This document shows, one piece after another, positions 1 through 64,000 of a stretch of 64,000 bases of DNA. The notes beneath the pieces were generated by a model. It saw only the letters and a list, made by a program, of their open reading frames with translations. It was not told the DNA's origin and searched no databases. How positions within the stretch are numbered: the first letter of the stretch is position 1; the number at the start of each line of letters is the position of its first letter. The DNA is from Vitrella brassicaformis CCMP3155. Taxonomy: Eukaryota; Protista; Chromerida. The translations under genes and the position numbers were made by a program. Location: the NCBI GenBank assembly GCA_001179505.1, contig CDMY01000859.1:124001-188000 (forward strand), read 5' to 3'.

Positions 1-214
1 ACGTTCGGCCAGGAATTTGCGAGCTTTCTTGGCAAGTCGAAAGCGTCGGAAGGTGCATTTGGACAGAGATCTCTGAGTGCATTCTGTTGTTCGCGGTCGT
101 TGCTTTCGAACAGGCACGCCGCACATGAGGTGAATGCGAGAGATCTCGCCTGCCTTTCAGCATTTGAGCACCTCTGCATCTCGTCGGCACCGCTTCTCCT
201 CCCTCTGGGCCGCC

Positions 215-967
215 ATGTCATTCAGCCTCTGGCTTGAGGTACCCAGCACGCCATGAGCTTTTCCTTCACTTATCATCTATCCAATTTGCGCCATCGTCTG
301 TCGATTGATTTTCTGACAGGCACCACAAAGCCCTTTTGGTGACGCCATTCAACGACATGCAGGCGAATTGGGCACGCCTGAGTTCTCACCCCACGTCACA
401 CTGGTCAGCGGGGGACCGTATGCGTCTATCTGCGATGAATTCCTCTCCCTGTGTGTCAGATCGGTGGCGTCAAGCATCTTTCGTTGGAGGCTTTGCAAGA
501 CAAGTGCATGCGGCTGGCGGCCTCGTCGCGGCGTGCGACGCTCACCGTGACCGATGTTGACTACGGCGAGATGTTCTTTCAGTGCATCTATGCCCTGATC
601 AACAAGACCCAAGAGCTGACCGCCTTGCATGAAAACGCCAAGAAGGTGAGATGGGAGGGGATGGACACGGCGAGCGAGGCACCGCCAACGAACCTGCCTG
701 TTCTCATCGATATGGATGGATGGACGGATGCAGCTCTTGTACACGGACGAGGGCGTGGACTTCAAAGGGCCGAATGATGAGTACATGCCTCACCTGTCGC
801 TGGTATACGGCGAGCTGTCGAAGGAGGTCAAGGGGGAGCTGAGCGCCATCCTGAGCGAGGAGGTGCGAGGGAGTGAGTTCACCGTTGGCGCGATAGCCCT
901 GTACGAGACGGGGCCTGACATTCAGGACTGGAAGTGTATCGCGAGATATCCTCTCTTGAGCCAGTGA
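215..967 (+). CDS. 2H phosphoesterase / 2',3'-cyclic nucleotide phosphodiesterase (CPDase-like), 4 exons
   Basis: Spliced product MSFSLWLE|APQSPFGDAIQRHAGELGTPEFSPHVTL|IGGVKHL...ENAKK|LLYTDEGVDFKGPNDEYMPHLSLVYGELS...WKCIARYPLLSQ*. It has both H-x-T/S motifs (PHVTL, PHLSL) of the 2H family. First intron is 239-319 (GT..AG). In-frame upstream exons may extend the N-terminus off-window. Confidence 0.85.
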
Positions 968-1995
968 AGAGTGGGGTGAGGGAGGTTTTGCGTCGTCTGT
1001 TTAGTTGTTTGGTGTTCTCGTGCTTGGCGATCGATAAGCGACGACACACTTATTCATTCACGCAGACACGTGGATATGTATGTAATGGGTCAGTCAATCG
1101 CTGCATTGCATTGCATGTACGACGGTGTCATGATGCATTGGCAAGGGGGAACACGTGGCCAGACGGACGCAGAACTGCTCGACGCACACACAGCACGGTG
1201 CTGCAACCCCCTGCAGGCCTGCTATTCACACAAGTGCTTTGTACAAACCGCACAGACGTACAGCGACGGTAATCGTGTGTGTTGTGCCCGTGCCAGCATG
1301 TGTCGACCAGGAGATCGCCGAGAAGAAGCACTTGTCAGGGGAGGCGTGCTCCTCCTCCCCTTCCAAATGCTGCATGTCGGCGATCGGCAGGTCGACACAA
1401 CTGCTCGCCTCGATGCACTCACAACTCAACCAGAAAATGACACACTGTCTGAAGATACAGGAAACCGTGTGCGCCATTCTCCGATGCCTCTGCTGCATTT
1501 TTGGTCATTGTCGGTGGCTCTGTCTGGCAACCTCATTAGAGAGAGAGACGAGGCAGCCTCCAATGCTCCACTTACGAACAGCCCCCCCCACAAAGGCCAA
1601 GAGGAACGAGCGACTCTCTGCGACAAAAAGACCGACCCACGAGTGTCGGGGTGACACATGCAGAGACGAACGCTACAAGAGCAGTAGTCAGGTGAGGCAT
1701 ACAAAGATGCAGCTATGGTACAGAGCTGGCGCACGCACAGGCAGAGGGGCGGGCAGCGCAGCTAATTCGATGGATCGATGCACTCAGGTAGGTATGTAAG
1801 GCGAACGAGCTAACAACAAAACAAACAAGACCGCATCGATGCGCTGACGCGTCCGTCCGGCTGTACAAATCGATCCGTCAATGCGGCAGGCAGGCAGGCA
1901 GGCGAGTACGCAGCGCATGTTGCACATGACCACGCAGTAATGCAGGAATACAATACAACTGCACTGCGACAGAACCCCCGGCCCATATAGATCGC

Positions 1996-4900
1996 TCATG
2001 CAGGTTCCTGGGCCTTCTTGCGTTCCCGCATAGGCTGCGTGTCGGCCAGTGGCTTCTCGCGCACAACCGCGTCATACTCCGTCCCTGCACACGACCAAAG
2101 CGGCCACATACAAGGAGTCGACAATTCGTGGCTGTACTATGCGTGTTTGCGTACCTAGGAGGGCGACCTTGAGAGTGGTGTTGGGCTGGTGTACCCTTGA
2201 GTACCCGAACGCGATGCTCTTGCCCAGGGTGTGACCGTATCCACCTGCAAGACATGCACAGATGGATGAGGGACGTGATATGGCTGGCTGTTGTGGGCGT
2301 TCGTTGTGAGGTCGACACGCACCTGATGTGGTGTAGCCCACGAGTTCACCGTTGTGATAGAGGGGCTCATTGCCAACAGAGTCCACCCTGTCTGCATCGG
2401 TGCCCTGCACGTCCAGGTACACAAACATCTCACCAACTCCCCTGGACCTGCACACACGAGAGCCGCAGACACACACGGATCTTCAGATTGACGCTTTCAC
2501 ACGTGCTCATTCAGCTCACTTTTTCTGGAGCAGTGCGTCCTTTCCGATGAAGTCCTTGTCGAACTTGATGAAGGGGTCCATGCGTGCCTGCAGGGGCGAG
2601 TGGTCCCTCAGCATGTCCTTGCCGAACACCTTGAAGCCCTTCTCGAGCCGAAAAGAGTTCTGCGCGTACGCGCCGAAGTCCACCAGCTTCGGGTGATCCC
2701 TCTTGAGCAAATCGTACAAAGCAGCTGACGTGATGAACGGGGACACATGGCCATGTGGGGGCGCTCGCTGATGTCGTGGTGCACTGTGTGTGTACCTTGG
2801 TGTTCCTTGAGGTGGTGCAGCTCCCATCCGAGCTCGCCAGTGAACGACACCCGAATGGCGCGGACGGGGACGCCACCTGCACGCAAATACAACAGACAGG
2901 TAGGGCTGTGTCGAATGCCGTTTCGGCGTGCGTGTGGGTGTGTGCGTGTGCTCACCGAGTGTGTCCTCTTTGCATTGCATGAACTTGAAGTTGGCGGCGT
3001 CGAAGGCCTCGGGGTGGTCGGCGACACTCTGCAACACCTCCCTGGACTTGGGGCCGACCACAGCTGCATACAGACATTCATACAGCAAGTGGTAACCAGT
3101 GCAAGGACATCATGATTGTCACAGCTCTTACCGAGGACGCACATATTGTCCGTGACGCTCTCGATCCGCAGGTCTGCAGGCAGGCATGGTTAGAACACCA
3201 CACGCCGCCTCAGCTATTATGCGGATGTCTAGGTGCGGATCCATGCTTACCTTTTTCGCATTTGAGTCGGTCGGCTTGTGTCTGCAGCCACCTCAGGTCA
3301 TGGCCCTCGGCGTCGCTGCCAGAGATGAGGTAGAAGGACGTCTCGCCCGTACGCACACACGTCACCTCGCTGTGGATCTTGCCCTGAAGGCATGGCAGGC
3401 GCATCAATTAGATGGATGTACGGTGTCGAACTGTCAGTCAGTACCTTGGGCGTGATCATGTGGCTGAGGTTGCCCCTGCCCTCCTTGGGCAGCCGATTGG
3501 CCAGCACCTTGTCCAGGAAGGCAGCTGCACCGCGGCCCTCGACGACAAACTTGGCAAACGCGCTCACGTCAGCTATGCCTGAATGACGGACGACAGAGAA
3601 GATGGGTGGCCGCATTCTTCTCTTGGTGTCATTCTGTCATTTCGCCTCTCACCAGCGTAGGCGTTGATGCCCTGCACTTCCCGTGCGACTGCCTCGTGCC
3701 TGCAACAAAAACGCCGCATGTGCATTTGATGCTGCTTCCGCCGTGTGTGGTCTTTTCGCTTAACCAGTTAGTTCGGCGGAAGGATGGCTCGTAGTTGTGT
3801 CCCTCCTGCGTGTCGAACCAGTTGGGCGTCTCCCACCCGCTGTGGAAACCAAACTGGGCACCCTGCTTCTTCAGACGCTGCACCAACACACACAGACAAA
3901 CACAGATGAGGCATTTTGCCTTCCAGTGTCTTGTCTTGTGCGTCGACGTGACTGACCTCGTAGATGGGTGTGGTGCGCTCGGGCAGAGGCCTCCCGGCCA
4001 TGCGCTCCTCATTGGGATAGACAATGATGTTGTTGAAGCCGTACGTCTCGCGAATCTTGGCGTCGGTGAAGGCAGGCGTCGTCCTGACACGGAGGGAGGG
4101 ACAAAGACAGACAGCAACAGGTGGGCCACAATACTGCTCCTCTGTCCTTGGCTTGCTTACCAGTCGCCATATCGAGTGGGGTCGGTCTCGAACAGCTGCA
4201 GGACAATGACAAGCCCATGCGCAACCAGCCCCTTGTCTGCACGTGATATACCCTGTGTGTGCATACTGACTGACCTCGTATGGCGGCTCGCCCTGCAGGA
4301 TCCAGTCGACCAGGTACTTGCCGGCACCGGGGCCGTGTGCGATGCCGTAGCTGAAGCCACAGGCCGCATAGTAGTTTTTCTTATTGGGAACCTGCACGAC
4401 ACAATCAACCGTGACTCATGCGCCTTTTGCTGTCTCGGTGCGGTTGTGATGCGTTGCGTTGCGTACCGGTCCGAGGAGAGCGTTGCCGTCGGGTGGCCAT
4501 GATACGGGGCCGTTGACAATGGCCTTGATGCCGGCCGTCTCGACCACCGGCACCAGCTCGGTGGCCCTCTCGATGTGCGGCAGCAGCCGGTCAAGGTCAC
4601 CAGGGAACAGCTCGGACGCGAAGTCCTTCGGCGGCCCCTCCTTCCATTCCCGATCCATCGCCATGCACATGCTCTCCTTGCTCTCGTACGGACTGACAGG
4701 ACAGACACACGAAGGGGAGAGAGACGACAGATGGTTGGACATCAGCAGCAAAGCAGATTCTCCCACTGCACGTACCCGATGAGGATGCCGTCACGCTCCT
4801 GGCGGAGGTAGTACGATCCTGAAGCCGACAAGACATCCATGGATCTTGCTGTCCTGTGCATCTTTGTCGTTGGGTCAAGGACTCACCAACAAGGTCTCTG

Positions 4901-6538
4901 AGGACGGGCAGTTGGTGTCCGGTGGTCTTCTGGTACTCAACCACCTCAGGGATGCTCTCGGTGATGAGATACTGGTGCTGGATATGCTTCAACGGGTGGT
5001 ACACATCCGCCATGTCCGCCACTCGGTCAGCCCACAAACCACCTGAGCAGCAGATAGAAAGAAAGTGACCCATCCGCCGTGTGCAATTGTGTTTCGTTTT
5101 TCGTGTTGGAGGACCGACCGGCATTGATGATAAAGTCGGCTTTGACGACGTGTTTGTCAACGATGTCCCCGCCGCTGCCGCTGAGGAAGTTCACGGTGAC
5201 GTCCCACTGGCCGTTGGGCAGCTGGTCGAGATCCACCACTTCAGCATGCTTGAAAATGGTACCTGATACAACACATACACATACACACACACACACACAC
5301 GAAGCAGGAAGCATCAATAGCTCGCATGTCAGTGGTCGTGTCTGTGAGTGGCTGAGTGAGTGAGTGACTTGACTGACCTCCCATGGCCCTGGCCTCTTCA
5401 GCGAATTTGTTGGTGAAGCTGGACGGGTCGATGTGGCCGTCGCCGGGGTTGTAGACACCCGCCACCACGCCATCGAGCTTGCACAGGGGATGGAGCCGCC
5501 TGACCTCATCGGGGCTGATCAGGTGCTGGTCCTGATGACAGCAAGACGGTGCAGAGGGCCGCAAGAGAGCCATGGTGGTGGATGGATGGATGGATGGATG
5601 GATGGGGTGCATGAGCGTTCTCCTGTCTGTCTGACCTGGTGCCATATCTTGCTCTTGCCCATCTGGTATTGCGTCTCGTCCATCCTATCGCCGGCCTCCA
5701 GCAGCCGAATGCTCCCAGCTGATGGATCCACACAAGGAATACCATTGTGCAGCCATGTCATTGACCAAGTATGAGCGTCTTACTCTCGTGGAAACCGAGT
5801 GGCGTGCCTTCGCTCTGCCATTTCTTGGCCATTTGCTGCACACAGACACACACCGGACAGCCCCTCATTCAGCCACAGGTCTGCTGCTGAGTGCTGCCTT
5901 GTCTGTCTGTCTGTCTGTCCTGCTGACCACTCCATATTTGTGCCAGTTTCTGAGGTTGTTGCCCCCATGATAGTACTGAGCGAACGACACACACCAGGGC
6001 ACAGACACGACACGTATCCAGATGCACACCACGCCCCATGAGTGGCGTCTTTGTGTGTTGACCCTTACCGTCACTAGTCCGGCTGCGTGCCAGGTCGACC
6101 CTACACCATACAAACGCACAACACACACAGAAGGACGAATCAACATCGCTCACCAAAGGGTCACTCCAGACTCCTCTCCCCTACCTGCCGTCAGTTCGGC
6201 CTTCTCAAACAGCACTGCATCCGTGACCCCAGCCAAACCAAGATGATACAACGTAGATGCACCTGACATGACACACCCAGCAAAAGCGAGTCACATGCCC
6301 TCCATCCCACCCCCCTCATGTGTGGCTTCTCCTCACCTACAACGCCCCCTCCGATGATGCACGCCGAGTACTGCCGTGCTGGCGCCTTCCTGTCCGTCGC
6401 AAACCCACGAGTAGTGCATGCCGCTCTGCAGCTGCGGTCACTGTAGAGGGAGCTGACTCCGCCCGATGCAGCCGGCAAAGCGGTGCGAACGAGGGACGAC
6501 TGACACTGGCGCGCGAACGGGATCACCACGGACTGCAT
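1996..6538 (-). CDS. DMGDH: Mitochondrial dimethylglycine dehydrogenase (FAD-dependent DAO + GcvT folate-binding domains), many exons
   Basis: Arg/Ser-rich presequence, then ACIIGGGVV (FAD dinucleotide-binding). Motifs: GSTWHAAGL (covalent-FAD His), VNGPVSWPPDGNALLGP, GFSYGIAHGPGAGKYL, IRETYGFNNIIVYPNEERMAGRP, FHSGWETPNWF, VSFTGELGWELH, NSFRLEKGF, VGYTTSG.GYGHTLGKSIAFGY. Last exon ends ...RERKKAQEPA* (stop 1996-1998). Confidence 0.9.
5581..5604. repeat. Representative intronic tetranucleotide microsatellite (GATG)6
   Basis: Seen directly. Similar (GATG)n, (GTCT)n/(CAGA)n, (CA)n and (TGAC)n arrays occur in many introns of the window, e.g. 7242-7250, 51546-51570 and 56783-56803. Confidence 0.9.
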
Positions 6539-6981
6539 GATCTAGGACAGTGATGGGGGTGACTCACGCGGAGAGATCGGGCGGAGAAAACGCGAGGGCT
6601 CCGGTCGAGAGTTGGAACCTCGGAGCAATCACAATACACGTAAGGCTGTAAGCAGAATCACCCCTTCCCCCTCTTCCTCCCTCTCCTCGGAAGATGCGAG
6701 CTCAAACGATGCGGATCTCGCAGAGGACACAGGCAAAATTCGAAAATCGACTACATCGGAAAAGTGTTCAACCATCCAACCGTACGCGCGCGGAATCTGG
6801 AAATGTCATCCATCCAGTCGTCCATCCATGTACTGTGCCGCTCTATATGTGGTCCCCTCCTGGCTTCTCCCTCCCTCCCTCCCTCTCGTGCCTGCTTCTT
6901 CTCATATGGACCGAAGAAGAAGTCAACCAACCAGTCGGAGAGAAAACAAGGGAAGTCGCTAATCCCTGTATTACTCTCCTT

Positions 6982-8800
6982 CTATCCCTCTGCCCCTCCC
7001 TCTGTCGGCTTGTGCTTGGCCCCCACCTCCGCCTCGTCCTCTTGTTTCACGCGGCGCTTCTTGTTCTCATCCTCTGGTTGCTGCTGCTCAGGCTTGCGTC
7101 TCTTCTCCTTCTTCAGCTCCTTACGCCTGTCCTTCCGCCGCTGGCGGGCGCCGATCTCCATGATGCCCCGACCACTCATCTTGACCACCAACGAGTCCTG
7201 CACATGATGTGCACACCCACAATGAATGGATGAATGGATGGATGGATGGATGTATGCTGCTGTCGCCACATATGTCTGTCGTGCCTGCCTGTTGCATGGC
7301 ATGCATACCAAGGCGGTGTAGTGCGTGATGTTGTTGTTCCGCCTGATGTAGTTCTGCGGGGCCCCGCGCGCGTCGACCCCATTGCACTGCCTGTAGTCCT
7401 CCGGGTACTCAATCGCACCTTCCATCCACCTGTACTCATGCAATAAACGCATCAACACAGACAGCCAGGTAAGCAGACAGGCAGACAGGCAGCCATCCAT
7501 CCCTTTGTGTGCGGTGTGGGGGGTGCGTGGGTGGTTGGTTCCCACCCTCCTCACCCTCTACAGTCGTCTATGAGTCTCTCGAGGTCGGCCAGTCCGTCGG
7601 CCAAGTCCTGGCGCGTCACAACTTGACCCTTGCTGCTAGGCTCCACGTGAATGGGGATGAACATCTCCTGCACGCACAGACACACAGACAGACAGACAGA
7701 CAGACAGGCAGCACACATTCGAGCAACGGCCACCCGCATATGCCCTTTGGTACGTCTGTGCGTGGTGTGGTACCCGTCGGATGTTGCTCTCGTACTGGAC
7801 CAGGACCGTCCAGCCGGCCGAAAACGCCGAAAAAGCCGCCGAAACCGATGAACCCGAGATCTTGAGTCTGATGGATGGCGCCACCGCCACACACACACGG
7901 TGCGCAGCCTCTATCCATATGGTTACTTGGACAGGAGCTGAAAGCGAAACATGGAGTTCTGGTCGGGGATGAGCACGCCCTCGCTGGCGCCGCCCCTGCG
8001 CCACTGCACACACACACATACACATACACACACACAATGTGTATGCATCGTGTGTGTGCATCTGATTGACGTCCACGATGACCTGACCTTGATGGCGTTG
8101 AACTGCGCTTTGAAGAACTCTTGCAGCACATACAGGTGAAGCGCTTTGATGCAGGCCGGCTCCTCACGATACGCATGGCCGCCCTTCTCGTGCGTGTGCT
8201 TGACCCAAACTGACCGCGCACACACACACATCCTCGCCTCAGACACAGTATGTTGCTTTGTGTGTGCTGGCTGCTTTACCTACCTTCAGGACCGAAGTCA
8301 TTGATGTCGTCGCACTGGTCTGGCGGGGGGTCGAGGGGGTCCAGCTCGTCATCGGCCGCTGGGATCGCCTCACCGCCCTCACCACCTGCAAGCACACAGA
8401 CAGACGAGAGATGGGCTGCCTGCATTCATCCCACGCCCCTTTCCCACCCATACCCATTAGCCCGTCCGCATCGTAGCTGTCACCCTCTACCTTGACCTTG
8501 ACCCCATCACACACCCCTCCACTCCCCAGAGCAGCACCAGCATCACCACGGCCGAACACAGACGGCTCCCCCTCCATCTGCACCCGGTCTTCCTGCGGCT
8601 CCTGCTTGACCACCACCGTCTGCATCGGTGGCACCTCGCCCTCCTCCTCGGTCTTCAGGCACTTGACCACCCAATCGCCCGAAGGGTTGGCGGGTGAGCC
8701 AGGCGGCACGAACCGGACGTTGAGAGGAGGTGAGATGGGCGGACGGTGGTGGTCGTGGGCGTGTGCGTGCATTCCATTCGTGTCCATCCGCACTGGTCAC
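6982..8800 (-). CDS. Hypothetical multi-exon protein with basic (NLS-like) C-terminal tail; 5' end unresolved
   Basis: Coding-like exons separated by microsatellite introns: PLNVRFVPPGSPANPSGDWVVKCLK, VWVKHTHEKGGHAYREEPACIKALHLYVLQEFFKAQFNAIK, MFIPIHVEPSSKGQVVTRQDLADG, GAIEYPEDYRQCNG, ARQRRKDRRKELKKEKRRK...GAEG*. No family recognised. Confidence 0.5.
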
Positions 8801-9096
8801 GTTGCAGCGCTCCAACTGAGGCCGCCGGGCGCTCCAAATGATGGATGAATCAGCCCAAATTATCCACAAATATGTGGGACTCTTTCCGCCCTCCTCGCGT
8901 GCGGAGAAGAAAGCTGCGTGATGGGCAACAGCCCCTCCTCTCCTCCAAGCGAGCTCGCGAAGGAATGCGAGCCAAAAACCGCCGCCCGTCCATGGGTGAG
9001 GAAATTGCAGATCAGTGAACACGACCGTCGAGGAGCACCACCTACGCCATTCGCTGCTTTCTGATCCATATTGCAGTGGCAGCGGTGTGTTTATGT

Positions 9097-9663
9097 ATGT
9101 CCGGGCGGATCTCCTCACGGCGCCTTGAGACGCTCTCCCGTCAGCTGAGCCCTCGTCAGAGGATGGCGGACCCCTGCCCCATCACCACCCATGTGCTGGA
9201 CACCAGCTCCGGCATGCCGGCGTCAAATCTGATGATCAGGCTAGAGAAGAAGGACGAGGCGTCGGGCGAATGGCATCCGCTCAAAACCATGAGGACAAAC
9301 AACGACGGTGAGAGAGAAATGCCGGCGGAGTGAGTGGCGCATTCAGATCTGTGCCTGTCATGATCTCTCAGGTCGGTGTCCAGGCTTCACTCAAGGCCAC
9401 AAGGTGAGAGATGAAGGCTCTGCAGAGAGATGGCGACAGTCGTGAATGACGCTCTCTCTCTCTGTGTTGCGGTGTCCCTTGTGCAGCTCGAAAATTGTCT
9501 CTATCGAATCACTTTTGAGACTGCCGATTACTTCCGGCAGCAGGGGAAGCCGTGTTTCTACCCCGAGGTGGTCATCACCTTCCTGGTGGAGTACCCCGAG
9601 CAGCACTATCACGTGCCCATCATACTGGGGCCTTACGGCTACTCCACTTATAGAGGCTCTTAG
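9097..9663 (+). CDS. uraH: 5-hydroxyisourate hydrolase (transthyretin-like) with N-terminal PTS2, 3 exons
   Basis: MSGRISSRRLETLSRQL...MADPCPITTHVLDTSSGMPA...TNNDG|RCPGF...|LENCLYRITFETADYF...CFYPEVVITF...HYHVPIILGPYGYSTYRGS*. Contains the diagnostic HVLD, catalytic DGR and C-terminal YRGS motifs. Confidence 0.95.
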
Positions 9664-10260
9664 CACTCACTCATTGCATGTGGTGCGTGTGTGTGATGTG
9701 TGACAAGAGGAGTTTTCGCTGATTCTCCGTCCTGCGCGATGTTTGATGCGTGACTGACTTTACGATTGAACGATCTTCTGACTCTTCCCTGTGTTTGTGA
9801 ATCGGTCCCGAGCGTCCAGAAACTAGCCGTCCCCCTCCCCATCAGTATCTGCACTCCGATATAAGACGACACACACGCACCCTAACAGACAGGGAGAGAG
9901 CGCATGTGCGAGGGAGAATCGCACACAGTCCACTGCCTGCAGTGCGGCAGAAGGGCTCAAAAAGGTGGCCCTTTACCGCACCACAGAAGCGCACACACAC
10001 ACACACACACACGCCCAGACGATTGTGGTCCAGCTCGCCACACACGTACACGCCAAAAAGAGATAGATGACCTACAGCGACAAAATGTGACGCCAAAACG
10101 TCAAAACTGCCCCTGGATCGGATCCACCACTACCGACTGACTGACTGACTGACTGAGTTACTGCATGGAAGGCTCGAGAGGGTCGAAAAAGGGATCCTCT
10201 CGGCTCCCACACACGCATGTACCCTCACGTACTCGACACATAGGCCTTAAGCCGCTCAGC

Positions 10261-13200
10261 TCACCAATTCAGCTTGCCCCCACATGCCCCTTCCTGCTGC
10301 TGCTGGGTGCCGCACTTGCCGCCATCCTCGCCGAAGGTATCGAGGATCTTGGGCGACCCGCCGCCGCTCTGGGGATTGGACTCGCCACCCGTCACGCGCC
10401 ACCTGGACACACAGAAGTGGACAGCACACGTACGTGTGTTTGTTGTATGCTGGCTGACTGACGCACCTTGATGTAGCGAGCGCCTTGTCGAGCTCCTGTG
10501 TGGGCGGCAGGTGTAGCGACACACGACCACCCTGCACACAGGCACACAGACAGGTTCGCTGGTTGCATTGACGACCACATGCAGTGTATCTCTGTTCTCA
10601 CGTCGATCTTGACATCGAAGGCAGCGATTTTGTATGGGTCGCCGGAAAGGCACGCGCCCGTCTCGAGTGAGAAGGTCTTCTTGTGGAAGGGACACGCCAC
10701 CTTCGGCTCGCCCTGGTGCTCACCTTCACACAGACAGACAGACAGTGTCCGGCAGATGTGTTCAACGATTGCTTGCGCACCGATGAGTCCCCTGGAGAGC
10801 ACGAATGCGCGTTTGTGCGGGCACATATTCTGTGTGGCGAACCACCGGTCGCCCTCATCGCCCTTGCTGACCCGAAACACCGCCAGCTGCGTGTCGCCCA
10901 CCTTCACCGCAGCACCTGACACAGCCAGCCACCAATGTACACCAATCCGATGCGTGGGCGGTTGTGTGTGCTCATGCCGACCTCCATTGAGGGGGAAGTC
11001 GTCCACGGTGCCGACGTCGGTCCACTGCCACTGCTTGACGTCGGTCGAGGTGTCTTTGGATACCTCGGCCTCCCACGGGCCCGTCTCTGGCCATGGGACG
11101 GGGTAGCTCTGGCCGCGAACGGACTGATCGGACATGCCTGAAGATAGTGACAGCACACGTGTTCGCACGGAAGTCGGCTGTTTGTTTTGTGCTGACCTTG
11201 GTCCTTGTCTGTGGTGTTGGCGAACTGCGAGAAGCGGGCCCTGAGCTTGGGATTGTCGACCACCTCTTTCCACTCGCACTTGTACGTATCACTGCAATCA
11301 ATGCATGGAAGGCGTGATAGACAGACAAGTGGGTGGATGCTCTCGTCCACCCTATCTTCCGAGCTCACGTACATGACGTATTCCATGCGCTGTTCCAGCT
11401 CCTCGGCGAGCCCAAGTTTGTCGTCAATGACCACCTGCTTGAGGTGATCGAGGCCGCCCTCCAGATTCTCCAGCCACGGCGCCGTCCGCTGCAACGGGTC
11501 AGCCTGGCCAGCACCACACACAGAGGTAGAGGGATGAACGAGAGGTGGGTGGGTGTGGGCATCTATCTGCTGTACTGACCGACCGTGTAGATGTAGAACA
11601 TGAGAAAGCGGTCGAGGTACTTGATGGCCGTGGCCTCGTCCACATCACTCGCCAGGAGCTTCGCGTGGGCAGGACGGGCGCCGCCGTTGCCACATACGTA
11701 CAGATTGTACCTGCTCACACACACACACGGAGAGAGAGAGAGAGATGCACACACGAGAGATCGACAGTGTGGATGAAGGCACGCACCCTTTGTCAGTGGC
11801 GATGAGTCCGAAGTCCTTGCCCTGCGCCTCCGCACACTCCCTCACGCACCCACTCACGCCGCCCTTGAGCTTGTGTGGGGACCGCAGACCCTTGTACCGA
11901 TTCTCGAGCAAAATGGCCTTTAGCACACAGACGGAGAAAGGGTCCATGCCATCAATGCTGCTGATATGGGGTGCCCATCCATCCATGCCCCTCCCTCCCT
12001 CCCTCCCTTACCATTCCGACAGAGTCCTGCTGGCCATATCGGCACCAGGTCGACCCCACGCAGCTCTTGACCGTCCTCAGCGACTTGGCATATGCATGGC
12101 CGCTCTCGAACCCCGCATCCACGAGCTCCTCCCATATCTGCGGCAGGTCCTGCACCGCCGCCCCGAACAGGTCGATTCTCTGGCCACCGGTGATCTTGGT
12201 GTACAGGCCGTACTTGACGCCCACATCAGCAATGACACGGAGGCCCGCTGGCGTGATCTCTCCCCCCGGGATGCGTGGGATGACGCTGTAGGTGCCCGAC
12301 CGCTGGATGTTGGCCAGGAACCGGTCGTTGGTGTCCTGCAGAACGTCGCGGCTGCTCGCGAGGATGTGCTCGTTCCACAGCGATGCCAGGATGGAGGCAA
12401 TGGCTGGCTTGCACGTCTCGCAACCCTGGACATCGCAGCGATGGGATGACTTATGCGACTGATGTGTTGCTGTTTTCGCGTTTCACTCACCTTGGGGTCG
12501 CCTTTGCCGACGTGGTCGAAGATCTCCTTGTACGATTTGAGCCCCTTGATCTTAACGACGTCGAACAGCTGCTTCCTGGTCAGCGGGAAGTGAGAACAGA
12601 TGCCGCTGAACGCATCCTTACCTGACGGGTGGCACATGCACAGTAAAATCTTGACGCACGAATATCCTCTCTCCCTCGTCCACGCACCCATTTTCTTGAG
12701 GGCGTCGGCAAGGATCTTCTTTACGGGGCCGGTGACAATGCATCCGCCGCACCCCGTGCCGCACTTGGTGGTCTTCTTGAGCTGCTCCAGAGTGCTCACA
12801 CCCTTGTCCTTCACTGCCGAATCGATGTCGCCCTTGGTGATGCCGAAACAGGTGCACACCACATCAGCGTCGTCCAACCTGACACAGAGTGCAGAGAGTG
12901 CTCACCCACATCGTACTGACTGGTGTCCATTCGCCCTTCCCCATTGCACTCTCTCTCTCCCTCTCTCTCTCTCCCTGTGTGTGTGTGTGTCCGTTGGCCC
13001 ACCCGCCATCGGTCTTCTTCTCTCCCGCCCCTCCAAAGCCCATGAGCTCGGCTGGCGACTTGCCGTTGAGGTGACCCCTCTTGGCTGCCGACAGCAGCCG
13101 TGTGTAGTCGGACACATCGCCCACGAGCATGCCACCGAGCAGGAAATCTCCTGTCGGGTTGAAGACGAGCTTCTTGTAGTGCCCAAGGAAGGGATCCGCC

Positions 13201-14867
13201 TGCGTGAGGGAGACGGCCTGCCGCGAGAACAGACAGACGGGACAGCGAAGAGAGATACACATGGCCGATAGGGAGCCTTGTTGGTTGGTGTGTGTGTTGG
13301 CGTACCTTTGTGGCGTCATCAGTCTTGAACTGGTTCTTGAACCAGAAGTCATCTGAGTGGCCGAACGACGCCACGTCGACACCAAGCAGCTTGAGCTTAG
13401 TCGACAAATCAGACCCTGCACAAACCACAGAAGCAGTGTTGCAGCATATGTGATCGAGCCACTGCCGTCCTCTACCTGTGTAAGCGGCATCGGGGTTCAC
13501 GCCGGTCAGGTTCGACACGAGAACCTTGCTCATTTCCCAGCCTGGCGCGACCAAACCATACGTCATCTTGCCCCTGACACACAAAACAGACACACGAGGA
13601 GCGGTGTCATGCAACGCCGTAGAGACCCTGCTCTCTGCTGCGGCGAATACCTGTGTGATGCGACCTCTCCGATGGCATAGATGTCGGGGTCACTGGTCCG
13701 CATGTGGTCGTCCACCTTGATGCCGCCCTGCGCACCCAACTCGATACCACAGTTACGACCCAACTCGTCGCGCGGCCTGCAAGGGAACAGAAGATCGCTT
13801 GCATGGAAAGAAGGGCCTTTCTGTGAGGAGAGTGACAGACCTGATTCCCGCACAAACGACGAGCATGTCACACTCGAACTCCCACATCTCTCCAGAGGCC
13901 TTGTTCTTGAGCCTCAGGCCACGAAGACTGCCCCCGTCGTCAAGGAGAAGGTCCTGGGTGCGCCAGTTGAGCTCAACGTGGATGCCCAGCCCTACAGCAA
14001 CACGACGGACAGGGATGGACAGCACTTTCATCTCTGCTTGCCTTGCCTCCCTGCCCGTCTTACGTTTGATCATATCGACGAGCATCTTGCCTCCCGTGGC
14101 ATCGAGTTGCCTGGGCATGAGGTAGGGATTGTGTTCCATGACGTGGGTCTCCACCCGCATGTCATACAGCGCCTTGGCGGCCTCCAGTCCCAGCAGCCCC
14201 CCTCCGATGGCCGCCGCCCTGCGCACCCTCCCTGACTTGATGTACTCGACAATCGCCTCTGTATCGTCCAGCGTTCGGTAGACAAACAGACCCTTCGCAC
14301 ACCTGAACACACAAACAAGGGCAAGCAACACATGGGAGTGTGTGACATCCGAGGTGGTCTGGGCGTGCTCACTGGTCGAGGTTTCCGAGTGCAGGGACGA
14401 ACGCGTAAGATCCAGTGGCGAGAACGAGCTTGTCGTATGCGATATAGCGCCCGTCGCTGGTCTCGACGGTGTGGGCCTCACGGTTGACCTTGACGGCGCG
14501 GCAGCTGATGTGGAAGGCCACATTGTGCTCGCCGAACCAAGAAGAGCCGCAAAGGGACAGCTGATCTGGGTCGTGATGCTTGAAATATGACGTAAGCTGC
14601 ACGCCTACGCACACACACACACACACACACACACAGGCAGCACAGGGATTGTCTTGGTAGACCTATGATCTGCCCTGCCCTTGTCTGCTTACGATTGTAT
14701 GCGTGCCGTTTCTCTTCACAGATGGATGTCAGCTGAAACCTCTTCTCGCTGTCCAGCTCCAGCACATCCTCAAGGAACCTGTGGCCAACCGGCCCATTGC
14801 CAACTATCACAACCCGCACAGGCGGACTGAGAGATGATGAATCAGCAGAGGTGGCGTGAGGCGCCAT
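10261..14867 (-). CDS. nirB: NAD(P)H-dependent siroheme nitrite reductase, NirB fused to a C-terminal NirD Rieske domain (fungal NiiA-type architecture)
   Basis: VVIVGNGPVG and AAAIGGGLLGLEAA (FAD/NAD binding). BFD-like Cys clusters: VCTCFGITKG, CGTGCGGC, ICSHF...CETC. Also TNDRFLANIQRSGTYSVIPRIPGGEIT, TKITGGQRIDLFGA. Siroheme/4Fe-4S ligands CVGSTWC and GCVRECAEA. Rieske motifs NMCPHK and VACPFHKKTF. Ends CGGKLNW*. Confidence 0.95.
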
Positions 14868-15194
14868 TGATGGCAGATCTTGAGCAGATCTCTCGCCAAG
14901 AACAAGCTAAGTGAGCAGACGCAGGCACCGTCGGCTAGAAGCGCATGAGGCAGTCGCGACAAAAAGAAGCTCAAAGCTCAAAGTCGGCAGCAAATAGGCC
15001 GCGATCCGGCCAGGAGCGATGTTGGCCGGCCAGGGTGACAGAGTCATTTCGCATCGGTTTGCACCGCAAATTGCCTATCCCGATGGCAGACGCAACGCAG
15101 GACACTGACCGCATGTAGATTCGCTTCGTTTTTCGAGCGTGATGGTCTTCCTCTAGCTCGCGTTTCGTCGCGTGGCAAGAGAAGCAAAGCAGGG
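14868..15194. promoter_or_regulatory. Short divergent (bidirectional) intergenic region between nirB (-) and the NLR-like gene (+)
   Basis: Predicted ATGs at 14867 (-) and 15195 (+) are 327 bp apart, head-to-head. No specific motif was identified. Confidence 0.4.
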
Positions 15195-18100
15195 ATGTCC
15201 GTTTGCTCTGAATGGTCAGCAGCATTCGTAGTCATCGGTGGATGCCATTCATCTCATTTGTCTGTTTGATCAGGTCGTCCGAGGACACGGAAGAATGGCT
15301 GCGGTGGAATGGACTGTCAGTCGACTACGTTGCTGCATTCAGAGAGAACCACATACGCGGAGATATATTGGTACGCCTCGAAACAGCCAGACATGCACTC
15401 CCGAAGGCAGATCTATCTCTCGGCTGCTGTGGTCATGCCATAGATGGACCTGACAGCCGCCGACTTGACCGATATGGGACTGGAGGACCACCAGCAGTTC
15501 TTCGCTGCTCGAGCTGCACTCGACTCGTCATCGCCATCCCTCCCGCCTTCATGGCGCATCCGAGCCATCCAGAAGGGCGACGCAGCCACAACCATGCGCC
15601 GCGGCAGCAGAAGAGAAGGGGCCATGGATGTCGTCCTGACACGTTCGGCGCCTCTCATGATGCAGGACAGCGCCGCTGATCGGCATGCGGACCGCTCCAT
15701 CACCCTCATGCCCTGCACCTTAGCGGGTGCCATCCATCATGCGGAGGAGTCTGTGGTGCAGACACTGAGGGGCTCCACGCAGAGGGGCCTGCTGGCAATC
15801 AAGAGGGCTCTGGTATGCAGCGAGGGAGGGAGGGAGGCCAGGGAGATCGACACACTTGCGGTCTGCTATACGCAGGGCACTGTGGAGGATATCGGAACCG
15901 CTGTGGTGCGTGGGTGTCGAGTATGGCACCACACGGGGCCAGCATCGGAGGACGGCCACCTCATCCTGGAGGATCACTCAGGTCACACGATGCAACGCAT
16001 GCCGCCACTCATTGCTGTACTCGTGTGTCGCGGTTCTCGGACACAGGATCTGGCGTGCCTATTGCTCCGTCTTGCGTCGCCGAGCTGCTGCATCGCAGCC
16101 ACCAGCCTGCTGAAGACACGGCAGCATCGGTGTGGCGGTGCGACTGCGTTGTCCTCGTCACCTCAGATGCCCAGGACGCCGGCACCAAAATGTACGCCAA
16201 AGCCATTTAGCGACCAAGTGCATGAGGGGTCGAATATGTAAGGGGCGGTGTGTGTGAGTGTGTGCTTGGTGCAGCTTCGACGCGCTGGTGAGGTCAGATG
16301 CGTCAGTGAGTCCCCCAGGAGTGGTAGCCGTCGAGCTGGAGGGAGAGGATGGCAACGGCAGCGATGAGGCGCTGAGGGCACTTTACACAACTCTCATGGT
16401 GCGTACCCATAGGACACCTATACACACCATGAGCAATCGTGTGTGTCTTTGTGTGTCGGTTATTTGATCCATCCCAGGAAGGCGGCACAGTGGAGGAGGC
16501 GGCGGAATCTGCCCAAGACAAGGCCCCCCACGCCCAGATCTTCACCTTCAGTGCTGCCACCGACTTGGACGCTGACGACGACAGGGCACCGCTGCGGCCT
16601 CTGCTTGTCGACCGCAGGAGGCGGCCACCACAGCTCACCGACCGCATCAATGACACGTACGCAGGGACTGAAATACACTCACATCAGGTCACTCACATCT
16701 ATCGTTCCATGTGTGCATTGCATTAGGACGTCCCCCTACCCGCCCATCGACCTCCCTCCTCTGCCCCATGATGGCTACATGGGCAGCGAGAGAAACGTCT
16801 GGAACGTGCGTAAGAGAGAGAGGTCCACACAGGGCTTGGCTTGTATGTCCGCATGCGCCACCTAACGCTTCTATTCTTCCTCCAGGTGGTCAGGGCGCTG
16901 CGTCGTGTTCGGGCCGTCTGGCTGATGGGCGTCACTGGGGTGGGCAAATCCACCGTTGCGGCCGCTGCTGCACACTACGTCGGATGTCGGTCCCACTACG
17001 CTGATGGCGTGGCTTGGGTGGCCCTGGAAGGATGCCGGGACATGGAATGCGTCACATCCACTCTCGAGCGGGCACTCAAGGTCAGGGTGGTGGATGGTGA
17101 TGGTGTGGATGGCGGGGCGCACCATCCTGTGCCGCATGTCAATGGCCACCGGCTGCTGGTCTTCGACCAAGGTGACAACCGACCTGCCTGCATGTGACGA
17201 ATGCAGGCATCGACGTTGTGTGTGTGTTTTTTGCTGTCAGTCGACGCCCTTCTCTCCCACAGCGGCCCATCTCTGCTCGAATGGCTGTCAAGGCTCATCC
17301 GCACGGCGCCGAGGGTCACAATGATCATCACTGCTCGCCAGGCCATCCCCAGCCACCCATCCTTTGCAGAAGAGACGGAGACCATCGAAATCAGGGGGCT
17401 GTCGAGGACCATTTCTGTCCAGTTCTTGCTCAAGCAGGCCTCCTCCGCCAATCAGGAGATGGCTGAGCAGCTGGCTGGTGAGTGGGGCGGGCACTCAGGG
17501 GGGAGGGAGGGAAGCGATGACAGGTCCAAATTCTTCTCGTCTCTGTTTGTTTATGTGCTGGTGCAGATCTGTGTGGAGGGTTGCCGGCGGCGTTGCGGAT
17601 GGCTGGCAACAGGCTAGGTGAAGGACGTACTCGACGCAAATATGAACAATCCCAATTGCTCCATTTCTTTACTACCTCAGGCGACTTTCGTTCTTCATCC
17701 CTCGCCCCCGTCGCCCTCGCGCCTCCATCCCTCAACAATCACTGGGAGGGTGACCTGTTCGATCGGCTCCTCGGCCCGGCAGTGGACGGCCTCCCATCAG
17801 CGGCACATCGAGCCCTGCGACTTCTGTCGATGCTCCCCGGGCCCTTCTCACTCAATGCAGCGAGTGCCATGTTGGGCTCTCATCCGACGGCCGTTTCCCC
17901 GGTTCTCGCCACTCTGCAGCGAGCGCACCTGCTCACCCGCCACTGTCAGCTCTACACCCTACCGTCCATCGTGAGGCTGCAGCAGGCAGCGTCGCCTCCA
18001 TCCATCGACATCGATACGCGGCGGGGGATGGTGCGTCTCATCGGGTGGTATGCGGGGGTGCTTTTGGACGCCAGCGATCGGCTTGAGCGTGTGAAAGAGG

Positions 18101-20607
18101 GTGGCGGGATGGGTGGCATGACGGCTGACGGGGCTGTGCGGGGGTATGATGAGGAAAGGGTTTGTGTGGATGAGGTGGTGCGGTGGGCGGAGAGGATACA
18201 CCCGGCGGTCTTCCTGCTCATCGTACAGGTACCGCTAGCACACCGGTAGTGGACTCTGCTGTATCTAACGAATGTGTGTTGTGAGTCCCCCTCAGGCGGG
18301 GCGTCCTGTGTTCCTTCATCGTTCGTCCTCGGCTGCGTATGTGGCGCTGTCCGAGTCGGCCCTGACAGCCCTTGTCTCCTTGCAGCACCCCACCGCTTCC
18401 CCGCCCTCCAAGCCACAGCCAGCCCCTTTTATCCACAACAGGCCGATGGACAGGCAGGAGACGACAGACATGGACGGGTTCGTGCCTGTGCTGCTCGACT
18501 CGACGACCACAGCCATCCCCTCGTCACCCCCGTCCCCCTCACTCAACACTTCCCTCGTGTCGCCTGAGTACGATGCGCCGGTGTCGGCCGAGAGCATGGC
18601 GGTTGACCCAGAGGTGATCGCAGAGGAGATGCAGAGCCTGCACAAGATGGTGCAGCAGAGCGCCGCTGGGCTCGACAAGACGGGCGGGCCGTCAGCTACC
18701 ATGGTGCATTTGTCAGTCTTGTCGATGGTGCGCATGATCGAGAGGGCTATGGTGGGGGGAGGAGACAAGTGGGACAAGAACGGCCAGAGCATGCTGCCCC
18801 GGCCGCCGGTGGGTCCGAGACCTCATGTTGGAGGTCGCAAGTGGTGGACTGACCACCCAACAGACGTGCAGGTCAGTGCAACTTGATGGCGTCATCTCTG
18901 CATCGATGGATTCCTCTGTTGTTCCGTGCAGGCTGTGTGTGACATGCTGCTGGATGTTGCCGTTGCGTCGCGAGAGCTGGGTCGCTTCGTGCACGCCGAG
19001 CATCTGTTGATGCACGCCTCACGGCTGCTTGCCACCGTGGCCTTCGACCAGCAGAAGGCAGAACAGAGCGGCGCGTGTCTGCTCATCAGGGGCGAAATAA
19101 CCGCACAGATGGGCCGAGTCAAAGTGATGGAGGTCAGCACAGCACGACACATATCGACAGCTAGAGAGGCCGACAGTCATCTGTTGTCTGTCAGGGTGAC
19201 TCCTCAACTGCTGAGGGGCTCTTCCGGACCGCTGTGGACGTCTTCGCAAGTGGCGCTCCTGACTCCAAGGTGCTTGCCAACGCCATCATGAACCTCGCGA
19301 CGTTCTACACCGACGTACGTTCTGGCAGCCATGCCTGCCCCTCTCCTCATACCCGATGTTTGCGTGTCTGATCGAGTGCAGGTGCGTGTGGACTACCCTT
19401 CAGCAGAGCGTCTGTTCCGCCAGTGTCTGCGGATGCGTCTCCGCCACACGGGGCTTCAGCACCTCGACGCCGCCGCAGTTCTCTCCAATCTGGCCATCCT
19501 CTGCTGCAACACGGGCCGACTCAGAGAGGCGAAAGGGTGAGTGAGCCGGCCTGCAGCAAGCAAAACGTACCTCTCAGCGATTCTTGTCCTCATTGTTTTG
19601 CTTCAGGTATATCCTAGAGTCGGCATCGATCCGGGAGGCGCTTCTCGGCGAGGACGACCTGTTGGTTGCTGCATCCATTCACAACCTGGCGGCCATCTGC
19701 GAAGAGCTGGGCGAGCTCGAGAAGGCAGAGACCCTATACGAGTGAGTGAACTCCCACCGACACAATACCTGCGCACATATGACGACCCCGCCCTGTCTGC
19801 CTTCAGTCGGTGTCTGGCCATCCGCGCGCACCAGCTGCCCGAACACGACCACCGACTGGCCTTCACCCACACCAACATGTCCATACTCTACGCCAAAATG
19901 GGCCGAGGCGACGAGGCAATCGACGCGGCGCGGCAGGCCCTGACCATCGCAGAGGCCTCTCTTGGCCATGACCACCATAAGACGTGCTCTATCCGAGGCA
20001 ATTTGGCGGCTGCACTGGTTCAGAAAGATGAGCGAGATGGAGAGGGTGAGGGGTCTGGCGAGGCCGTGAGGCTTCTGGAGGAATGTTTGGCGTGCCATGA
20101 GAGGAGACAGCGCGGAGGCGATGGGTTGCGGCCTCAGTCGCTCATACCGATCGTCACCAACCTAGGAAAGGTCGTGACCCAGGGGTGAGTGGGTCAACAT
20201 TTTACTTCTTCTGTGTTGTTGTGCAGGCTCGCGAGCAACAAGGCGACTACAAGGGCGGGTACGAGGCCTACGAGTCGGCCTTGGGCATCTGCCGCACCCT
20301 CTACCCGGCGCAGCCCCACCCCCACACCTGCCGGTCTCTTTTCTTCATCGCGAGGTCGGCCTATCGCGCAATGGAGAATGAACAGCAACGCCACGACGCA
20401 TTAGCCGACACGCCACGAGAGCTCTGTGAGTGGCAAGATCCGCTTGCCCCGCGTGTGTTCCCGCCTTCACGAGAGGAGATTGTGGTGTTTGTGAGGGAGT
20501 GCGAGGGCCACCTGAAGGTTCTCGAGGAGAGGGGCGAGTGTGTTCTCGGAGAAGCGGATCGGAAAGTGCTGCACGAGATGAGACAGGGGCTCAGCCTGGC
20601 CTCGTGA
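15195..20607 (+). CDS. NLR-like STAND NTPase: SAM - degenerate CHAT - NB-ARC - winged helix - TPR repeats
   Basis: SAM: MSVCSEW|SSEDTEEWLRWNGLSVDYVAAFRENHIRGDIL|MDLTAADLTDMGL. CHAT-like: GCRVWHHTGPASEDGHLILEDHSG, CDCVVLVTSDA, PGVVAV...ALRALYTTLM|EGGTVEEA. NB-ARC: Walker A GVTGVGKS (16928-16951), Walker B LLVFDQVD, sensor-1 IITAR, LCGGLPAALRMAG. WHD: LRLLSMLPGPFSL...LTR..YTLPSIVR. Kinesin-light-chain-type TPRs: AAVLSNLA, AASIHNLA, AFTHTNMS, TCSIRGNLA. Confidence 0.85.
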
Positions 20608-20915
20608 GCTCATGTTAGTCTGTGTGGAGCTTTTATGAGTTGTCTTTGTACTTATGTGGATGGATGGTTGCTGCAAGATGGCAACGCATTCGATGCAATG
20701 CATGGGTGTGCACTTTTCTTCTCCTCTCCTCAGTCTGGGCGCCTGGCCTGTGAACTGTTCATGGTGCTCGACCATGGCACAAGCCACATGGTCACGCAAC
20801 ATCGACGATACACGGCCACAAGGCACCAGTCAACGCGATGGTGAGACGCTGGCCGCTGCCCTGGCCAATCGCTAGTAGGATCGCCGAATCGCGGCTCCCC
20901 TGACAGGACAGAAAG

Positions 20916-23900
20916 ATGGCCAAGAGCAATGCCAGGAGCTCGTCGTCAAGCGACAGGAGGCCGAACCCCACAAGAAAACACCCCCCCTCAACCTCTTCCA
21001 AGGCTCCCCCTGTTGAGGCTCTCACAACTGAGGGGATGAAACTGGGGGTTGACGTCGAGAAGGAGGCGTGGAGATACCTCTGCCGATGGTACAAGAGCGG
21101 TCTGGACAAGACAGTCAAGGAAATCATCAGAGCCCAGAGCTCAGGCAGCAGCCATCAGCTGGTCCAGCGATATATACGCTTCCTGCTGGCGAGAGGCGGT
21201 GGGGCTTCATTCACCCCTCCCAGGGACGTGTGGCTGGTGTGGCAGAGCCACATGTTGCGGCCTGGCAAGTACGCCTATCATTGCTTGAAGCTGACGGGCA
21301 AGGTGATCTCACACGCGTTCGAACACGATTTGCCTGGGGGAGGGGAGGGGGACGATGACGACGCCAACCGGAAGCTCGACAATGCCGGCAAGCAGACAAA
21401 AGGACGTAGCGACGCTTTTGCTGCGACTTCAAGTTTCTCTGTCATTTTGCGCCTGCAGAGTGCCGCAGTATCGCGGAAGGACTGCAGAAAGTCATCACAG
21501 ATGAGGTGGGACGTACGGATCAGTACACAGCTCACCAATGTTCTCTCTCTCTACTCTGCAGCTCATGGGCATTCTGGCCACCGAAGCCCTCGCCAAGGAC
21601 TGGGCCTTCTTTGACGACCTTCTCACGAACTTCGATAAGTGTGGCATCACCAACATAAGAGGACACGTGACCAGCGATGTGGCGAAGGACTGCCCGGACA
21701 TCGGTTGGCTGATGGAGGGGCTGCATGAGCTGTATCTCAAGTATCTGCAGCTGACCCACAAGTGAGCACAGGAGGGCAGGCAGGGCCACTTTCAGGAATG
21801 GATTCACTTTCGCCGGCCTGTTTGTGCCACAGGTATGGTTCGGACGTGACGCCAACGCTAGAAATTGACTGGCTGTGGCACACACACTTGCTGCACCCGA
21901 CAAGCTACGCCGATGATTGCCAGAAAATGTTCAAAACAAACATAGGTGTGCGAGACACGGCCATTCCTGTCATGTGTGCACTATGCTATTGGGATGTCTG
22001 TCTGCAGGTCATCGCCCCTTCACTGCTGACGACGCCGGTTCCATCCCCGCCAAGCACGCCCTCTCGACCTCTCTCTGGACCAAGCACTGCGGCAACTCTC
22101 CCGCCGAGCTCATCACCCAGCTCATCCGCAAGCACAACAAACGAGAGACCGCAGTGCCAAAGAGAGACGAGGTGGCCCAGCTGGACGCCATGGGCTTCCA
22201 TGACCGAGGCACAAGCCTCCAGGCCCTCGAAGCTACTGATTTTGACGTCAATGGTGCCGCAAATCTGCTGATCGAGTGGCAGAAGGAAGGCCGTACGCCG
22301 CCGACAAGACGAGGCAAGGCAAAGGGGGCATTGAGGGGAACATCGACTGGGAGTGGACACAAGGGAGCCGGTGGGAGTGTCAAGGCGCCTCCGATTGGTG
22401 AGGTGGGTGTCACTCGAAGCGAATACGAGAGACGTCGCGACTACGTGGACTGGGTCGCTGCGCATTCATCGCCCGTACTCGAAATGACGGTGAGACATTG
22501 GCCAAGGCCCCCTGTGCACCTGGCACACCCGCTTCTTTCTGCCCGTTGTTCAGACGTTCCTCAAGTGTCAGAAGTCTGCGGCCAGAATGCTGAATGAGGG
22601 CAGTGGCGAGCCTGTCCAGGGTCTAATGTCGTTGCCTGTGGATGTCATGGTGCGCATTTGGGACTACGTAGCCGAGCCGTCAGCGACCTGCGAAGCTCTC
22701 GGGTGCAAAGTTACGACAAGACAGCGGACGAGGTGAGATGGGTCAGAGCTGCCCGAGATCTAATGTCCGCCTCGTCTACAGAGGGCCTGATGGTTTGATA
22801 ACCAAGACCCCCCGGTGCGGCTGCAGTCGCTGCAAACGACCGTGCGGTCTCTGCGGGGTCGGTTGTATGGGAAGGAGTGTACACACAGTGAAATGTTCCC
22901 TTGTGTCCCATTCAGTATCGTACTCTCCGTCGAGACGAATGGCAAGTTGGCGGCACTATTGCCTACTGCGGCTGTGAGTGTCCTGAATGCCGCCAGCTGC
23001 TGGTGCGAGAGGAGATACCAGGGGGGTTGGCGCTCGCTTGCGGCTGTGAGGGCAGCGTGTGTCAGTGCGGCAGGAAGGTCGACAGACAGAGACGGGAGAT
23101 GCCTGGCCCTGACCATCGCGGCAAACTCATGTGGTGAGTGGTCTCCAGGAGACAGACAGAAGAAATGAGGGGGCTTCTGTATGATAATCTTTTGCGCGTG
23201 TTCTCAGGTGGTGCGGCACATGTGGTTGTGCCAAGTGCGGGAAGCTGCCTTCTACATGCAAGTGCGACGAGGACCGCTGCTGTCGCTGTTGCAGCTGCTT
23301 TCTACCAAAGGCAGTGGTCACTAAGCTCCAGAAGATGCACACGCAACCAAACACCTCCTCGTTCATCTGCAGGTCCGCACTCAGGACGGCCTCCGAATTC
23401 CTTTCTCGTCATTGAAGGAGGGAGAATTCATCGCCACAGGGCAGAGTCCATCGTCGCCTCCCATCAGCGGCTCGTTCGGCTGTCAAGCGGCCTACCGTCG
23501 TGTCACCAAGGTGTGGAAATGCCCGGTGCCTGGAGGACGCGTGGACAGCTACTGGAGGGGGCCGAGTGGTGGAGGTGTGACCACCGGGCACCCCGTATGG
23601 GACCAAGAGCAATGGCGTCGACCTGAAGAGGTGCATGAGACCAAAGCCACACATGTGTGTGTGTGTGCGCATGGTTGTCCATGTCTCTGTCTCTCTTTGA
23701 CTGCATGCAGTTGGTGGCCGACGGTCTTTGGCGGGTGGAGACACAGCCAGTGGATTTCGTCTACACGATCGAGTTGGAGGGCCATGAAGACACCGTTGAA
23801 GTGGGCGGGGTGGTGTGTGCTGCCCTGGGAGCCTACTGCGGGCCTTCATTCGGCTGGAACATCTTCACGCGCAAGACGCAGCGCTGCGACAAAAGCGACT

Positions 23901-24040
23901 GTCTCCTGTGTGACCAAGTCGTGCTGCTGAAACAAGCGAGTGTGGACTTCGCCCACATCGGTGAGGATGCCCTTGCCGTGAGATACCCCCCGGTTGTCAT
24001 GAAGGTCGGCAGGCGGCAGTGTTCGTGGATGGCAAAGTGA
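20916..24040 (+). CDS. Multidomain protein: 2x DUF1399 (GRDP-like) - UBA - F-box-like helix - Cys-rich region - C-terminal Hint (Vint-type) domain
   Basis: DUF1399 repeats PPRDVWLVWQSHMLRPGKY and PTLEIDWLWHTHLLHPTSY. UBA: EVAQLDAMGFHDRGTSLQALEATDFDVNGAANLL. Intron 22490-22553 joins in frame to LMSLPVDVMVRIWDYV. Introns 22733-22781, 22858-22915, 23134-23207 and ~23317-23372 keep frame through a Cys-rich block into SCFLPKAVVRTQDGLRIPFSSLKEGEFIAT...VTTGHPVW...W..P...VYTIELEGH...GGVVCAALG. Confidence 0.8.
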
Positions 24041-24388
24041 CAGAGGTTTCTCGTGGGATGGCAAGGAGAGAGAGTTTTGGCGATGCGATGGGGGTCAGGG
24101 TCGGGCGCAGTGAAGTGACCTTCAGTAGTTCTGTTTAAGAGACATCAATGCAGGATCCGTGACTGGAATAAATTGGTCAAGCGGATTGTGGCCAGACAGA
24201 TACGTCAGGATATAAAAGGCAGACAGCAATGAAGCTCAAACCCCCAACCCCCAGCCCCTCCTGAGACACGCACACTGACTAGACGAACTGTGTGTGTGTT
24301 GTGTGTGCGGCGACTCTCTTTCCCCTTCTTCTCACTCATAGGAGCGGCAGCATCCTTCTCTCGCTCAATCACGACAACAGCAGCTAAC

Positions 24389-26219
24389 TTAGGCAAGTAG
24401 GCCCTTGATGAAGGCCGCCGCCTGGTGCCCCGCGTCACATGCATATGCATAGCCCATCCGGGCCCCCCTCACCACCCGCCTCGCCATCTCTACACAGCAG
24501 CACCCATCCTCCTCGTCACGCCCCTCCCAACTGACCAGCCACGAGTTCCCCTGCCTCTGCCAGTAGGCCACCTCCCACTTAGTCAGCTTGCTCACATACA
24601 AGCCGTCCTCGCCCCCACCCCACAGCGACCGGCACCTCCAGGAGGGGGAGGGAGGGGGAGGGCACCGTGTGTGTGGTGGTGGGCGGCCAGCTGGGCGGCC
24701 CGTACGCCATCGAGTGTGTGTGGACGGCGGCGTAGGTGGGGGGTAACACTATGTGGCGGCTGGTGTGGGTGTGGGGGCTCGCGGGCTTCTGTGGCAGTGC
24801 GACCGGCGCCACACACGGGGAGGTCATCTGACCCGGCAGAAGGGACGGGCGCAGCGGTCTCGCCGTTGCCGGTGTGTGTCTGCTGCTGTGTGTTGGTCTT
24901 GAGTGTGGGTGTGGAGGGTGCGGCGGCTGGTCCACCGGGGTTGTGGGCTGTGACCTTGGGTGAGGTGGCAGTGCGAAGGGGCATCGGTGGGGGCGTGCTG
25001 CTGTGCGGCTGGTGCTGGTGCTGTGGGTGGTGTGTGGGGCCGGGGGAGGCCGACGGTGACACGGCGGGCCCTGGGAGGGAGAGGGGGGAGCTGGGTGGGT
25101 GTGAGGGCTCCTGCTGGTCGTGGTCGCCGTCGTAGAGGGGCGCGGGGAGGGCGGGCGACAGGGGCGGGGTGGGTATCTCGGCCGCAGCAGCGGCGGCTTC
25201 CAGCACGGCGGCTGGGATCTCTTGGTCCTCCTTCAGGAACCAATTCTTGACTACCGCCTGCATGAATGTCGGCAGACAAAGACAGACAGACAGACAGATA
25301 TGTGGAGAAGAATGGATGTATGGTGCGTATGTGTACGGGTGTATGTGTCATTCCTTTACTGATTTGAGGCAGTCTGCACTTACCGGCATGCCCTCGGTGA
25401 CCTCTCTCCGCCACAAGAAGATGGCCTTGTGGTGGTACTCCTCACACACGCCCTGCAGGACGGATGCATCAATCACGACCACACAGCATACGCAGACACG
25501 CCAGACCAAAAAGCTGAATGGACACAGGTCGTGTACTTAACTGACTAACGGTGCCCACTTACTTACCAGCTCCTCGTCGTATTCCCGCCGCCTCTCCTCG
25601 TCCAGGAGGACATCCCTGGCCTGCTTGATGTAATCAAACATGTAGCCGTCCTTCAAGAAACCCCTATCAGGATGAGCCTGCATCGAATGCAATTAATGAC
25701 AGCACACCCATTGCAATACAACACACCGACCGATGCATACGCACGGCTCACATCATCCCTCCAGCATGCAATGCATCGCTCCGCGTACCCAGAAGGCTGC
25801 TTTCTTGTACGCCGCCTTGATCTCCTCCCTACTCGCAAAGGGCGACACGCCCAACACCACATAGTGGCCAAGGAGGAAGGGACCGAGCCGACCTGCACAC
25901 ACACAACACTCACAGAAAAATATCTCACAGGTACATTGCGTGTAAGGTCTCTATGTTTCCCTTTGTCTGTTTCCTCTGTCTGTTTCCCTCTGTCTGTTTC
26001 CCTCTGTCTGTTTCCCTCTGTCTGTTTCCCTCTGTCTGTTTCCCTTTGTCTGTCTGTTTGTCAGTCTGTTTGTATACGTACTTGTATCATCCTCGTAGTC
26101 GGCCCACCGCGGCTTCTCCTTCCTCTCGACCTCCTGTGCGGCACTTCGTCGATCTCGGTGGCCGCCGAAGCGGCCAAATATGCGGAGACAAAAATTGAGA
26201 AGAGAAGGAGACATGGCAT
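24389..26219 (-). CDS. J-domain (DnaJ type III) protein with N-terminal signal peptide and Pro-rich tail; 3' exon structure uncertain
   Basis: MPCLLLFSIFVSAYLAASAA (signal-like). J domain HYVVLGVSPFASREEIKAAYKKAAFW|AHPDRGF...FDYIKQARDVLLDEERRREYD (about 25565-25870) with intact HPD. A Pro/Ala/His-rich low-complexity exon follows. Confidence 0.7.
25953..26050. repeat. Intronic 14-bp minisatellite (TGTTTCCCTCTGTC)n, about 6-7 copies with variants
   Basis: Directly visible tandem array inside an intron of the J-domain gene. Confidence 0.9.
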
Positions 26220-26792
26220 TCGAATGTTGATAAGCCTCTTCTTTTGCCCCTTACGCACCTGTGGTGTCCGATTCCCGCCGCCTCTGCTTTACGTGGTGGA
26301 GGCGTGGCGTGCGTCACGGCGTGTAGCGTGGACGAAGACAAAAAAAAAGATGCAACGCCTAAAAAAAAAAAAGAGAGATGGAATCGGTCGCAAGGCTGCT
26401 CGGTCAGACACACCTTTCATACGCTTGTCCTTGCGGCCATGGTCTCCTCTCTGGGTCGAACCCCGGCTCCCAACCCCACAAAGCACCCAGCAGTACGGAA
26501 ACCGTCCGTGCGCACGAGGTCGTTGAGGCAGGCGGTTGACGCGGAGGGAATGTAATCCTGACGAAAGGCGCCGGTAGAAGGAGCGAAATGGAGGAGATGT
26601 GAGGAAAACACAGGCGGGCCAGGTCTAATGGAACTGAGATTTCTATCAGGGTACGGCCGGGTTTGTCTCGGAAATTCTCGCCATTCTCGGCGGGTGAATT
26701 CTCGACAAAGGTTGCAGTATTTCGCAGTGGCGTGGGGTGATTCGACTGTGCGTGATCGCAGAACATCTCATCCACATCCGCCCCCTTGCCCC

Positions 26793-27092
26793 NNNNNNNN
26801 NNNNNNNNNNNNNNNNNNNNNNNNNNNNNNNNNNNNNNNNNNNNNNNNNNNNNNNNNNNNNNNNNNNNNNNNNNNNNNNNNNNNNNNNNNNNNNNNNNNN
26901 NNNNNNNNNNNNNNNNNNNNNNNNNNNNNNNNNNNNNNNNNNNNNNNNNNNNNNNNNNNNNNNNNNNNNNNNNNNNNNNNNNNNNNNNNNNNNNNNNNNN
27001 NNNNNNNNNNNNNNNNNNNNNNNNNNNNNNNNNNNNNNNNNNNNNNNNNNNNNNNNNNNNNNNNNNNNNNNNNNNNNNNNNNNNNNNNNNNN
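26793..27092. other. Assembly gap (300 N) flanked by poly-C runs
   Basis: N-run seen directly. ORFs crossing it are artefacts. Confidence 1.
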
Positions 27093-27194
27093 CCCCCCCA
27101 GTCTCGGCGTAGGATGAGACTTGAGAGCCATCAGTCAGTCTTTTTGACGAGAGCCATGTTATGACTTGTATCCCCCCCTCCCCCCTCGTCCTTA

Positions 27195-27476
27195 TCACTC
27201 TGTACTTCCAGCAACATGCCCCTCCCTCCATGTCTCCCTATCTCTCTCCCTAAGCATGTCTTTGACGCAGGAGGAGATGAATGGACCATGACGAACGCAG
27301 GAGGCTAGAAAGCACATCCACGGCAGCTCCGAGGACCGCGCCAGCCAGTCGATGAACCCAAAGAAGGCATCGTCGAGATCCTGCTGGGTGAACGACAGCT
27401 GGGTGAGGTCAAACGCCAGCCGGCGCTCCATAAGCCATATCCAGGACATGAGCCGCCAGAGCCATAACGCATCCAT
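27195..27476 (-). CDS. Possible small hypothetical protein or exon of a gene running into the gap
   Basis: 93-aa ORF with protein-like composition (MERRLAFDLTQLSFTQQDLDDAFFGFIDWLARSSELPW). No family recognised. Confidence 0.25.
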   Translation of the reverse strand: MDALWLWRLMSWIWLMERRLAFDLTQLSFTQQDLDDAFFGFIDWLARSSELPWMCFLASCVRHGPFISSCVKDMLRERDRETWREGHVAGSTE

Positions 27477-27645
27477 GGATGGATGGATGGAACCGCAGAT
27501 CCTCAGTGCAACTGCAGTTACCTAACGTCCGGACAAACTCAGATACGTCGCTTCAACTGCACCTGCAGGAGACTGAGGGTCCCGCGGGAGCCCCCACGAG
27601 CTCGCAGAAGCCGTCCGGCCAAAGAACGTCTTTTGTTGGTGTAGC

Positions 27646-30600
27646 TTGGCGCAAAAAGGGGGGACACTCGGCCGAAAAGATGGACAGGATGGAGAGAAAA
27701 GAGCTCCGAGAGTTCACCAGTCTCAGGAAGGGATGAGACGGCGCGTGTCGATTTTGCCTGCGGGCGCTGCGCAGGCGAGAAGGGATGAGGAGTATGAGGA
27801 GGATAGGCGGAGGAAGAGAAAGACCAAGGCGCTCAGCAAATCGCTCATCATCGACGCACTCAAAGACTTCGCCACGCAGGCAGGCAACGAACTCGATAGA
27901 TGCAGAGCACAAGACGACAGGGGCTGCGTGTGTTGATTGGTGTGTTCATTGCAACAGGAGAAGTTCAAGCTGGTGAATCCCTTTGAGAAGGTCACTGATC
28001 CCTTCAGGGAGCAGAAACAGAAACAGATCCGGGCATTCGGCGACTACTCTTTCTGGAAGTACTACGAGAAGATTGACGTGTCGAGGATATACGATGGCGT
28101 AAGAGCCACAAACACACTGCCAACACTCGCCACGACACTCTCTTTTGCCCTCCAGAAATCAGCTGAGTACCAGAACCTCAAGCTCATGTTCTGGGAGACC
28201 GTCTTCTTCATCTTGTGGCTGAGCATCTTCACGGCTCTCGTCATCACGTCGACATCACAGCTGCAATACGGCTGCCGAGCAGCGCAGGTCAGCCAAAACC
28301 CAACCAACTGCCGATGGCTTTCTTCTGCACTGCACTGTGTGCCTTCTGCAGCTCTCGTATTGGTCTGACTGCCGGCTGTCTCTGCCTGAGCGCCAGGATT
28401 GCGCGGTTGACAACATCAAGGACATCAGCAGCTTCTGGTCCTGGCTGACGAACGACTTCACCGACCTCGCGTGGCCTTTCGAGTACGCCGTCCATCTGCC
28501 CCCTGATGCATTCGGCCGCTCGAGCACTTACCAGCTCAACGAGCTCTCGAAGCCCTTCTCAATGAGGTGACCATCTCACTTCATCTGCCATCCTCAATCG
28601 GAAACATGCATCAATCCGTTTCTGGATCAGGGTCCTGGACGACAGGGGTATATTCTTTCTCTTGGGTGCCATTCGCGTCCGTCAGCTTCGTGTGCGGCCG
28701 AACGCAGGCTGCAAAGTGAGCAACGGCTTCCGGCATGCATTCCCCCAGTGCTACGGTGAGAAACTGCAACTCACTTTCCTCACCTGAAAGTGTGTCTCTC
28801 GCGCAGCTTTGTGGAGATCGAGCACTGAGTCCAAACGCTACTTTGCCAAAAGGTGAGCGCTGGATGGGCACAGCCCTGTCGCCATGTCTGCCTGCCTTGT
28901 TAGGTGGACGCCGACCTACACACTGCCGGCTTACCGATATCGCACACCTAAATGTAGGTCATCGCCGGATACAGGGCGTGTCCCTACACATTTTGCTGGT
29001 GTGTGTAGACACGAAACAAAGCCGTACACGTGGGCAGTATTCCACATACGGTGCCGGGGGCTTTCTCTTTGACCTGCCACCCAAGTAAGGATGAAAGCAG
29101 AGTACTGCATCCACTGTTGACATTTGTTTTGCCTTAGCAAGACTGACGGTGTGATCCTCCTGCAAGACCTGAGGGAATGGGCATACCTCGACGAACAGAC
29201 GCGGTATAGGCAGAGGAGATGCAGACAGGCTATTGAAGACGCACCACCGCTTGTTTCCTGTGTCTCATTGTCGGCAGTGCCGTGATAATTGAGCTGAATG
29301 TGGTCAACCCTCACGTCAACATTATTGTCAACACCCGTCTGCTCTTCGAGCTTGCCCCCACCGGAGAAATCGTGGCAAAGTAAAACACGTGCATGTTTGA
29401 CGTGCTCACCTGGGTCTGTGTCTCAGACAGGAGGCGCACGCACTGCCCGTCTTCTTTCTCGCACTCCACGCCATGGCGGAGAGCGACGTGAGGAAGGGAT
29501 GCACGGCAAGAAAAGGGGGACACGCTAAGCAAGTGCACGTGTGTGGTTCTCAGATAGCCTCTTTTTCGATCCAAATCTTCCTGGTCACGTTCATCCTGCT
29601 GGACACCGTCTATGTGGGCTTTCTGATCAAGCAGGGGGGGCTGAGGTACTTTGGCTACGGGTGGAACTGCGTGGAAGTCATTAATTTGGTAAACAAAGCC
29701 ACCGTGAATGCCCCGTCCACACATGCAGGGGCATACTTGGGCGAGATTTGCTGTCTTAGGTGTTGTTCTACATCTTGATTGGCCTCCGCATCCATGTATA
29801 CATCTACTCTAGCAGCGATCTGGGTCAGACGGAGAAATCGTGTGAGCCCTGGGTAAACCTGCCCTGCATGTATATGTGTCTCGTGTCTGTAGGCTTGCGT
29901 TCCAATAGTGTGTCGGATCCGTATGAGTTTCGCCCTTACTCATCCGGTAAGAATGGCGCTCCTCTCATCGATGGCCGAATGGCCGTGTGTCTCCTGCAGT
30001 GATCCAGTACATCCAGTTGTATTCGCGTCTCATTGCCTTCAATGCCGTGCTCATGTGGTCAGCGCCAGCAGACAGGATGTGTGCGTATTTGGAAGAATGC
30101 CTTTCTTTATGTGTGCGTGCGGTTGGTGCCTGCAGGATGAAGCTTTATAAGTACATGGCTCTATTCGGCGTCTTTCGGTCACTCATCAGAGGTGGGAGGC
30201 TTGGAAACGCCGCCACCTCTGTGCATCCTTGCAGACTTCATGTCTTTATCTCCCTCGCAGCGCTTGAGCACGTTGTGCGTGAGTTGGTTGGCTTTCTGGT
30301 GCTCTTCTTCTGCGTTCTTTTTGCTTATGCTGTAAGGATGAGAACTAATCCGATGCGCGAATGGCTTTATGTGTGTGCTTTCCTTCTGATTCGGTTGCAG
30401 CTGGCTCTTTATGGCGGTTTTGCTGAAGCTTCAGAGAAATTTGCTACTCTTGACAGTAAGCGCAGGGCACCGTGGCCTTTGCAGGCATTCATTATGTGTG
30501 GACACGTGTGTGCAGATTGTTTCTTCTCGCTGTTCTTCATGTTGCTGGGCAAGTATGAGCTCACGCCTCTGTATCAGGCGCATAGATTCTTTGGTCAGCA

Positions 30601-31936
30601 CCGGACCTATTGGTTGATGCATGTGTCCGTTGAACTGCTCTGTCTCCCGGTGTGCAGGTCCCCTGCTGTTCTTCACCTTCTTGCTGATCGTGTACTTCCT
30701 GCTGTTCAATCTTGTGGTGGCCATCGTCATCGACACATACACACTGGTTGGTACACACAAAAGGGCAGTAAGGACGGCGCCAAGGCACCTGGAGTGTGTG
30801 CTGGTCGTCTTCAGATCTCCGTGTTGATGGTGAGCGACCAGAAACACGACCCAATGCTGGTCTTCTTCTATGTGTACTACCACAAAGTACGCACGCAAAG
30901 CCCTCCCACATAACATGCACCTACCAAGAGCAGCCATGCATGGCCGTGTCCCTCTCCTTGCCTGTCCACCAGGTCCGCGGCATCGACCTCTTCTGGCTGC
31001 ACGCCGAGGAGCTGGGTGGCCCCGGCGACCAGAAGATCAAGCTGACTAATCTGCCTGGTGTGGTGATTAAGAAGTACCTCGAGAGAAGTAACAAGGGGCA
31101 CGACAAGGGGTACGAAGTAACAGAGGGGCCGGATGTGGAGGACGTCGACCCCGATGCGCTGGAGAAAATCGAAGTCGACAGAGTGCAGCTGCAGGTAGTG
31201 GGGCAACCAACACCAACACACGTGGAGGGGGTGAGACGGATACACATTATTTCGACAGAAACTGTTGGATGAGAATCCCCTCCTCGTTCAAATGCTGGAG
31301 ACGGACAACGCTGCCAAGGTAGAAACCATCCGCCACCGATTTGTCCATTGGTGGCTGTGTTTGTGTCATGTGTATCCATCCTCAGGTCATTCGCCGATTC
31401 AATGAACGCGCAAAGCAGCCCCTGACAGAAATCACAGAGCTGCAGGTCAGGCGCCCGGCTGTATTGAGCTGTCAATCGTCCGTCTCTCTCTCTCTTTCTC
31501 CTGTCCTTGCTGTCTGTGTGCCCACAGGAGCGTGTGTATCGGAAGCTGGAGAGGCTGGAGAAGTCGGGCATAGCATTGGAGTACAGCGAGGTGCCGGCCG
31601 TGGAGTCCGTCAGGAAGGGCCTCTCGGAGCAGCTGCAGCGCCTGCAAGCCAAGTGGAAACAAGAGCTGGCAGGTCAGCAAGGGATGGAGCGAGGGAGCGA
31701 CGGAGCGACATCGCGAGATCCGTGTTGTTGTCTGTGCAGATGTGTTGAGGACGGCAGCACAGGCGTCTGCGGGGCTCATCGATCTGACAAAGGTATTGAA
31801 GCATCCCATGCCTGTCCGTCTCAGACAGGTGGACGTGTGTTCATCTTGGCCCATCGGTCAGGCGCTGGAAAACGTACAGATGAATCACAACACGCTTGTC
31901 CGAGAGCTGGCGTCAGCCGAGGACGAGGAGGCGTGA
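27646..31936 (+). CDS. PKD2: Polycystin-2 / TRPP-like cation channel (ends approximate)
   Basis: S1 FWETVFFILWLSIFTALV. TOP-domain hallmarks LLGAIRVRQLRVRPNAGC, GQYSTYGAGGFLFDLP and AYLDEQTR..IIELNVVNPHVNIIVNTRLLFELAPTGEI. Further TM helices, pore region FFSLFFMLLGKYE, S6 FFTFLLIVYFLLFNLVVAIVIDTY, and a C-terminal coiled coil. Confidence 0.9.
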
Positions 31937-32249
31937 TGAGTTATGACATTGTGATGCATGTGTGTTCTGGGCGTGTGTGGTAGTGGGAAAAAGTGGTCGT
32001 TAACGGTCTTGGCCAGCCTCGTCATCCTCGCCGATTAGCTCGCATTAGGGTTTTGAGAAGCTGAGAGAACGGACGAGGAACCTCCTGCTCGTCCATCGTT
32101 TCTGTCCTTCCCTTCTCGTCTTAAATCGCACCTGCAGACAGCAATCGCTCATCCTTTTTGAAGGCCTTGGACTCCTGGTGGCGAAGGACTCTGCCTGTCT
32201 ACCGCCGCGCACAGAGAGATCCGCCATCGCTTCTACCGAGGCAGTAAGG

Positions 32250-35200
32250 ATGCAGTCGTCACTGGCATGGCTGCTGGCTATCGCAGCGCTCGTCGGCAGC
32301 GCATCTGCCTTCCCCACGTAAGTGTGGGAGATCATTCAGAGGCCTGCGGGGCTCGGGAGGGGCGCACTGAGTTGCACGTGTGGCGTGCCGCTGCCCACAA
32401 GCCCACAATGGCTGCGTGTCTCGTGCGGCGTGCAGGTCTTCGTGCCCTGAGGGTTTCGTCTGGTTCGGGGGGAGGTGTTTTGCCAAGTTCACCTCTCCGC
32501 TGGGCTGGGAGCAGGCCGAACAGCAGTGCCAGGAGAAAGGAGGCCACCTCGCCACCATCGGCAGCATTCTCGACAACGAGGTTCTCAAGGTGAGCTGAAC
32601 AGTGAGGCGGGCACCATGTGGTGGACGGATGGGTGTTACGTGCTCTCTTGGCCTGTGCAGCTTCTCTGCTTCAACGGCACAACGTCCAACGATGACCGCG
32701 CCTGCTGGTACGATCCTGCACGGTTGCCACACACGCACCCAGACACACAGCTGTGGGTGAGTGGTGTGAATTACGCGTGTGTGGTGTGGTCGGTCGGTCA
32801 GGATCGGTCTCAACGACCGTGCCAAGGAGGGGAGCTTCCAGTGGACCAACACCAACATGACGGCCGCCGAGAACATGTGGGCCTTCGACTGGGCCGTAAG
32901 CATGGAACACATACAAGCACGATGAACGAACATGAACACGATGGACATCCTACCTTTGTCTGTGTGTCTTCAGGTCCACCGCGACAACAACTACGAGCCC
33001 AACAACCTGCCCAAACGCAGCGACGGCGAGTGTGCCGACGACAACAGCGCCCCCGAGTGCGGCGCCAACTGCGTGTGGCTGTACGGTGCCGACGGCACCC
33101 TCAGGGACTGGCCATGCACCGATGAACTCCCCTACCTGTGCGAAACCGATGCTGAGGAAACATTCTGTAAGCCAAGAAAGATGTGTGGGGGGTGGGTAGA
33201 GAGATAGGACAGACATGCTTTCATGTGCACCTGCCTGTGTGTCCGTTGTTTCGTTCAGCGAGTTACCGCTGGCGGTTCAAGGCCGAAGACCGGGACCCCA
33301 TCACTATCGCAGAGATACAGTACGGGTGGCGCACACACAAGACTACCTCTCAGCCATCCTGGCACGTTCTCTTCGTCTCGTCTGTCAGGTTGTTCCACGA
33401 TGCCGAGTGCAATGACCGCGTCAACGTCAGTTCTGCTCAGATCTTTACCAGCATGTCCATCCAGAGCATCCTGAGCGGCCGCAGGAGCAGAAACCGCGAC
33501 AGGAGCCGCGGCAACGACACTGACGACGAGAGCGCCCCCACCACCGCCCCGTCGGCAGACGAGGACAACGAGGTGGTCGAGACCGAGAAGCTCGAGGAGG
33601 AGATGAGGATGTTTGACGACGACGAGGACACCACCCTCAAGCTCACGTGCGACCCGGGCTCCGAGCCTGAGCAGGATGACGTGGGCGATGAAGGCCTCAC
33701 CGACAATCGCACCGCCAGGCCCGCCATCCGGAGCTGCAGACCAGAAGTGCAGCTCTTCTTCCCTAAGGTGAGTGACAGAGAGGGAGGGGCACACAGACAG
33801 ACTGACAACAGGCGAGATCATGCCTTTGTGTGGGACATCCATCCATCGTGTGTGTGAATGCAGACGACTGAGATTCAGTGTGCGCGTATGCTGACCAAGG
33901 ACGACGGTGATAGTCCCCGCGACATTCGCTTCGAGCGTCTGGAGCTGCCCCGCCATTTCTACGGCATGAAGGTCGCCACCACACCCGGCGAGTGGAGCGT
34001 CTTCTACTTCCCCGAGACCGACCGCTTCAAGGACCTCTACGAGGAGGCACACCGGCCCTTCGACCTCGACATCGCCGTCAACAGCATCACCGCCGGCGCC
34101 TTCATGAACTCGTCGAGGGTGCGTCTGGTGCGCCGCCCCGTGACCCTCATGGAGCGCAGCTGCCTGGACTACGATGCCGACAGCGAGGTGGAGGGGCTGG
34201 GGCTCGAGGTGGCGCCCGAACAGGCCGTGACCACCGAGATGGACGCTAATGGAGACACCCAGGCGGTCTATCAGGTGGGTCTGTGCACAGGCATGGGATG
34301 GTGGATGGTGTATACGTGCGGGAGGCATGGCATGGTTGTGGTTTTGTTGCTTCAGACCTGGAAGAACGTCGTGATAGACACGCCGGGCATGTACGAGATC
34401 TGCCACTGCTTCAGCGACTGCGAGCTGGCCAAGCAGTGGAGAGACGTCGGTGAAATCTCCGTCGCGGGTGACCGGCAGCACCACACCAGATGACATGCTG
34501 CACGCCATACACACAATCTCACTCATTGGATTCCCGTCGGTTCTACAGGTCTCCACCGTGACGGTCTGGCCACCGTGCAGTCCGGCCGTGTGTTCTCCCT
34601 GCTGCTGCCCGGCTGGGCCCTCCCCAAGAAGACCACCGATGAGCACGAAATCGCCTCGCGCCTCAAGATCATCAGTGACGCCGAGAACGCCTCAGATGCC
34701 GCCCCGGACACCTGCGGCAGGGCCGCGGCGTCGGCAGACGTCAAGAGCGGCATCGACTGCGATGGCGCCACCGAGTGCCACACCGCGCCCACCACGGCGC
34801 TCATCTACGGGCAAGAGTGGGCCGACCTGAAGATTGTCTCCAAGACGGCCAAGAACTACACTGTCTGCCACTGCCTGAAGGACTGCGGCAACCCCGATCG
34901 GTGGCAGGATGTGGGCACGGTGGCGGTGGGTGTGCCAGACCACACGTGCAACTGGCCGGTGGCGTGCAGCGACTACTACCCTGAGTGTGTGCGGTATCCC
35001 CTCGACCCGCCCAGAGACATCGGCTGCGAGCCCGAGGGTGACGCATTCACTGACGCCGAGAATGAAGCCTACGACAGCGACACCGGTGATGCAGAGACCC
35101 CTCGTGCGTCTCAGAACCCGCCCACCCCCTCGCCCATCCAGCCAGTGGTGGTTAACAGGCGACGCGACAACAGCTCAAGAAGCGATCAGGAGGACCAGAT

Positions 35201-36069
35201 GGACGAGTCCCTCGCTGACTCCGTCCGGGGCGTGTCGCTCAGAGGTGAGAGCAGAGCAACAAACAGAAGACACAGGCCAAACGCCGTGCAACACGTGTGT
35301 GTATGTCCTGATTGATCCCTCAGACCAACGGGAGCGGATGCCGGCCAGCACGGCATGTGAGGGCGACTGGTGCCCGGGCGCCGAGAGCGCAACGGCCGCC
35401 GTTAGTGAGAGCGGCGTCTCGTCTGGCTACACCCAGCCAGCAGAGCGCGCCGACAACAAGGGCGGCAGCTGGCTCATCATCACTGGTAGGGCCACAGAGG
35501 GAGACGTGTCGTCTCGTGATGCACCGCCCATCGCTCCGTTGGTGTTGATGTGTCTTGCTCAGGTATTGTTGCCGCCACGTTCGTTGTGTTGGGCTTTGCC
35601 CTCACTGGCCTCTGGTGCTGCTGCTTCAAGAGAGGGTAAACCGTCATCACGCACCAACACGCCCACCAACACACACGCTCTCAGATCATGTGACCCCTGA
35701 CTGTTTTCTCTCCCCACCTGCAGCCGCCGGGGGCTGTCGTATTGCTTCGTGCCCACCCCCATGGCGCGTCGCGAGTTCGAGGACGACCATACCCACACCG
35801 TCACCGACACCATGAGCGAGGTCTCCACCGAGTTCGCCAGCACCACAGCAGCCGGCACACCAGCCGCTGACAAGGCCAGTGCGGCAGCAGCGGCTGCGGG
35901 GGGCGGCACCAAGAAGCTCTCCATCGATCTGTATGACCGCGACATCGAGCAGGGCGGCGGCAACGGGCCCGCACGAACACTCTATGGCACTCCTAGCTCG
36001 GCGGCAAGACAGCAGCAGGCCCAGCAGGCCCAGCAGAAGCAACAGGACGGATCTCTCTTGGACTTTTGA
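32250..36069 (+). CDS. Type I membrane protein with N-terminal C-type lectin domain, Cys-rich stalk, single TM and cytoplasmic tail
   Basis: Signal peptide MQSSLAWLLAIAALVGSASAF. CTLD: SCPEGFVWFGGRCF...WEQAEQQCQEKGGHLATI...CW|IGLND...GSFQW...EPNN...NCV...LRDWPCTDELPYLCE. Two YxxCHC..DC....W.DVG.+.V repeats. TM LIITGIVAATFVVLGFALTGLWCCCF. Tail ends ...SLLDF*. Confidence 0.85.
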
Positions 36070-37952
36070 GAAAGAGTGGTGGACGGGACGGGTGGGTGAT
36101 GGGGGTGGATTTAGTGCCGATTGACCGTCGACTGGATTGGTCGGCTCATGTGGATGAGTGTGAGCGTGTGTGGAACGGACGGCGTGCTCGCGTGAGGCGA
36201 TCTGAGTGGTGCCATTTTTTGTGCATTCCTGGTGGGGGGAGGGTGAGGGCGAGAGAGCGAGGGCATGCGAAACAGAGCGAGCTTTTTTCCCAATATCCAT
36301 TCATCCCATGCCATCATCCCATCCCCGTTCCACACACCCCGGTCTGTCTGCCTGTCGGTCGGTCGAGCAGTCGCCTTGAACCATCAAAGGTGACGTCCAC
36401 TCGCCAGCCAGCCAGTCATTCGTTCATTCGTACTTTTCCTCGTCTGCGGTTGCGTTACTTTGCTTTGCTCGTTTGCGCGGGCGGGGCGAGGGGTCCTGTA
36501 GGTTACTATACAATTAAGTGGACGGACATACCATATGGGGATGGATGGGTATATGGGCACGGTATGGAGCGTTATTCACCTCACCTCACCTCACCCGACC
36601 TCATCCGACCTCGCCCAGCACGTCGTGTCTTTTTCCGTCTTTCATTGATGCGTGTGTGGGGGCTGGGCCGTCTTGGAGTGCGCCTTTTATGGATGGAGGG
36701 ACTGATGCGCTGCGTGTGCCTTTATCTAGACATACACACATCTCTATACCTATCTATACCCGCTTTGTGGCGTGTGTGGGCGTGCTGGTGCAGTGTCTCA
36801 CGCAGTGAGACGAACAAGACGATATGGGAGGGTCCGCTTGTCGACAGACAGCAAATGGGCGGCTTTGTCAAGTCGGTCCATGTCCAACCGAGGCCGTAAG
36901 TGGATGGATGTGGTGGGGGTGCCTGTGTGCGGAATGTACGCGTGTCTCGTCACCTGTGTGTATGCGATGGATGGATTCATCGAGTGGATGGAAAGCCCTC
37001 ATGTAAGCTGTCTGGTGTTGTGTTTGTGTGGAGGAAGGACAGCCCTGAGGCACTAAGACAGACAGACAGACAGATAGACCAGCACACCGCACTCCCTCTC
37101 TCCTGTTCCCTCTTGCCTCTTATCTATCACGTCCATCGACCTGAATGTGACTTTCCACTCACTCGGCCTGGATGCTTTTCTCGATTTGTGTATCTCTGCT
37201 GGCTGATGTGTAATCGAGCACGCTAGTCGTGCACCTCGACACCGACCTGCCCGTCCGCTGCAATCACGGGCTGGCAGCGCAGTGTCGAGGTGGGGACAGA
37301 GAGCCTGCTCGAGGGCACATCAGCCGCGCAGAGACCCTTATTCTTTCTATCTGAAGGGCTCTCCGCCTTCTGTTGCGTGCTGCGGAGAGCGTGACTATGT
37401 GATTGATCATGGGTTGCAACCTTGCAAGTAAGAACCAGTTGCGATACGTGTCTGCTTGTCTTGGCTGAGTCGTGCAGTGAGCTGGAACGTGGACAGGTGG
37501 CCGCTCACTTCCGGCCAGTTGTTGACGTATCCGGCGGCTGCCCAGATACAGCTCGGACAGGCGACATGTGGATGGGTGGATGGGTGGATGGATGGATGGA
37601 TGGAAATGCATGCCTCACCTGTGGGACCATCGCACACGGGTCGACGCTCCATGCATCACCTCACCAACACGTGTGCGGGTGGACGGGCGGACTCTCTCCT
37701 ACGTGGACGACTGAATGACGTGCATGTGATTGGATGGGATGGGATGACATGACGGTCACCAACGCTCCGAAAGATGCATAAATACACACACGCATTTATC
37801 TAGAGGTATGGAAGGTTCTGAGGGAGGGAATGCACTGCGATCGGTCTGTCTGACAGAATCATCTGGCCACATGCACACGCGCAACAAACTCCCCCTCCCT
37901 CACACCGAATTCTCACACACGCGCCCTTGGCGTGTGTCGTTCATTCATTGAG

Positions 37953-39751
37953 TCAGATATCGAAGAATAGGCTAAGGCCGGCAAAGACGAGGAATAGGAA
38001 TCCCCCAGCAAGCGCCACCATCTTCTCGCTAATGCTGCTGGCCAGCATCTTGCCCCCAACCACAGCGACGCCCGTGCACAGGCCGTGGCCCAGACAACCC
38101 CCAACCGTCACGCCTATGGGGTCCTTGGCAGCACTGAGTGGAGGGAACCGAACCGTTGTTTGTATGATTGAGACACAGCAATACAAAGGAGGCAGGCATG
38201 TGCTTGCTGGTTGGTTTCGCATTGCTTACGCGAGGGCTATTGTCGCGATTTGTGACCTGTCCCCCCATTCTGCCAGGAAAGTGAGAGAGCACGCCTGCAG
38301 ATCACACAACACCCAACACATCGATATATCGAAGATGCTTTGTCCACTCCACTCCCCCACCCCCCCAACCCGACCTGCCAGAAGACGTGGTTGATGAGCA
38401 TGCGGATGACATTGCCGCGCCTTTTCCTGCCGTGGTGGTGCCCATGAAAGAACTTTTTCCCCGGAGAAGACATGTCGTCGGTCGACGGCGGTGCAGTGAG
38501 CGGCGACTGCCCCCCAGTGTATTCCACATCGGGGATCGACGACGACCGCGACTGCGTGCCGGCCGGATACCGCGTCAGCTCCACCTCGGCCTGGTCCCGT
38601 GTGGGGTTGGGGTTGGGGTGGTGGGGTCCCAGGCCGTTCAGAGAGCCATTGTTGCCGTTAATGTTGCCATGGTTGCTGGTGTTGGAGTTGGTGTTGGTGT
38701 CATCGTCCGTCTTCTTGCTCAGCTCGGCCTCTACCTCTCGGATCTCTTCGCTTGCTGCAAGGCATCAACACCCACACGCACACACCCACACACACGCGCG
38801 TGCAGCCTGCTGCCATTCGTGTTGTGGGTGGGTGGGTGGGTGGGTATGCGGGCGGCTGTGTGTGGTGTGGTGTGGTGTGGTGACTGACCTCCCCCGTCCT
38901 CCATGAGCAGGCCTTCCCTGAGCAATCGCACTCCGAAAAAGAGGAAGAGCACGATTGAGGCGTAGTGCGTGTATGTGCGGCTGAGAAGGTTGGGGAGGGT
39001 GTAGCCCATGGCGGCGCTGAGGACCGTCATGCCGCCCAGTGCCGTCATGGCCCCCATCCACACTATCAGGTGGCTGTGCTTCATCGACATGATCGCCGCA
39101 ATGAAGAACGTCTGCACAGGGGGAGAGGAGGGGACACGCATGACGTGTGTGGTGCTGTGGGTTCTGTGCGCGGTGGTTGTCCGCTCACTTTGTCTCCCAG
39201 TTCGGAGACGATTATGAGTGACAGCGAGGCAATGAATGCCGCCCAGAAGCCGCCCGCCTTGACGCCAAAGAATTTCTCCACTGACGAAGCCGATGAGCCC
39301 CGGCCACTCGCTCCCTCCCAAGTCCCATTCGTCCCCCCCTGCGACCAGCCAGCCAACCAAGTATAATCACAGACAGAGGCATTCAAAGACAGAGATCAGA
39401 TCTGTGCACTGCACCGATCTTTGCCCTGTGCCGTCTGCTCCTCACCACGGCGATGTTGACATGGCGTGTGGCCATCTCGCTGTCGGTCTCCTCCCTCAGC
39501 TGGCTCGATGCCCTCCGCAGCATCTCCTCCCCTTCTGCGGCAGAAGCTGCATCTTCACGCTCTGTCGCTGCTTCCGTGCCCTCCACACTGCTGGCAAGAT
39601 GCACTTGGCCATCCACCAGGGAAAGCAACGCCGCCAGCAGGAGGGATAGCAGCAAGATCAACACGGGCTTCCTGCTTCGTTTGCAGATTGGCACGGCGGA
39701 CGACGTCATGCTGGTGCTCTCACCTGCGAGCTTAGCTGAGAGCACCGTCAT
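37953..39751 (-). CDS. GDT1: GDT1/TMEM165 (UPF0016) Ca2+/Mn2+ transporter
   Basis: Two E-x-G-D-[KR]-[TS] motifs (IVSELGDK|TFFIAA and FLAEWGDRSQIATI). Also DPIGVTVGGCLGHGLCTGVAVVGGKMLA. Hydrophobic signal-like N-terminus. The start codon could be 39751 or the next Met. Confidence 0.93.
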
Positions 39752-42289
39752 GGTGCCATGCCCACCAAGCGGCAAGCGACCGCTGGTGAAGCACGGCTCT
39801 CCTCCCTGCAAGCGACCGCGACGGGCCGCACGCGCCGAGAATGACAGCCAGGACCAGCTGATGCTCCCCCTCCCTCTCCCTCTCCGACACGGGCCTGCCG
39901 CAGCAGACAGCTCTGCCCCGTTTGCACCCACACCGTCGACCGCCAGATCTTCCGGAGCAACGCCCTCTTCACTGTTCAGCCCGACACGTCGCCCACTGCC
40001 CGAGGAGGAGAAGGTCATCGAGGCATGTCAGAAGGACTTTCAGTCCAGGAGGGCGTATTCTCCCTCGTGCTTTGGAAAGCACGAACGGACGCTCTCTCAT
40101 CTGCCCTCGACAGTGACGGCGTCCTTCGTTCCATGCACACAAGGAGATGGCAATCTCATCGCCACATCGGCCCATTCGCTGACTCGGCTGGTGATGGGCA
40201 CTATGTCAGCGGGAGGGTGGTCGTGTCGCGAGTGGGTGTCCAAGAGCGTCTGACGTTTCGGTGGACGCCCTCACTGATGCACGACATCAAGACGGCGCTC
40301 GCCGAGCAGCCCCTCGACCCAGACAGATACATCTTCGCGGTCCCAGCCCCTCTGCCACCCCCACCATCCTCTAACCAAGGTAGGTGTTGAGAGGGGCAGG
40401 GGGGGGAGAGAGAGTGCGTGAGGTCGTGGGAACTGCGAATGCAGGCGTCCCTCTGTCTGTTTGTGTTTGTGTCTGTGTTGGCAGATGATGATATGGAGAT
40501 GACTGCCGCGCCACCCCCTCTTCTCTCGCCCTCCGAGTACGTCGCGGCCTGTGAGGAGGACTTTAAGACCAAGAGGGCCTCAGCTGCCAACACAGCGCTC
40601 TCCAGACTGCCCGACCACGTGACGGCGTCCTTCGTTCTCATCTCGCAGCAGGACGGCATCGTGCAGGCAACCGTGGGACCATTCGCTGACTCGGCCGGCA
40701 ACGACTACCACGTCAGGGGGAACGTGGTCGCGTCGCAGCGGGAGGACAACAGGCAGCTGACCTGTCGGTGGATGGGGAAATTCAAGAACAGGATCAACAT
40801 GGCTCGAGCCGACCAGCCCCTCGACCCAGATCAGCACACCTTCGGCAAAGACAACGAGGGCAGACGGGTCCTATTGCGCAAGAAGAGAGAGGGTGGTAGG
40901 GGCAGAGGGGGTGGGGGAGGCGGTGGTGGTGGGGGTGGGGGTGGCAGCCGTCGTGCACCGAAGAGGAGGAGGTCTGCCCCCCCGAGAGAGCCCCAGGTCC
41001 CCAAGGACGCTCCGGCCTTCTTCAAGACGCGACACCCCCATGCTCACTGCCCCAACATCACCGACATAGGCAATCTGTGGGATCAGATTGACTGCCAGCT
41101 CCCGGACGGCTTCGGGGTGGACTCGGTTGATCTCAATGTGGCCATTCGTGCGATGCAGTCGATCAAGAAACGGAAGGAGCAAGACGACTGCGATCCCGAA
41201 GCGGCTGGAGCAAGACACAGACCCAACCCACGAGAGGTCAGGCGATCTCTGTTTGTCGGCACTCATGTCCGTTGTTCAACTGATATCGTGTCATCCCTTC
41301 CTTTCATGGCTGTGTCAGGTCTCTGGTGTTGACGATTTCGCAACGTTTTGGGTGGAGGAGCATCAAGAGTGCCTAGCGGAGGAGCGACTCGACAGCGAGC
41401 AGCTGGAGGCCGAGATTCGCGAGGCAGCCTCTCGTGAGGTCTCTGCAGTCCAGGCACGGCTTGCGAGCATGACAGCTTCTGTGTTCCAGCCCGATGAGTT
41501 CCTCGAGCTCGTCGACGGGGCTCTGGTGGCCGTGTCAGCAGCGGACTATGACCGCCTGTTGCCGATCTGGCAAGATAGCATCAGACAGGCAATTTGTCTT
41601 CCGTATCAGTACAACTTCATCGCTTTCCAGCCCGCCCGGCAGCCAGGTGCCTCATCGGCGCGTCGCCGGCCGCGTGGGGGCGGTGGAGGCCGGCGCGAGA
41701 GCCGGCCATATGATGGCATGTCCATGTCGTATCGGGGACCAGTGGCCAGGTACGGGAATGCAAAATCAGGTCATACAATGCACCTTCTTCTGTCCTCGCT
41801 TGTGAGTGCAGGTGGTGGACAGGCCATATGCCTGGCATATGGAAGGCATTCGAGGCCTTCGTTGGATTGGTGGAGCTGGAGAAGCTGAACGTGGTCCGCG
41901 CGCCCAACAACGAGGAGCCCGTCCGCATTCCCATGCCCCTCATTGCGTCGCTTCCCAAATGCCTCGACGCCCTCCGTGCCGCCAGCGTGGGTTTGAGCGT
42001 GTGGCTGCCTGTCGTGCTGCGGCAGGTGGCGGGTGATTCTATCCACGGCCTCGCTTGGAGGGACGGCAAGCGCCAGGTGCTGAGAGCAGAGGCTCTCGCC
42101 GGTCATGCCGCTGTGCAGAGGCGCCTCTCGATTGACGGCGCGGGTGTCGACGGCCCTCCGTCCAACGTCGTCCCGACTGGGCTGGACGTGGACATGCTGG
42201 CGGGGGACGACCAGACGCGTGTGCAGAGTATCGACAGTGTGATAGCCGATCTGGAGAGAGAGCAAAAGGCTTTGAGTAGTATTGGATGA
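39750..42289 (+). CDS. Lineage-specific hypothetical protein with tandemly duplicated N-terminal domain (copy 1 frameshifted) and poly-Gly linker
   Basis: Copy 1 (about 39990-40380) and copy 2 (about 40500-40850) share VTASFV...GPFADSAG..Y.V.G.VV.S...LT.RW...QPLDPD. Poly-Gly at about 40884-40946. Downstream exons end ...DLEREQKALSSIG*. No known domain recognised. Confidence 0.55.
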
Positions 42290-42321
42290 GTTGGTCTGTT
42301 TATTGTGGATAGCGATTTATT

Positions 42322-42409
42322 GTTGTGGCCTGTACTTGAGCCCGACCATCATGACGAAACAGGAAGTGCGAGCTTAGCTGAGAGCACCGTTGTGGCCTGT
42401 ACTTGAGCC
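42322..42409. repeat. 21-bp direct duplication enclosing a 46-bp filler that includes a 24-bp copy of 39725-39748
   Basis: GTTGTGGCCTGTACTTGAGCC occurs at 42322-42342 and 42389-42409. TGCGAGCTTAGCTGAGAGCACCGT occurs at 39725-39748 and 42367-42390. Confidence 0.9.
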
Positions 42410-42538
42410 ATCTGGTAAAGCACAGATGTTTGCGGATCACAGACCCTCAAAAATACGAGCTCGCATCTGCGAGCTAATCCGTGAAACTGCTCGTCGAGCT
42501 AAGCCCGAGGAGAGAGATCTGGGCATCTGCATGGTGCA

Positions 42539-44682
42539 ATGAGGGCAACGATCCCACTTGGTTTGCTAGCGAAGCTTGTTCTTGCAGCTGCACACGCAGC
42601 AGCACTTGAGTGGACTTTATCACTGCAACTCATCGCTCGCCCCTCTGCGTACGTCCCGGTGCCCGCTCCCCACGTGGAAACGAGATTCGTGGCATCATCT
42701 GCCCGCTCTGCTGGCGCCCGCTCATCGGCCCGCTCCTCTTCGTCCGCTCGGCGCGTGACATCGTCATCCCGTCGCGCTTCGCCGTCTTTTCGCTCTTCCC
42801 GGCGTGCCCCCTCCATTCCTCGCCGATTACAGCCTCGCACAAGCAGCGGGCGCCGCCCAACGAGCCGTGGACCGCCACGCATAGACAGCGCAAAGCGACT
42901 AAGGCCATCTGCCAGCCATCCACCCGAGAGGACGGTGCGGCCAAGCGGCACTCGTCGGGCCGAGGTACGCCCAAGGCGGCAGGGCGATCCCCATGAGCAC
43001 GAGCATGAGCGTCCAAGGCTGCCCAGGCAATGGCGATGGGGCAGCCATCACGAGGCCGACCATGACGAGGACGAGATAAGACGGGGGCGTGGTTATTCGG
43101 CAGCGGAGTACCCATCCCCTCTGCACAGCCTCAGGCTGCCTCACATACGGAGAGCAAGGGTCTACACTGACGACGTGACCACATGGCCATCCGAATGGGC
43201 CGGACCGAGAGCTGATCGTCATGACCATGGCGACTCAAGAGACGAGGCTGAGAGGACCGAGTCCTCAAGGAGGGGCTTCTTCCTATCGCACACCGCGGCG
43301 GCTCTGCTGGGTGCAGCGGCTGTCGGTTTTGGGTCACCCATGGCGGCCCAGGCTGTGGTTCAGTTCGATCGAGGTCGTTATGGCGACAAAGAGCTCAAGA
43401 TTGCAACCGTCAACAAGCTCAAGCAAACGGTCGGGCTGGCCATCACTGAGAAGCCGCATCTCGCAGGGCAGCTGGTGCGCCTCGCCATCTCCAATGCCCT
43501 CTCTTACGTTGCTGCCACAGGTGGGAGGCATCACCCACCCTGCACACACACAGGAGTGAGCGCTGTCGCTTTGTTTGCTTTGTGTGTGTGCAGGTGAGGG
43601 TGGTTTGGACGGCAGCATTCGGGAGGAGGTCGACCAGCCCGAGAATGCAGATGTGCGTGAGGCAGTTGAGCTGCTCGAGAGGATCCGCAAGGACATCAAA
43701 CGCACTAACGAGGTCACATTCGCCGACCTCCTCTCGTACGCAGGTAGGTGTTGTTACCTACGGACCCTGCAGCGGATTCATTGCACACGGAATGATTTGT
43801 TTGTCGGAACCAGGCGCTGAGGCTATTGAGCTTGTTGGCGGCCCTCGGTTCTCGCCCCAGCTCGGCCGTGGACAAACGATGGGTCCTTCGAAGACCTCAG
43901 CCCACTTCGACTGGGGCAAGATCGACGCCGCTGAGGCGGTGCGGGCATTCGAGAGAAGCGGAATGTCGCCGAAAGAGGCCGCTGTCATGATAAGTAAGCG
44001 CGCCATGGTGTGCCGACGGACAGGTGCATTCATTCACTCATATGCTCATATGCTGCCTCGTGTGTCAGGCACTGTCGCATGGGTCGATCGTATCACGGCA
44101 AAGGAGGAGGCCCAGCGCGCAGAAAGAAAGAGCGACAATGATGATGATGACGACGATGACATTTTCCAAAGCGTGAGCATGAGACGGAAAGAGAGAAAGA
44201 GCGAGTGCACACCACACGAGTCCATTCCCTCGCCTGTGTGTGTGCAGGAGATCCCCGATACGCGAGTGGGGATGCAAAAGTATGGCGAGACACTGGGAGG
44301 CAAGTCGACCAAACTCACCGCTCAGTACCTCAAGAACCTCCTCAGAGGCGGAAACACCACGGAGCAAGCATCACGGTGAGGTGCAGACATGAGACATACC
44401 CATGGTTGGTATCGTATCAATCATCCTCTGCTCTGCGTGCGCAGGCTGGAGCTGGTGCTGCTCCAGAGCCCTCTGCGCGACTATGTGGAGGTGCGCATCA
44501 CAACGAATAACCGATCGGTTAATTACAACTGTGCACTCGTGCGTTTCCTGCCCCGTGTATGTATTGTATGTGTGCTGCAGGCGTACGCCAAGGACAACAA
44601 GAGCTTCACGAAGGACATAGCGGAGGTGTACCAGAAGCTGTCGCTGGCAGGAGCATCCTACTCGTCCACACTCTTCACGTGA
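42539..44682 (+). CDS. Thylakoid-lumen TL29/APX4-like protein (heme peroxidase fold, catalytically degenerate)
   Basis: Signal-like N-terminus MRATIPLGLLAKLVLAAAHAAA. Twin-Arg lumen signal RRGFF...LLGAAAVGFGSPMAAQA (43268-43354). Peroxidase-fold motifs VRLAISNALSY, GEGGLDGSI, VTFADLLSYAGAEAIELVGGP...QLGR, AYAKDNKSFTKDIAEVYQKLS. Confidence 0.8.
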
Positions 44683-45028
44683 TTGATTCATGATTCACCA
44701 AGTCGACCGACTGACTGACTGAGGGACAGAAAACCCCTCCACTGTGTGATAAGGATGGTTGGGTGGATGAAAGAGATAAGGGGCCGCGGAGGGAGGGGCA
44801 TCGGACAAAGTGATAAGGGAGGGGCAGTGCTCTTTGTCGTCACGCCACATGCGTGCATTCTTACTCTCTCACTGGTCTCTCTCTCTGTCGACCCGTACAC
44901 ACATGTATTTGCTATGCATCCATCTTTGCAGTGCTCTTTTTCATCATATGTGCATCTATGGACAGACTGGCCTAGACACAGCAAGCCTAAACCGTGAAAT
45001 TTACATCGACCGTTGAACGTTAGCTTGG

Positions 45029-46431
45029 ATGCTTGGCGCGGTGGAAAACAGCGGCAGGACGATATCGTTGGGCGCCATTGTTGTGTCCCTTCTGCTGGCG
45101 CTGTCCATCAAGCTCTCCAACCTGTCCATCTCGGCTGACGCCGCACCCTCAGGAACAGAATCCGATGCTGCTGACTCACAACAACACAAGACCCTTCTCA
45201 AGGGCGACGATGAGCACGCGCAGCAGCACCAGACAGAGGAGGAGGCTGGCACAGGGCCTGGCACAGGGCCAGTGAGCCGCTCTGGCCGAGCACCGCCCGC
45301 CAGAGACGAAGGGAAGCACCGCGGCAACGATGGGAATTCCTTGCTGAAGGGACGCAAGCAGGCAGAGATCACAGGCGTCAGCAAAAACCCGTTCGCCAAT
45401 TTTCCGGTGAACTGACTGCTTGCGATGTGACGATGGCTTCTTTCTGTCTGTCTGAGTGTTCAGCTGTCCGACCAGACTGTGGGCATCCGCCTCTTCAGCG
45501 TCGCCCCGACAATCCCCCCGACAGTCTTCGGTAGGCAAGGCCACAGGCAGCTTGTCGAATGATGCCTGCCTGCCTGCCGCCTGTTGCTGCGCCGTGATTC
45601 CATCGTGCAGGAGTTGCGACTTCCAACACCGTCTACATCCTTGTAAGTCAGACAGGCAAAGACAGGCCGAGGAGCCCGAGGAATAATGCTTGTTTTGTGT
45701 GAGTTGCGCAGGTGCGTGATAGTGACGGTGACGTCAAGGCGGTGTCCCAGGGGTCGAACGACCAGTTCAACGACAAGTTCAACAACGTGCCGGCGGAGGG
45801 ACGATTCAAGGTCGAGAGAGGGCTTAACAGACAGGTAAAGTTTTGGTCAACCCCTTTGCACTCGAACGGCATCCTTTTGCCTTGTGTCTTGTGCCCCTGC
45901 CCTGCAGTTCGGGCGTGGCGATTCACAGGTGGTAGATTTCAACGATCAGCGTGAGTATCGTTCCTTCCGCTACGCTGGCCCGGGGTGCACATCTGCCACA
46001 TTTGACCCCTGCTACCTGGGATGGAGGCAACTTGGAGACAACCAGTTCGTCCTTACCGTGGAGCCAATCAGCCTCAGCAATGCGGGCGGCGACCGGCTCC
46101 GCAACAAGTCATGGTGCCCGGGGAGAGAAGGGGTGATACAACCACCGGTGCCAAGAGCAATGTGTGGGTGTCTCAGGGCGGTTTTGGGAGGCGCATTGAT
46201 CCCATCGGATGCGTACTTCGGTGACGATGCCACCTGGCGATGGGTCTCGATCACAAACAACGTCCCTGGTGAGACGACACGGACGGGCAGGAACCATAAT
46301 GTTCCTAAGTGTTTTGTGTTCCCTCACCGCTCACAGGTGAGTTTGGCACCATCAGCATGATCCTAGTCGAGCCCAAGGAGCAGTTCGCCTGGCTGGGTGC
46401 GGTGGAGTGCAACGGATGCTCATTCGGGTAA
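45029..46431 (+). CDS. Hypothetical secreted or signal-anchored protein
   Basis: Hydrophobic N-terminal segment ISLGAIVVSLLLALSI. Coding-like exons (DSDGDVKAVSQGSNDQF..., YRSFRYAGPGCTSATFDPCYLGW...). Last exon GEFGTISMILVEPKEQFAWLGAVECNGCSFG* (TAA 46429-46431). Confidence 0.55.
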
Positions 46432-47021
46432 CACTGGTGAGCGGGGCCGCTGTCACTTCGTGCCCAGCTGTTTTGTACGGGGCCGGGCGAAGTCAGTTTT
46501 TCTGTCTGTATCGTACCGTCCCCATTTGTGTACCACCTCACCTGTCTGTCTATTTGACTGACTTGAGCTGGGCTGGGCTGGGCTGACCAATCGCACATTG
46601 CCTGCCATGCGTGTCCTCCTCGTGTTGTGTGTGTGTGTGTGTGTGTGTGTGTGGTTGGTTATTTGTTCGTATCGTGAGTGCAGTGAGTGCTCTGCAGTGA
46701 GAGGTCTCTCTTGCACTTCCATCTCCTGGGCTGTGTTTGTCAGTCAGTGATACCTACCTTCCTTGATGTTGCATGACCGTGTGACCGTGTGGCGTGGCAT
46801 GGTCCAGCTGCATCGCATCAAGCCATACATATCTCCTGGTACATGGTGGCACACGTGCATTCTCGAGGATGGGACATCCAAACATATACACAGACACTTA
46901 CAGACAGACAGACAGACCTAAGCACGCATCAATCAGTGCACGCCACGCCCTCCTCGCTATACACAGACAGACAGACACATCCACACAGCCATACATACAC
47001 ACCACCCCCTACATCAGTGAC

Positions 47022-50000
47022 TCAGCGACCCCCCATTACCCCCTGCACCAGCCTCCTCTCCGCCCATCCGCACCACACACCCCACGAACCGCCCCAAGAC
47101 AACACCTGGCCCTTGGCGACAAACGGGCTGAGTGTGGGAGACGACGAGGCCGCGATATAGTAAATGCCGCTCGCCAGCACTAAGAAAGCGGGCACCAGAC
47201 GACCAGCCAGGAGCCAGCCAACGACAGTGTAGTTCTCAGCTTGATCGTCGCCGTCTTGTTCCTGCTGGGCCGCCTCGCACGTCGACCCCTCACGCGTAGA
47301 TGGGTCGCCCCCGTGCTGGCTCTTGAGCTCTCCTGCAGCGCTGTCTTGCTCTGATGCCAATGTCGGCTTGCGGCTTCGTAGCTGGGTGCCGGGTGGGTCA
47401 GCCGATGGCATGACAGACTGCTCAGTGCCATCCGTGTGATGGTCGCCAGAGGGTGGGTGTGTCGCTTCTGATAGAGTGACGTGGCGATGGACAACGGTCG
47501 CGACGGCGAGGAAGGGCAGCGCCATGCCGGCGAAGTACACCAGCAGCAGAGAGACAGCAGCGTGGGTCGAGAGAGGCGGCGGGACCATCATGGAGTGGTG
47601 TGTGGGGAAGGTGTCTTGTATGAGGGCCATGAATGGCCCGATGCACGGCGTCCACGTGAGGCTGGTGGCCAGGCCGCCCAGCACCGCACCAGCCGCAGTA
47701 TCGACAACCACCTGCACACACAGCAGACAGAAAGGAGGGAGGAAAAGAATTGAGGCGTACCGTACCCGACAAGTGTGCATGGTGTTGGTTCTCGTCGGCT
47801 GGTATACCGTGTCGAATTGCATGGATGAGAGGACGAACAAGTCACTCAAGTCCTGGCGGCCCGTCCTGCGGGCGACGTATGCAGCAGTGCCGTAGAGACC
47901 AGGGAGGGAGAGGAGGGTCGCCCACACCAAATACAGCACACCAGCAACCTACAAGCAGACACAACACGAGCAGGCTCGTGATCACTGACTGGTACATTCT
48001 CCCATCCGATGCTTCTCACCTTCAGCCGTATTTCCGATTGCAGCGCGAGCGTCTCATCCACAATGTTCGCCTGGATAGGCTCGGTCGTCAGCTTCGCCCC
48101 CACATAAGCCATGCCCATAGACGCAAACAACAGACTGACGCCAAGCACCTCCGGCCAGCAGTACCGAGCCCACCACACCTCCACACGCCGGCTGCATCTC
48201 GCAATGCGCACCATGCCGGCAACTGCGGCCATGGATGGCACGATGAGGGAGCCGCTGCACGTCGATACGCTACCGAATAGCCCCGCTGCGAATGCGCCGG
48301 CGACCGACACCAACACGTGGATGAGCCAGTGAACACCATAGAACAGCCCGTCTCCCCGCCGCCCAGTGTCTCGCCGCTCAAAGGGCGGCGAAGCGAGGGG
48401 GGATGAGACAGAGTCAGGCTGGCGCCGGCCGTCGAGCAGCAGGGAGGTCATCCAGTGGCTGGATGGGGTCATGAGGGGCGAGATGCTGCTCGTTGTTTCC
48501 AGGACGCTTTCGTAGGTCTGAATGAGGTCGTTCTCGAGAACCAGCTGGGCGGACTTGGCGAGATAGTACCCATCATCCTGACAGGCGAAGGACATGCAAG
48601 GGTCATCGATGTGTCTCATACCTCCCTGCCCTCTCACCAGATATGTCTTTGATTCCTGGAAGAGCCCCAGTGTCATCAGTCCCGCCTCCAGACACTCCGC
48701 CCACATCGGCACACCGCCCTCCTCACCTCCCAGCCAGCCGCCCATGTGGTAAAGAGCCAACCTTACACACGAGTAGGCAGCCATGCCGTTGTCCTCGATC
48801 GTCTTGTGCAGCGAGATGGCGTCGCCAGGCGACGCGAAAAGGGATATGTCCGCATCATGGGGGTTGCGGTCGATGAAGCCGCCGAAGAGAGGGTCGTAGT
48901 TGCGAGACAGGAGGACATGCGCCAGGCGATCGATAAGGGAGAGGAGGGATGGCTTCTCGCGCTGGAAACGGGTGCAGATGTGGAGGTCGGCAGGGGGATG
49001 GTCACCACAGACGCTTTCGAGTGCTTCCAGGGTCTGGATTGCCCCGAGGAGGACAGCAGAGGTGTCTGCCAGGTTGCCGCGGGTGCCTCCCGCCCGGCCG
49101 CCGGCATAGAAGTGATAGACGCCGCGATCGGTCATCAGGTCGCCATCGATAAAGGCCAGAGTGTCGAGAGCCTTCTCGCACCCCACCTGCCGCAACTCCA
49201 TGTCCGCCGAGTGCCGGCAGAGCCAGGCCATCGTGATGACGGCCTCCCCATTGCCATCTGCGTATTTCGTCGGGTCGACTCTCGGTGCCGGCAGGGCCTC
49301 TGATGGCCGTTCCGTGTGTGCGTAATATGCGTCCTCGCCGTTGACGTCCATGCTGCCGAAGAAGCCGCCCGCCGTGCTGTCCCACCACCGTTCGGTGATG
49401 AAGGCCATCGTGCGTGTGACGACGTCATCGAGGGTCGATCTGACGGCGTCTATAGCGTCTCGAGGCGATGTGGCATTGAGAATGGGGGGAATGGACGAGG
49501 TGGGAAGGCCGTCCTTGATGGGCGCGAGAACCTGGAAAAGCAAGCGCCTTTTGTCTTGTCGTCAGCGAGTAATGTTGGTTGATGGTGCATTAAGCTTACA
49601 TGTTGCAAGTGGGCGAATGTTCGCAGCATTTTGACGTTGTCGACGAGCATCTTCTCATAATGCGGCGGGGTCCACTGACGCGTGGTGCCGTACCGATGGA
49701 ATCCGCCCTCTACCGGGTCCCAGAGGCTGCCACACGACAAACGTGACAACAGCAATATCACGTCCACCACCCATCCATGGCTGCGCTGCCCCTGCCTGCC
49801 TTCCGTCCCTGGTTACTTGTACTTGCCCTGTGTCATTTGCTCCATTGTGGTGTACATGCCCATGAGCGTCCCCACAGCTACATCCGCCCACCTCCCCCCG
49901 ACCCTTTCAAACATGTCCACACTGTAGTCCACCGACAGGGCATGGGGGAACTTGGCTCCATTGCCGAAGCCGCCCCACTGCCCGTCGAATAAAGGGGGGA

Positions 50001-50834
50001 TGGACGACGTATACCGTTCGTGGAAGGCCTGCAGGGCCGCATGTGTCGGCAGGGAGAGGGGGCGCGCTGCGGCGGCTGTGAGGGCTTGCTCCAGCTGCTC
50101 GAGTGATGGTCTCTTGTCGCCTGGATGGCCGTCGACGTACCGCTGCCTCCAGTTACCAGCCGTCGTGACATCATTTGCCGCCTGTCCCTCGTGCCGCATC
50201 CTCTCAAAAACGTCGATCGCCTTGAGGAGAATCCCTCGTATCTGCTCGGGCGGCCTCGGCCCGCTCCAGCCATACACTCGCCTCGGCACACCACCCCCTC
50301 CCTCATCCGAGCGTGGCGGCAGCAGAATCACCGACGAAGGCCAGCCGCCCTCGAGCCATTGCTTGGTGAGGTCAGCACGCTTGTCGGCGTCCACATAGAC
50401 GAGATGGAAGTGCTGTGCGAGGGTGTCAGCGACCATTGGGTGGAAGAGGTAGTCTTCGCTCTCGTACACTTCGCACCAGTAGCACCACGCCGGCGCCGTG
50501 AGGAGCAGGAAGATGGGCCGGGGCGAGGCAGCGGCCGCGGCAAACGTGGACGCCCTGCAACCACACGCAGACAACACGCAACATGCATCGTTGCCATGTG
50601 ACGGGTTCGGCCGTGTGTGTGATGTGTTGTAATGGACCTGTAGTCCATCCAGGGCATGCGGCCTTTGAGGGCCTCTGCCTTGCTGTATGTGTACTTGAAC
50701 TCTTCATGGTCGGTCTCGCGCGGGATAGGCGCCTTCACAGCCGCAGCACCCAGCCCCGATGAATCAGAAATGAAAATCAACGACGAGAACAGAAGATGCC
50801 CCACAAGCAGGCTCCGAATCACCCCTCCGGCCAT
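47022..50834 (-). CDS. Fusion: signal peptide - DUF255 thioredoxin (CxxC) - YyaL/SPATA20 alpha/alpha barrel - CcdA/DsbD-type transmembrane domain (3' end approximate)
   Basis: Signal MAGGVIRSLLVGHLLFSSLIFIS. Trx: PIFLLLTAPAWCYWCEVYE...FHLVYVDADKRADL...GGWPSSVILLP. YyaL motifs FDGQWGGFGNGAKFP and WDPVEGGFHRYGTTRQWTPPHYEKMLVDN. CcdA motifs AFAAGLFGSVSTCSGSLIVP, GLATSLTWTPCIGPFMALI and LLVYFAGMALPFL. Confidence 0.8.
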
Positions 50835-50951
50835 CCGGGCAACCACTTCAAAACAACAAGGGTCGCTGTTTTTCCAAGCTCGCACGAGAGGGAAAGGAGG
50901 AGGGATTTTTGTAGCCTTCGGGGCTGTGGTGAGGGCTGGTGGTGTGTCAAG
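50835..50951. promoter_or_regulatory. 117-bp divergent intergenic region (probable bidirectional promoter / overlapping 5'UTRs)
   Basis: Predicted ATGs at 50834 (-) and 50952 (+). Confidence 0.45.
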
Positions 50952-51543
50952 ATGATACGCCTGTCGAAGCCCCGCCTGCTGTTGGCGTCTACGACGCACT
51001 ACCTGCGTCGCAAGTACTGGATCCTGTGTTGGTCGCTGACAGATCCCATGGTGGTGGACTACTTCTTCGAAAAGTTCATGAGATGGCAGTACTACGATGT
51101 GCCGGTCAGCCAGCCAGCCACGGCGGGAGAGAGGAGACACATACCATGGAGCTCGTGTGGTGTGGTGTGTTGTGTTGTGTGCAGTCGTACAACTATATGT
51201 TTGCTGGAGCCCTGGGCATCGGCATCTGCTCGGCCTGCTACTTCAGAGTCTCGTTCTTCTGTCCACAAGTCTCGTAAGTGTTCCTTGATGGCCTCCAGTG
51301 CTTCCCTTCCTGTGCTGCTCTGCTGTCACACTGTGTGTGTGTGTGTGTTTGTGCAGGGTTCGCCGGTCTGACCGGCACAAGGCCCTTCCGGATCAGCACC
51401 GCACCCACGCCCACGCGCTGCCGTACTTCAACCACCACCTCCGGTATGTATGGGCCCACACCGCACGCCACACCAACACACAGCACACACAGCCACACAC
51501 ACACACGTGTGCTGTCTGTCTGTCTGTCGTTGGCCCCCCCACA

Positions 51544-51574
<31 letters not shown>

Positions 51575-52001
51575 GTGTGTGTGTTGTCAGCAACTGGGTG
51601 TTGAAGTGGCGTGCGAGTTTGATCGACAACGAGCCTGACTTCCAGGGTGACCATCCGTGGGGCATCCGTCCGCCCCGCCAGATGGGCTACCAGCGCTGCC
51701 CCTGGTTCCTCCCATTCCCCTACCAGTACATCATGAACGTCCCCCACTACGAGAGAACCACACACGCAGCTATGGAGGAATACTACGAGGTCAGATATAT
51801 ACAGCCATCTAGCAGGGACGGACGGACGGACGGAGGGAGGGAGCACAACAGCCACCCATGTTTGTCTGTGTCTGTCTGTGTGTGTGTGTGTGTGTTTAGC
51901 GCATCGGGTACTACGGCAAGACCAGGTACCGGTTCGGCATCCACCACGACCAGCAGGAGGGCGAGGGCCTCCCGGAGCCCGACGAGGAGGAATTGGAGTG
52001 A
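50952..52001 (+). CDS. NDUFA4/COXFA4-like (MLRQ-type) mitochondrial complex IV accessory subunit, myzozoan ApiCOX-like
   Basis: Presequence-like MIRLSKPRLLLAS. Single TM YMFAGALGIGICSACY followed by FRVSFFCPQV (compare NDUFA4 RL.L.NPDV). Then LPYFNHHLRNWVLKWRASLIDNEPD. Five exons ending ...EPDEEELE* (TGA 51999-52001). The assignment rests on recalled motif similarity only. Confidence 0.5.
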
Positions 52002-53021
52002 TCCACACACACTCACACAGATAGCACACATGGCACACGCGACACACCACACCACGCACACTCGCTCGACCAGAAGTGAGGGAGGGCATGCGTTGATGGG
52101 CGTCGTGTTGGGCCGGTGTGGTGTGCGGCGGTGCTTTCAAAAAGTGTTTGGCTGACCGAAGTGGCTGCCTGGCTGACGTGTAACATGATCTAACTCACTC
52201 ATCCTCTCCTCTCCATCCTCATCTGTCCGATCGTCTGCTCGTCCTGTGTGTGTGCCTGTCTGCGGTTCTGTCCTGGCTGTCTTTTGAACGGGAGAGCTAG
52301 GGTTGCGCCGCAGCGGCAGGCAGAACACAGGCGGGCGAGGGCAGGAGGGCAATGGATGGATGGACCATTCATGTGGTGCTGTTGTATGTATGGTCACTGA
52401 CTGGGGTGTGCTCCACTGCTGTCTGTCTCTCTGTGGGCGAGGAGGAGTTGCGTCGGGTGGCTTGGCTCGCGGTTGTGTCTTCCAGCGTGTGTCAGTGTGG
52501 ACAGCTACACGGCACGGGTGAATCCATCCCTCCGGATGCATCTGTTCCGTGTACGATGGCCGCTCCGACACACACTGGACGACACGAACATGAGACGAGC
52601 AAGCACAAGGTGGTTTCGTACGTGCGGAGAGGGGCGAGAGATCTGTAGCTCTGCCAGAAGCGCGCAGCCGAGAGCTTTTTTGACACACCCACAGCCGCAC
52701 CGCACTACACCTGCTGCTGTAGAGTAGGCGGCTACCGAGAAGACAGCTGACTGACTGACGGATAGGGCGTTGAGCGAATGTGACTCAGAAATCTACCGCC
52801 ACGGCGATGTGCTGTGAAGGCCAATTCATGCAGTAGTATGCCAACGCGTCTCGGAATGATGAGTCATCACCATCGCACCACACAGGCACAAAATCGACAG
52901 ACACATCAGGCAGGCCAAATAGGGTCTGTCTGTCTCCCGGACAAAGCGCTAGCACCTAGAGAAGAGATGACGAAGCACCTTCCTTTCACAGTTGACTGCA
53001 TGCATTGCAATGGTACATCAA

Positions 53022-55810
53022 TCACTTGACGACTTGTTTGGCCAGCGCTGCCTCTGCATCCTCCAGGATGTTCTCATCCACCACCGACCGCTGCAGCGGG
53101 CTGTCACCCGCACCCACAGCCCGCTCCCTAGCATCCCTAGCAGCGGGTGGGGCCCCACTGCTCACCACTGGCTTCGCCTCTGTCCGTTGGATGAACTTGA
53201 CCATCTCATTTGCAACTTCGGTGGGCAGCTCGTCGTGTGGGCAGTGGCCGGCGGGGAGCGGAGCCGTCTCAATCAGGTCGCCCAGCCGCTGAAAGGCCTC
53301 CATCCTCGCTGTGGCGTTGTTGAGCGGATCACTGACACGAAGGAGAGAGGAACAGAGAAAAGGAGCATTTGTGTGTGTGGGGGTTGTGTCATTGGCTGTG
53401 GGCTGGGTTGCTTACAGGAGTCCCTGGAGTATGAGCACAGGTCGACCGAATTTGGCAATCAGCTCGTTGTGCGACCTCTGGGGCGGCAGCTTGGCGCCGC
53501 TCGCAATCACGCCTATCGCCCCTGGATCGGCACTGTCCCTGCTCACACACACACACACACGAACACACGTGTCTCGTTTGAGCACTTCCCTCTCTGGACA
53601 CTCATTGCCTCACCGTAGGATGCAGTCGATGATGCCGTCCTCCACCGCCGTCCCGTTGGTAGGGTAAAGGCGCTTGCAAATGCTGGGCGTCTGTGTCTTG
53701 AGGTAGAGGTACAGCCCCGTGGCAAACAGCTGCAGCAGTCTTTCTGGGGGCGCGCTGTAGGGCGGCAGTGGCTGTGCGTATCCCCGAGTGGCCTCCTCCA
53801 TTGTGCCGCCGAGCGACGCCGTCACGTTGACGTACTCAGCCGGGGTGAAGACGCGACCCGCACTGTTCAGCAAGATGGTGCCTCTGGATTGGATGGGGGA
53901 AACGACAAGCGAGGAGGGTGGGCATATGCGTGTGTGGTTTGTTTCGTGGTCGATGCATGCATACCTGCAGAGGTCTCGTGTGTCCGCGGCGAGGGACTGA
54001 GCCATGTAGCCGCCAATGCTGTTGCCGGCGACGTAGTACGGCCCCCTCACAACCTCCAACACGAAGTCACGCAGCAAAGATTCCCAAGTGTACTGCACCC
54101 ACACAGTGACACGAACGCACTCATGCAGGTCCTCTGCGTGTTCCTCTGATCTCCCCTCCTCTCTCACCTGTGTGAAGGTCAGTCTAGGTTTTTCGCTGTG
54201 GCCAAAGCCAAGCATGTCGATCGCAAAGACCTCATAATGCTGCTGCAGGACGGCCATGGTCTTTCGCCACTGGTCGGCAGAGGCCCCAAAGCCGTGCACC
54301 AGCAGCACTTTCGGCTTGGCAGGGTCGTGCTGTGTAGCGCTTTTGATATATCGGACGAGGAAGCCCCGCCAGTGGTAGTATCTCGTCTCCAGGGGCGTGT
54401 CGCTCCACGACATGCGGGGCAGGCTCGACGGGGGGGAGGGGGAGATGTCCTGATATGCCAGCAGCCGGTGCCACTCCTTCCACTCAACGTACTCCCTCTC
54501 AATGCTGACACGTACAAGACACACAGAATCAGACAAGGTCTTTCGGCGTGCTAGTCCCACCTTCGCAGGGGCAGCTCGACGGCTCGCCGTCGTCTCCTCG
54601 CGCTCGCGATCTCCCTCAGCGACAGGCACCCGAAGCCCACGCTCTCTGCAAAGGCTCTGGTGAAGGCCTCCCCTCGAAAGTAGGCATCCTTGACAGACTT
54701 TGCCGCCATCCGCTGCACGGACCGCTGCTCGAGGGATAGGGTGCTATTGGCGGTACTCTTGATGGCCGCCTTGGCAAAGTCGAGATCACCCATGGTGATG
54801 TACTCGTCCAGCTTGGCCAGAGCAGATGCCTCGCCGAAGGATGAAGCGCTTGTCGACGGCAGGACGTCAATGCTATCGCCATTGGCCAGCGAAGGTGGCC
54901 GGCCAGACGCAAACCCGAACAGGGCACTCTCAGGGGTGAGGGCTATCCGAGCGTTCAGCAGAGTGGCCGCATCGCTTGTGGAGCCTTCGATGCTCTCTTC
55001 AGTGAGCTTCAGAGCGTCCACAAACGAGGGAACCTCCGTCAAAGATCGGTCGATGTCAGCATTGGGGGGTGCAGGGGGAAGCGTGGCCGGCGCCGGCAGG
55101 GGCGGCATCACTTTGCCCTTCCGGAATCTCTTCGCATAGGCCGGAAAGGAAGACGGCAAAGCTGAGGTAGGCGTGGAGAGAGGTCGCAGAGGTGCCGACC
55201 ATGCGTGGAAGGCCGCTCCCTTCTCCTGCGCTGCCCTCATGACCTCATCCTTCCACCTCTGCTGTGCGTACTCAGGGCTGTCATGGAAGAGCACGTCTGT
55301 GATGGCCTTGGACGCGATCAGATCTCCAATCACGGCTTGCGTATCGCCCTGGAAGAGGAACAAGTCGCTGTTGCGCTGACGCAGGGCGTCGCGCAGCTGC
55401 GACAGTGCTGAGAGCAGCAGCTGAAGACGGGTTGGCGAGACCTCGTCCAGCGCCGCTGGGTCAAAGATGAACACGGGAATGCATCTGTCGCTCTGCTGCG
55501 ATGCGGCATAGAGGGCGGGATGGTCATGCACGCGGAGGTCGGTAAGAGAGTAGACAACGAGGGAAGATCCGCCTGTGGCCAGTGCAGGCAGGTCGTTTCT
55601 TGCAGTCACTGCTTGTCTTCCGGCGGCGCTCATCCTCAGCAGCCCTCTCCGCTCCCTCGGCGCCGTAGACAGCGGCGTCTTGGTGGTCGATAGAAAGGCG
55701 GCAGCCTCCTGATCTTGAGCACGAAGCCGCACTGCATCCGACTGCATGTGCATGAGTAACAGAAGCAATGTAACGGCAGCAAGATAGGTCATCGTCAGGC
55801 CTGTTCTCAT
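53022..55810 (-). CDS. Photolyase-like N-terminal domain fused to an alpha/beta hydrolase (At4g25290-type architecture) with signal peptide
   Basis: Signal MTYLAAVTLLLLLMHMQS. Photolyase alpha/beta domain YSLTDLRVHDHPALYAAS...IPVFIFDP...LSQLRDALRQRNSDL, plus FGEASALAKL and GFGCLSLREI. Hydrolase motifs LLVHGFGAS, AIDMLGFGHS, nucleophile GNSIGG and catalytic His GHCPHDE. Confidence 0.85.
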
Positions 55811-56197
55811 CCTGAAATATAGCTGTCTTTCCACCCGAGAAGGCGCGAGCTCAAGCTCGCAAGAACGGTAAAGAGGAACGTCGTGAGAGAAGGATAGGAA
55901 GAGCAGCTATCAGAAGACTAGCTACCTACTTCCGAGCTGATTAGAAGATAGGAATCGCTGCTTCTGAGAGTGCTGCACTGATATCTGCCCGGAGAGTCTG
56001 ACTTGGAGACGCCGCTCAGTGCTTCAACAACACGGGGTTGTTGGGGCTTCCCGCATCGTGAATTCATTCTTATCGAAGGACAAAAAGCCAGCGAAGGCAC
56101 GACAAGAGGCAGAAAGATCCTGTAAGATCAGCTGCACGCACTCACTGGGGAGGCAATGATCAATTAAGTTTTTGTTGTGTTGTGGTGTATCATGCAG

Positions 56198-59100
56198 ATG
56201 GGGCTCGCCTTCTCGTCGTGGTTCTCGTGCGGAGTGACCGATTGTGTGAGGGTATGTATGTGAGACACGCATACACGACTGGACACCCACCCCGTGTGTG
56301 TATTGTCTGTCTCATGCAGACGGATCACTGCAAAGGAGACGTAGACGAGCTGCAGTGGTTCGTTCGCGACCACCTGCCATCGCCCTCGGGGGCGGTCTTC
56401 GCCGACACCATTCCCTCGTCCACCGATCCACTGGACCGCGAACTCCTTCTCTTCTCCCTCACGGCCAACACTGCCGCCTTCAGGTGGCTGCTGGACATGG
56501 GAGCCAACCCTAATGTGTGCGACAGCAAGGGCAGTTCGTGCCTGCACGCCGCTGCACGGTCGGGAGGATTGGGCGTCGTACGGGAGCTGGTGCTGAAAGG
56601 GGGGCGCGTGGGATAGATGGATGCTGCGGGCTGGACGCCGCTGCATGTGGCGGTATTCATGGCCAGGAGGAAAGTGGCGGTCTTCCTGATGCAGAATGGA
56701 GCGGCCCCTGACGTGTCTGACGTGTAAGCGCGCGCGTGAATTGATGGGCTGCATGTCATTGGCAATGGTTGTTGGTGACCTGTCTGTCTGTCTGTCTGTC
56801 TGTCTTTGGTTTGTGTCAGAATGACTCACCAACACCAAAGTGAGGAACAGCGCTTACACGATTGGCACCTCTGCTGCACATTTGTTGTGTGATGGGGCTC
56901 TTCGTTTGTCCCTCCCGCCCTTCAGCCCCCATCGACCTCTGCAGCGATGCAGGCATGATATCCACACAAAGGATACTGAGCGGACATTTCCTCACTTGTG
57001 TATGTCTCTGTCTCTGTCCCCTGTCTGTCTGTCTGTCTGTCTGCAGTCTTGAGGGATGCGCTGAGGAAATATCTGCAGTATGCGCGCAACGGCAACAAGC
57101 GGCACATGTTCAACTGGGAGGCGTCAATCGGCACACGTAGGAAGATGAGAGTGCAGAGAAAGAAACCACATTAATGGAAGCGCAAGTGCAGCCAGCAACT
57201 TCACCAGCTGTCCTTTGTCATCCATCATTGTGCAGTCCGCGATGCGGGTGGGGCTACACAGTCAGTGACATATGAGCCGTTCTTTGTCCCGAGGTGACCC
57301 ACAGAGCCTCTCCCTTCCCTGCCTGTTCGTTTAGGCGCGTCATGTCTCGCTCTGTCTGTCAGGGCCGCTGCGGTGCGATCGCTGGACTCGAACATCAAAA
57401 ACCGGCTCAGGCAGCTCGGTGTGGTGGGGGAGGGCAGGGTGGCGCGTAGGTTGACTCTCGTCTCCATCCATGGGAACTAACTCGATATGTGTCCAGGTGT
57501 CATCTTCTGCAATGTCAACCCGGGTGTCGGTTTGGCTTTTCTGGTTGCGACGGGCTGCGTGCGGGACTACCCCGTGGAGCTGGCGCAATTCTTCTTCAAA
57601 TACGCGGTGAGCATGTGATGGAGAGCGGGTGAATGGGAGATTGATTGAGGTCGTTGCCGGTGTCACAGGTGTCACCCGAGGCTTTGGGTCACTTCCTCGG
57701 CGAAAACTACAGGTACACGGATGGCTGCCGTAGCTCCCTGTGTTTCCATTGCTGTCCATTTCCTCGTCTCAGCCTCTCCCAGATTTTGCGGCTTGAGTTC
57801 CTCAACCTCCTGTAAGTCAGTGAGTAGCCAGCATGATGCCAGGCAAACGAGTGTCCATTTGTTCTCCGCTTCAACATACAGGCTTGACCACGAGCCGTCG
57901 ATGACATTGCCCGAGGTCATCCTGAGCACCTTCACCCGCGTTGCCGTCCTGCCCGCTTTCCAGGTGGGTGGCCAAGCCATCCATCGCATATCGCACGTGG
58001 AGGCCTCATGGGTGCTGGCTGGGACGGCTCGCAGGCACTCGACCGCATCATTCACGCTCTTGCGCACGTGTGGTGGAGGAAGGAGCGCATGCACACGGCC
58101 AAGAACGTACACACACACAGAGGCGGATAGATACGCCTACACAAATGTCTGAATGCAGTGCTGGTTGTCTCTCTGTGTGTCAGAGGGAAGAAGGTTCCGC
58201 GATGGATGGCCTGACGTTGGGTGCGCTGCAGCTGACGTCGATCGACGGCCTCTGCCAGCTGTTGTTCAACTGTGTGATGCTGGCGTGGGCGATGCAGAGG
58301 GCCACAGACAGCAGCTGCAGTGAGGACGATGTGCATGTGCCAGAGGTCGATGTCAACGCATGGGTACGTGAATGAGCAAGACAAAGGCGGAAAGCAAATG
58401 AGCACCTTTTCCTTTCATTTCTGTCATTTCTGCAGATGGCGCTGAATGCTGGTATGGATGACGGCGATGCCATCCCCTTGGCAACGCAGCAGCGGCTGTA
58501 TCATGACATTGAGAGCATACACCACCGACTGCAGGTGGGTGACAGGAAATGCAACCAAACAGACACACCGAAGGAGAGAGAGGACACATACACATACTGA
58601 AAGGGCGGAAGGGCGGCCTGTGTGTCTCCTTTGCTGTATCCAGCTGCCGAAGACCTTCTTTGGCAACTGTCAATCGACTCTTCCCACCTCGCTGGACAAC
58701 CACACCCAGTCGTACATCGACCGCTGCACCCTCCACAGCAGCACCATGCTGGCGCCCAACAACTCACCACTCCCATTTATGGGAGACTCCGTCCGCTCAT
58801 CCCTGCAGGTGCGGATGGAGTCCTTTGGGGCCAACCACACCCACAGCGACAGGACACGAGACACGGATACCAATGAGCGCGGGACTGCTCTGCCGTCGTC
58901 ACGATCGTCAAGTGGGAGACACGTCAGCGCAATGACAGCTGTGGGGGCCAAGCCGCCCGCCGGCAGGAGAGTGGAGAGAGGGAAGTCTGCACGGGGTGGG
59001 GGTGGTCTTCGGGAGCTGACTTTCACGCTTGTCCAGGGGGGTCTGTTGTTCATGTCGACCTGTGAGCGGTCAGTGGTGCCTGACGCCTTCGTCCACCTGC

Positions 59101-59400
59101 CCATGGTGGAGGTGGTGGACTGGAAGGAGAGCCAGAGGCTGTTCACTTTGGGAGGGAGACATGGTGCCAACCTTCAGGTGACAGACAACTGAGCCCTTAC
59201 ATCCATAAATAAATGGATCCATACGTGTCGACTGTGGGTTGTGAGTGGCCATGTTATGTTGGTGGCTGCAGATTGTCTATTTGCTGGAGGATGCGAGGTG
59301 GCAGGTGGTGGAGGTGCCCCGTGTGTGCCTCAAGGCGCAGTCAGACTGGTCATTCAATACCTGGATGCAACACCTGCACACAGTACAGACCAACGACTGA
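56198..59400 (+). pseudogene. Ankyrin repeat - Sec7 - PH (ArfGEF-like) gene, intact splicing except one in-frame TAG at 56614-56616
   Basis: Start MGLAFSSWFSCG. ANK: GANPNVCDSKGSSCLHAAA, GGRVG*MDAAGWTPLHVA, QTPIDLC. Sec7: FCNVNPGVGLAFLV...PVELAQFF, SPEALGHFLGE, VLPAFQ|ALDRIIHALAHVWW, SIDGLCQLLFNCVML, NAGMDDGDAIPLATQQRLYHDI. PH-like: GGLLFMS...VPDAFVHL...FNTWMQHL. Stop TGA 59398-59400. Confidence 0.75.
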
Positions 59401-60139
59401 CCGATTGACTGTGCATTGTATGTACATCGGCGTTCTCGCGCATGATTGTTGCCCAGATGTGATGACTTTTGACGTGTTTGTCAACATCTGTGCCTTCAGA
59501 GAATATGTTTGTGTCATGTGCGCACATGACTGACGGTACACACGCTACGCACCATCGAAGTCATCGATTCATGTCTATCTAAAGTAGCTGCCACTACCAC
59601 TACACAACGGCCGCACTGACCAACTGGTGGACGCACTGTCGGCTCGCCCTATCTACAGCAGTGATGTCCACAACTCAGTGGCTCCATCCATCCATCCACA
59701 CAGACAAACGACACCACACACACACACACACACAGTCCATCCATCCATCCATTGCTAATAATCCATACAGCACCCTTACACGTGCCATATGGCCTGCCTT
59801 ACCGGTGTCGGATGCCGGCTGGTGGCCCGCCTCTCCGACAGCAGGCTGTGCGCGTGTGGATGGGAAGCACTGAGTGATCCTCGGCTGGTGGGCATCTAAT
59901 GGAGGCGGCACGACCGTTACGATGGCCTCGCCGCCGACCGCAGCTGGCTCCTCAACCAATCCTGCCGCTGGACAGCAAACGCATCACACACACACAACAA
60001 ATGCAGCACGCGTGTCCATTTGTCTAGCGTCTGCTGCTGGAACATCGTACCACCACTGCCGCCACGGGCAGCAGCACTTGATGGCGATGGCGTCAGGGAC
60101 GGGAAGTAGTCACGAATTGAAGGCTGCCCACCCGACACA

Positions 60140-62531
60140 CTACAGACGGGAATACAACACAGCACAACAAAACAATCTATCGCAGGTGGGTGTCGCCCGT
60201 TCTCCATCTGCTTTGCCCCCTTTCACGCACCTGGTCGGTTGGCGCTTGACGAACTCCATATTGACTTTCGTGTTCTCAAACCATTTGCCGCTGGTGGGCA
60301 ACTTGACATTGACGTGGAAATCGTAGCCGGTCGGCGCGCGACTTGTGGGTCGCACCTCGGTGATGGTGTGCGGGAGGAGGCTCGGATGGTTGTAGCCCTC
60401 GGATGCATATACGCCAGGTGGGTCCTCAAAGTGGTCAAAGTGGAGCATCTGGTCCACTGGAGATGGATCGCTCTGAACGAATGGATACAGACGTGAGGGC
60501 AGGGCATCACGACCGACCTCATGAGGGCACCTTGCATACCTCCGGAGGCGGGAAGAGGTTGAAGGTAGAAGAGAGGGTAGTGGAGAAGGCTTTAAGGTAG
60601 TTGTGCAAACGACACTGCAGGTCCCGCACTTCCTGCGGCTGCAGCTCCTCAATAAGGAACGATAGATCTGCCACGCTCACTTGCAGTTCGTCTACCGTGA
60701 CCTCACCCACATGCGGGTAGCGCCGCCTCCTCTCCCTCTGTGGCGGCAGCAGGCCACTCTGCACCATCCTCATCACGGGCCCCACCAGCTGCCGCTCTCC
60801 CGCGGAGTCGTAGCCCATACTGTCCAGGTGTAGCTGGGGCAGGGTCCTCTTCTCGTCATGCTGGCTGGTGCCGCATGGGTACCACGCCAGGATCTCTGGG
60901 AGCAGCCACACGGCCACCCAAGTCATGGCCAGCTTCTTGCACGAGGGGAGGGCCCGGAGGGTGCGGGTCAGGTTGTTGGGAGAGGGAGGGGGGCTGCATG
61001 TCCTCCAATCGGTGGTGTTGTCGCCGAGGCGATACAGGGTGACAGCTGACAAGCACAGCATACATTCAAGGATCGTTGATGTCGGCTTATGTGGTGTGTT
61101 GCTCACTTTCGACGTTGGGCAGCGCGCCGTCGTTGGCGAGGCAGGCAGGGATGGACTCAAAGGTGATGTCATCGGCCTCTCCATCACACGGTGACTGGTC
61201 GATCTCCAGATCCTTGGCGTCGCTGAACTCCAGCCCCTGCAGACTCTCGTGCTGTGCGAGCAGCGACGTCCCGTCCTTGGCGATCATCAACCTCAGCCGG
61301 TCCCCGCCCCGCACATGGCGCGCCAGGAAGGAAGCGATCTCGTCAATCGGCTTGGCCGGCCGTCTCGGCGTGCCGTTTTTCTCCTTCTTGTTGATGTTGT
61401 CGAGGCTCTCCGTGCAGTTGATGCAGGTGATGCCGCCACTCCTTGTCACGGTCCAGCCGTTCTCTCGGCGAAGGAGAGGAGGCGTAGTGGCCGGGGACTC
61501 CTCACGCTGTTTGTGGGGCTCGCCAGGACGGTGGGCAGGCTGAGGTCGATCAGGATGGGCGTTTCGACCACCATGGTGCGCTCCACTCGGTCGTCCCCGT
61601 GCCGCTGCTTGATGTCTTTGATGAAGGAGACCACGTCCTCAGACGCATCCCACCCCGTCTCCGGCCAGCTGTGGTGCCAGTCGTTCAATCCCAATGGCCC
61701 GTCCCAGTTGTCGAGGTCTAAGTGAATGTTGCCGACATAGGTCAGGTTGAGACCCTCCAACTCCCCCAGCATGCTTGGCCACAGGGTATCGACGTCCACG
61801 TGCTGGAGCGTGGGATGGCGGCTGCAGAATGACGAGAATGTCGCATCCAGGTTGCGGCGGGGGAAGGTGAGTGGTCTCGCCGTGAGGAAGGTCATCTTGG
61901 GGCACCACAACTCGAGGCTCTCGAAGATCGAGAAGGCCGCCACGCTGTTGACGTTGAGGGCCTCCAGTCGTGGCATTGCCTTGTCGTTCGACGGCCCCTC
62001 GCCCGGCCTGTCGACGGGCAGCCGGGCCGTCTCCTCGCCAGTCCGATGCCGTTTGTCGATCTTGTGCGTGACGTCCACGATGAAGAGCTCCTTCAGCACG
62101 GCCGCACGAAGGCTCAGCCGACGCCGACAGAATGCCGCCAGCTGCCGCAACACGTCCTTGGCGACCTTGTCCATCTCTCTTGGCAGGAGGACGACAGCCT
62201 GGCTCACCAGATCACGGTGGCCCTGCACCACGCTGCCATGGTCTGGATTGGCGAAGTTGACGATGGTGATGAAGGTGTAGATGGCATTGTAGAGGGCGTG
62301 GCAGAGAGCGGCCATCCGCCATGTATCCTTCATGGCGAGCATGTCGATGAGGTGCCAGAAGAGGCCCGGCACACATGCGAGCCGTTGAATGAGGAGGAAT
62401 GGGGACGGGCTGGGAGGGGCGGGAGGTGGCGGGGTGGGCTTCTGGCTCGTAAGCTGGCCATCAACGACACCGCCAGCATCTGAAAGAGCCACAAATGAAT
62501 GCGTCAGTGAGACAAATGCATCATGGACCAC
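60140..62531 (-). CDS. Lineage-specific hypothetical protein with F-box-like helix and LRR-like region
   Basis: 361-aa ORF with LLIQRLACVPGLFWHLIDML..KDTWRMAALCHAL (F-box-like) and RLEALNV...CPKMTFL...HPTLQHV (LRR-like). Further coding blocks at 61087-61449, 60519-61065 and 60140-60480. It may be the 3' part of the gene continuing from 62697-64000. Confidence 0.5.
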
Positions 62532-62696
62532 GAGCCCTTCTCTCCCGGCTCACCATCAGCTGCGGTATTGGTCTCCACTTGACTTTTCTCGAGTCTGCCG
62601 TTGAGCCCATGCGAAGCTACACGCAACTCCACGCCCTGCCAAGAAAGCCAACGATAACAAATCAACAACAGATGATCGACTCACGAAGCATGTGTG

Positions 62697-64000
62697 TCAA
62701 GTGTCAAGTACCTGTTGTGGATGCTGCTGCAGGTAATCAGCCAGGTGATGAAAGGCCGACACGACGACATCCATCTCGTATCCGCTACGATGGCTGCTGA
62801 AGGCACCACTGACATCGGACGGCACTCGCCCCAGGTCAAGTGCTTGTGCGATGCTGTTGAGGTCGGGCGGGGAATCGAAGGGACACACTGGCGGAGGGTG
62901 CGACCGTTTGCCGTGGTAGAAGGCGGCCAGCGCCTTGAGTGCATCGACGTACGAGGAAACTGCAAACACGACACGAATGACAGCACACGCGAGGATGTTG
63001 CCAGATGGGGCGCATCCATGTGTGGGTGCGGTGCGCACTTTGTTGATTTGCGTCGTCCGTGGTGGTGAGGGCCTGACTGGCCGGCGTGATGGTGTTGATC
63101 AGATCTGCCAGCGCCTTGCAGTTGATGTCACGCCCGGTGAACACACTTGGACGTATCTCACCGCACTGATGATAAGAAACAGGGAGCAGGAGTCGGTTAC
63201 TTTGTGTCGTATGTGATGTATTCATCGCTCCCTCTTACCCGGTCGTGGAGATGGCTGAAATACGCCCTGGTGATTGCATCGAGCTTTTTGCCAACGCCCA
63301 TGTCTTGCGGACCACCAATGGGTGATGCTACGACCTTTGAGGTGGCCCACGCCCAGATGATGCAGAGGTCCCGAACGCACTGGCCGATGTCAAACCTGCT
63401 CTGATCCACACCGAGCGAACTCACCTGAGTGACAAACAGAGGCAATGTTATGGTCCTGGTGCTGCTGCCCTCATACCGTGCTCACCTGTGCCTGTACGTG
63501 GTCGTAGAGGGCATCTCGCAGCCGGTTGATGTGGACTACTTCCAAGGCACCGCTGGCCTGACAAGATGGAAATCAGGAAGAACGGCATCTTTTCTGCCTG
63601 CGTGAGTCTGTGTGCGTGTACATTACATGTGTTGTGTGTACCTGCTGCAGTGTCCGAAGAATATATATATGTGCCGCTGTTGGTCTTACTGCGCGAGCCA
63701 GGCTGAGCAGCATGGCGTCGCTGCCAACGCCACACGCCCAATACACGCGACACACATGCCTGGCCGCCACACACAATAAGCCACGTCAATTGCACCCTCA
63801 CTCCGACGTTCTCGGTTGCTTACTGGTTGTTGTACTTCTGCTGTCGTCGTAAGAATCTGACGATGGCTGCGTTGATGTCCTCAGGTGACGGACACGGCAG
63901 GAGCAGCACCACCAGGTCCGGACACCGACGCGCCAACGCGAGTGCGTAACTCCTGCACATCGACATGCACCCACAGGTCAGGTTTGCCGGCCAGGGAGAT
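62697..64000 (-). CDS. Hypothetical multi-exon protein, truncated by the window edge
   Basis: Exons SYALALASRCPDLVVLLLPCPSPEDINAAIVRF, VDQSRFDIGQCVRDLCIIWAW...AYFSHLHDR, CGEIRPSVFTGRDINCKALADLI and YVDALKALAAFYHG are separated by GT-AG introns. Confidence 0.5.

Follow-up and report, generated by a model that had tools for sequence, protein, structure and literature searches.

A locus of Vitrella brassicaformis CCMP3155 (contig CDMY01000859.1) is a genuine, transcribed gene for a 1,390-residue STAND (NLR-like) protein. A probable SAM domain comes first, followed by a CHAT/caspase-like domain and an NB-ARC nucleotide switch that has a winged helix and a helical arm; a long linker then leads to kinesin-light-chain (KLC)-type TPRs. 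By alignment, the CHAT-like domain of this copy looks degenerate, with both the catalytic His and the catalytic Cys replaced. We favor, with modest confidence, a reading in which the protein is a non-catalytic member of a SAM-CHAT-NB-ARC-TPR family that would be switched by nucleotide and would signal by proximity.

Gene structure and domain order

Spliced transcript contigs over the locus were available from three studies, and a model with 18 introns, all GT..AG, reproduces the contig from run X5 exactly (model, 4,550 nt; contig, 4,550 nt). Fifteen GT..AG joints are listed in spliced contigs from runs X5, X7, and X1, while the remaining three were derived by record and depth arithmetic. Introns range from 56 to 89 nt (n = 18). 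Spliced in this way, the locus reads as one ORF of 1,390 amino acids (aa) with no internal stops, from the ATG at 15195, after removal of the 59-nt intron 15215-15273, to the TGA at 20605-20607. Both ends of the interval 15195-20607, proposed earlier from the sequence, are therefore exact, and the locus is not split, a single 4,550-nt spliced contig spanning all of it. Positions below are those of the window, the whole 64-kb stretch of DNA that was analyzed.

15050..20839, + strand: mRNA, run X5 transcript contig, 4,550 nt with 18 introns removed; the 5' boundary at 15050 is the contig end, not a mapped transcription start
15050..15194, + strand: 5' UTR, from sequence, with short upstream ORFs (ATG at ~15084 and ~15142)
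15195..20607, + strand: CDS, 19 exons, 1,390 codons plus stop
15195-15214, 15274-15370, 15444-15812, 15876-15981, 16047-16191, 16275-16398, 16478-16656, + strand: coding exons 1-7
16727-16805, 16886-17171, 17241-17477, 17567-17617, 17681-18228, 18296-18871, + strand: coding exons 8-13
18932-19132, 19195-19314, 19382-19536, 19607-19741, 19807-20170, 20227-20607, + strand: coding exons 14-19
15215-15273, 15371-15443, 15813-15875, 15982-16046, 16192-16274, 16399-16477, + strand: introns 1-6, GT..AG
16657-16726, 16806-16885, 17172-17240, 17478-17566, 17618-17680, 18229-18295, + strand: introns 7-12, GT..AG
18872-18931, 19133-19194, 19315-19381, 19537-19606, 19742-19806, 20171-20226, + strand: introns 13-18, GT..AG
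15275..15539, + strand: probable SAM domain, aa ~8-71, interrupted by intron 2 (Pfam SAM_2, SAM_1, SAM_3)
15621..16516, + strand: CHAT-like (caspase-like) domain, aa ~99-300, exons 3-7 (custom CHAT HMM)
15939..15941, + strand: Pro184 in the catalytic His column, family HFsGHG, here WHHTGP (custom HMM alignment)
16163..16165, + strand: Ser237 in the catalytic Cys column, family vvLNaC, here VVLVTS (custom HMM alignment)
16773..18087, + strand: NB-ARC plus ARC/winged helix, aa 363-700, exons 8-12 (A3 profile)
16928..16951, + strand: Walker A GVTGVGKS with Lys394, aligned with GTAGVGKT of relatives
17153..17170, + strand: Walker B LLVFDQ with Asp467 and Gln468, where relatives have D-N
17336..17338, + strand: sensor-1 Arg501 in (M)IITAR, aligned with the invariant Arg of VLVTSR
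17575..17595, + strand: GLPL-type motif GGLPAAL (alignment to A3 relatives)
17959..17967, + strand: Leu658-Pro659-Ser660 at the MHD position, where relatives have x-His-Asp
18296..18871, + strand: exon 13 linker, aa 748-939, Pro/Ser-rich
18932..20334, + strand: TPR region, aa 940-1300 (Pfam TPR_12/TPR_10, unit HMM)
19276-19984, + strand: four canonical 42-residue TPR units, aa 1034-1202, with degenerate units on both flanks
20335..20604, + strand: C-terminal tail, aa 1301-1390, end of CDS

The earlier note had placed SAM, CHAT-like, NB-ARC, and TPR modules in that order, and one transcript encodes them so, with the SAM domain probable and the CHAT-like domain divergent. All of the motifs it quoted lie in the spliced protein: GVTGVGKS at residues 388-395, LLVFDQ(VD) at 463-470 (straddling the exon 9/10 junction), IITAR at 497-501, and GGLPAAL at 551-557.

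At the N terminus, the 32-aa exon 2 piece matched Pfam SAM_2 over profile positions 5-36 of 66 with 19.1 bits (E = 0.0015), below the cut-off of 20.5; SAM_1 and SAM_3 matched the same piece, and the second half of the domain gave no Pfam match when searched alone. The SAM domain named in the earlier note is thus matched over half its length, at a score under the Pfam threshold, and we regard the assignment as probable from the profile matches. Exon 13 had no Pfam match and no usable Atlas match, and no family was recognized in it. The C-terminal tail (aa 1301-1390) likewise had no Pfam match.

The nucleotide switch and the TPR region

The NTPase was assigned with a profile (A3) drawn from an alignment of ten relatives, all AfsR-type NB-ARC plus winged-helix modules. 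The A3 profile scored 81.9 bits over aa 363-700 (338 residues; E = 2e-27 for one target), against at most 6.9 bits for shuffles, and in the PDB it retrieved AfsR (2e-108), Roq1 (1e-14), and Apaf-1 (6e-11). On single exons, the Pfam model PF00931 reached 20.0 bits in exon 9 (cut-off, 23.5). Judged by these profile and structural matches, the NTPase is a STAND protein of the NB-ARC (AP-ATPase) clade, the family to which it had been assigned from its motifs.

Most elements of the switch are kept. In Walker B, the Mg-binding Asp467 is retained and the second position is Gln, not an acidic residue; the corresponding D133 and N134 are invariant in A3, with Asn at the second position in 10/10 relatives, so that a non-acidic second residue is, by this alignment, the norm of the subfamily. 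In ARC1, the GLPL motif CGGLPAALRMAG is aligned with CGRLPLALRIAA of the relatives. At the MHD latch, H329 and D330 are invariant in 10/10 A3 relatives and are replaced here by Pro659-Ser660. The switch that the earlier note called complete therefore holds for Walker A, the Walker B Asp, sensor-1, GLPL, and the winged helix but not for the latch, which reads L-P-S.

The profile alignment and the predicted structure of exon 12 agree on the winged helix, as first read from the sequence. The AlphaFold model of this exon (46-row alignment; pLDDT 83) has three helices and a beta hairpin, and its ten best matches in VIA-align were all STAND proteins (Z of 10 to 11.4; WHD/HD2 regions), including Apaf-1 (11.4), the wheat resistosome (11.2), and CED-4 (11.1), as well as PH0952, ADR1, MalT, and NRC1. 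Foldseek alone returned weak rows for the same model (E of 0.02 or worse). A search of the winged-helix exon against a library of 1.8 billion representatives found no close relative or paralogue.

Downstream, the several KLC-type TPRs noticed from the sequence were borne out in exons 17 and 18, with TPR_12 at 31.2 and 58.8 bits, respectively (cut-off, 30.1), and TPR_10 at 42.6 bits, also above its Pfam cut-off. A unit HMM placed four units in a 42-residue register, starting at aa 1036, 1078, 1119, and 1166, and Atlas features of the last exon bore a weak resemblance to TPR_12. We count at least four canonical units and about eight in all. Matches to TPR_NPHP3 and NPHP3_N were weak and partial (Pfam; NPHP3_N E = 0.1).

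The CHAT-like domain and its lost dyad

A CHAT HMM (family PF12770) was custom-built from 24 domains labeled CHAT by Pfam or NCBI. The spliced domain scored 17.2 bits against it in a colinear match over HMM positions 50-168 of 178, compared with 7.5 bits for the top of 5,000 shuffles, at most 7.1 bits for 126 unrelated proteins, and at most 3.1 bits for 670 pieces from a six-frame translation of the window. The match is restored by splicing, since the unspliced ORF 15444-16241 scored only 3.0 bits. That ORF passes through introns 15813-15875 and 15982-16046, and a Cys-containing stretch in it is therefore intronic. The domain itself is divided among five exons by out-of-frame introns. The Pfam CHAT model gave no match on the separate exon pieces. 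Taken together, these scores argue for a CHAT-like domain that is real but divergent, supported by a custom profile at a modest score. The homology recognized in the earlier note stands by profile, while both catalytic residues are gone.

The catalytic His and Cys are each present in 24/24 reference CHAT domains. Both motifs of the algal domain line up gap-free with the consensus of the family, which puts Pro and Ser in the two invariant columns, and an independent hhalign alignment gave the same motif register, again with no Cys; none occurs at the end of the strand that corresponds to the nucleophile motif. His180 and His181 lie three or four residues upstream of Pro184, and the dyad assignment depends on the custom CHAT alignment. 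Since both the CHAT dyad and the MHD latch appear to be lost, a role as a protease-armed receptor is unlikely, and the switch may be controlled in another way.

Four otherwise invariant residues (CHAT His and Cys, MHD His and Asp) are lost together, and the same combined loss would be expected of a transcribed but decaying paralogue that is drifting to a pseudogene and has no function of its own. The lack of a close relative of the winged-helix exon among the 1.8 billion representatives fits such decay as well. However, the 1,390-codon ORF is unbroken over 19 exons and 18 canonical introns, spliced mRNA was present in three studies, and the protein keeps Walker A, the Walker B Asp, the sensor-1 Arg, GLPL, and the core of the winged helix; we consider decay possible but clearly the less probable explanation.

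Relatives and possible roles

The closest sequence relatives of the NB-ARC, winged helix, and arm are the AfsR/SARP and HTH-NB-ARC-TPR regulators of Actinomycetota (AfsR, PDB 8K60 and 8JKE), at 26 to 34% identity over up to 375 residues. Both switches share a Walker B of D-N/Q type, GLPLAL, and the LPGP winged-helix motif. In the AfsR/SARP-type proteins the head is a DNA-binding BTAD or HTH domain and the HD latch is conserved; in the alga, SAM and CHAT-like domains take the place of that head, and the latch reads L-P-S. These relatives, together with the partial TPR_NPHP3 and NPHP3_N matches, would fit a STAND switch in a non-immune role, as a regulator or scaffold resembling AfsR/MalT-type proteins or nephrocystin-3-like TPR scaffolds. 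Against this stand the lack of a Pfam match to a DNA-binding head (Trans_reg_C/BTAD or HTH), such as the bacterial relatives have, on any exon; the N-terminal domains, SAM and CHAT-like, both of a kind typical of death or immunity effectors; and the NPHP3_N E value of 0.1, compared with 81.9 bits for the NB-ARC-type profile. A non-immune role is accordingly rather improbable. An active protease-armed receptor, with catalytic residues misplaced by the alignment or a Ser-His pair in use, could draw on His180, His181, and His190 near the His motif, on Ser237 exactly at the nucleophile position, and on the modest CHAT score, but is very improbable given the gap-free motifs with Pro and Ser in the invariant columns and the concordant, Cys-free hhalign register.

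In the non-catalytic reading that we prefer, nucleotide binding would still be retained, and engagement of the TPRs or arm would lead to NOD-driven oligomerization. The protein would cut no substrate itself; it may act as a sensor, scaffold, or regulator, signaling through proximity by SAM-SAM and/or CHAT-CHAT contacts with putative catalytically competent paralogues. The arrangement might be compared, by analogy, with a sensor NLR and its helper NLR or with the pseudo-caspase cFLIP and caspase-8.

cFLIP is a pseudo-caspase that regulates caspase-8, and SAM-mediated assembly occurs in SARM1 and SAMD9/9L. Like cFLIP, the algal protein would have a caspase-fold domain without the nucleophile, an analogy in which homology is limited to the fold. 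Its N-terminal SAM on an NTPase recalls SARM1 and SAMD9/9L, where the SAM accompanies an immune NTPase or NADase, again by analogy only. SAM domains are known from immune proteins (PMC9815663, PMC8795524). The SAM at the effector position emphasized in the earlier note is probably there, although not alone, as a seemingly dead CHAT domain shares that position. Only by inference would the protein have an immune or cell-death role with signaling by SAM polymerization.

CHAT-NOD-TPR proteins and CHAT- and SAM-headed NLRs have been described previously in fungi and bacteria (PMC12881547, PMC9815663, bioRxiv 10.1101/2020.01.06.895854). All-in-one CHAT-NOD-repeat proteins occur in multicellular bacteria and fungi, and some fungal ones adjoin gasdermin genes (bioRxiv 10.1101/2020.01.06.895854; PMC12881547; PMC9815663); no gasdermin-like neighbor gene was found within the 64-kb window. 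The algal protein shares their order of CHAT head, STAND NOD, and TPR-type repeats but differs in its extra probable SAM before the CHAT, its missing CHAT dyad, and its setting in an alveolate gene with 18 spliceosomal introns. Apaf-1, CED-4, and plant NLRs belong to the same STAND clade by transitive profile matches; unlike the algal protein, they have WD40 or LRR sensors, CARD/CC/TIR heads, and a conserved MHD/LHD. On plasmid pREB8 of Acaryochloris marina, an NB-ARC-TPR_12 gene comes after a CHAT-TIR gene, which gives the module order of the alga, but split over two genes and with an intact CHAT fused to TIR; the pREB8 NOD had no blastp match to the algal NOD at an E of 1e-3 or better.

The architecture is known in bacteria and fungi, and its presence in chromerids is the undescribed part in the literature that we searched, where neither NB-ARC nor CHAT proteins were described for Chromera or Vitrella. 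A further conjecture, which we hold to be quite doubtful, is a paired or networked chromerid NLR system of bacterial ancestry, in which dead copies such as this one would serve as sensors or brakes. Contacts between SAM and between pseudo-protease domains would join them to putative protease-competent paralogues, which would then execute caspase-like cell death or defense, making the system an alveolate counterpart of sensor/helper NLRs and of cFLIP/caspase-8.

To our knowledge, very little has been described of innate immunity or regulated cell death in the alveolates related to apicomplexan parasites and dinoflagellates. Because the closest relatives of the switch are bacterial, the origin of the family, by horizontal transfer or ancient inheritance, can be addressed by phylogeny. 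The expressed gene, with its caspase-like head, shows that this alveolate lineage, too, has the "all-in-one" STAND design known from bacteria and fungi.

Gene model and flanking genes

The window (GC ~58%) is eukaryotic DNA with short introns, and six-frame open reading frames (ORFs) on its plus strand between 15195 and 20607 encode SAM-like, P-loop, GLPL, winged-helix-like, and TPR pieces in that order. Public transcript contigs were matched to positions 15000 to 20900 (5,901 letters). Spliced contigs with 100% identity to the window were found in runs X5, X7, and X1, which represent three studies; contigs from run X6 were colinear and unspliced. All 15 splice joints listed could be resolved to GT..AG, while introns 15371-15443 and 19133-19194 were deduced by record arithmetic and intron 15215-15273 (59 nt, GT..AG) from the depth of a single X5 contig. 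The first two depth bins of that contig (47/63 and 36.4/63 of 197 nt) correspond to 147 and 114 nt, or 261 nt upstream of 15443, a length that is reached only with a 59-nt GT..AG intron at 15215-15273. Introns in this gene range from 56 to 89 nt.

The resulting 18-intron model spans 15050 to 20839, amounts to 4,550 nt, the exact length of the X5 contig, and reads as a single ORF from ATG 15195 to TGA 20607 (19 exons, 1,390 amino acids). Since the ORF of this model has these ends, the start and end proposed in the earlier note are exact, and transcripts do not split the locus, as the 4,550-nt spliced contig matches the whole model. A start at ATG 15212 (1,404 amino acids) was ruled out: the X5 depth requires the extra 59-nt intron, and only the model starting at 15195 has a length of 4,550 nt.

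Features of the locus and of the rest of the window

499-684, minus strand: weak TPR-like tblastn match to amino acids 1144 to 1214 (E = 0.21)
13753-14867, minus strand: divergent, intron-containing upstream neighbor, a pyridine nucleotide-disulphide oxidoreductase (Pyr_redox_2, E = 4.7e-11)
15050-15194, plus strand: 5' UTR (from a transcript contig) with upstream ORFs at ATG ~15084 (11 codons) and ATG ~15142 (4 codons), before the main ATG
15195-20607, plus strand: SAM (probable), CHAT-like, NB-ARC, and TPR coding region
20916-24040, plus strand: downstream neighbor, beginning 309 bp past the stop codon

Only ~180 bp separate the first coding ORF of the oxidoreductase, which starts at 14867, from the NLR-like mRNA, whose 5' end is at 15050, and this divergent spacing makes a bidirectional promoter common to both genes probable. 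The first ORF of the downstream neighbor had no Pfam match. No paralogue was found elsewhere in the 64-kb window, where the only other similarity, at 499-684, probably reflects chance or an unrelated TPR gene.

The nucleotide switch and TPR repeats

The NTPase of the algal protein is a STAND NTPase of the NB-ARC type, as judged from profile comparison and from the structural ranking of its winged-helix exon (exon 12, 17681-18228), which STAND proteins top. An AlphaFold model of this exon (46-row alignment; pLDDT of 83) contains three helices and a beta hairpin, with long helices after them. Foldseek returned weak rows only for this model; the top ten matches in an exhaustive VIA-align search were all STAND proteins, led by Apaf-1 (Z = 11.4; 145 residues aligned), the wheat G10 resistosome (Z = 11.2), and CED-4 (Z = 11.1), with PH0952, ADR1, MalT, NRC1, WRR4A, and Dark also among them. 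Generic winged-helix regulators ranked below the STAND proteins (Z ≤ 9.3).

Profile comparison places the module in the same family. A profile built from ten bacterial AfsR-type NB-ARC and winged-helix modules (A3) matched amino acids 363 to 700 with 81.9 bits (2,000 shuffles, ≤6.9 bits) and, in the PDB, recovered AfsR (2e-108), Roq1 (1e-14), Apaf-1 (6e-11), and many plant NLRs. Together with the structural matches, this score upholds the earlier assignment of the NTPase to STAND. In two other alignments, A1 and A2, several exon fragments had been misplaced by MAFFT, and A1 as a query returned only actinobacterial proteins. Single exons scored below the Pfam thresholds (NB-ARC, 20.0 bits with exon 9; NACHT, 19.6 bits with exon 10).

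Exon 12 gave nine weak matches among 1.8 billion representatives, eight of them to bacterial NB-ARC-TPR proteins and falling exactly downstream of their NB-ARC domain; neither the full-length algal protein nor paralogues were recovered with it in this set. The top-scoring match, P0001, was rejected as an unrelated protein aligned over a short stretch only. It has 1,515 amino acids, with ~21 tandem 72-residue repeats and a weak DUF4082 match, and each repeat shares 41% identity with amino acids 641 to 674 of the algal winged helix, probably by chance or low complexity. The spliced algal protein aligned with the bacterial NB-ARC-TPR proteins continuously over four exons (blastp, 1e-11 to 5e-14; 26 to 34% identity over up to 375 residues). 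With default filters, phmmer found nothing against the first matches, which blastp and profile searches did find.

Motifs of the algal switch, from the alignment with relatives

Walker A: GVTGVGKS
Walker B: LLVFDQ (D-N in relatives)
Sensor-1: IITAR
GLPL-type: GGLPAAL
Winged-helix motif: LPGP

The ten relatives all carry x-His-Asp at the position of the MHD-type latch, which in the algal protein is occupied by Leu658-Pro659-Ser660. The switch had been described as complete; this stands for Walker A, the Walker B Asp, sensor-1, GGLPAAL, and the winged helix and fails at the latch, which is replaced by L-P-S.

TPRs do follow the switch, as had been proposed, with TPR_12 and TPR_10 above the Pfam cut-offs on exons 17 and 18. 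A 42-residue unit HMM made from a cyanobacterial NB-ARC-TPR_12 protein placed four units in register (at amino acids 1036, 1078, 1119, and 1166) and a weak fifth; by eye, two degenerate units precede the canonical four and two follow, for a total of ~8. The algal units are mutually divergent, whereas repeats of hypervariable fungal NLRs are near-identical. Exon 13 (18296-18871; amino acids 748 to 939) is a Pro/Ser-rich linker with no recognizable family in Pfam and Atlas searches.

Probable SAM domain and CHAT-like domain at the N terminus

A SAM domain at the N terminus is probable from its profile matches: exon 2 alone (32 residues) aligns in the correct register with SAM_2, SAM_1, and SAM_3, with SAM_2 scoring 19.1 bits (cut-off, 20.5). 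Searched alone, the second half of the region had no match.

The CHAT-like region is spread over five exons, which singly matched nothing in Pfam, PDB, and Atlas searches, and an N-terminal read-through piece had no match in the protein representatives search. Reference domains were reached with a TPR query against plasmids, which led to a CHAT-TIR gene on Acaryochloris plasmid pREB8. A search with the CHAT part of this gene yielded 3,544 relatives and, by tblastn, 92 plasmid records from five phyla, of which 18 were taken. A narrow HMM of 120 near-identical cyanobacterial domains (4.8 bits; rank 2 of 2,001) was replaced by a diverse HMM of 24 domains with identities down to ~25%. The diverse HMM matched spliced amino acids 86 to 316 colinearly over HMM positions 50 to 168 of 178, with 17.2 bits. 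Controls scored ≤7.5 bits (5,000 shuffles), ≤7.1 bits (126 bacterial NB-ARC-TPR proteins), and ≤3.1 bits (670 six-frame pieces of the window), and the unspliced ORF at 15444 reached 3.0 bits. Because the score, though modest, exceeds all controls and hhalign against the narrow set (P = 0.019) gives the same register, CHAT homology of this region is supported. A weak TIR similarity of amino acids 75 to 135 (blastp, E = 0.04; 120-sequence database) was dismissed as chance.

All 24 reference CHAT domains carry both the catalytic His (HFsGHG) and the catalytic Cys (vvLNaC). Their algal counterparts, WHHTGP and VVLVTS, place Pro184 in the His column and Ser237 in the Cys column, and the algal copy is predicted to be dead as a cysteine protease.

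Known relatives and proposed mode of action

Among cyanobacteria and other multicellular bacteria, STAND proteins headed by CHAT or metacaspase domains are common, and the same heads occur in fungal NLRs, some of which adjoin gasdermin genes (bioRxiv 10.1101/2020.01.06.895854; PMC4986451; PMC12881547). SAM, too, is reported at the head of fungal NLRs (PMC9815663). In full-text literature searches, no account of NB-ARC, CHAT, or NLR-like genes turned up for Chromera or Vitrella, and NB-ARC goes unmentioned in the chromerid genome paper. Transfection has been reported for Chromera (PMC12407925). A three-gene conflict-type cluster offers a comparison.

Cluster on Acaryochloris marina plasmid pREB8 (NC_009933.1, 12887-20165)

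First gene: NB-ARC-WD40, 1,293 amino acids
Second gene: CHAT-TIR, 365 amino acids, with CHAT matching only profile positions 105 to 255
Third gene: NB-ARC-TPR_12, 671 amino acids, with CHAT-TIR directly upstream

The CHAT-TIR and NB-ARC-TPR_12 pair has the module order of the algal gene but as two genes rather than one. A back-to-back gene pair on Nostoc sp. C057 plasmid p057_C (18046-20225), in which NB-ARC (with DUF7779) and TPRs are encoded separately, looks like a split or frameshifted NB-ARC-TPR protein.

The NLR-type architecture claimed in the earlier note holds, in a copy whose protease dyad and MHD latch are degenerate and whose nucleotide-binding residues are retained. A decaying gene copy is the main rival explanation for such a protein; however, the 1,390-codon ORF is intact, all 18 introns are canonical, and expression is steady. 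The absence of a DNA-binding head makes a role as an AfsR-type DNA-binding regulator unlikely. The algal protein would remain a nucleotide-dependent oligomerizing switch, which the TPR/arm region may keep off until something binds. Since the predicted dead dyad would exclude proteolysis, the output would more likely come from bringing the SAM and pseudo-CHAT heads close together, and these heads could act on catalytically competent paralogues, either recruiting or restraining them.

What the first reader, a model, noticed from the sequence alone, without database searches (positions are those of the whole stretch)
20916..24040. Putative self-cleaving Hint(Vint)-domain protein with a new domain combination: DUF1399x2 - UBA - F-box-like - Cys-rich - Hint
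In-frame introns join what the ORF track shows as several separate ORFs into one polypeptide. It ends in a Hint domain with Cys1 in S|CF (TGC 23296-23298) and an intact block-B TxxH (TTGH, 23580-23591). Vint-type motifs HPVW...W..P and VYTIEL...GGVVCAALG are also present (seen). Cys1 plus TxxH drive the N-S acyl shift in Hedgehog and inteins (established). Predicted outcome: autoproteolysis, or ligation of a nucleophile to an N-terminal UBA/F-box/Zn-rich module, i.e. an autoprocessed ubiquitin-system adaptor. Vint domains normally follow VWA domains, so this context looks new (inference).
Basis: partly seen in the sequence, partly recalled or inferred. Interest (0 to 1): 0.85.

Follow-up and report, generated by a model that had tools for sequence, protein, structure and literature searches.

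The report
Vint-type self-cleaving domain on GRDP–UBA protein
An expressed 11-exon gene of the alga Vitrella brassicaformis ends in a genuine Vint-type Hint (hedgehog/intein-like) self-processing domain, but the one short intron that would join it to its GRDP–UBA front half stays unspliced in the RNA available, so the single fused protein is not yet shown in this species.

Summary
The C-terminal Hint domain is real. A profile of 32 relatives hits the solved Tetrahymena Vint domain (8R2C, E 2.5e-11). An AlphaFold model (pLDDT 86) matches 8R2C at Z 16.9, and its Cys lies on catalytic residue 1 of inteins and Cys258 of Hedgehog.

An mRNA-like contig confirms nine introns, including 23317-23372. 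It does not remove the 49-nt intron 22733-22781, which alone links the GRDP-UBA half to the Cys-rich/Hint half. Retained, it gives a TGA stop (22734-36), with an ATG at 22738: two ORFs of 498 and 344 aa.

The Chromera velia orthologue (one ORF on a transcript) and a third relative are continuous across this junction. I therefore take the fused 827-aa protein to be ancestral and probably made from a spliced minority isoform.

"DUF1399 x2" is one bipartite GRDP-like domain. UBA is likely. F-box is unsupported.

The gene is already deposited (CEM35630.1, mis-modelled). At least 60 relatives, from dinoflagellates, chromerids, a pelagophyte and unnamed marine samples, carry this Vint subtype behind UBL, adenylate-kinase, TPR or GRDP modules, never VWA among the 20 scanned. 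It is a new variant of a known kind. Self-cleavage is inferred, not shown.

The parts
20877..20915 (+). 5' UTR as far as the mRNA-like contig reaches
   Evidence: The X5 contig starts at 20877. An in-frame stop lies upstream of the ATG.
20916..21387 (+). Exon 1: start codon and first half of the GRDP-like domain (motif RDVWLVWQSHMLRPGKY)
   Evidence: Weak Pfam GRDP-like hit on this exon alone, E 0.028.
21388..21458 (+). Intron 1, GC-AG, 71 nt, spliced
   Evidence: Joint 21386>21458 in the X5 contig, with 1 nt of ambiguity.
21459..22489 (+). Exons 2-5 (21459-21505, 21562-21761, 21833-21945, 22008-22489), with spliced introns 21506-21561, 21762-21832 and 21946-22007. They encode the second half of the GRDP-like domain (EIDWLWHTHLLHPTSY, 21834-21944) and the UBA domain (about 22169-22270).
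   Evidence: Joints. Pfam GRDP-like 42 bits, E 2e-10, on P0001. UBA: Pfam 18.2 bits; ubiquilin UBA structures at E 3e-4.
22490..22553 (+). Intron 5, GT-AG, 64 nt, spliced in two runs from different studies
   Evidence: The joint is seen in X5 and in X1.
22554..22732 (+).
   Evidence: No Pfam hit at E<=1. F-box clusters appear only at ranks 21 and 27, scores 0.81 and 0.78. The stretch aligns with Chromera and P0016.
22733..22781 (+). Candidate intron 6 (49 nt, GTGAGA...CTACAG), RETAINED in the RNA contigs. Retention gives stop TGA at 22734-22736 and an ATG at 22738-22740 that opens the downstream frame.
   Evidence: The X5 contig is contiguous over 22553-22856, and the X1 contig over 22553-22742. 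Removing the intron restores a frame whose product aligns across the junction with two relatives.
22782..23295 (+). Cys-rich region with four C-G-C-x(2-4)-C-x(1-2)-C repeats, in exons 7-9 (22782-22857, 22916-23133, 23208-23295). Introns 22858-22915 and 23134-23207 are spliced.
   Evidence: Joints. No Pfam family. The repeats are conserved in Chromera P0022 and in P0016.
23296..23298 (+). Cys1 codon (TGC) of the Hint/Vint domain. The predicted scissile bond is Ser625-Cys626 of the 827-aa model.
   Evidence: Cys is present in all 23 correctly aligned sequences that cover the column. Model residue 8 superposes on residue 1 of inteins and Cys258 of Hedgehog.
23296..24010 (+). Vint-type Hint domain including its C-terminal extension (end of exon 9, then exons 10 and 11). 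Introns 23317-23372 and 23631-23710 are spliced.
   Evidence: Profile against 8R2C, E 2.5e-11. AF2 model pLDDT 86.4. Foldseek to 8R2C, E 6e-8. VIA Z 16.9 with 152 residues aligned. Pfam Vint 18.7 bits, below the cut-off of 27. Joints.
23580..23591 (+). Block B motif T-T-G-H (Thr702 and His705 of the 827-aa model), followed by Pro
   Evidence: T84, H87 and P88 are invariant in alignment A1.
24038..24040 (+). Stop codon. The 3' UTR continues at least to 24300.

Best explanation
This is one nuclear gene of Vitrella brassicaformis (public protein CEM35630.1). Its ancestral and probably still functional product is an 827-aa protein with no evident signal peptide (by eye, no predictor run), so probably cytosolic. 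The order of modules is: one bipartite all-alpha GRDP-like domain, a UBA domain, a linker, a Cys-rich region with four CGC-type repeats, and a C-terminal Vint-type Hint domain.

By homology, the Vint domain performs an N-to-S acyl shift at Ser625-Cys626. Thr702 and His705 (block B) would assist. This turns the peptide bond into a thioester, which is then resolved by water or by an unknown nucleophile. That would release a 625-aa GRDP-UBA-Cys-rich fragment from a 202-aa Vint fragment.

Making the fused precursor requires removal of a 49-nt intron (22733-22781). The RNA assemblies at hand retain it, so the dominant message encodes only the 498-aa Hint-less front half. Intron retention would therefore set how much self-processing precursor is made.

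Shown: nine splices, the retention, the Vint fold and its conserved residues, and fused orthologues. Inferred: splicing of the 49-nt intron in some transcripts, the cleavage chemistry, and the fate of the thioester.
For: Gene model and expression: a 3413-nt spliced contig carries nine joints.

Fusion is ancestral: Chromera velia Cvel_23483 (927 aa) is one uninterrupted ORF (165-2948) on a 3226-nt transcript contig. It and P0016 (1055 aa) align with both sides of the 22733-22781 junction. Only removal of these 49 nt (frame shift +1) joins the two homologous frames. The intron has a consensus GTGAG donor and a YAG acceptor like its neighbours.

Vint identity: the family profile hits 8R2C at E 2.5e-11. 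VIA gives Z 16.9, rmsd 2.8 A, 152 of 169 residues, well above BIL2 (11.6), inteins (about 11) and Hedgehog (11.1). Relatives score 28-55 bits against Pfam Vint, above its cut-off. Language-model features of exon 11 point to Vint at 0.96.

Catalytic residues: Cys1 and T..HP are conserved across the family.
Against: No RNA evidence shows the 49-nt intron spliced. Two contigs from two studies read through its donor. 49 nt is shorter than all nine confirmed introns (56-80 nt).

The retained form has a premature stop followed by four splice junctions, yet it is the assembled (dominant) path.

This protein's own Pfam Vint score is below threshold (18.7 against 27).

No cleavage assay of any Vint domain was found in the library, so the chemistry is transferred from Hedgehog, inteins and BIL.
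Confidence: 0.6

Rival explanations
1. In Vitrella the gene has effectively split. The mRNA is read as observed, with the 49 nt retained. It yields a 498-aa GRDP-UBA protein that ends at TGA 22734-36. The 344-aa Cys-rich+Vint ORF, which starts one base later at ATG 22738, is either made by termination-reinitiation or not translated at all.
For: Both RNA contigs that cover the site retain the 49 nt. The stop and the next in-frame ATG are separated by one base, TGAgATG. ORF-B is fully open and keeps all conserved Vint residues.
Against: Reinitiation after a 498-codon ORF is very inefficient in eukaryotes (established knowledge). Orthologues are single ORFs across this point. The 49 nt carry perfect splice signals, and their removal restores exactly the homologous frame. 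Assemblies keep only the dominant path, so a spliced minority would not be seen (tool note).
Confidence: 0.25
2. The Vint domain is a non-catalytic Hint fold kept as a structural or binding module, so no cleavage occurs even in the fused protein.
For: The protein's own Pfam Vint score is sub-threshold. Some family-consensus positions differ in Vitrella: GGG-V-T instead of G-C-x-L-T before block B, HEDT instead of HVDT, and Ala instead of Cys/Ser at +5. No biochemical proof of Vint cleavage was found.
Against: Cys1, Thr and His of block B, and the ELEGH.DT motif are all retained. The modelled Cys superposes on the catalytic residue 1 of active inteins and on Hedgehog Cys258. Strict family-wide conservation of Cys1 is hard to explain without chemistry.
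Confidence: 0.15

Closest known systems
Vint domain of VWA-Vwaint-Vint proteins (Burglin 2008, PMC2362128; crystal structure 8R2C, Tetrahymena thermophila; Pfam PF14623)
   Same: Hint fold with motif A (Cys1) and motif B (TxxH), followed by HP..W..P. The C-terminal extension is also shared: 152 of 169 residues superpose, Z 16.9. The family profile hits 8R2C at E 2.5e-11. Like Vint proteins, it has no evident signal peptide. Some Vint proteins also carry ubiquitin-system domains, such as a U-box upstream of VWA (PMC2362128).
   Different: No VWA or Vwaint domain. The front end is GRDP-like + UBA + Cys-rich repeats. The subfamily has its own strongly conserved signature (ELEGHVDT, YCGxxFGWNxFTRKT, CxxC, terminal Y-P-Y). 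This protein scores below Pfam's Vint cut-off.
BIL2 domain of the Tetrahymena BUBL1 polyubiquitin-like locus (6Y75/6TMM)
   Same: An alveolate Hint-fold domain, second-best structural match (Z 11.6). BIL2 transfers the upstream ubiquitin-like domain to lysines without ATP (PMC8616854). At least six of the 20 scanned relatives of the Vitrella domain have a ubiquitin-like domain upstream of Cys1.
   Different: BIL2 sits between two UBL domains and has a C-terminal Asn for splicing. The Vitrella domain is at the protein's C-terminus, has no C-extein, and has no UBL in this protein.
Hedgehog C-terminal autoprocessing (Hog) domain (1AT0)
   Same: A C-terminal Hint domain that cleaves off and modifies the N-terminal part through a Cys1 thioester. 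Structural match Z 11.1, with Cys258 on the model's Cys.
   Different: No Pfam Hint/Hog hit, no evident signal peptide, and no sterol-recognition region. The C-terminal extension is of Vint type.
Plant GRDP1/GRDP2 (DUF1399, Pfam PF07173)
   Same: The front domain scores 42 bits against PF07173. It superposes on ESM-Atlas GRDP clusters at TM 0.68-0.72 over about 220-235 residues.
   Different: The plant proteins have glycine-rich tails and C2/GRDP_C domains and no Hint domain. Their biochemical function is unknown (PMC4299439, PMC8585784).

Membership tests
Hint superfamily (fold) | Hint beta-fold with the N-terminal nucleophile at structural position 1 | tested here: met
   AF2 model pLDDT 86.4, pTM 0.84. 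25 PDB Hint-fold matches at E<=1e-3. 73 chains at Z>=8, with model residue 8 (Cys) aligned to residue 1 of inteins and Cys258 of Hedgehog.
Hint superfamily (catalytic motifs) | Cys/Ser at position 1 and block B TxxH | tested here: met
   TGC 23296-98 and TTGH 23580-91. T84 and H87 are invariant, and Cys1 is present in every correctly aligned sequence that covers the column.
Vint (Pfam PF14623) | Score at or above Pfam's gathering cut-off (27 bits) | tested here: not met
   P0001 scores 18.7 bits, E 0.0016. Single exons give no hit. Of the 20 proteins scanned (this protein included), 11 pass at 28.3-54.7 bits.
Vint (structure and profile) | Closest solved relative is the Vint domain, including its C-terminal extension | tested here: met
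   Profile A1 against 8R2C, E 2.5e-11. VIA Z 16.9 against at most 11.6 for any other Hint type, with model residues 6-190 aligned.
VWA-Vint gene family (Burglin 2008) | VWA and Vwaint domains upstream of Vint | tested here: not met
   No VWA hit in P0001 or in any of the 19 relatives scanned.
Intein / BIL | C-terminal Asn plus a downstream nucleophile and a C-extein to ligate | tested here: not met
   The domain ends the protein. The only conserved Asn (GWN) is followed by I/V-F and is lost in a subgroup.
Hedgehog Hog domain (Pfam PF01079) | Pfam Hint/Hog profile match, signal peptide, sterol-recognition region | tested here: not met
   No PF01079 hit for P0001. The N-terminus is polar with no hydrophobic leader (inspected by eye only, no predictor run).
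Self-cleaving activity | Thiol- or hydroxylamine-inducible cleavage abolished by a Cys1 mutation | not testable with these tools
   Needs a bench assay. No published Vint cleavage assay was found.
GRDP-like (Pfam PF07173) | Score above the gathering cut-off (22.7) and the GRDP fold | tested here: met
   42 bits, E 2e-10. TM 0.68-0.72 to four GRDP clusters. It is one bipartite domain, not two.
UBA | Pfam UBA at or above 22.4 bits, or a match to solved UBA domains | tested here: inconclusive
   Pfam 18.2 and 15.2 bits, below the cut-off. Ubiquilin-1/2/4 UBA structures at E 3e-4 to 7e-4 over the whole UBA. UniProt names the protein a UBA domain protein.
F-box | F-box or F-box-like profile match of about 45 residues | tested here: not met
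   No Pfam hit at E<=1 on exon 6. Only rank-21 and rank-27 feature hits at 0.81 and 0.78. The motif runs straight into a Cys motif after about 25 residues.

The most novel reading that the evidence does not exclude
The Vint subfamily found in dinoflagellates, chromerids and a pelagophyte may be an ATP- and E1-independent protein-conjugation device. The Cys1 thioester would not simply be hydrolysed. It would pass the upstream module (a ubiquitin-like domain in many members; the GRDP-UBA-Cys-rich module in Vitrella and Chromera) onto a lysine or another nucleophile of a target, as BIL2 of Tetrahymena does with ubl4. In Vitrella, retention of the 49-nt intron would act as the on/off switch for making the reactive precursor.
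Probability: 0.15. Interest if true: 0.8.

Novelty: new variant of a known kind. Interest (0 to 1): 0.5.

Why it matters
In the literature searched, Vint is the least studied of the three eukaryotic Hint lineages. It is described only behind VWA domains, and I found no published activity assay.

This locus leads to a well-conserved Vint subfamily with at least 60 clusters at 50% identity. Named members come from dinoflagellates, chromerids and a pelagophyte. The domain is attached to very different front ends: ubiquitin-like, adenylate kinase, TPR and GRDP-like.

That modularity is what one expects of a general self-cleaving or self-ligating cassette. The frequent UBL and UBA neighbours, and the rotifer F-box+GRDP proteins, tie both Vint and the unexplained GRDP domain to ubiquitin-type biology.

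The locus also gives a concrete, testable case of a very short retained intron that decides whether a self-processing domain is attached to its cargo. For this single gene, however, the find is an incremental extension of a known domain family that is already present, unstudied, in public databases.

Tried and rejected
(1) My first splice model used 21406-21458 and a 37-nt intron at 22879-22915. The RNA contig showed 21388-21458 (GC-AG) and 22858-22915 instead.

(2) Pfam on single exons found no Hint or Vint family, because the domain is split over three exons. It was detected only on the deposited full protein and on relatives.

(3) I looked for independent RNA support for or against splicing of 22733-22781. 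Two exact-word scans of metagenome contigs with exon 7 and exon 6 words gave 0 hits. No Vitrella transcript-derived ORF (498, 344 or 827 aa) is in the protein collection.

(4) The word-indexed homologue search was nearly blind for this family, with 2, 1 and 7 hits. The exhaustive HMMER search with exon 11 was what opened the family.

(5) GRDP fold against solved structures: Foldseek found nothing at E<1. The best VIA Z was 4.7, to a helical part of bacterial OTU deubiquitinases. That is below the noise level for helical proteins and is not used.

(6) Intein, Hog and F-box memberships were rejected (see the membership table).

(7) No paralogue of the Hint or GRDP part lies elsewhere in the 64-kb window.

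(8) Literature searches for Vint biochemistry or non-VWA Vint proteins returned only Burglin 2008 and unrelated papers.

(9) The spliced 827-aa protein has no stored reference, so it was analysed only inside scripts. It was not submitted to the search or fold tools. P0001 and exon references were used instead.
Full report
**What is at the coordinates.** The window is eukaryotic, about 58% G+C with short introns. The deposited protein that matches the region is CEM35630.1 / UniProt A0A0G4GXC1, 'UBA domain-containing protein' of Vitrella brassicaformis CCMP3155 (P0001, 774 aa). ATG is at 20916. The Ser-Cys-Phe has TGC at 23296-23298. ACC-ACC-GGG-CAC (TTGH) is at 23580-23591. HPVW, VYTIELEGH and GGVVCAALG lie downstream, and the stop is at 24038-24040.

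**Transcript evidence.** Contigs of four public runs were laid on 20700-24300. X2 and X6 are colinear with the genome (DNA-like; X2 may be the source assembly). Run X5 comes from the same sample. It holds a 3413-nt contig that starts at 20877 and skips nine segments with intron ends:
- 21388-21458 (GC-AG)
- 21506-21561
- 21762-21832
- 21946-22007
- 22490-22553
- 22858-22915
- 23134-23207
- 23317-23372
- 23631-23710

These were rebuilt. The 22490-22553 joint also occurs in a contig of run X1, from another study. The gene is therefore expressed and multi-exonic. Two of my own first boundary guesses were wrong and were corrected by this contig.

**The weak point.** Joining the front half (frame A) to the Cys-rich/Hint half (frame B) needs a tenth intron, 22733-22781. 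It is 49 nt long, with GTGAGA at one end and CTACAG at the other. The X5 contig is continuous from 22553 to 22856. The X1 contig reads from 22553 to 22742, past the donor.

With the 49 nt retained, the first ORF ends at TGA 22734-36 (498 aa). A second ORF of 344 aa begins at ATG 22738. With the 49 nt removed, one ORF of 827 aa results. The deposited model avoids the stop by jumping from 22650 to 22915. The RNA contig contradicts that jump, which costs the deposited model 53 residues.

**Comparative evidence favours the fused form as the ancestral design.**
- Chromera velia Cvel_23483 (P0022, 927 aa) is a single ORF (165-2948) on a 3226-nt transcript contig.
- P0016 (1055 aa, EukProt) has the same order of modules.
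- Both align with the Vitrella sequence on each side of the junction: the C-x2-C/TSRR-type stretch before it and the CGC repeats after it.
- Only a +1 frame change within about 22725-22790 can join these homologous frames, and the 49-nt intron provides exactly that.

Assemblies keep the dominant path, so a spliced minority could not be seen. I could not get further RNA evidence. I put the probability that the fused precursor is made in Vitrella at roughly 0.6-0.7.

**The Hint domain is real and of the Vint type.** An exhaustive HMMER search with exon 11 alone found 60 cluster representatives at E<=1e-3. An alignment of 32 domain sequences (A1) has Cys1 in every correctly aligned sequence that covers the column. 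Its invariant positions are W62, T84, H87, P88, W95, E121, G124, H125 and D127.

The supporting results are:
- The A1 profile hits one solved structure strongly: 8R2C, the Vint domain of Tetrahymena thermophila, at E 2.5e-11. The next sequence hits are inteins and are not significant (E 0.13-0.23).
- AlphaFold2 on A1 gives pLDDT 86.4 and pTM 0.84.
- Foldseek ranks 8R2C first (E 6e-8), then BIL2 of the Tetrahymena BUBL1 locus, Hedgehog 1AT0/6TYY and many inteins.
- VIA-align gives Z 16.9 (rmsd 2.8 A, 152 residues, model residues 6-190) for 8R2C, against at most 11.6 for all others. The conserved C-terminal extension therefore also belongs to the Vint architecture.
- The model's Cys (residue 8) lies on residue 1 of inteins and on Cys258 of Hedgehog.
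- Pfam Vint scores this protein at only 18.7 bits (cut-off 27). Eleven of the 20 proteins scanned pass at 28-55 bits.
- Language-model features agree: exon 11 points to Vint at 0.96, and exon 10 to Hint-clan families at 0.84-0.89.

**The family.** Named members come from Symbiodinium species, other dinoflagellates (MGD, TGD, Yihiella), Chromera, Vitrella and the pelagophyte Aureococcus. The rest are marine transcript or metagenome contigs without a named organism. None of the 20 proteins scanned has VWA. The front ends seen are:
- ubiquitin-like domain plus Pro-rich linker (P0010, P0056, P0063 and others)
- adenylate kinase (P0015, P0023)
- TPR (P0031)
- adenylate kinase-GRDP-(UBL region, read by eye)-Vint (P0025) and GRDP-UBL-Vint (P0018, ubiquitin only E 0.096) in Symbiodinium
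- GRDP-NIF phosphatase-Cys-rich-Vint (P0016)
- GRDP-Cys-rich-Vint (Chromera)

GRDP and Vint thus co-occur in several independent layouts.

**Front modules.** Residues 40-300 fold as one all-alpha domain (pLDDT 72.5, but the five models vary from 39 to 72). The domain superposes on four ESM-Atlas GRDP clusters at TM 0.68-0.72. One of these is a rotifer cluster that combines F-box with GRDP. The two W-x-W-H/Q-x-H-x-L-x-P-x-x-Y motifs are the two halves of this one domain. No solved structure resembles it.

UBA is probable: it is sub-threshold in Pfam, but ubiquilin UBA structures match at E about 3e-4. F-box is not supported. The CGC repeats match no known family.

**Mechanism.** What follows is inference from the established chemistry of Hedgehog, inteins and BIL domains. 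Cys626 attacks the Ser625 carbonyl, assisted by Thr702 and His705. The resulting thioester is resolved by water or by another nucleophile. The domain is C-terminal and lacks an intein-type Asn/+1 pair, so splicing is excluded and N-terminal cleavage or transfer remains.

BIL2 of Tetrahymena transfers its upstream UBL to lysines without ATP (PMC8616854). The many UBL-Vint relatives make a similar transfer conceivable, but nothing here tests it.

Cys at -2 co-occurs with Cys at +5 in the family. This hints at a disulfide or metal site around the scissile bond. Vitrella has Cys at -2 and -3 but Ala at +5.

**Verdict.** This is a new architectural variant of a known domain kind. It is already in the databases under automatic names, and it is not described in the literature I could search. 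Interest is moderate.

Noticed in passing
window 22650-22915: The deposited gene model (CEM35630.1, 774 aa) uses a donor at 22650 and the acceptor at 22915. This removes the end of exon 6 and all of exon 7 (53 aa). The RNA contig is contiguous over 22553-22856, so the public model is wrong here, probably to avoid the stop in the retained 49-nt intron.
   Followed up: yes
window 21388-21458: Intron 1 has a GC donor (GCAAGC...CAG), a non-canonical GC-AG intron confirmed by the RNA contig. My GT-based model had placed the donor 18 nt downstream.
   Followed up: yes
alignment A1, positions -2 and +5 around Cys1 (window 23290-23313): Across the family, Cys at -2 (C-x-|C-F) co-occurs with Cys at +5 (CFTxxC). 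Members without Cys at -2 mostly have Ser at +5. This suggests a disulfide or metal pair next to the scissile bond, possibly a redox or zinc switch as in some inteins. Vitrella and Chromera have Cys at -2 and -3 but not at +5.
   Followed up: partly
window 21033-22075 (GRDP-like domain): The GRDP-like (DUF1399) domain models as a two-half all-alpha fold with no solved structural relative. Its nearest predicted-structure clusters include rotifer F-box+GRDP proteins and a bacterial half-size family (UCP032817-like, PF27765). The best PDB alignment (Z 4.7) is to the helical part of bacterial OTU deubiquitinases, which is not significant.
   Followed up: partly
window 24041-24300 and beyond: The mRNA-like contig (3413 nt) runs about 580 nt past 24300. 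This implies a 3' UTR of up to about 840 nt, or overlap with a convergent neighbour in the Pro-rich, G+C-rich region 24400-25400.
   Followed up: no
window 23654-23671: A (TG)n microsatellite lies inside intron 10. A second X2 contig matched only this repeat.
   Followed up: no
window 15195-20607: The upstream neighbour on the + strand has TPR-like ORFs (19541-20607). Another first-stage note describes it as an NLR-like gene. A separate X5 contig covers 20700 to about 20876, so it is also transcribed.
   Followed up: no

What the first reader, a model, noticed from the sequence alone, without database searches (positions are those of the whole stretch)
47022..50834. Thioredoxin/YyaL(SPATA20) fused to a CcdA/DsbD membrane electron transporter with a signal peptide: a self-contained trans-membrane reducing system
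One reading frame (49543-47846, then two introns) links the WCYWC thioredoxin (50473-50487) and YyaL barrel to a multi-TM domain. That domain carries both CcdA redox cysteines: SVSTC (Cys 48257-48259) and WTPCIGP (47634-47654) (seen). CcdA/DsbD-beta relays electrons from cytosolic thioredoxin across a membrane to an extracytoplasmic Trx-fold partner (established). Here the partner is covalently fused and an N-terminal signal peptide targets the secretory route. It could deliver reductant into the ER lumen or a complex-plastid compartment, a function whose eukaryotic carrier is poorly defined. It also hints that YyaL/SPATA20 proteins are redox-controlled (inference).
Basis: partly seen in the sequence, partly recalled or inferred. 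Interest (0 to 1): 0.85.

Follow-up and report, generated by a model that had tools for sequence, protein, structure and literature searches.

The report
Thioredoxin-YyaL-CcdA fusion gene in Vitrella
An expressed, seven-exon gene of the alga Vitrella brassicaformis joins an exported thioredoxin/YyaL module to a CcdA-type membrane electron carrier; the fusion is real, but it is a divergent eukaryotic copy of a design that is already common, though unstudied, in archaea.

Summary
On the minus strand, 50834-47022 is one gene of seven exons. All six GT-AG introns appear as spliced joints in RNA-derived contigs. The 1114-aa product is identical to the deposited Vitrella brassicaformis protein CEM35642.1 / A0A0G4GX53.

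It has a signal peptide, a DUF255 thioredoxin domain (WCYWC), a YyaL/SPATA20-type barrel, and six TM helices with Cys759 in TM1 and WTPCIGP (Cys908) in TM4.

Pfam and NCBIfam do not detect DsbD/CcdA in this sequence. Other evidence does:
- Its nearest relatives share the whole architecture and pass PF02683. One matches solved CcdA 5VKV at E 9e-27.
- An independent family profile hits TM4-5 at 28 bits (shuffle maximum 4.2).
- Both redox cysteines fall in invariant columns.
- Three fold searches rank CcdA or DsbD first.

The barrel end, linker, TM1 and TM2 lie in a single exon, so the fusion does not depend on splicing.

The design is not unique. Over a hundred prokaryotic proteins, mostly from DPANN and Nitrosotalea-type archaea, share it, and IMG already labels some 'YyaL/CcdA'. 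I found no paper on it.

Vitrella's copy sits on a long branch, its TM1 motif has lost its prolines, and its location and activity are untested.

Verdict: new, probably horizontally acquired, eukaryotic member of a known but uncharacterised kind.

The parts
50638..50834 (-). Exon 1. Start ATG at 50834. Signal peptide aa 1-32 (50834-50739): n-region with R7, hydrophobic core aa 8-22, AAA|V cleavage-like site. Also the start of the DUF255 domain.
   Evidence: Sequence; hydropathy peak 1.87; spliced contigs X2 record 12 and X7 record 24, with RNA contigs reaching 50851.
49817..50554 (-). Exon 2. DUF255/Thioredox_DsbH thioredoxin domain with WCYWC (50487-50473; Cys90, Cys93) and the start of the YyaL barrel.
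   Evidence: PF03190 at 41.5 bits against cut-off 27; intron joints.
49600..49726 (-). Exon 3. Barrel segment with the conserved GGFHRY...HYEKML motif.
   Evidence: Joints 49726/49817 and 49529/49598 in X7 record 23; aligned to P0016.
48638..49531 (-). Exon 4. Main part of the (alpha/alpha)6 YyaL/SPATA20-type barrel.
   Evidence: P0011 against PDB 7TKV, E 1.6e-10; 35% identity to P0016 over aa 43-724.
48578..48637 (-). Retaining it would add 20 aa.
   Evidence: Joint 'skips 60' in X7 record 23. The deposited protein lacks these residues.
48020..48577 (-). Exon 5. One exon holds the barrel end, the linker, TM1 (48337-48209, Cys759 at 48259-48257) and TM2. This is the physical fusion point.
   Evidence: Continuous ORF. 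Cys759 falls in an invariant column of 78 sequences. X2 record 11 spans 48229-48405.
47808..47948 (-). Exon 6. TM3 and the cytosolic loop L3-4.
   Evidence: Joints 47946/48018 and 47709/47806 in X1 record 3 and X7 record 22.
47022..47711 (-). Exon 7. TM4 with WTPCIGP (47654-47634, Cys908), TM5, an 85-aa acidic insertion (47486-47232), TM6 (47231-47154), a C-terminal tail with the family's conserved Glu1103, and the stop at 47024-47022.
   Evidence: Family profile 28.2 bits. All ten best database hits are PF02683 proteins. Alignments A1 and A2.

Best explanation
Shown: this is one nuclear, intron-bearing, transcribed gene of Vitrella brassicaformis. It encodes a 1114-aa protein with a cleavable-looking signal peptide, a DUF255 thioredoxin domain (CYWC), a YyaL/SPATA20-type (alpha/alpha)6 barrel, and a C-terminal six-TM CcdA/DsbD-beta-type domain holding one cysteine in TM1 (Cys759) and one in TM4 (Cys908). 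It is a divergent member of a large, mostly archaeal family with exactly this fusion.

Inferred mechanism: the signal peptide sends the thioredoxin-barrel module across the membrane, so TM1 enters from the lumenal or outer side, as it does in DsbD. Loop charges agree with that orientation. Cytosolic thioredoxin would reduce the Cys759-Cys908 pair in the membrane. That pair would then reduce the CYWC disulfide of the fused thioredoxin domain on the far side, where it plays the part of DsbD-gamma or HCF164. The thioredoxin would in turn act on whatever substrate the attached barrel binds.

There is no room for a plastid transit peptide, so the likely site is the ER, secretory pathway or cell surface. 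The gene most likely entered a eukaryotic lineage by horizontal transfer from a prokaryote and has since diverged strongly.
For: Gene model and expression: six GT-AG introns, each seen as a joint in RNA-derived contigs. The translation is identical to CEM35642.1. GC content is like the flanks.

Fusion: the barrel end, TM1 and TM2 are in one exon and one ORF.

Thioredoxin and barrel: PF03190 at 41.5 bits; 7TKV at E 1.6e-10.

CcdA domain:
- All ten best hits of exon 7 among 5.8 billion proteins are PF02683 proteins.
- The language-model search names DsbD_TM/DsbD_2 in 48 of 60 hits.
- Relatives found through the barrel alone (P0012, P0016, P0017, P0019, P0021, P0024, P0045) carry PF02683 above its cut-off.
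- P0017 matches solved CcdA 5VKV at E 9e-27.
- A family C-domain profile built without Vitrella scores TM4-5 at 28.2 bits against a shuffle maximum of 4.2.
- BLASTP of the C-domains is colinear from TM1 to TM5 with both cysteines aligned, E 4e-6.
- Cys759 and Cys908 are invariant columns in 78 sequences.
- The AF2 model's best PDB match is 5VKV in both Foldseek and VIA-align (Z 8.5, 218 of 224 residues). The best Atlas match is DsbD, TM 0.46 against 0.25 for the next.

Family traits shared by Vitrella: CYWC (118 of 131 members), an N-terminal hydrophobic segment (124 of 131), and a C-terminal Glu.

Topology: K+R/D+E counts are 5/1 in loop 1-2, 1/4 in loop 2-3 and 3/3 in loop 3-4. DsbD's periplasmic N-domain also precedes TM1 (PMC3322552).

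Origin: the gene is nested among archaea-labelled proteins and pairs with a EukProt transcript (SH-aLRT 94). Its nearest neighbours lie on compact prokaryotic contigs.
Against: - Pfam PF02683/PF13386 and NCBIfam do not reach significance on this protein, whole or in pieces. The best is NF001419 at E 0.28.
- phmmer against 5VKV gives only E 0.11.
- The TM1-3 half is not significant against the independent family profile: 4.1 bits, while shuffles reach 13.8.
- The TM1 motif reads STCSGS..VP where the family has SPC(T/S)LP..P. Pro758, Leu761, Pro762 and Pro765 are lost, and only 24 of 45 highly conserved columns are kept.
- The branch is very long (2.4-3.1 changes per site), and a bacterial relative (P0013) has lost both cysteines. 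Loss of function is therefore possible in this family.
- The AF2 model is of middling confidence (pLDDT 69.6), and fold scores are modest for helical bundles.
- No single RNA contig spans both halves. Contigs of three runs end at 48379-48405.
- There are no data on localisation, redox state or substrate.
Confidence: 0.62

Rival explanations
1. Relic membrane anchor. The C-terminal domain descends from CcdA but no longer moves electrons in Vitrella. It only tethers an exported YyaL-like enzyme to the membrane, and the thioredoxin domain is reduced by another route or is structural.
For: The TM1 half-site has lost three nearly invariant prolines/leucine. TM1-3 is not significant against the family profile. 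Pfam fails. The branch is very long. Insertions of 12 and about 70 aa sit in loops. The relative P0013 shows that the family can lose both cysteines while keeping the TM domain.
Against: Both redox cysteines, the full WTPCIGP motif and the TM5 LL..Y..G...P motif are retained. The CYWC partner site is also kept. The gene is spliced and expressed.
Confidence: 0.22
2. Plastid thiol pathway. The protein is targeted to the complex plastid (thylakoid or periplastid space) and acts like CCDA plus HCF164/CCS5 in cytochrome c/f maturation.
For: In eukaryotes CcdA is known from plastids (PMC3842002; PMC5526843, listed). Vitrella is photosynthetic. A signal peptide is the first half of a bipartite plastid leader.
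Against: Only about 8 residues lie between the predicted cleavage site (aa 32) and the start of the conserved domain (profile position 18 at aa 58). The stretch aa 34-58 is acidic, so there is no room for a transit peptide. The closest relatives are DPANN-type archaeal fusions, not cyanobacterial or plastid CcdA. Whether Vitrella has a canonical plastid CCDA was not tested.
Confidence: 0.08
3. Two products. An internal transcript start near 48390-48405 yields a separate TM-domain protein, so the fusion is only apparent.
For: RNA contigs of three runs end within 48379-48405. In X7 the 3' contig is deeper (32) than the 5' contig (11.2).
Against: The frame is open across the site inside a single exon. 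X2 record 11 (48229-48405) overlaps X7 record 23 (from 48379). The first in-frame Met downstream is Met768, after Cys759, so a stand-alone product would lack the TM1 redox site. A 5' transcript ending there would have no stop codon. The same fusion is the rule in over 100 homologues. Poly-A libraries are commonly 3'-biased.
Confidence: 0.05
4. Prokaryotic contaminant or assembly artefact in the Vitrella assembly.
For: All close homologues but one are prokaryotic.
Against: There are six spliceosomal introns, removed in RNA. GC content is host-like. Eukaryotic neighbour genes lie on the same 244-kb contig. The stretch is found whole in several independent runs.
Confidence: 0.01

Closest known systems
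Archaeal/prokaryotic 'YyaL (SSP411 family)/cytochrome c biogenesis protein CcdA' fusion proteins, about 820-860 aa (e.g. Candidatus Pacearchaeota and Woesearchaeota 'DUF255 domain-containing protein', Nitrosotalea and Undinarchaeales 'CcdA'; P0017, P0065, P0069, P0147, P0168)
   Same: The same colinear architecture: an N-terminal hydrophobic segment, a CYWC DUF255 thioredoxin, the barrel, six-TM CcdA and a C-terminal Glu-containing helix. The TM4 motif WTPC(I/V)GP is also the same.
   Different: Vitrella's protein is eukaryotic and intron-bearing, and it is 260-290 aa longer through loop insertions. It shares at most 39% identity. Its TM1 SPCxLP motif is degenerate, and it falls below Pfam's DsbD_TM threshold. 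None of these proteins has been characterised in the literature I searched.
CcdA (Thermus thermophilus, PDB 5VKV; plant and algal thylakoid CCDA working with HCF164/CCS5)
   Same: A six-TM 3+3 domain with one redox cysteine in TM1 and one in TM4. It is the best structural match. The logic is also the same: cytoplasmic or stromal thioredoxin, then membrane cysteines, then a thioredoxin-fold acceptor on the far side (PMC3322552, PMC3842002).
   Different: CcdA stands alone and its thioredoxin-fold partner is a separate protein. Here the partner is fused at the N-terminus and carries a barrel domain. Direct sequence similarity to 5VKV is marginal (E 0.11).
E. coli DsbD and ScsB (alpha-beta-gamma electron hubs)
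   Same: A membrane DsbD_TM core covalently linked to extracytoplasmic redox domains. An exported N-terminal domain precedes TM1 (PMC3322552). DsbD is the top hit in the ESM Atlas fold search.
   Different: DsbD and ScsB have eight TM helices, an Ig-like or other alpha domain at the N-terminus and a C-terminal thioredoxin gamma domain. Here there are six TM helices, no alpha or gamma domain, and the thioredoxin (DUF255 type) is N-terminal with a barrel.
YyaL/SPATA20 (SSP411) family; PDB 7TKV 'Thioredox_DsbH domain-containing protein', 3IRA
   Same: A DUF255 thioredoxin domain followed by an (alpha/alpha)6 barrel. PF03190 passes its cut-off, and 7TKV matches at E 1.6e-10.
   Different: Typical YyaL proteins are soluble, lack the membrane domain and often carry CHWC rather than CYWC. 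Their function is unknown.
Chlamydia DsbH (founder of Pfam Thioredox_DsbH; PDB 2JU5)
   Same: A DUF255-type thioredoxin that works outside the cytoplasm as a reductase. That it is periplasmic and reducing is my recollection of the DsbH literature and was not checked here. Weak matches: NF043050 at E 0.022, 2JU5 at E 0.26 and E 0.001 for P0017.
   Different: DsbH is a small stand-alone domain with no barrel and no membrane module.
LTO1 (thylakoid VKOR-thioredoxin fusion)
   Same: [quoted passage not shown]
   Different: LTO1 uses a different membrane fold (VKOR) and works in the opposite direction (oxidation).

Membership tests
CcdA/DsbD_TM superfamily (PF02683/PF13386) | Significant match of the sequence itself to the curated family profile | tested here: not met
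   There is no PF02683 or PF13386 hit on P0011 or its exon pieces even at E 10. The NCBIfam DsbD model NF001419 gives E 0.28. A custom profile of 130 fused-family C-domains gives 20.1 bits for the whole protein and 28.2 bits for TM4-5.
CcdA/DsbD_TM superfamily (PF02683/PF13386) | Six TM helices (3+3) with one redox cysteine in TM1 and one in TM4 | tested here: met
   Six hydropathy peaks, and AF2 helices in the same places. Cys759 and Cys908 fall in the two invariant Cys columns of a 78-sequence alignment.
CcdA/DsbD_TM superfamily (PF02683/PF13386) | Proline-containing motifs around both cysteines (SPCxLP in TM1, WTPCxGP in TM4) | tested here: inconclusive
   The TM4 motif is intact (WTPCIGP). 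The TM1 motif is degenerate (STCSGS), with Pro758, Leu761, Pro762 and Pro765 of the consensus missing.
CcdA/DsbD_TM superfamily (PF02683/PF13386) | Fold like solved CcdA | tested here: met
   5VKV ranks first of 350,542 chains in Foldseek, but only at E 0.45 and TMt 0.38. It also ranks first of 48,161 chains in VIA-align, with Z 8.5 and 218 of 224 residues aligned. DsbD ranks first in the Atlas search, TM 0.46. The scores are modest and the model pLDDT is 69.6.
CcdA/DsbD_TM superfamily (PF02683/PF13386) | Thioredoxin-driven transmembrane electron transfer | not testable with these tools
   This needs redox-state gels, complementation or proteoliposome assays.
YyaL/SPATA20 (DUF255 thioredoxin + six-hairpin barrel) | PF03190 above the gathering score, with a CxxC site | tested here: met
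   41.5 bits against cut-off 27, over aa 58-146. CYWC is at aa 90-93.
YyaL/SPATA20 (DUF255 thioredoxin + six-hairpin barrel) | Barrel domain homologous to a solved YyaL-type protein | tested here: met
   7TKV at E 1.6e-10 in two stretches. Relatives also hit the GlcNAc_2-epim, GH88 and GH76 barrel families. The barrel of P0011 was not modelled on its own.
Fused YyaL-CcdA family (mostly archaeal) | Colinear signal/anchor, CYWC thioredoxin, barrel, six-TM CcdA and C-terminal helix, with full-length homology to members | tested here: met
   P0011 against P0016: 35% identity over aa 43-724, E 3e-119. The C-domain against P0017 is colinear, E 4e-6. CYWC occurs in 118 of 131 members and an N-terminal hydrophobic segment in 124 of 131. 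Glu1103 is conserved. The protein is nested inside the family in two trees.
DsbD proper (alpha-beta-gamma) | Eight TM helices, an N-terminal Ig-like alpha domain (PF11412) and a C-terminal thioredoxin gamma domain | tested here: not met
   There are six TM helices, no PF11412 hit and no C-terminal thioredoxin.
Plastid CCDA/HCF164 pathway | Bipartite plastid leader (signal peptide plus transit peptide) and cyanobacterial ancestry | tested here: inconclusive
   Inspection leaves no room for a transit peptide, and the relatives are archaeal-type rather than cyanobacterial. No targeting predictor or localisation experiment was available.

The most novel reading that the evidence does not exclude
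This is the first CcdA/DsbD-type transmembrane electron carrier working outside a plastid in a eukaryote. It would be a prokaryote-derived module in the ER, secretory pathway or plasma membrane that carries cytosolic thioredoxin electrons to a fused lumenal thioredoxin/YyaL enzyme. That would give a natural, self-contained answer to how reductant can cross a secretory-pathway membrane. It would also serve as a Rosetta-stone clue that the enigmatic YyaL/SPATA20 family are thiol-dependent extracytoplasmic enzymes fed by DsbD-like carriers.
Probability: 0.33. Interest if true: 0.65.

Novelty: new member of a known kind. Interest (0 to 1): 0.45.

Why it matters
How reducing power crosses the membranes of the secretory pathway is still open. 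In mammals the cytosolic thioredoxin reductase pathway acts through an unidentified membrane protein (PMC7197872). A eukaryotic, signal-peptide-bearing CcdA fusion would show one way this can be done. It would also be a simple test object, because carrier and acceptor sit in one chain.

The fusion family as a whole, with hundreds of archaeal members, links the uncharacterised YyaL/SPATA20 fold to a defined electron supply. That link is a testable clue to the fold's function.

The limits are clear. The gene appears confined to Vitrella and one other eukaryotic transcriptome, so it cannot be the general eukaryotic carrier. The design is already visible in automatic annotation. Vitrella's copy may be partly degenerate.

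Tried and rejected
- Pfam and NCBIfam scans of single exons and of the whole protein for DsbD/CcdA gave nothing significant. I did not take this as refutation, because homologues pass the same profiles.
- My first five-intron model (1134 aa) was wrong. RNA joints revealed a sixth, in-frame 60-nt intron, and the database protein confirmed the corrected model.
- The profile built from the ten CcdA hits of exon 7 is biased toward TM4-5, because those hits were chosen by that region. I replaced it with a profile of family members found through the barrel or through P0017. With that profile TM1-3 is not significant on its own.
- Separate transcripts, prokaryotic contamination and plastid targeting were considered and are rated low (see the rival explanations).
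- Literature searches for a YyaL/SPATA20-CcdA link found nothing.
- Searches for the TSA prefix GILJ, to identify the organism of P0016, found nothing.
- A search for the DsbD proline mutagenesis paper found nothing readable, so the functional weight of the lost TM1 prolines rests on conservation alone.
- Gene neighbourhoods of five prokaryotic homologues show no conserved operon.
- Earlier scan notes hold nothing on CcdA or DsbD in this genome.
Full report
**1. What is in the sequence**

On the minus strand, an ATG at 50834 opens a gene that ends at a TGA at 47024-47022. Reading across GT..AG boundaries gave a first model.

Laying public runs on 46900-51000 showed spliced contigs in three runs (X1, X2, X7). 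Their joints match the five introns I had predicted and add a sixth, an in-frame 60-nt intron at 48637-48578.

The seven exons are:
- 50834-50638
- 50554-49817
- 49726-49600
- 49531-48638
- 48577-48020
- 47948-47808
- 47711-47022

The 1114-aa translation is identical to protein P0011, returned by an exhaustive HMMER search. That protein is CEM35642.1 / UniRef A0A0G4GX53 of Vitrella brassicaformis CCMP3155, named only 'Spermatogenesis-associated protein 20-like TRX domain-containing protein'. An earlier scan note on this window had guessed an alveolate alga.

Run X3 holds the unspliced stretch in one contig and is probably the source DNA.

**2. Anatomy**

- aa 1-32 look like a classical signal peptide: Arg7, a hydrophobic core, and an AAA|V cleavage-like site.
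- aa 58-146 match Pfam Thioredox_DsbH/DUF255 at 41.5 bits against a cut-off of 27. The CYWC site is at aa 90-93.
- The following roughly 550 residues are a YyaL-type barrel. PDB 7TKV matches at E 1.6e-10. Identity to P0016 is 35% over aa 43-724, E 3e-119.
- From aa 733 there are six hydrophobic helices. TM1 holds Cys759 and TM4 holds WTPCIGP (Cys908). An 85-aa acidic insertion lies between TM5 and TM6.

Exon 5 alone (48577-48020) carries the end of the barrel, the linker, TM1 and TM2. The fusion is therefore a property of one exon, not of a splice choice.

**3. Is the membrane domain CcdA/DsbD?**

Curated profiles say no for this sequence. There is no PF02683 or PF13386 hit on the whole protein or on pieces, and the NCBIfam DsbD model gives E 0.28. 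phmmer against solved CcdA 5VKV gives E 0.11.

Five other lines of evidence say yes.

(a) The ten best matches to exon 7 among 5.8 billion proteins are all PF02683 proteins, though weakly. A language-model search returns DsbD_TM/DsbD_2 clusters for 48 of 60 hits.

(b) The exhaustive search used the 565-aa ORF, whose matched stretches lay almost wholly in its barrel part. It found only 42 relatives in 1.84 billion representatives. The full-length ones (P0016, P0017, P0019, P0021, P0024, P0045, and partial P0012) all carry DUF255, the barrel and DsbD_TM above Pfam's cut-off, at 32-72 bits. P0017's C-domain matches 5VKV over its whole length at E 9e-27.

(c) I built a profile from 130 family C-domains that were not chosen by likeness to Vitrella's TM region. 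It scores Vitrella's TM4-5 at 28.2 bits, while 300 shuffles reach at most 4.2. BLASTP of the C-domains of P0011 and P0017 gives one colinear alignment from TM1 to TM5 with both cysteines aligned, E 4e-6.

(d) In a 78-sequence alignment the only invariant cysteines are the columns of Cys759 and Cys908.

(e) An AlphaFold model of aa 725-1114 (pLDDT 69.6) has CcdA 5VKV as its best PDB match in two searches. Foldseek gives E 0.45 and rank 1 of 350,542 chains. VIA-align gives Z 8.5 with 218 of 224 residues aligned, rank 1 of 48,161 chains. DsbD is the best ESM Atlas match, TM 0.46 against 0.25 for the next.

I conclude that the domain is a CcdA-type module by descent and by fold.

Its first half is degenerate. 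TM1-3 alone is not significant against the independent profile (4.1 bits). The near-invariant SPC(T/S)LP..P motif reads STCSGS..VP. Vitrella keeps 24 of 45 columns that are at least 85% conserved in the family.

**4. The fusion is a family, not a one-off**

A search with P0017 returned 2483 proteins at E below 1e-10. All but one of the 120 best listed carry PF03190 plus PF02683 and are about 755-1006 aa long; the exception (P0173, 755 aa) shows only the DsbD domains.

The named ones come from Candidatus Pacearchaeota, Woesearchaeota, Nanoarchaeota, Undinarchaeales and Nitrosotalea. IMG already labels several 'uncharacterized protein YyaL (SSP411 family)/cytochrome c biogenesis protein CcdA' (the same set appears for P0016).

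Loci around five members are compact prokaryotic or archaeal DNA with no conserved operon.

Family traits are these:
- CYWC in 118 of 131 members.
- An N-terminal hydrophobic segment in 124 of 131.
- SPC(T/S)LP and WTPC(V/I)GP.
- A conserved C-terminal Glu.

Vitrella has all of these except the TM1 motif. I found no paper describing the fusion.

**5. Origin**

Nothing in the libraries is closer than about 39% identity.

In two quick maximum-likelihood trees Vitrella sits on a very long branch (2.4-3.1 changes per site), inside the fused family. In the second tree it pairs with P0016, a EukProt transcript (TSA GILJ01013130, organism not identified), with SH-aLRT 94. That pair lies within a starred group otherwise made of archaea-labelled and metagenomic proteins.

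With six spliced introns and host-like GC, the simplest reading is an old horizontal acquisition by a eukaryotic lineage followed by fast divergence. Long-branch attraction cannot be excluded. The donor is not resolved.

**6. How it most likely works (inference)**

In DsbD and ScsB an exported N-terminal domain precedes TM1 of the membrane core. The core's two cysteines take electrons from cytoplasmic thioredoxin and give them to a thioredoxin-fold domain outside (PMC3322552).

Here a signal peptide precedes the thioredoxin-barrel module. Loop charges fit an N-out topology: loop 1-2 has K+R/D+E of 5/1, loop 2-3 has 1/4, and loop 3-4 has 3/3.

The relay would therefore run in four steps:
1. Cytosolic thioredoxin reduces the Cys759/Cys908 pair.
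2. That pair reduces CYWC (Cys90/Cys93).
3. The thioredoxin domain acts on a substrate held by the barrel.
4. The substrate itself is unknown.

Only about 8 residues lie between the predicted signal cleavage site and the conserved domain, and they are acidic. I therefore favour the ER, secretory pathway or cell surface over the plastid.

**7. Open points**

No single RNA contig joins both halves. Contigs of three runs end at 48379-48405, and X7 depth differs on the two sides (32 against 11.2). The contigs do overlap, since X2 record 11 runs 48229-48405 and X7 record 23 starts at 48379. The frame is open, and the first downstream in-frame Met (Met768) lies after Cys759. A separate CcdA product is therefore unlikely, but long-read cDNA should settle it.

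The degenerate TM1 motif, the long branch and the Cys-less bacterial relative P0013 keep a 'relic anchor' reading alive.

**8. Verdict**

This is a new, probably horizontally acquired and divergent eukaryotic member of an existing, automatically annotated but experimentally unstudied family of YyaL-CcdA fusion proteins.

It is of moderate interest as a possible non-plastid eukaryotic transmembrane reductase, in the context of PMC7197872, and as a functional clue for YyaL/SPATA20.

Noticed in passing
window 48578-48637 (-): An in-frame 60-nt GT-AG intron lies inside what reads as one long ORF. Retaining it would insert 20 aa including two cysteines. Only the spliced form was seen in RNA contigs (X7 record 23).
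   Followed up: yes
window 48379-48405: RNA-derived contigs from three runs all end here, in the linker just upstream of TM1. Depth in X7 is 32 on the 3' side and 11.2 on the 5' side. The cause could be 3' bias, a coverage hole or an internal 5' end.
   Followed up: partly
window 46900-47036: (GACA)n/(CA)n-type simple repeats just past the stop codon attract very deep, multi-copy contigs (depth 240-780) with many loose ends. Similar repeats recur at 51240-52100.
   Followed up: no
window 50890-51000 and beyond: A much more highly covered transcript contig (X1 record 6, depth 193; X2 record 13) begins about 55-75 nt upstream of this gene's ATG. The intergenic space and 5' UTR are therefore very short.
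   Followed up: no
window 53610-55834 (-) and 43582-44379 (+): Neighbouring ORFs match alpha/beta hydrolase (PF00561, E 1.7e-13) and DNA photolyase (PF00875, E 6e-29). One also hits haem peroxidase weakly (PF00141, E 0.0017, below cut-off). There is no functional link to the finding.
   Followed up: partly
P0013 / L001:8001-10451: A bacterial homologue (816 aa, beside molybdopterin oxidoreductase and multihaem cytochrome genes) keeps the thioredoxin, barrel and TM architecture. It has lost both membrane cysteines and falls below the Pfam DsbD threshold.
   Followed up: partly
L002 and L004 (loci of P0024 and P0069): A DoxX/MauE-family membrane protein gene lies next to or near the fusion gene in two prokaryotic loci. 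In L002 a thioredoxin gene and a MerR regulator are also nearby. This arrangement is absent from the other loci examined (L001, L003, L005, L006).
   Followed up: no
fused family: The exported, fused family almost always has CYWC in the DUF255 site (118 of 131), while unfused relatives in the hit lists often have CHWC. The fused family also shares a C-terminal helix with a conserved Glu that plain CcdA lacks.
   Followed up: partly
P0016 (EukProt, TSA GILJ01013130.1): This is the only other eukaryote-sourced member found. It is 948 aa, has intact SPCSLP and WTPCVGP motifs, and carries a Gln/Ala-rich insertion in loop 1-2. It pairs with Vitrella in the tree. Its organism could not be identified here.
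   Followed up: partly
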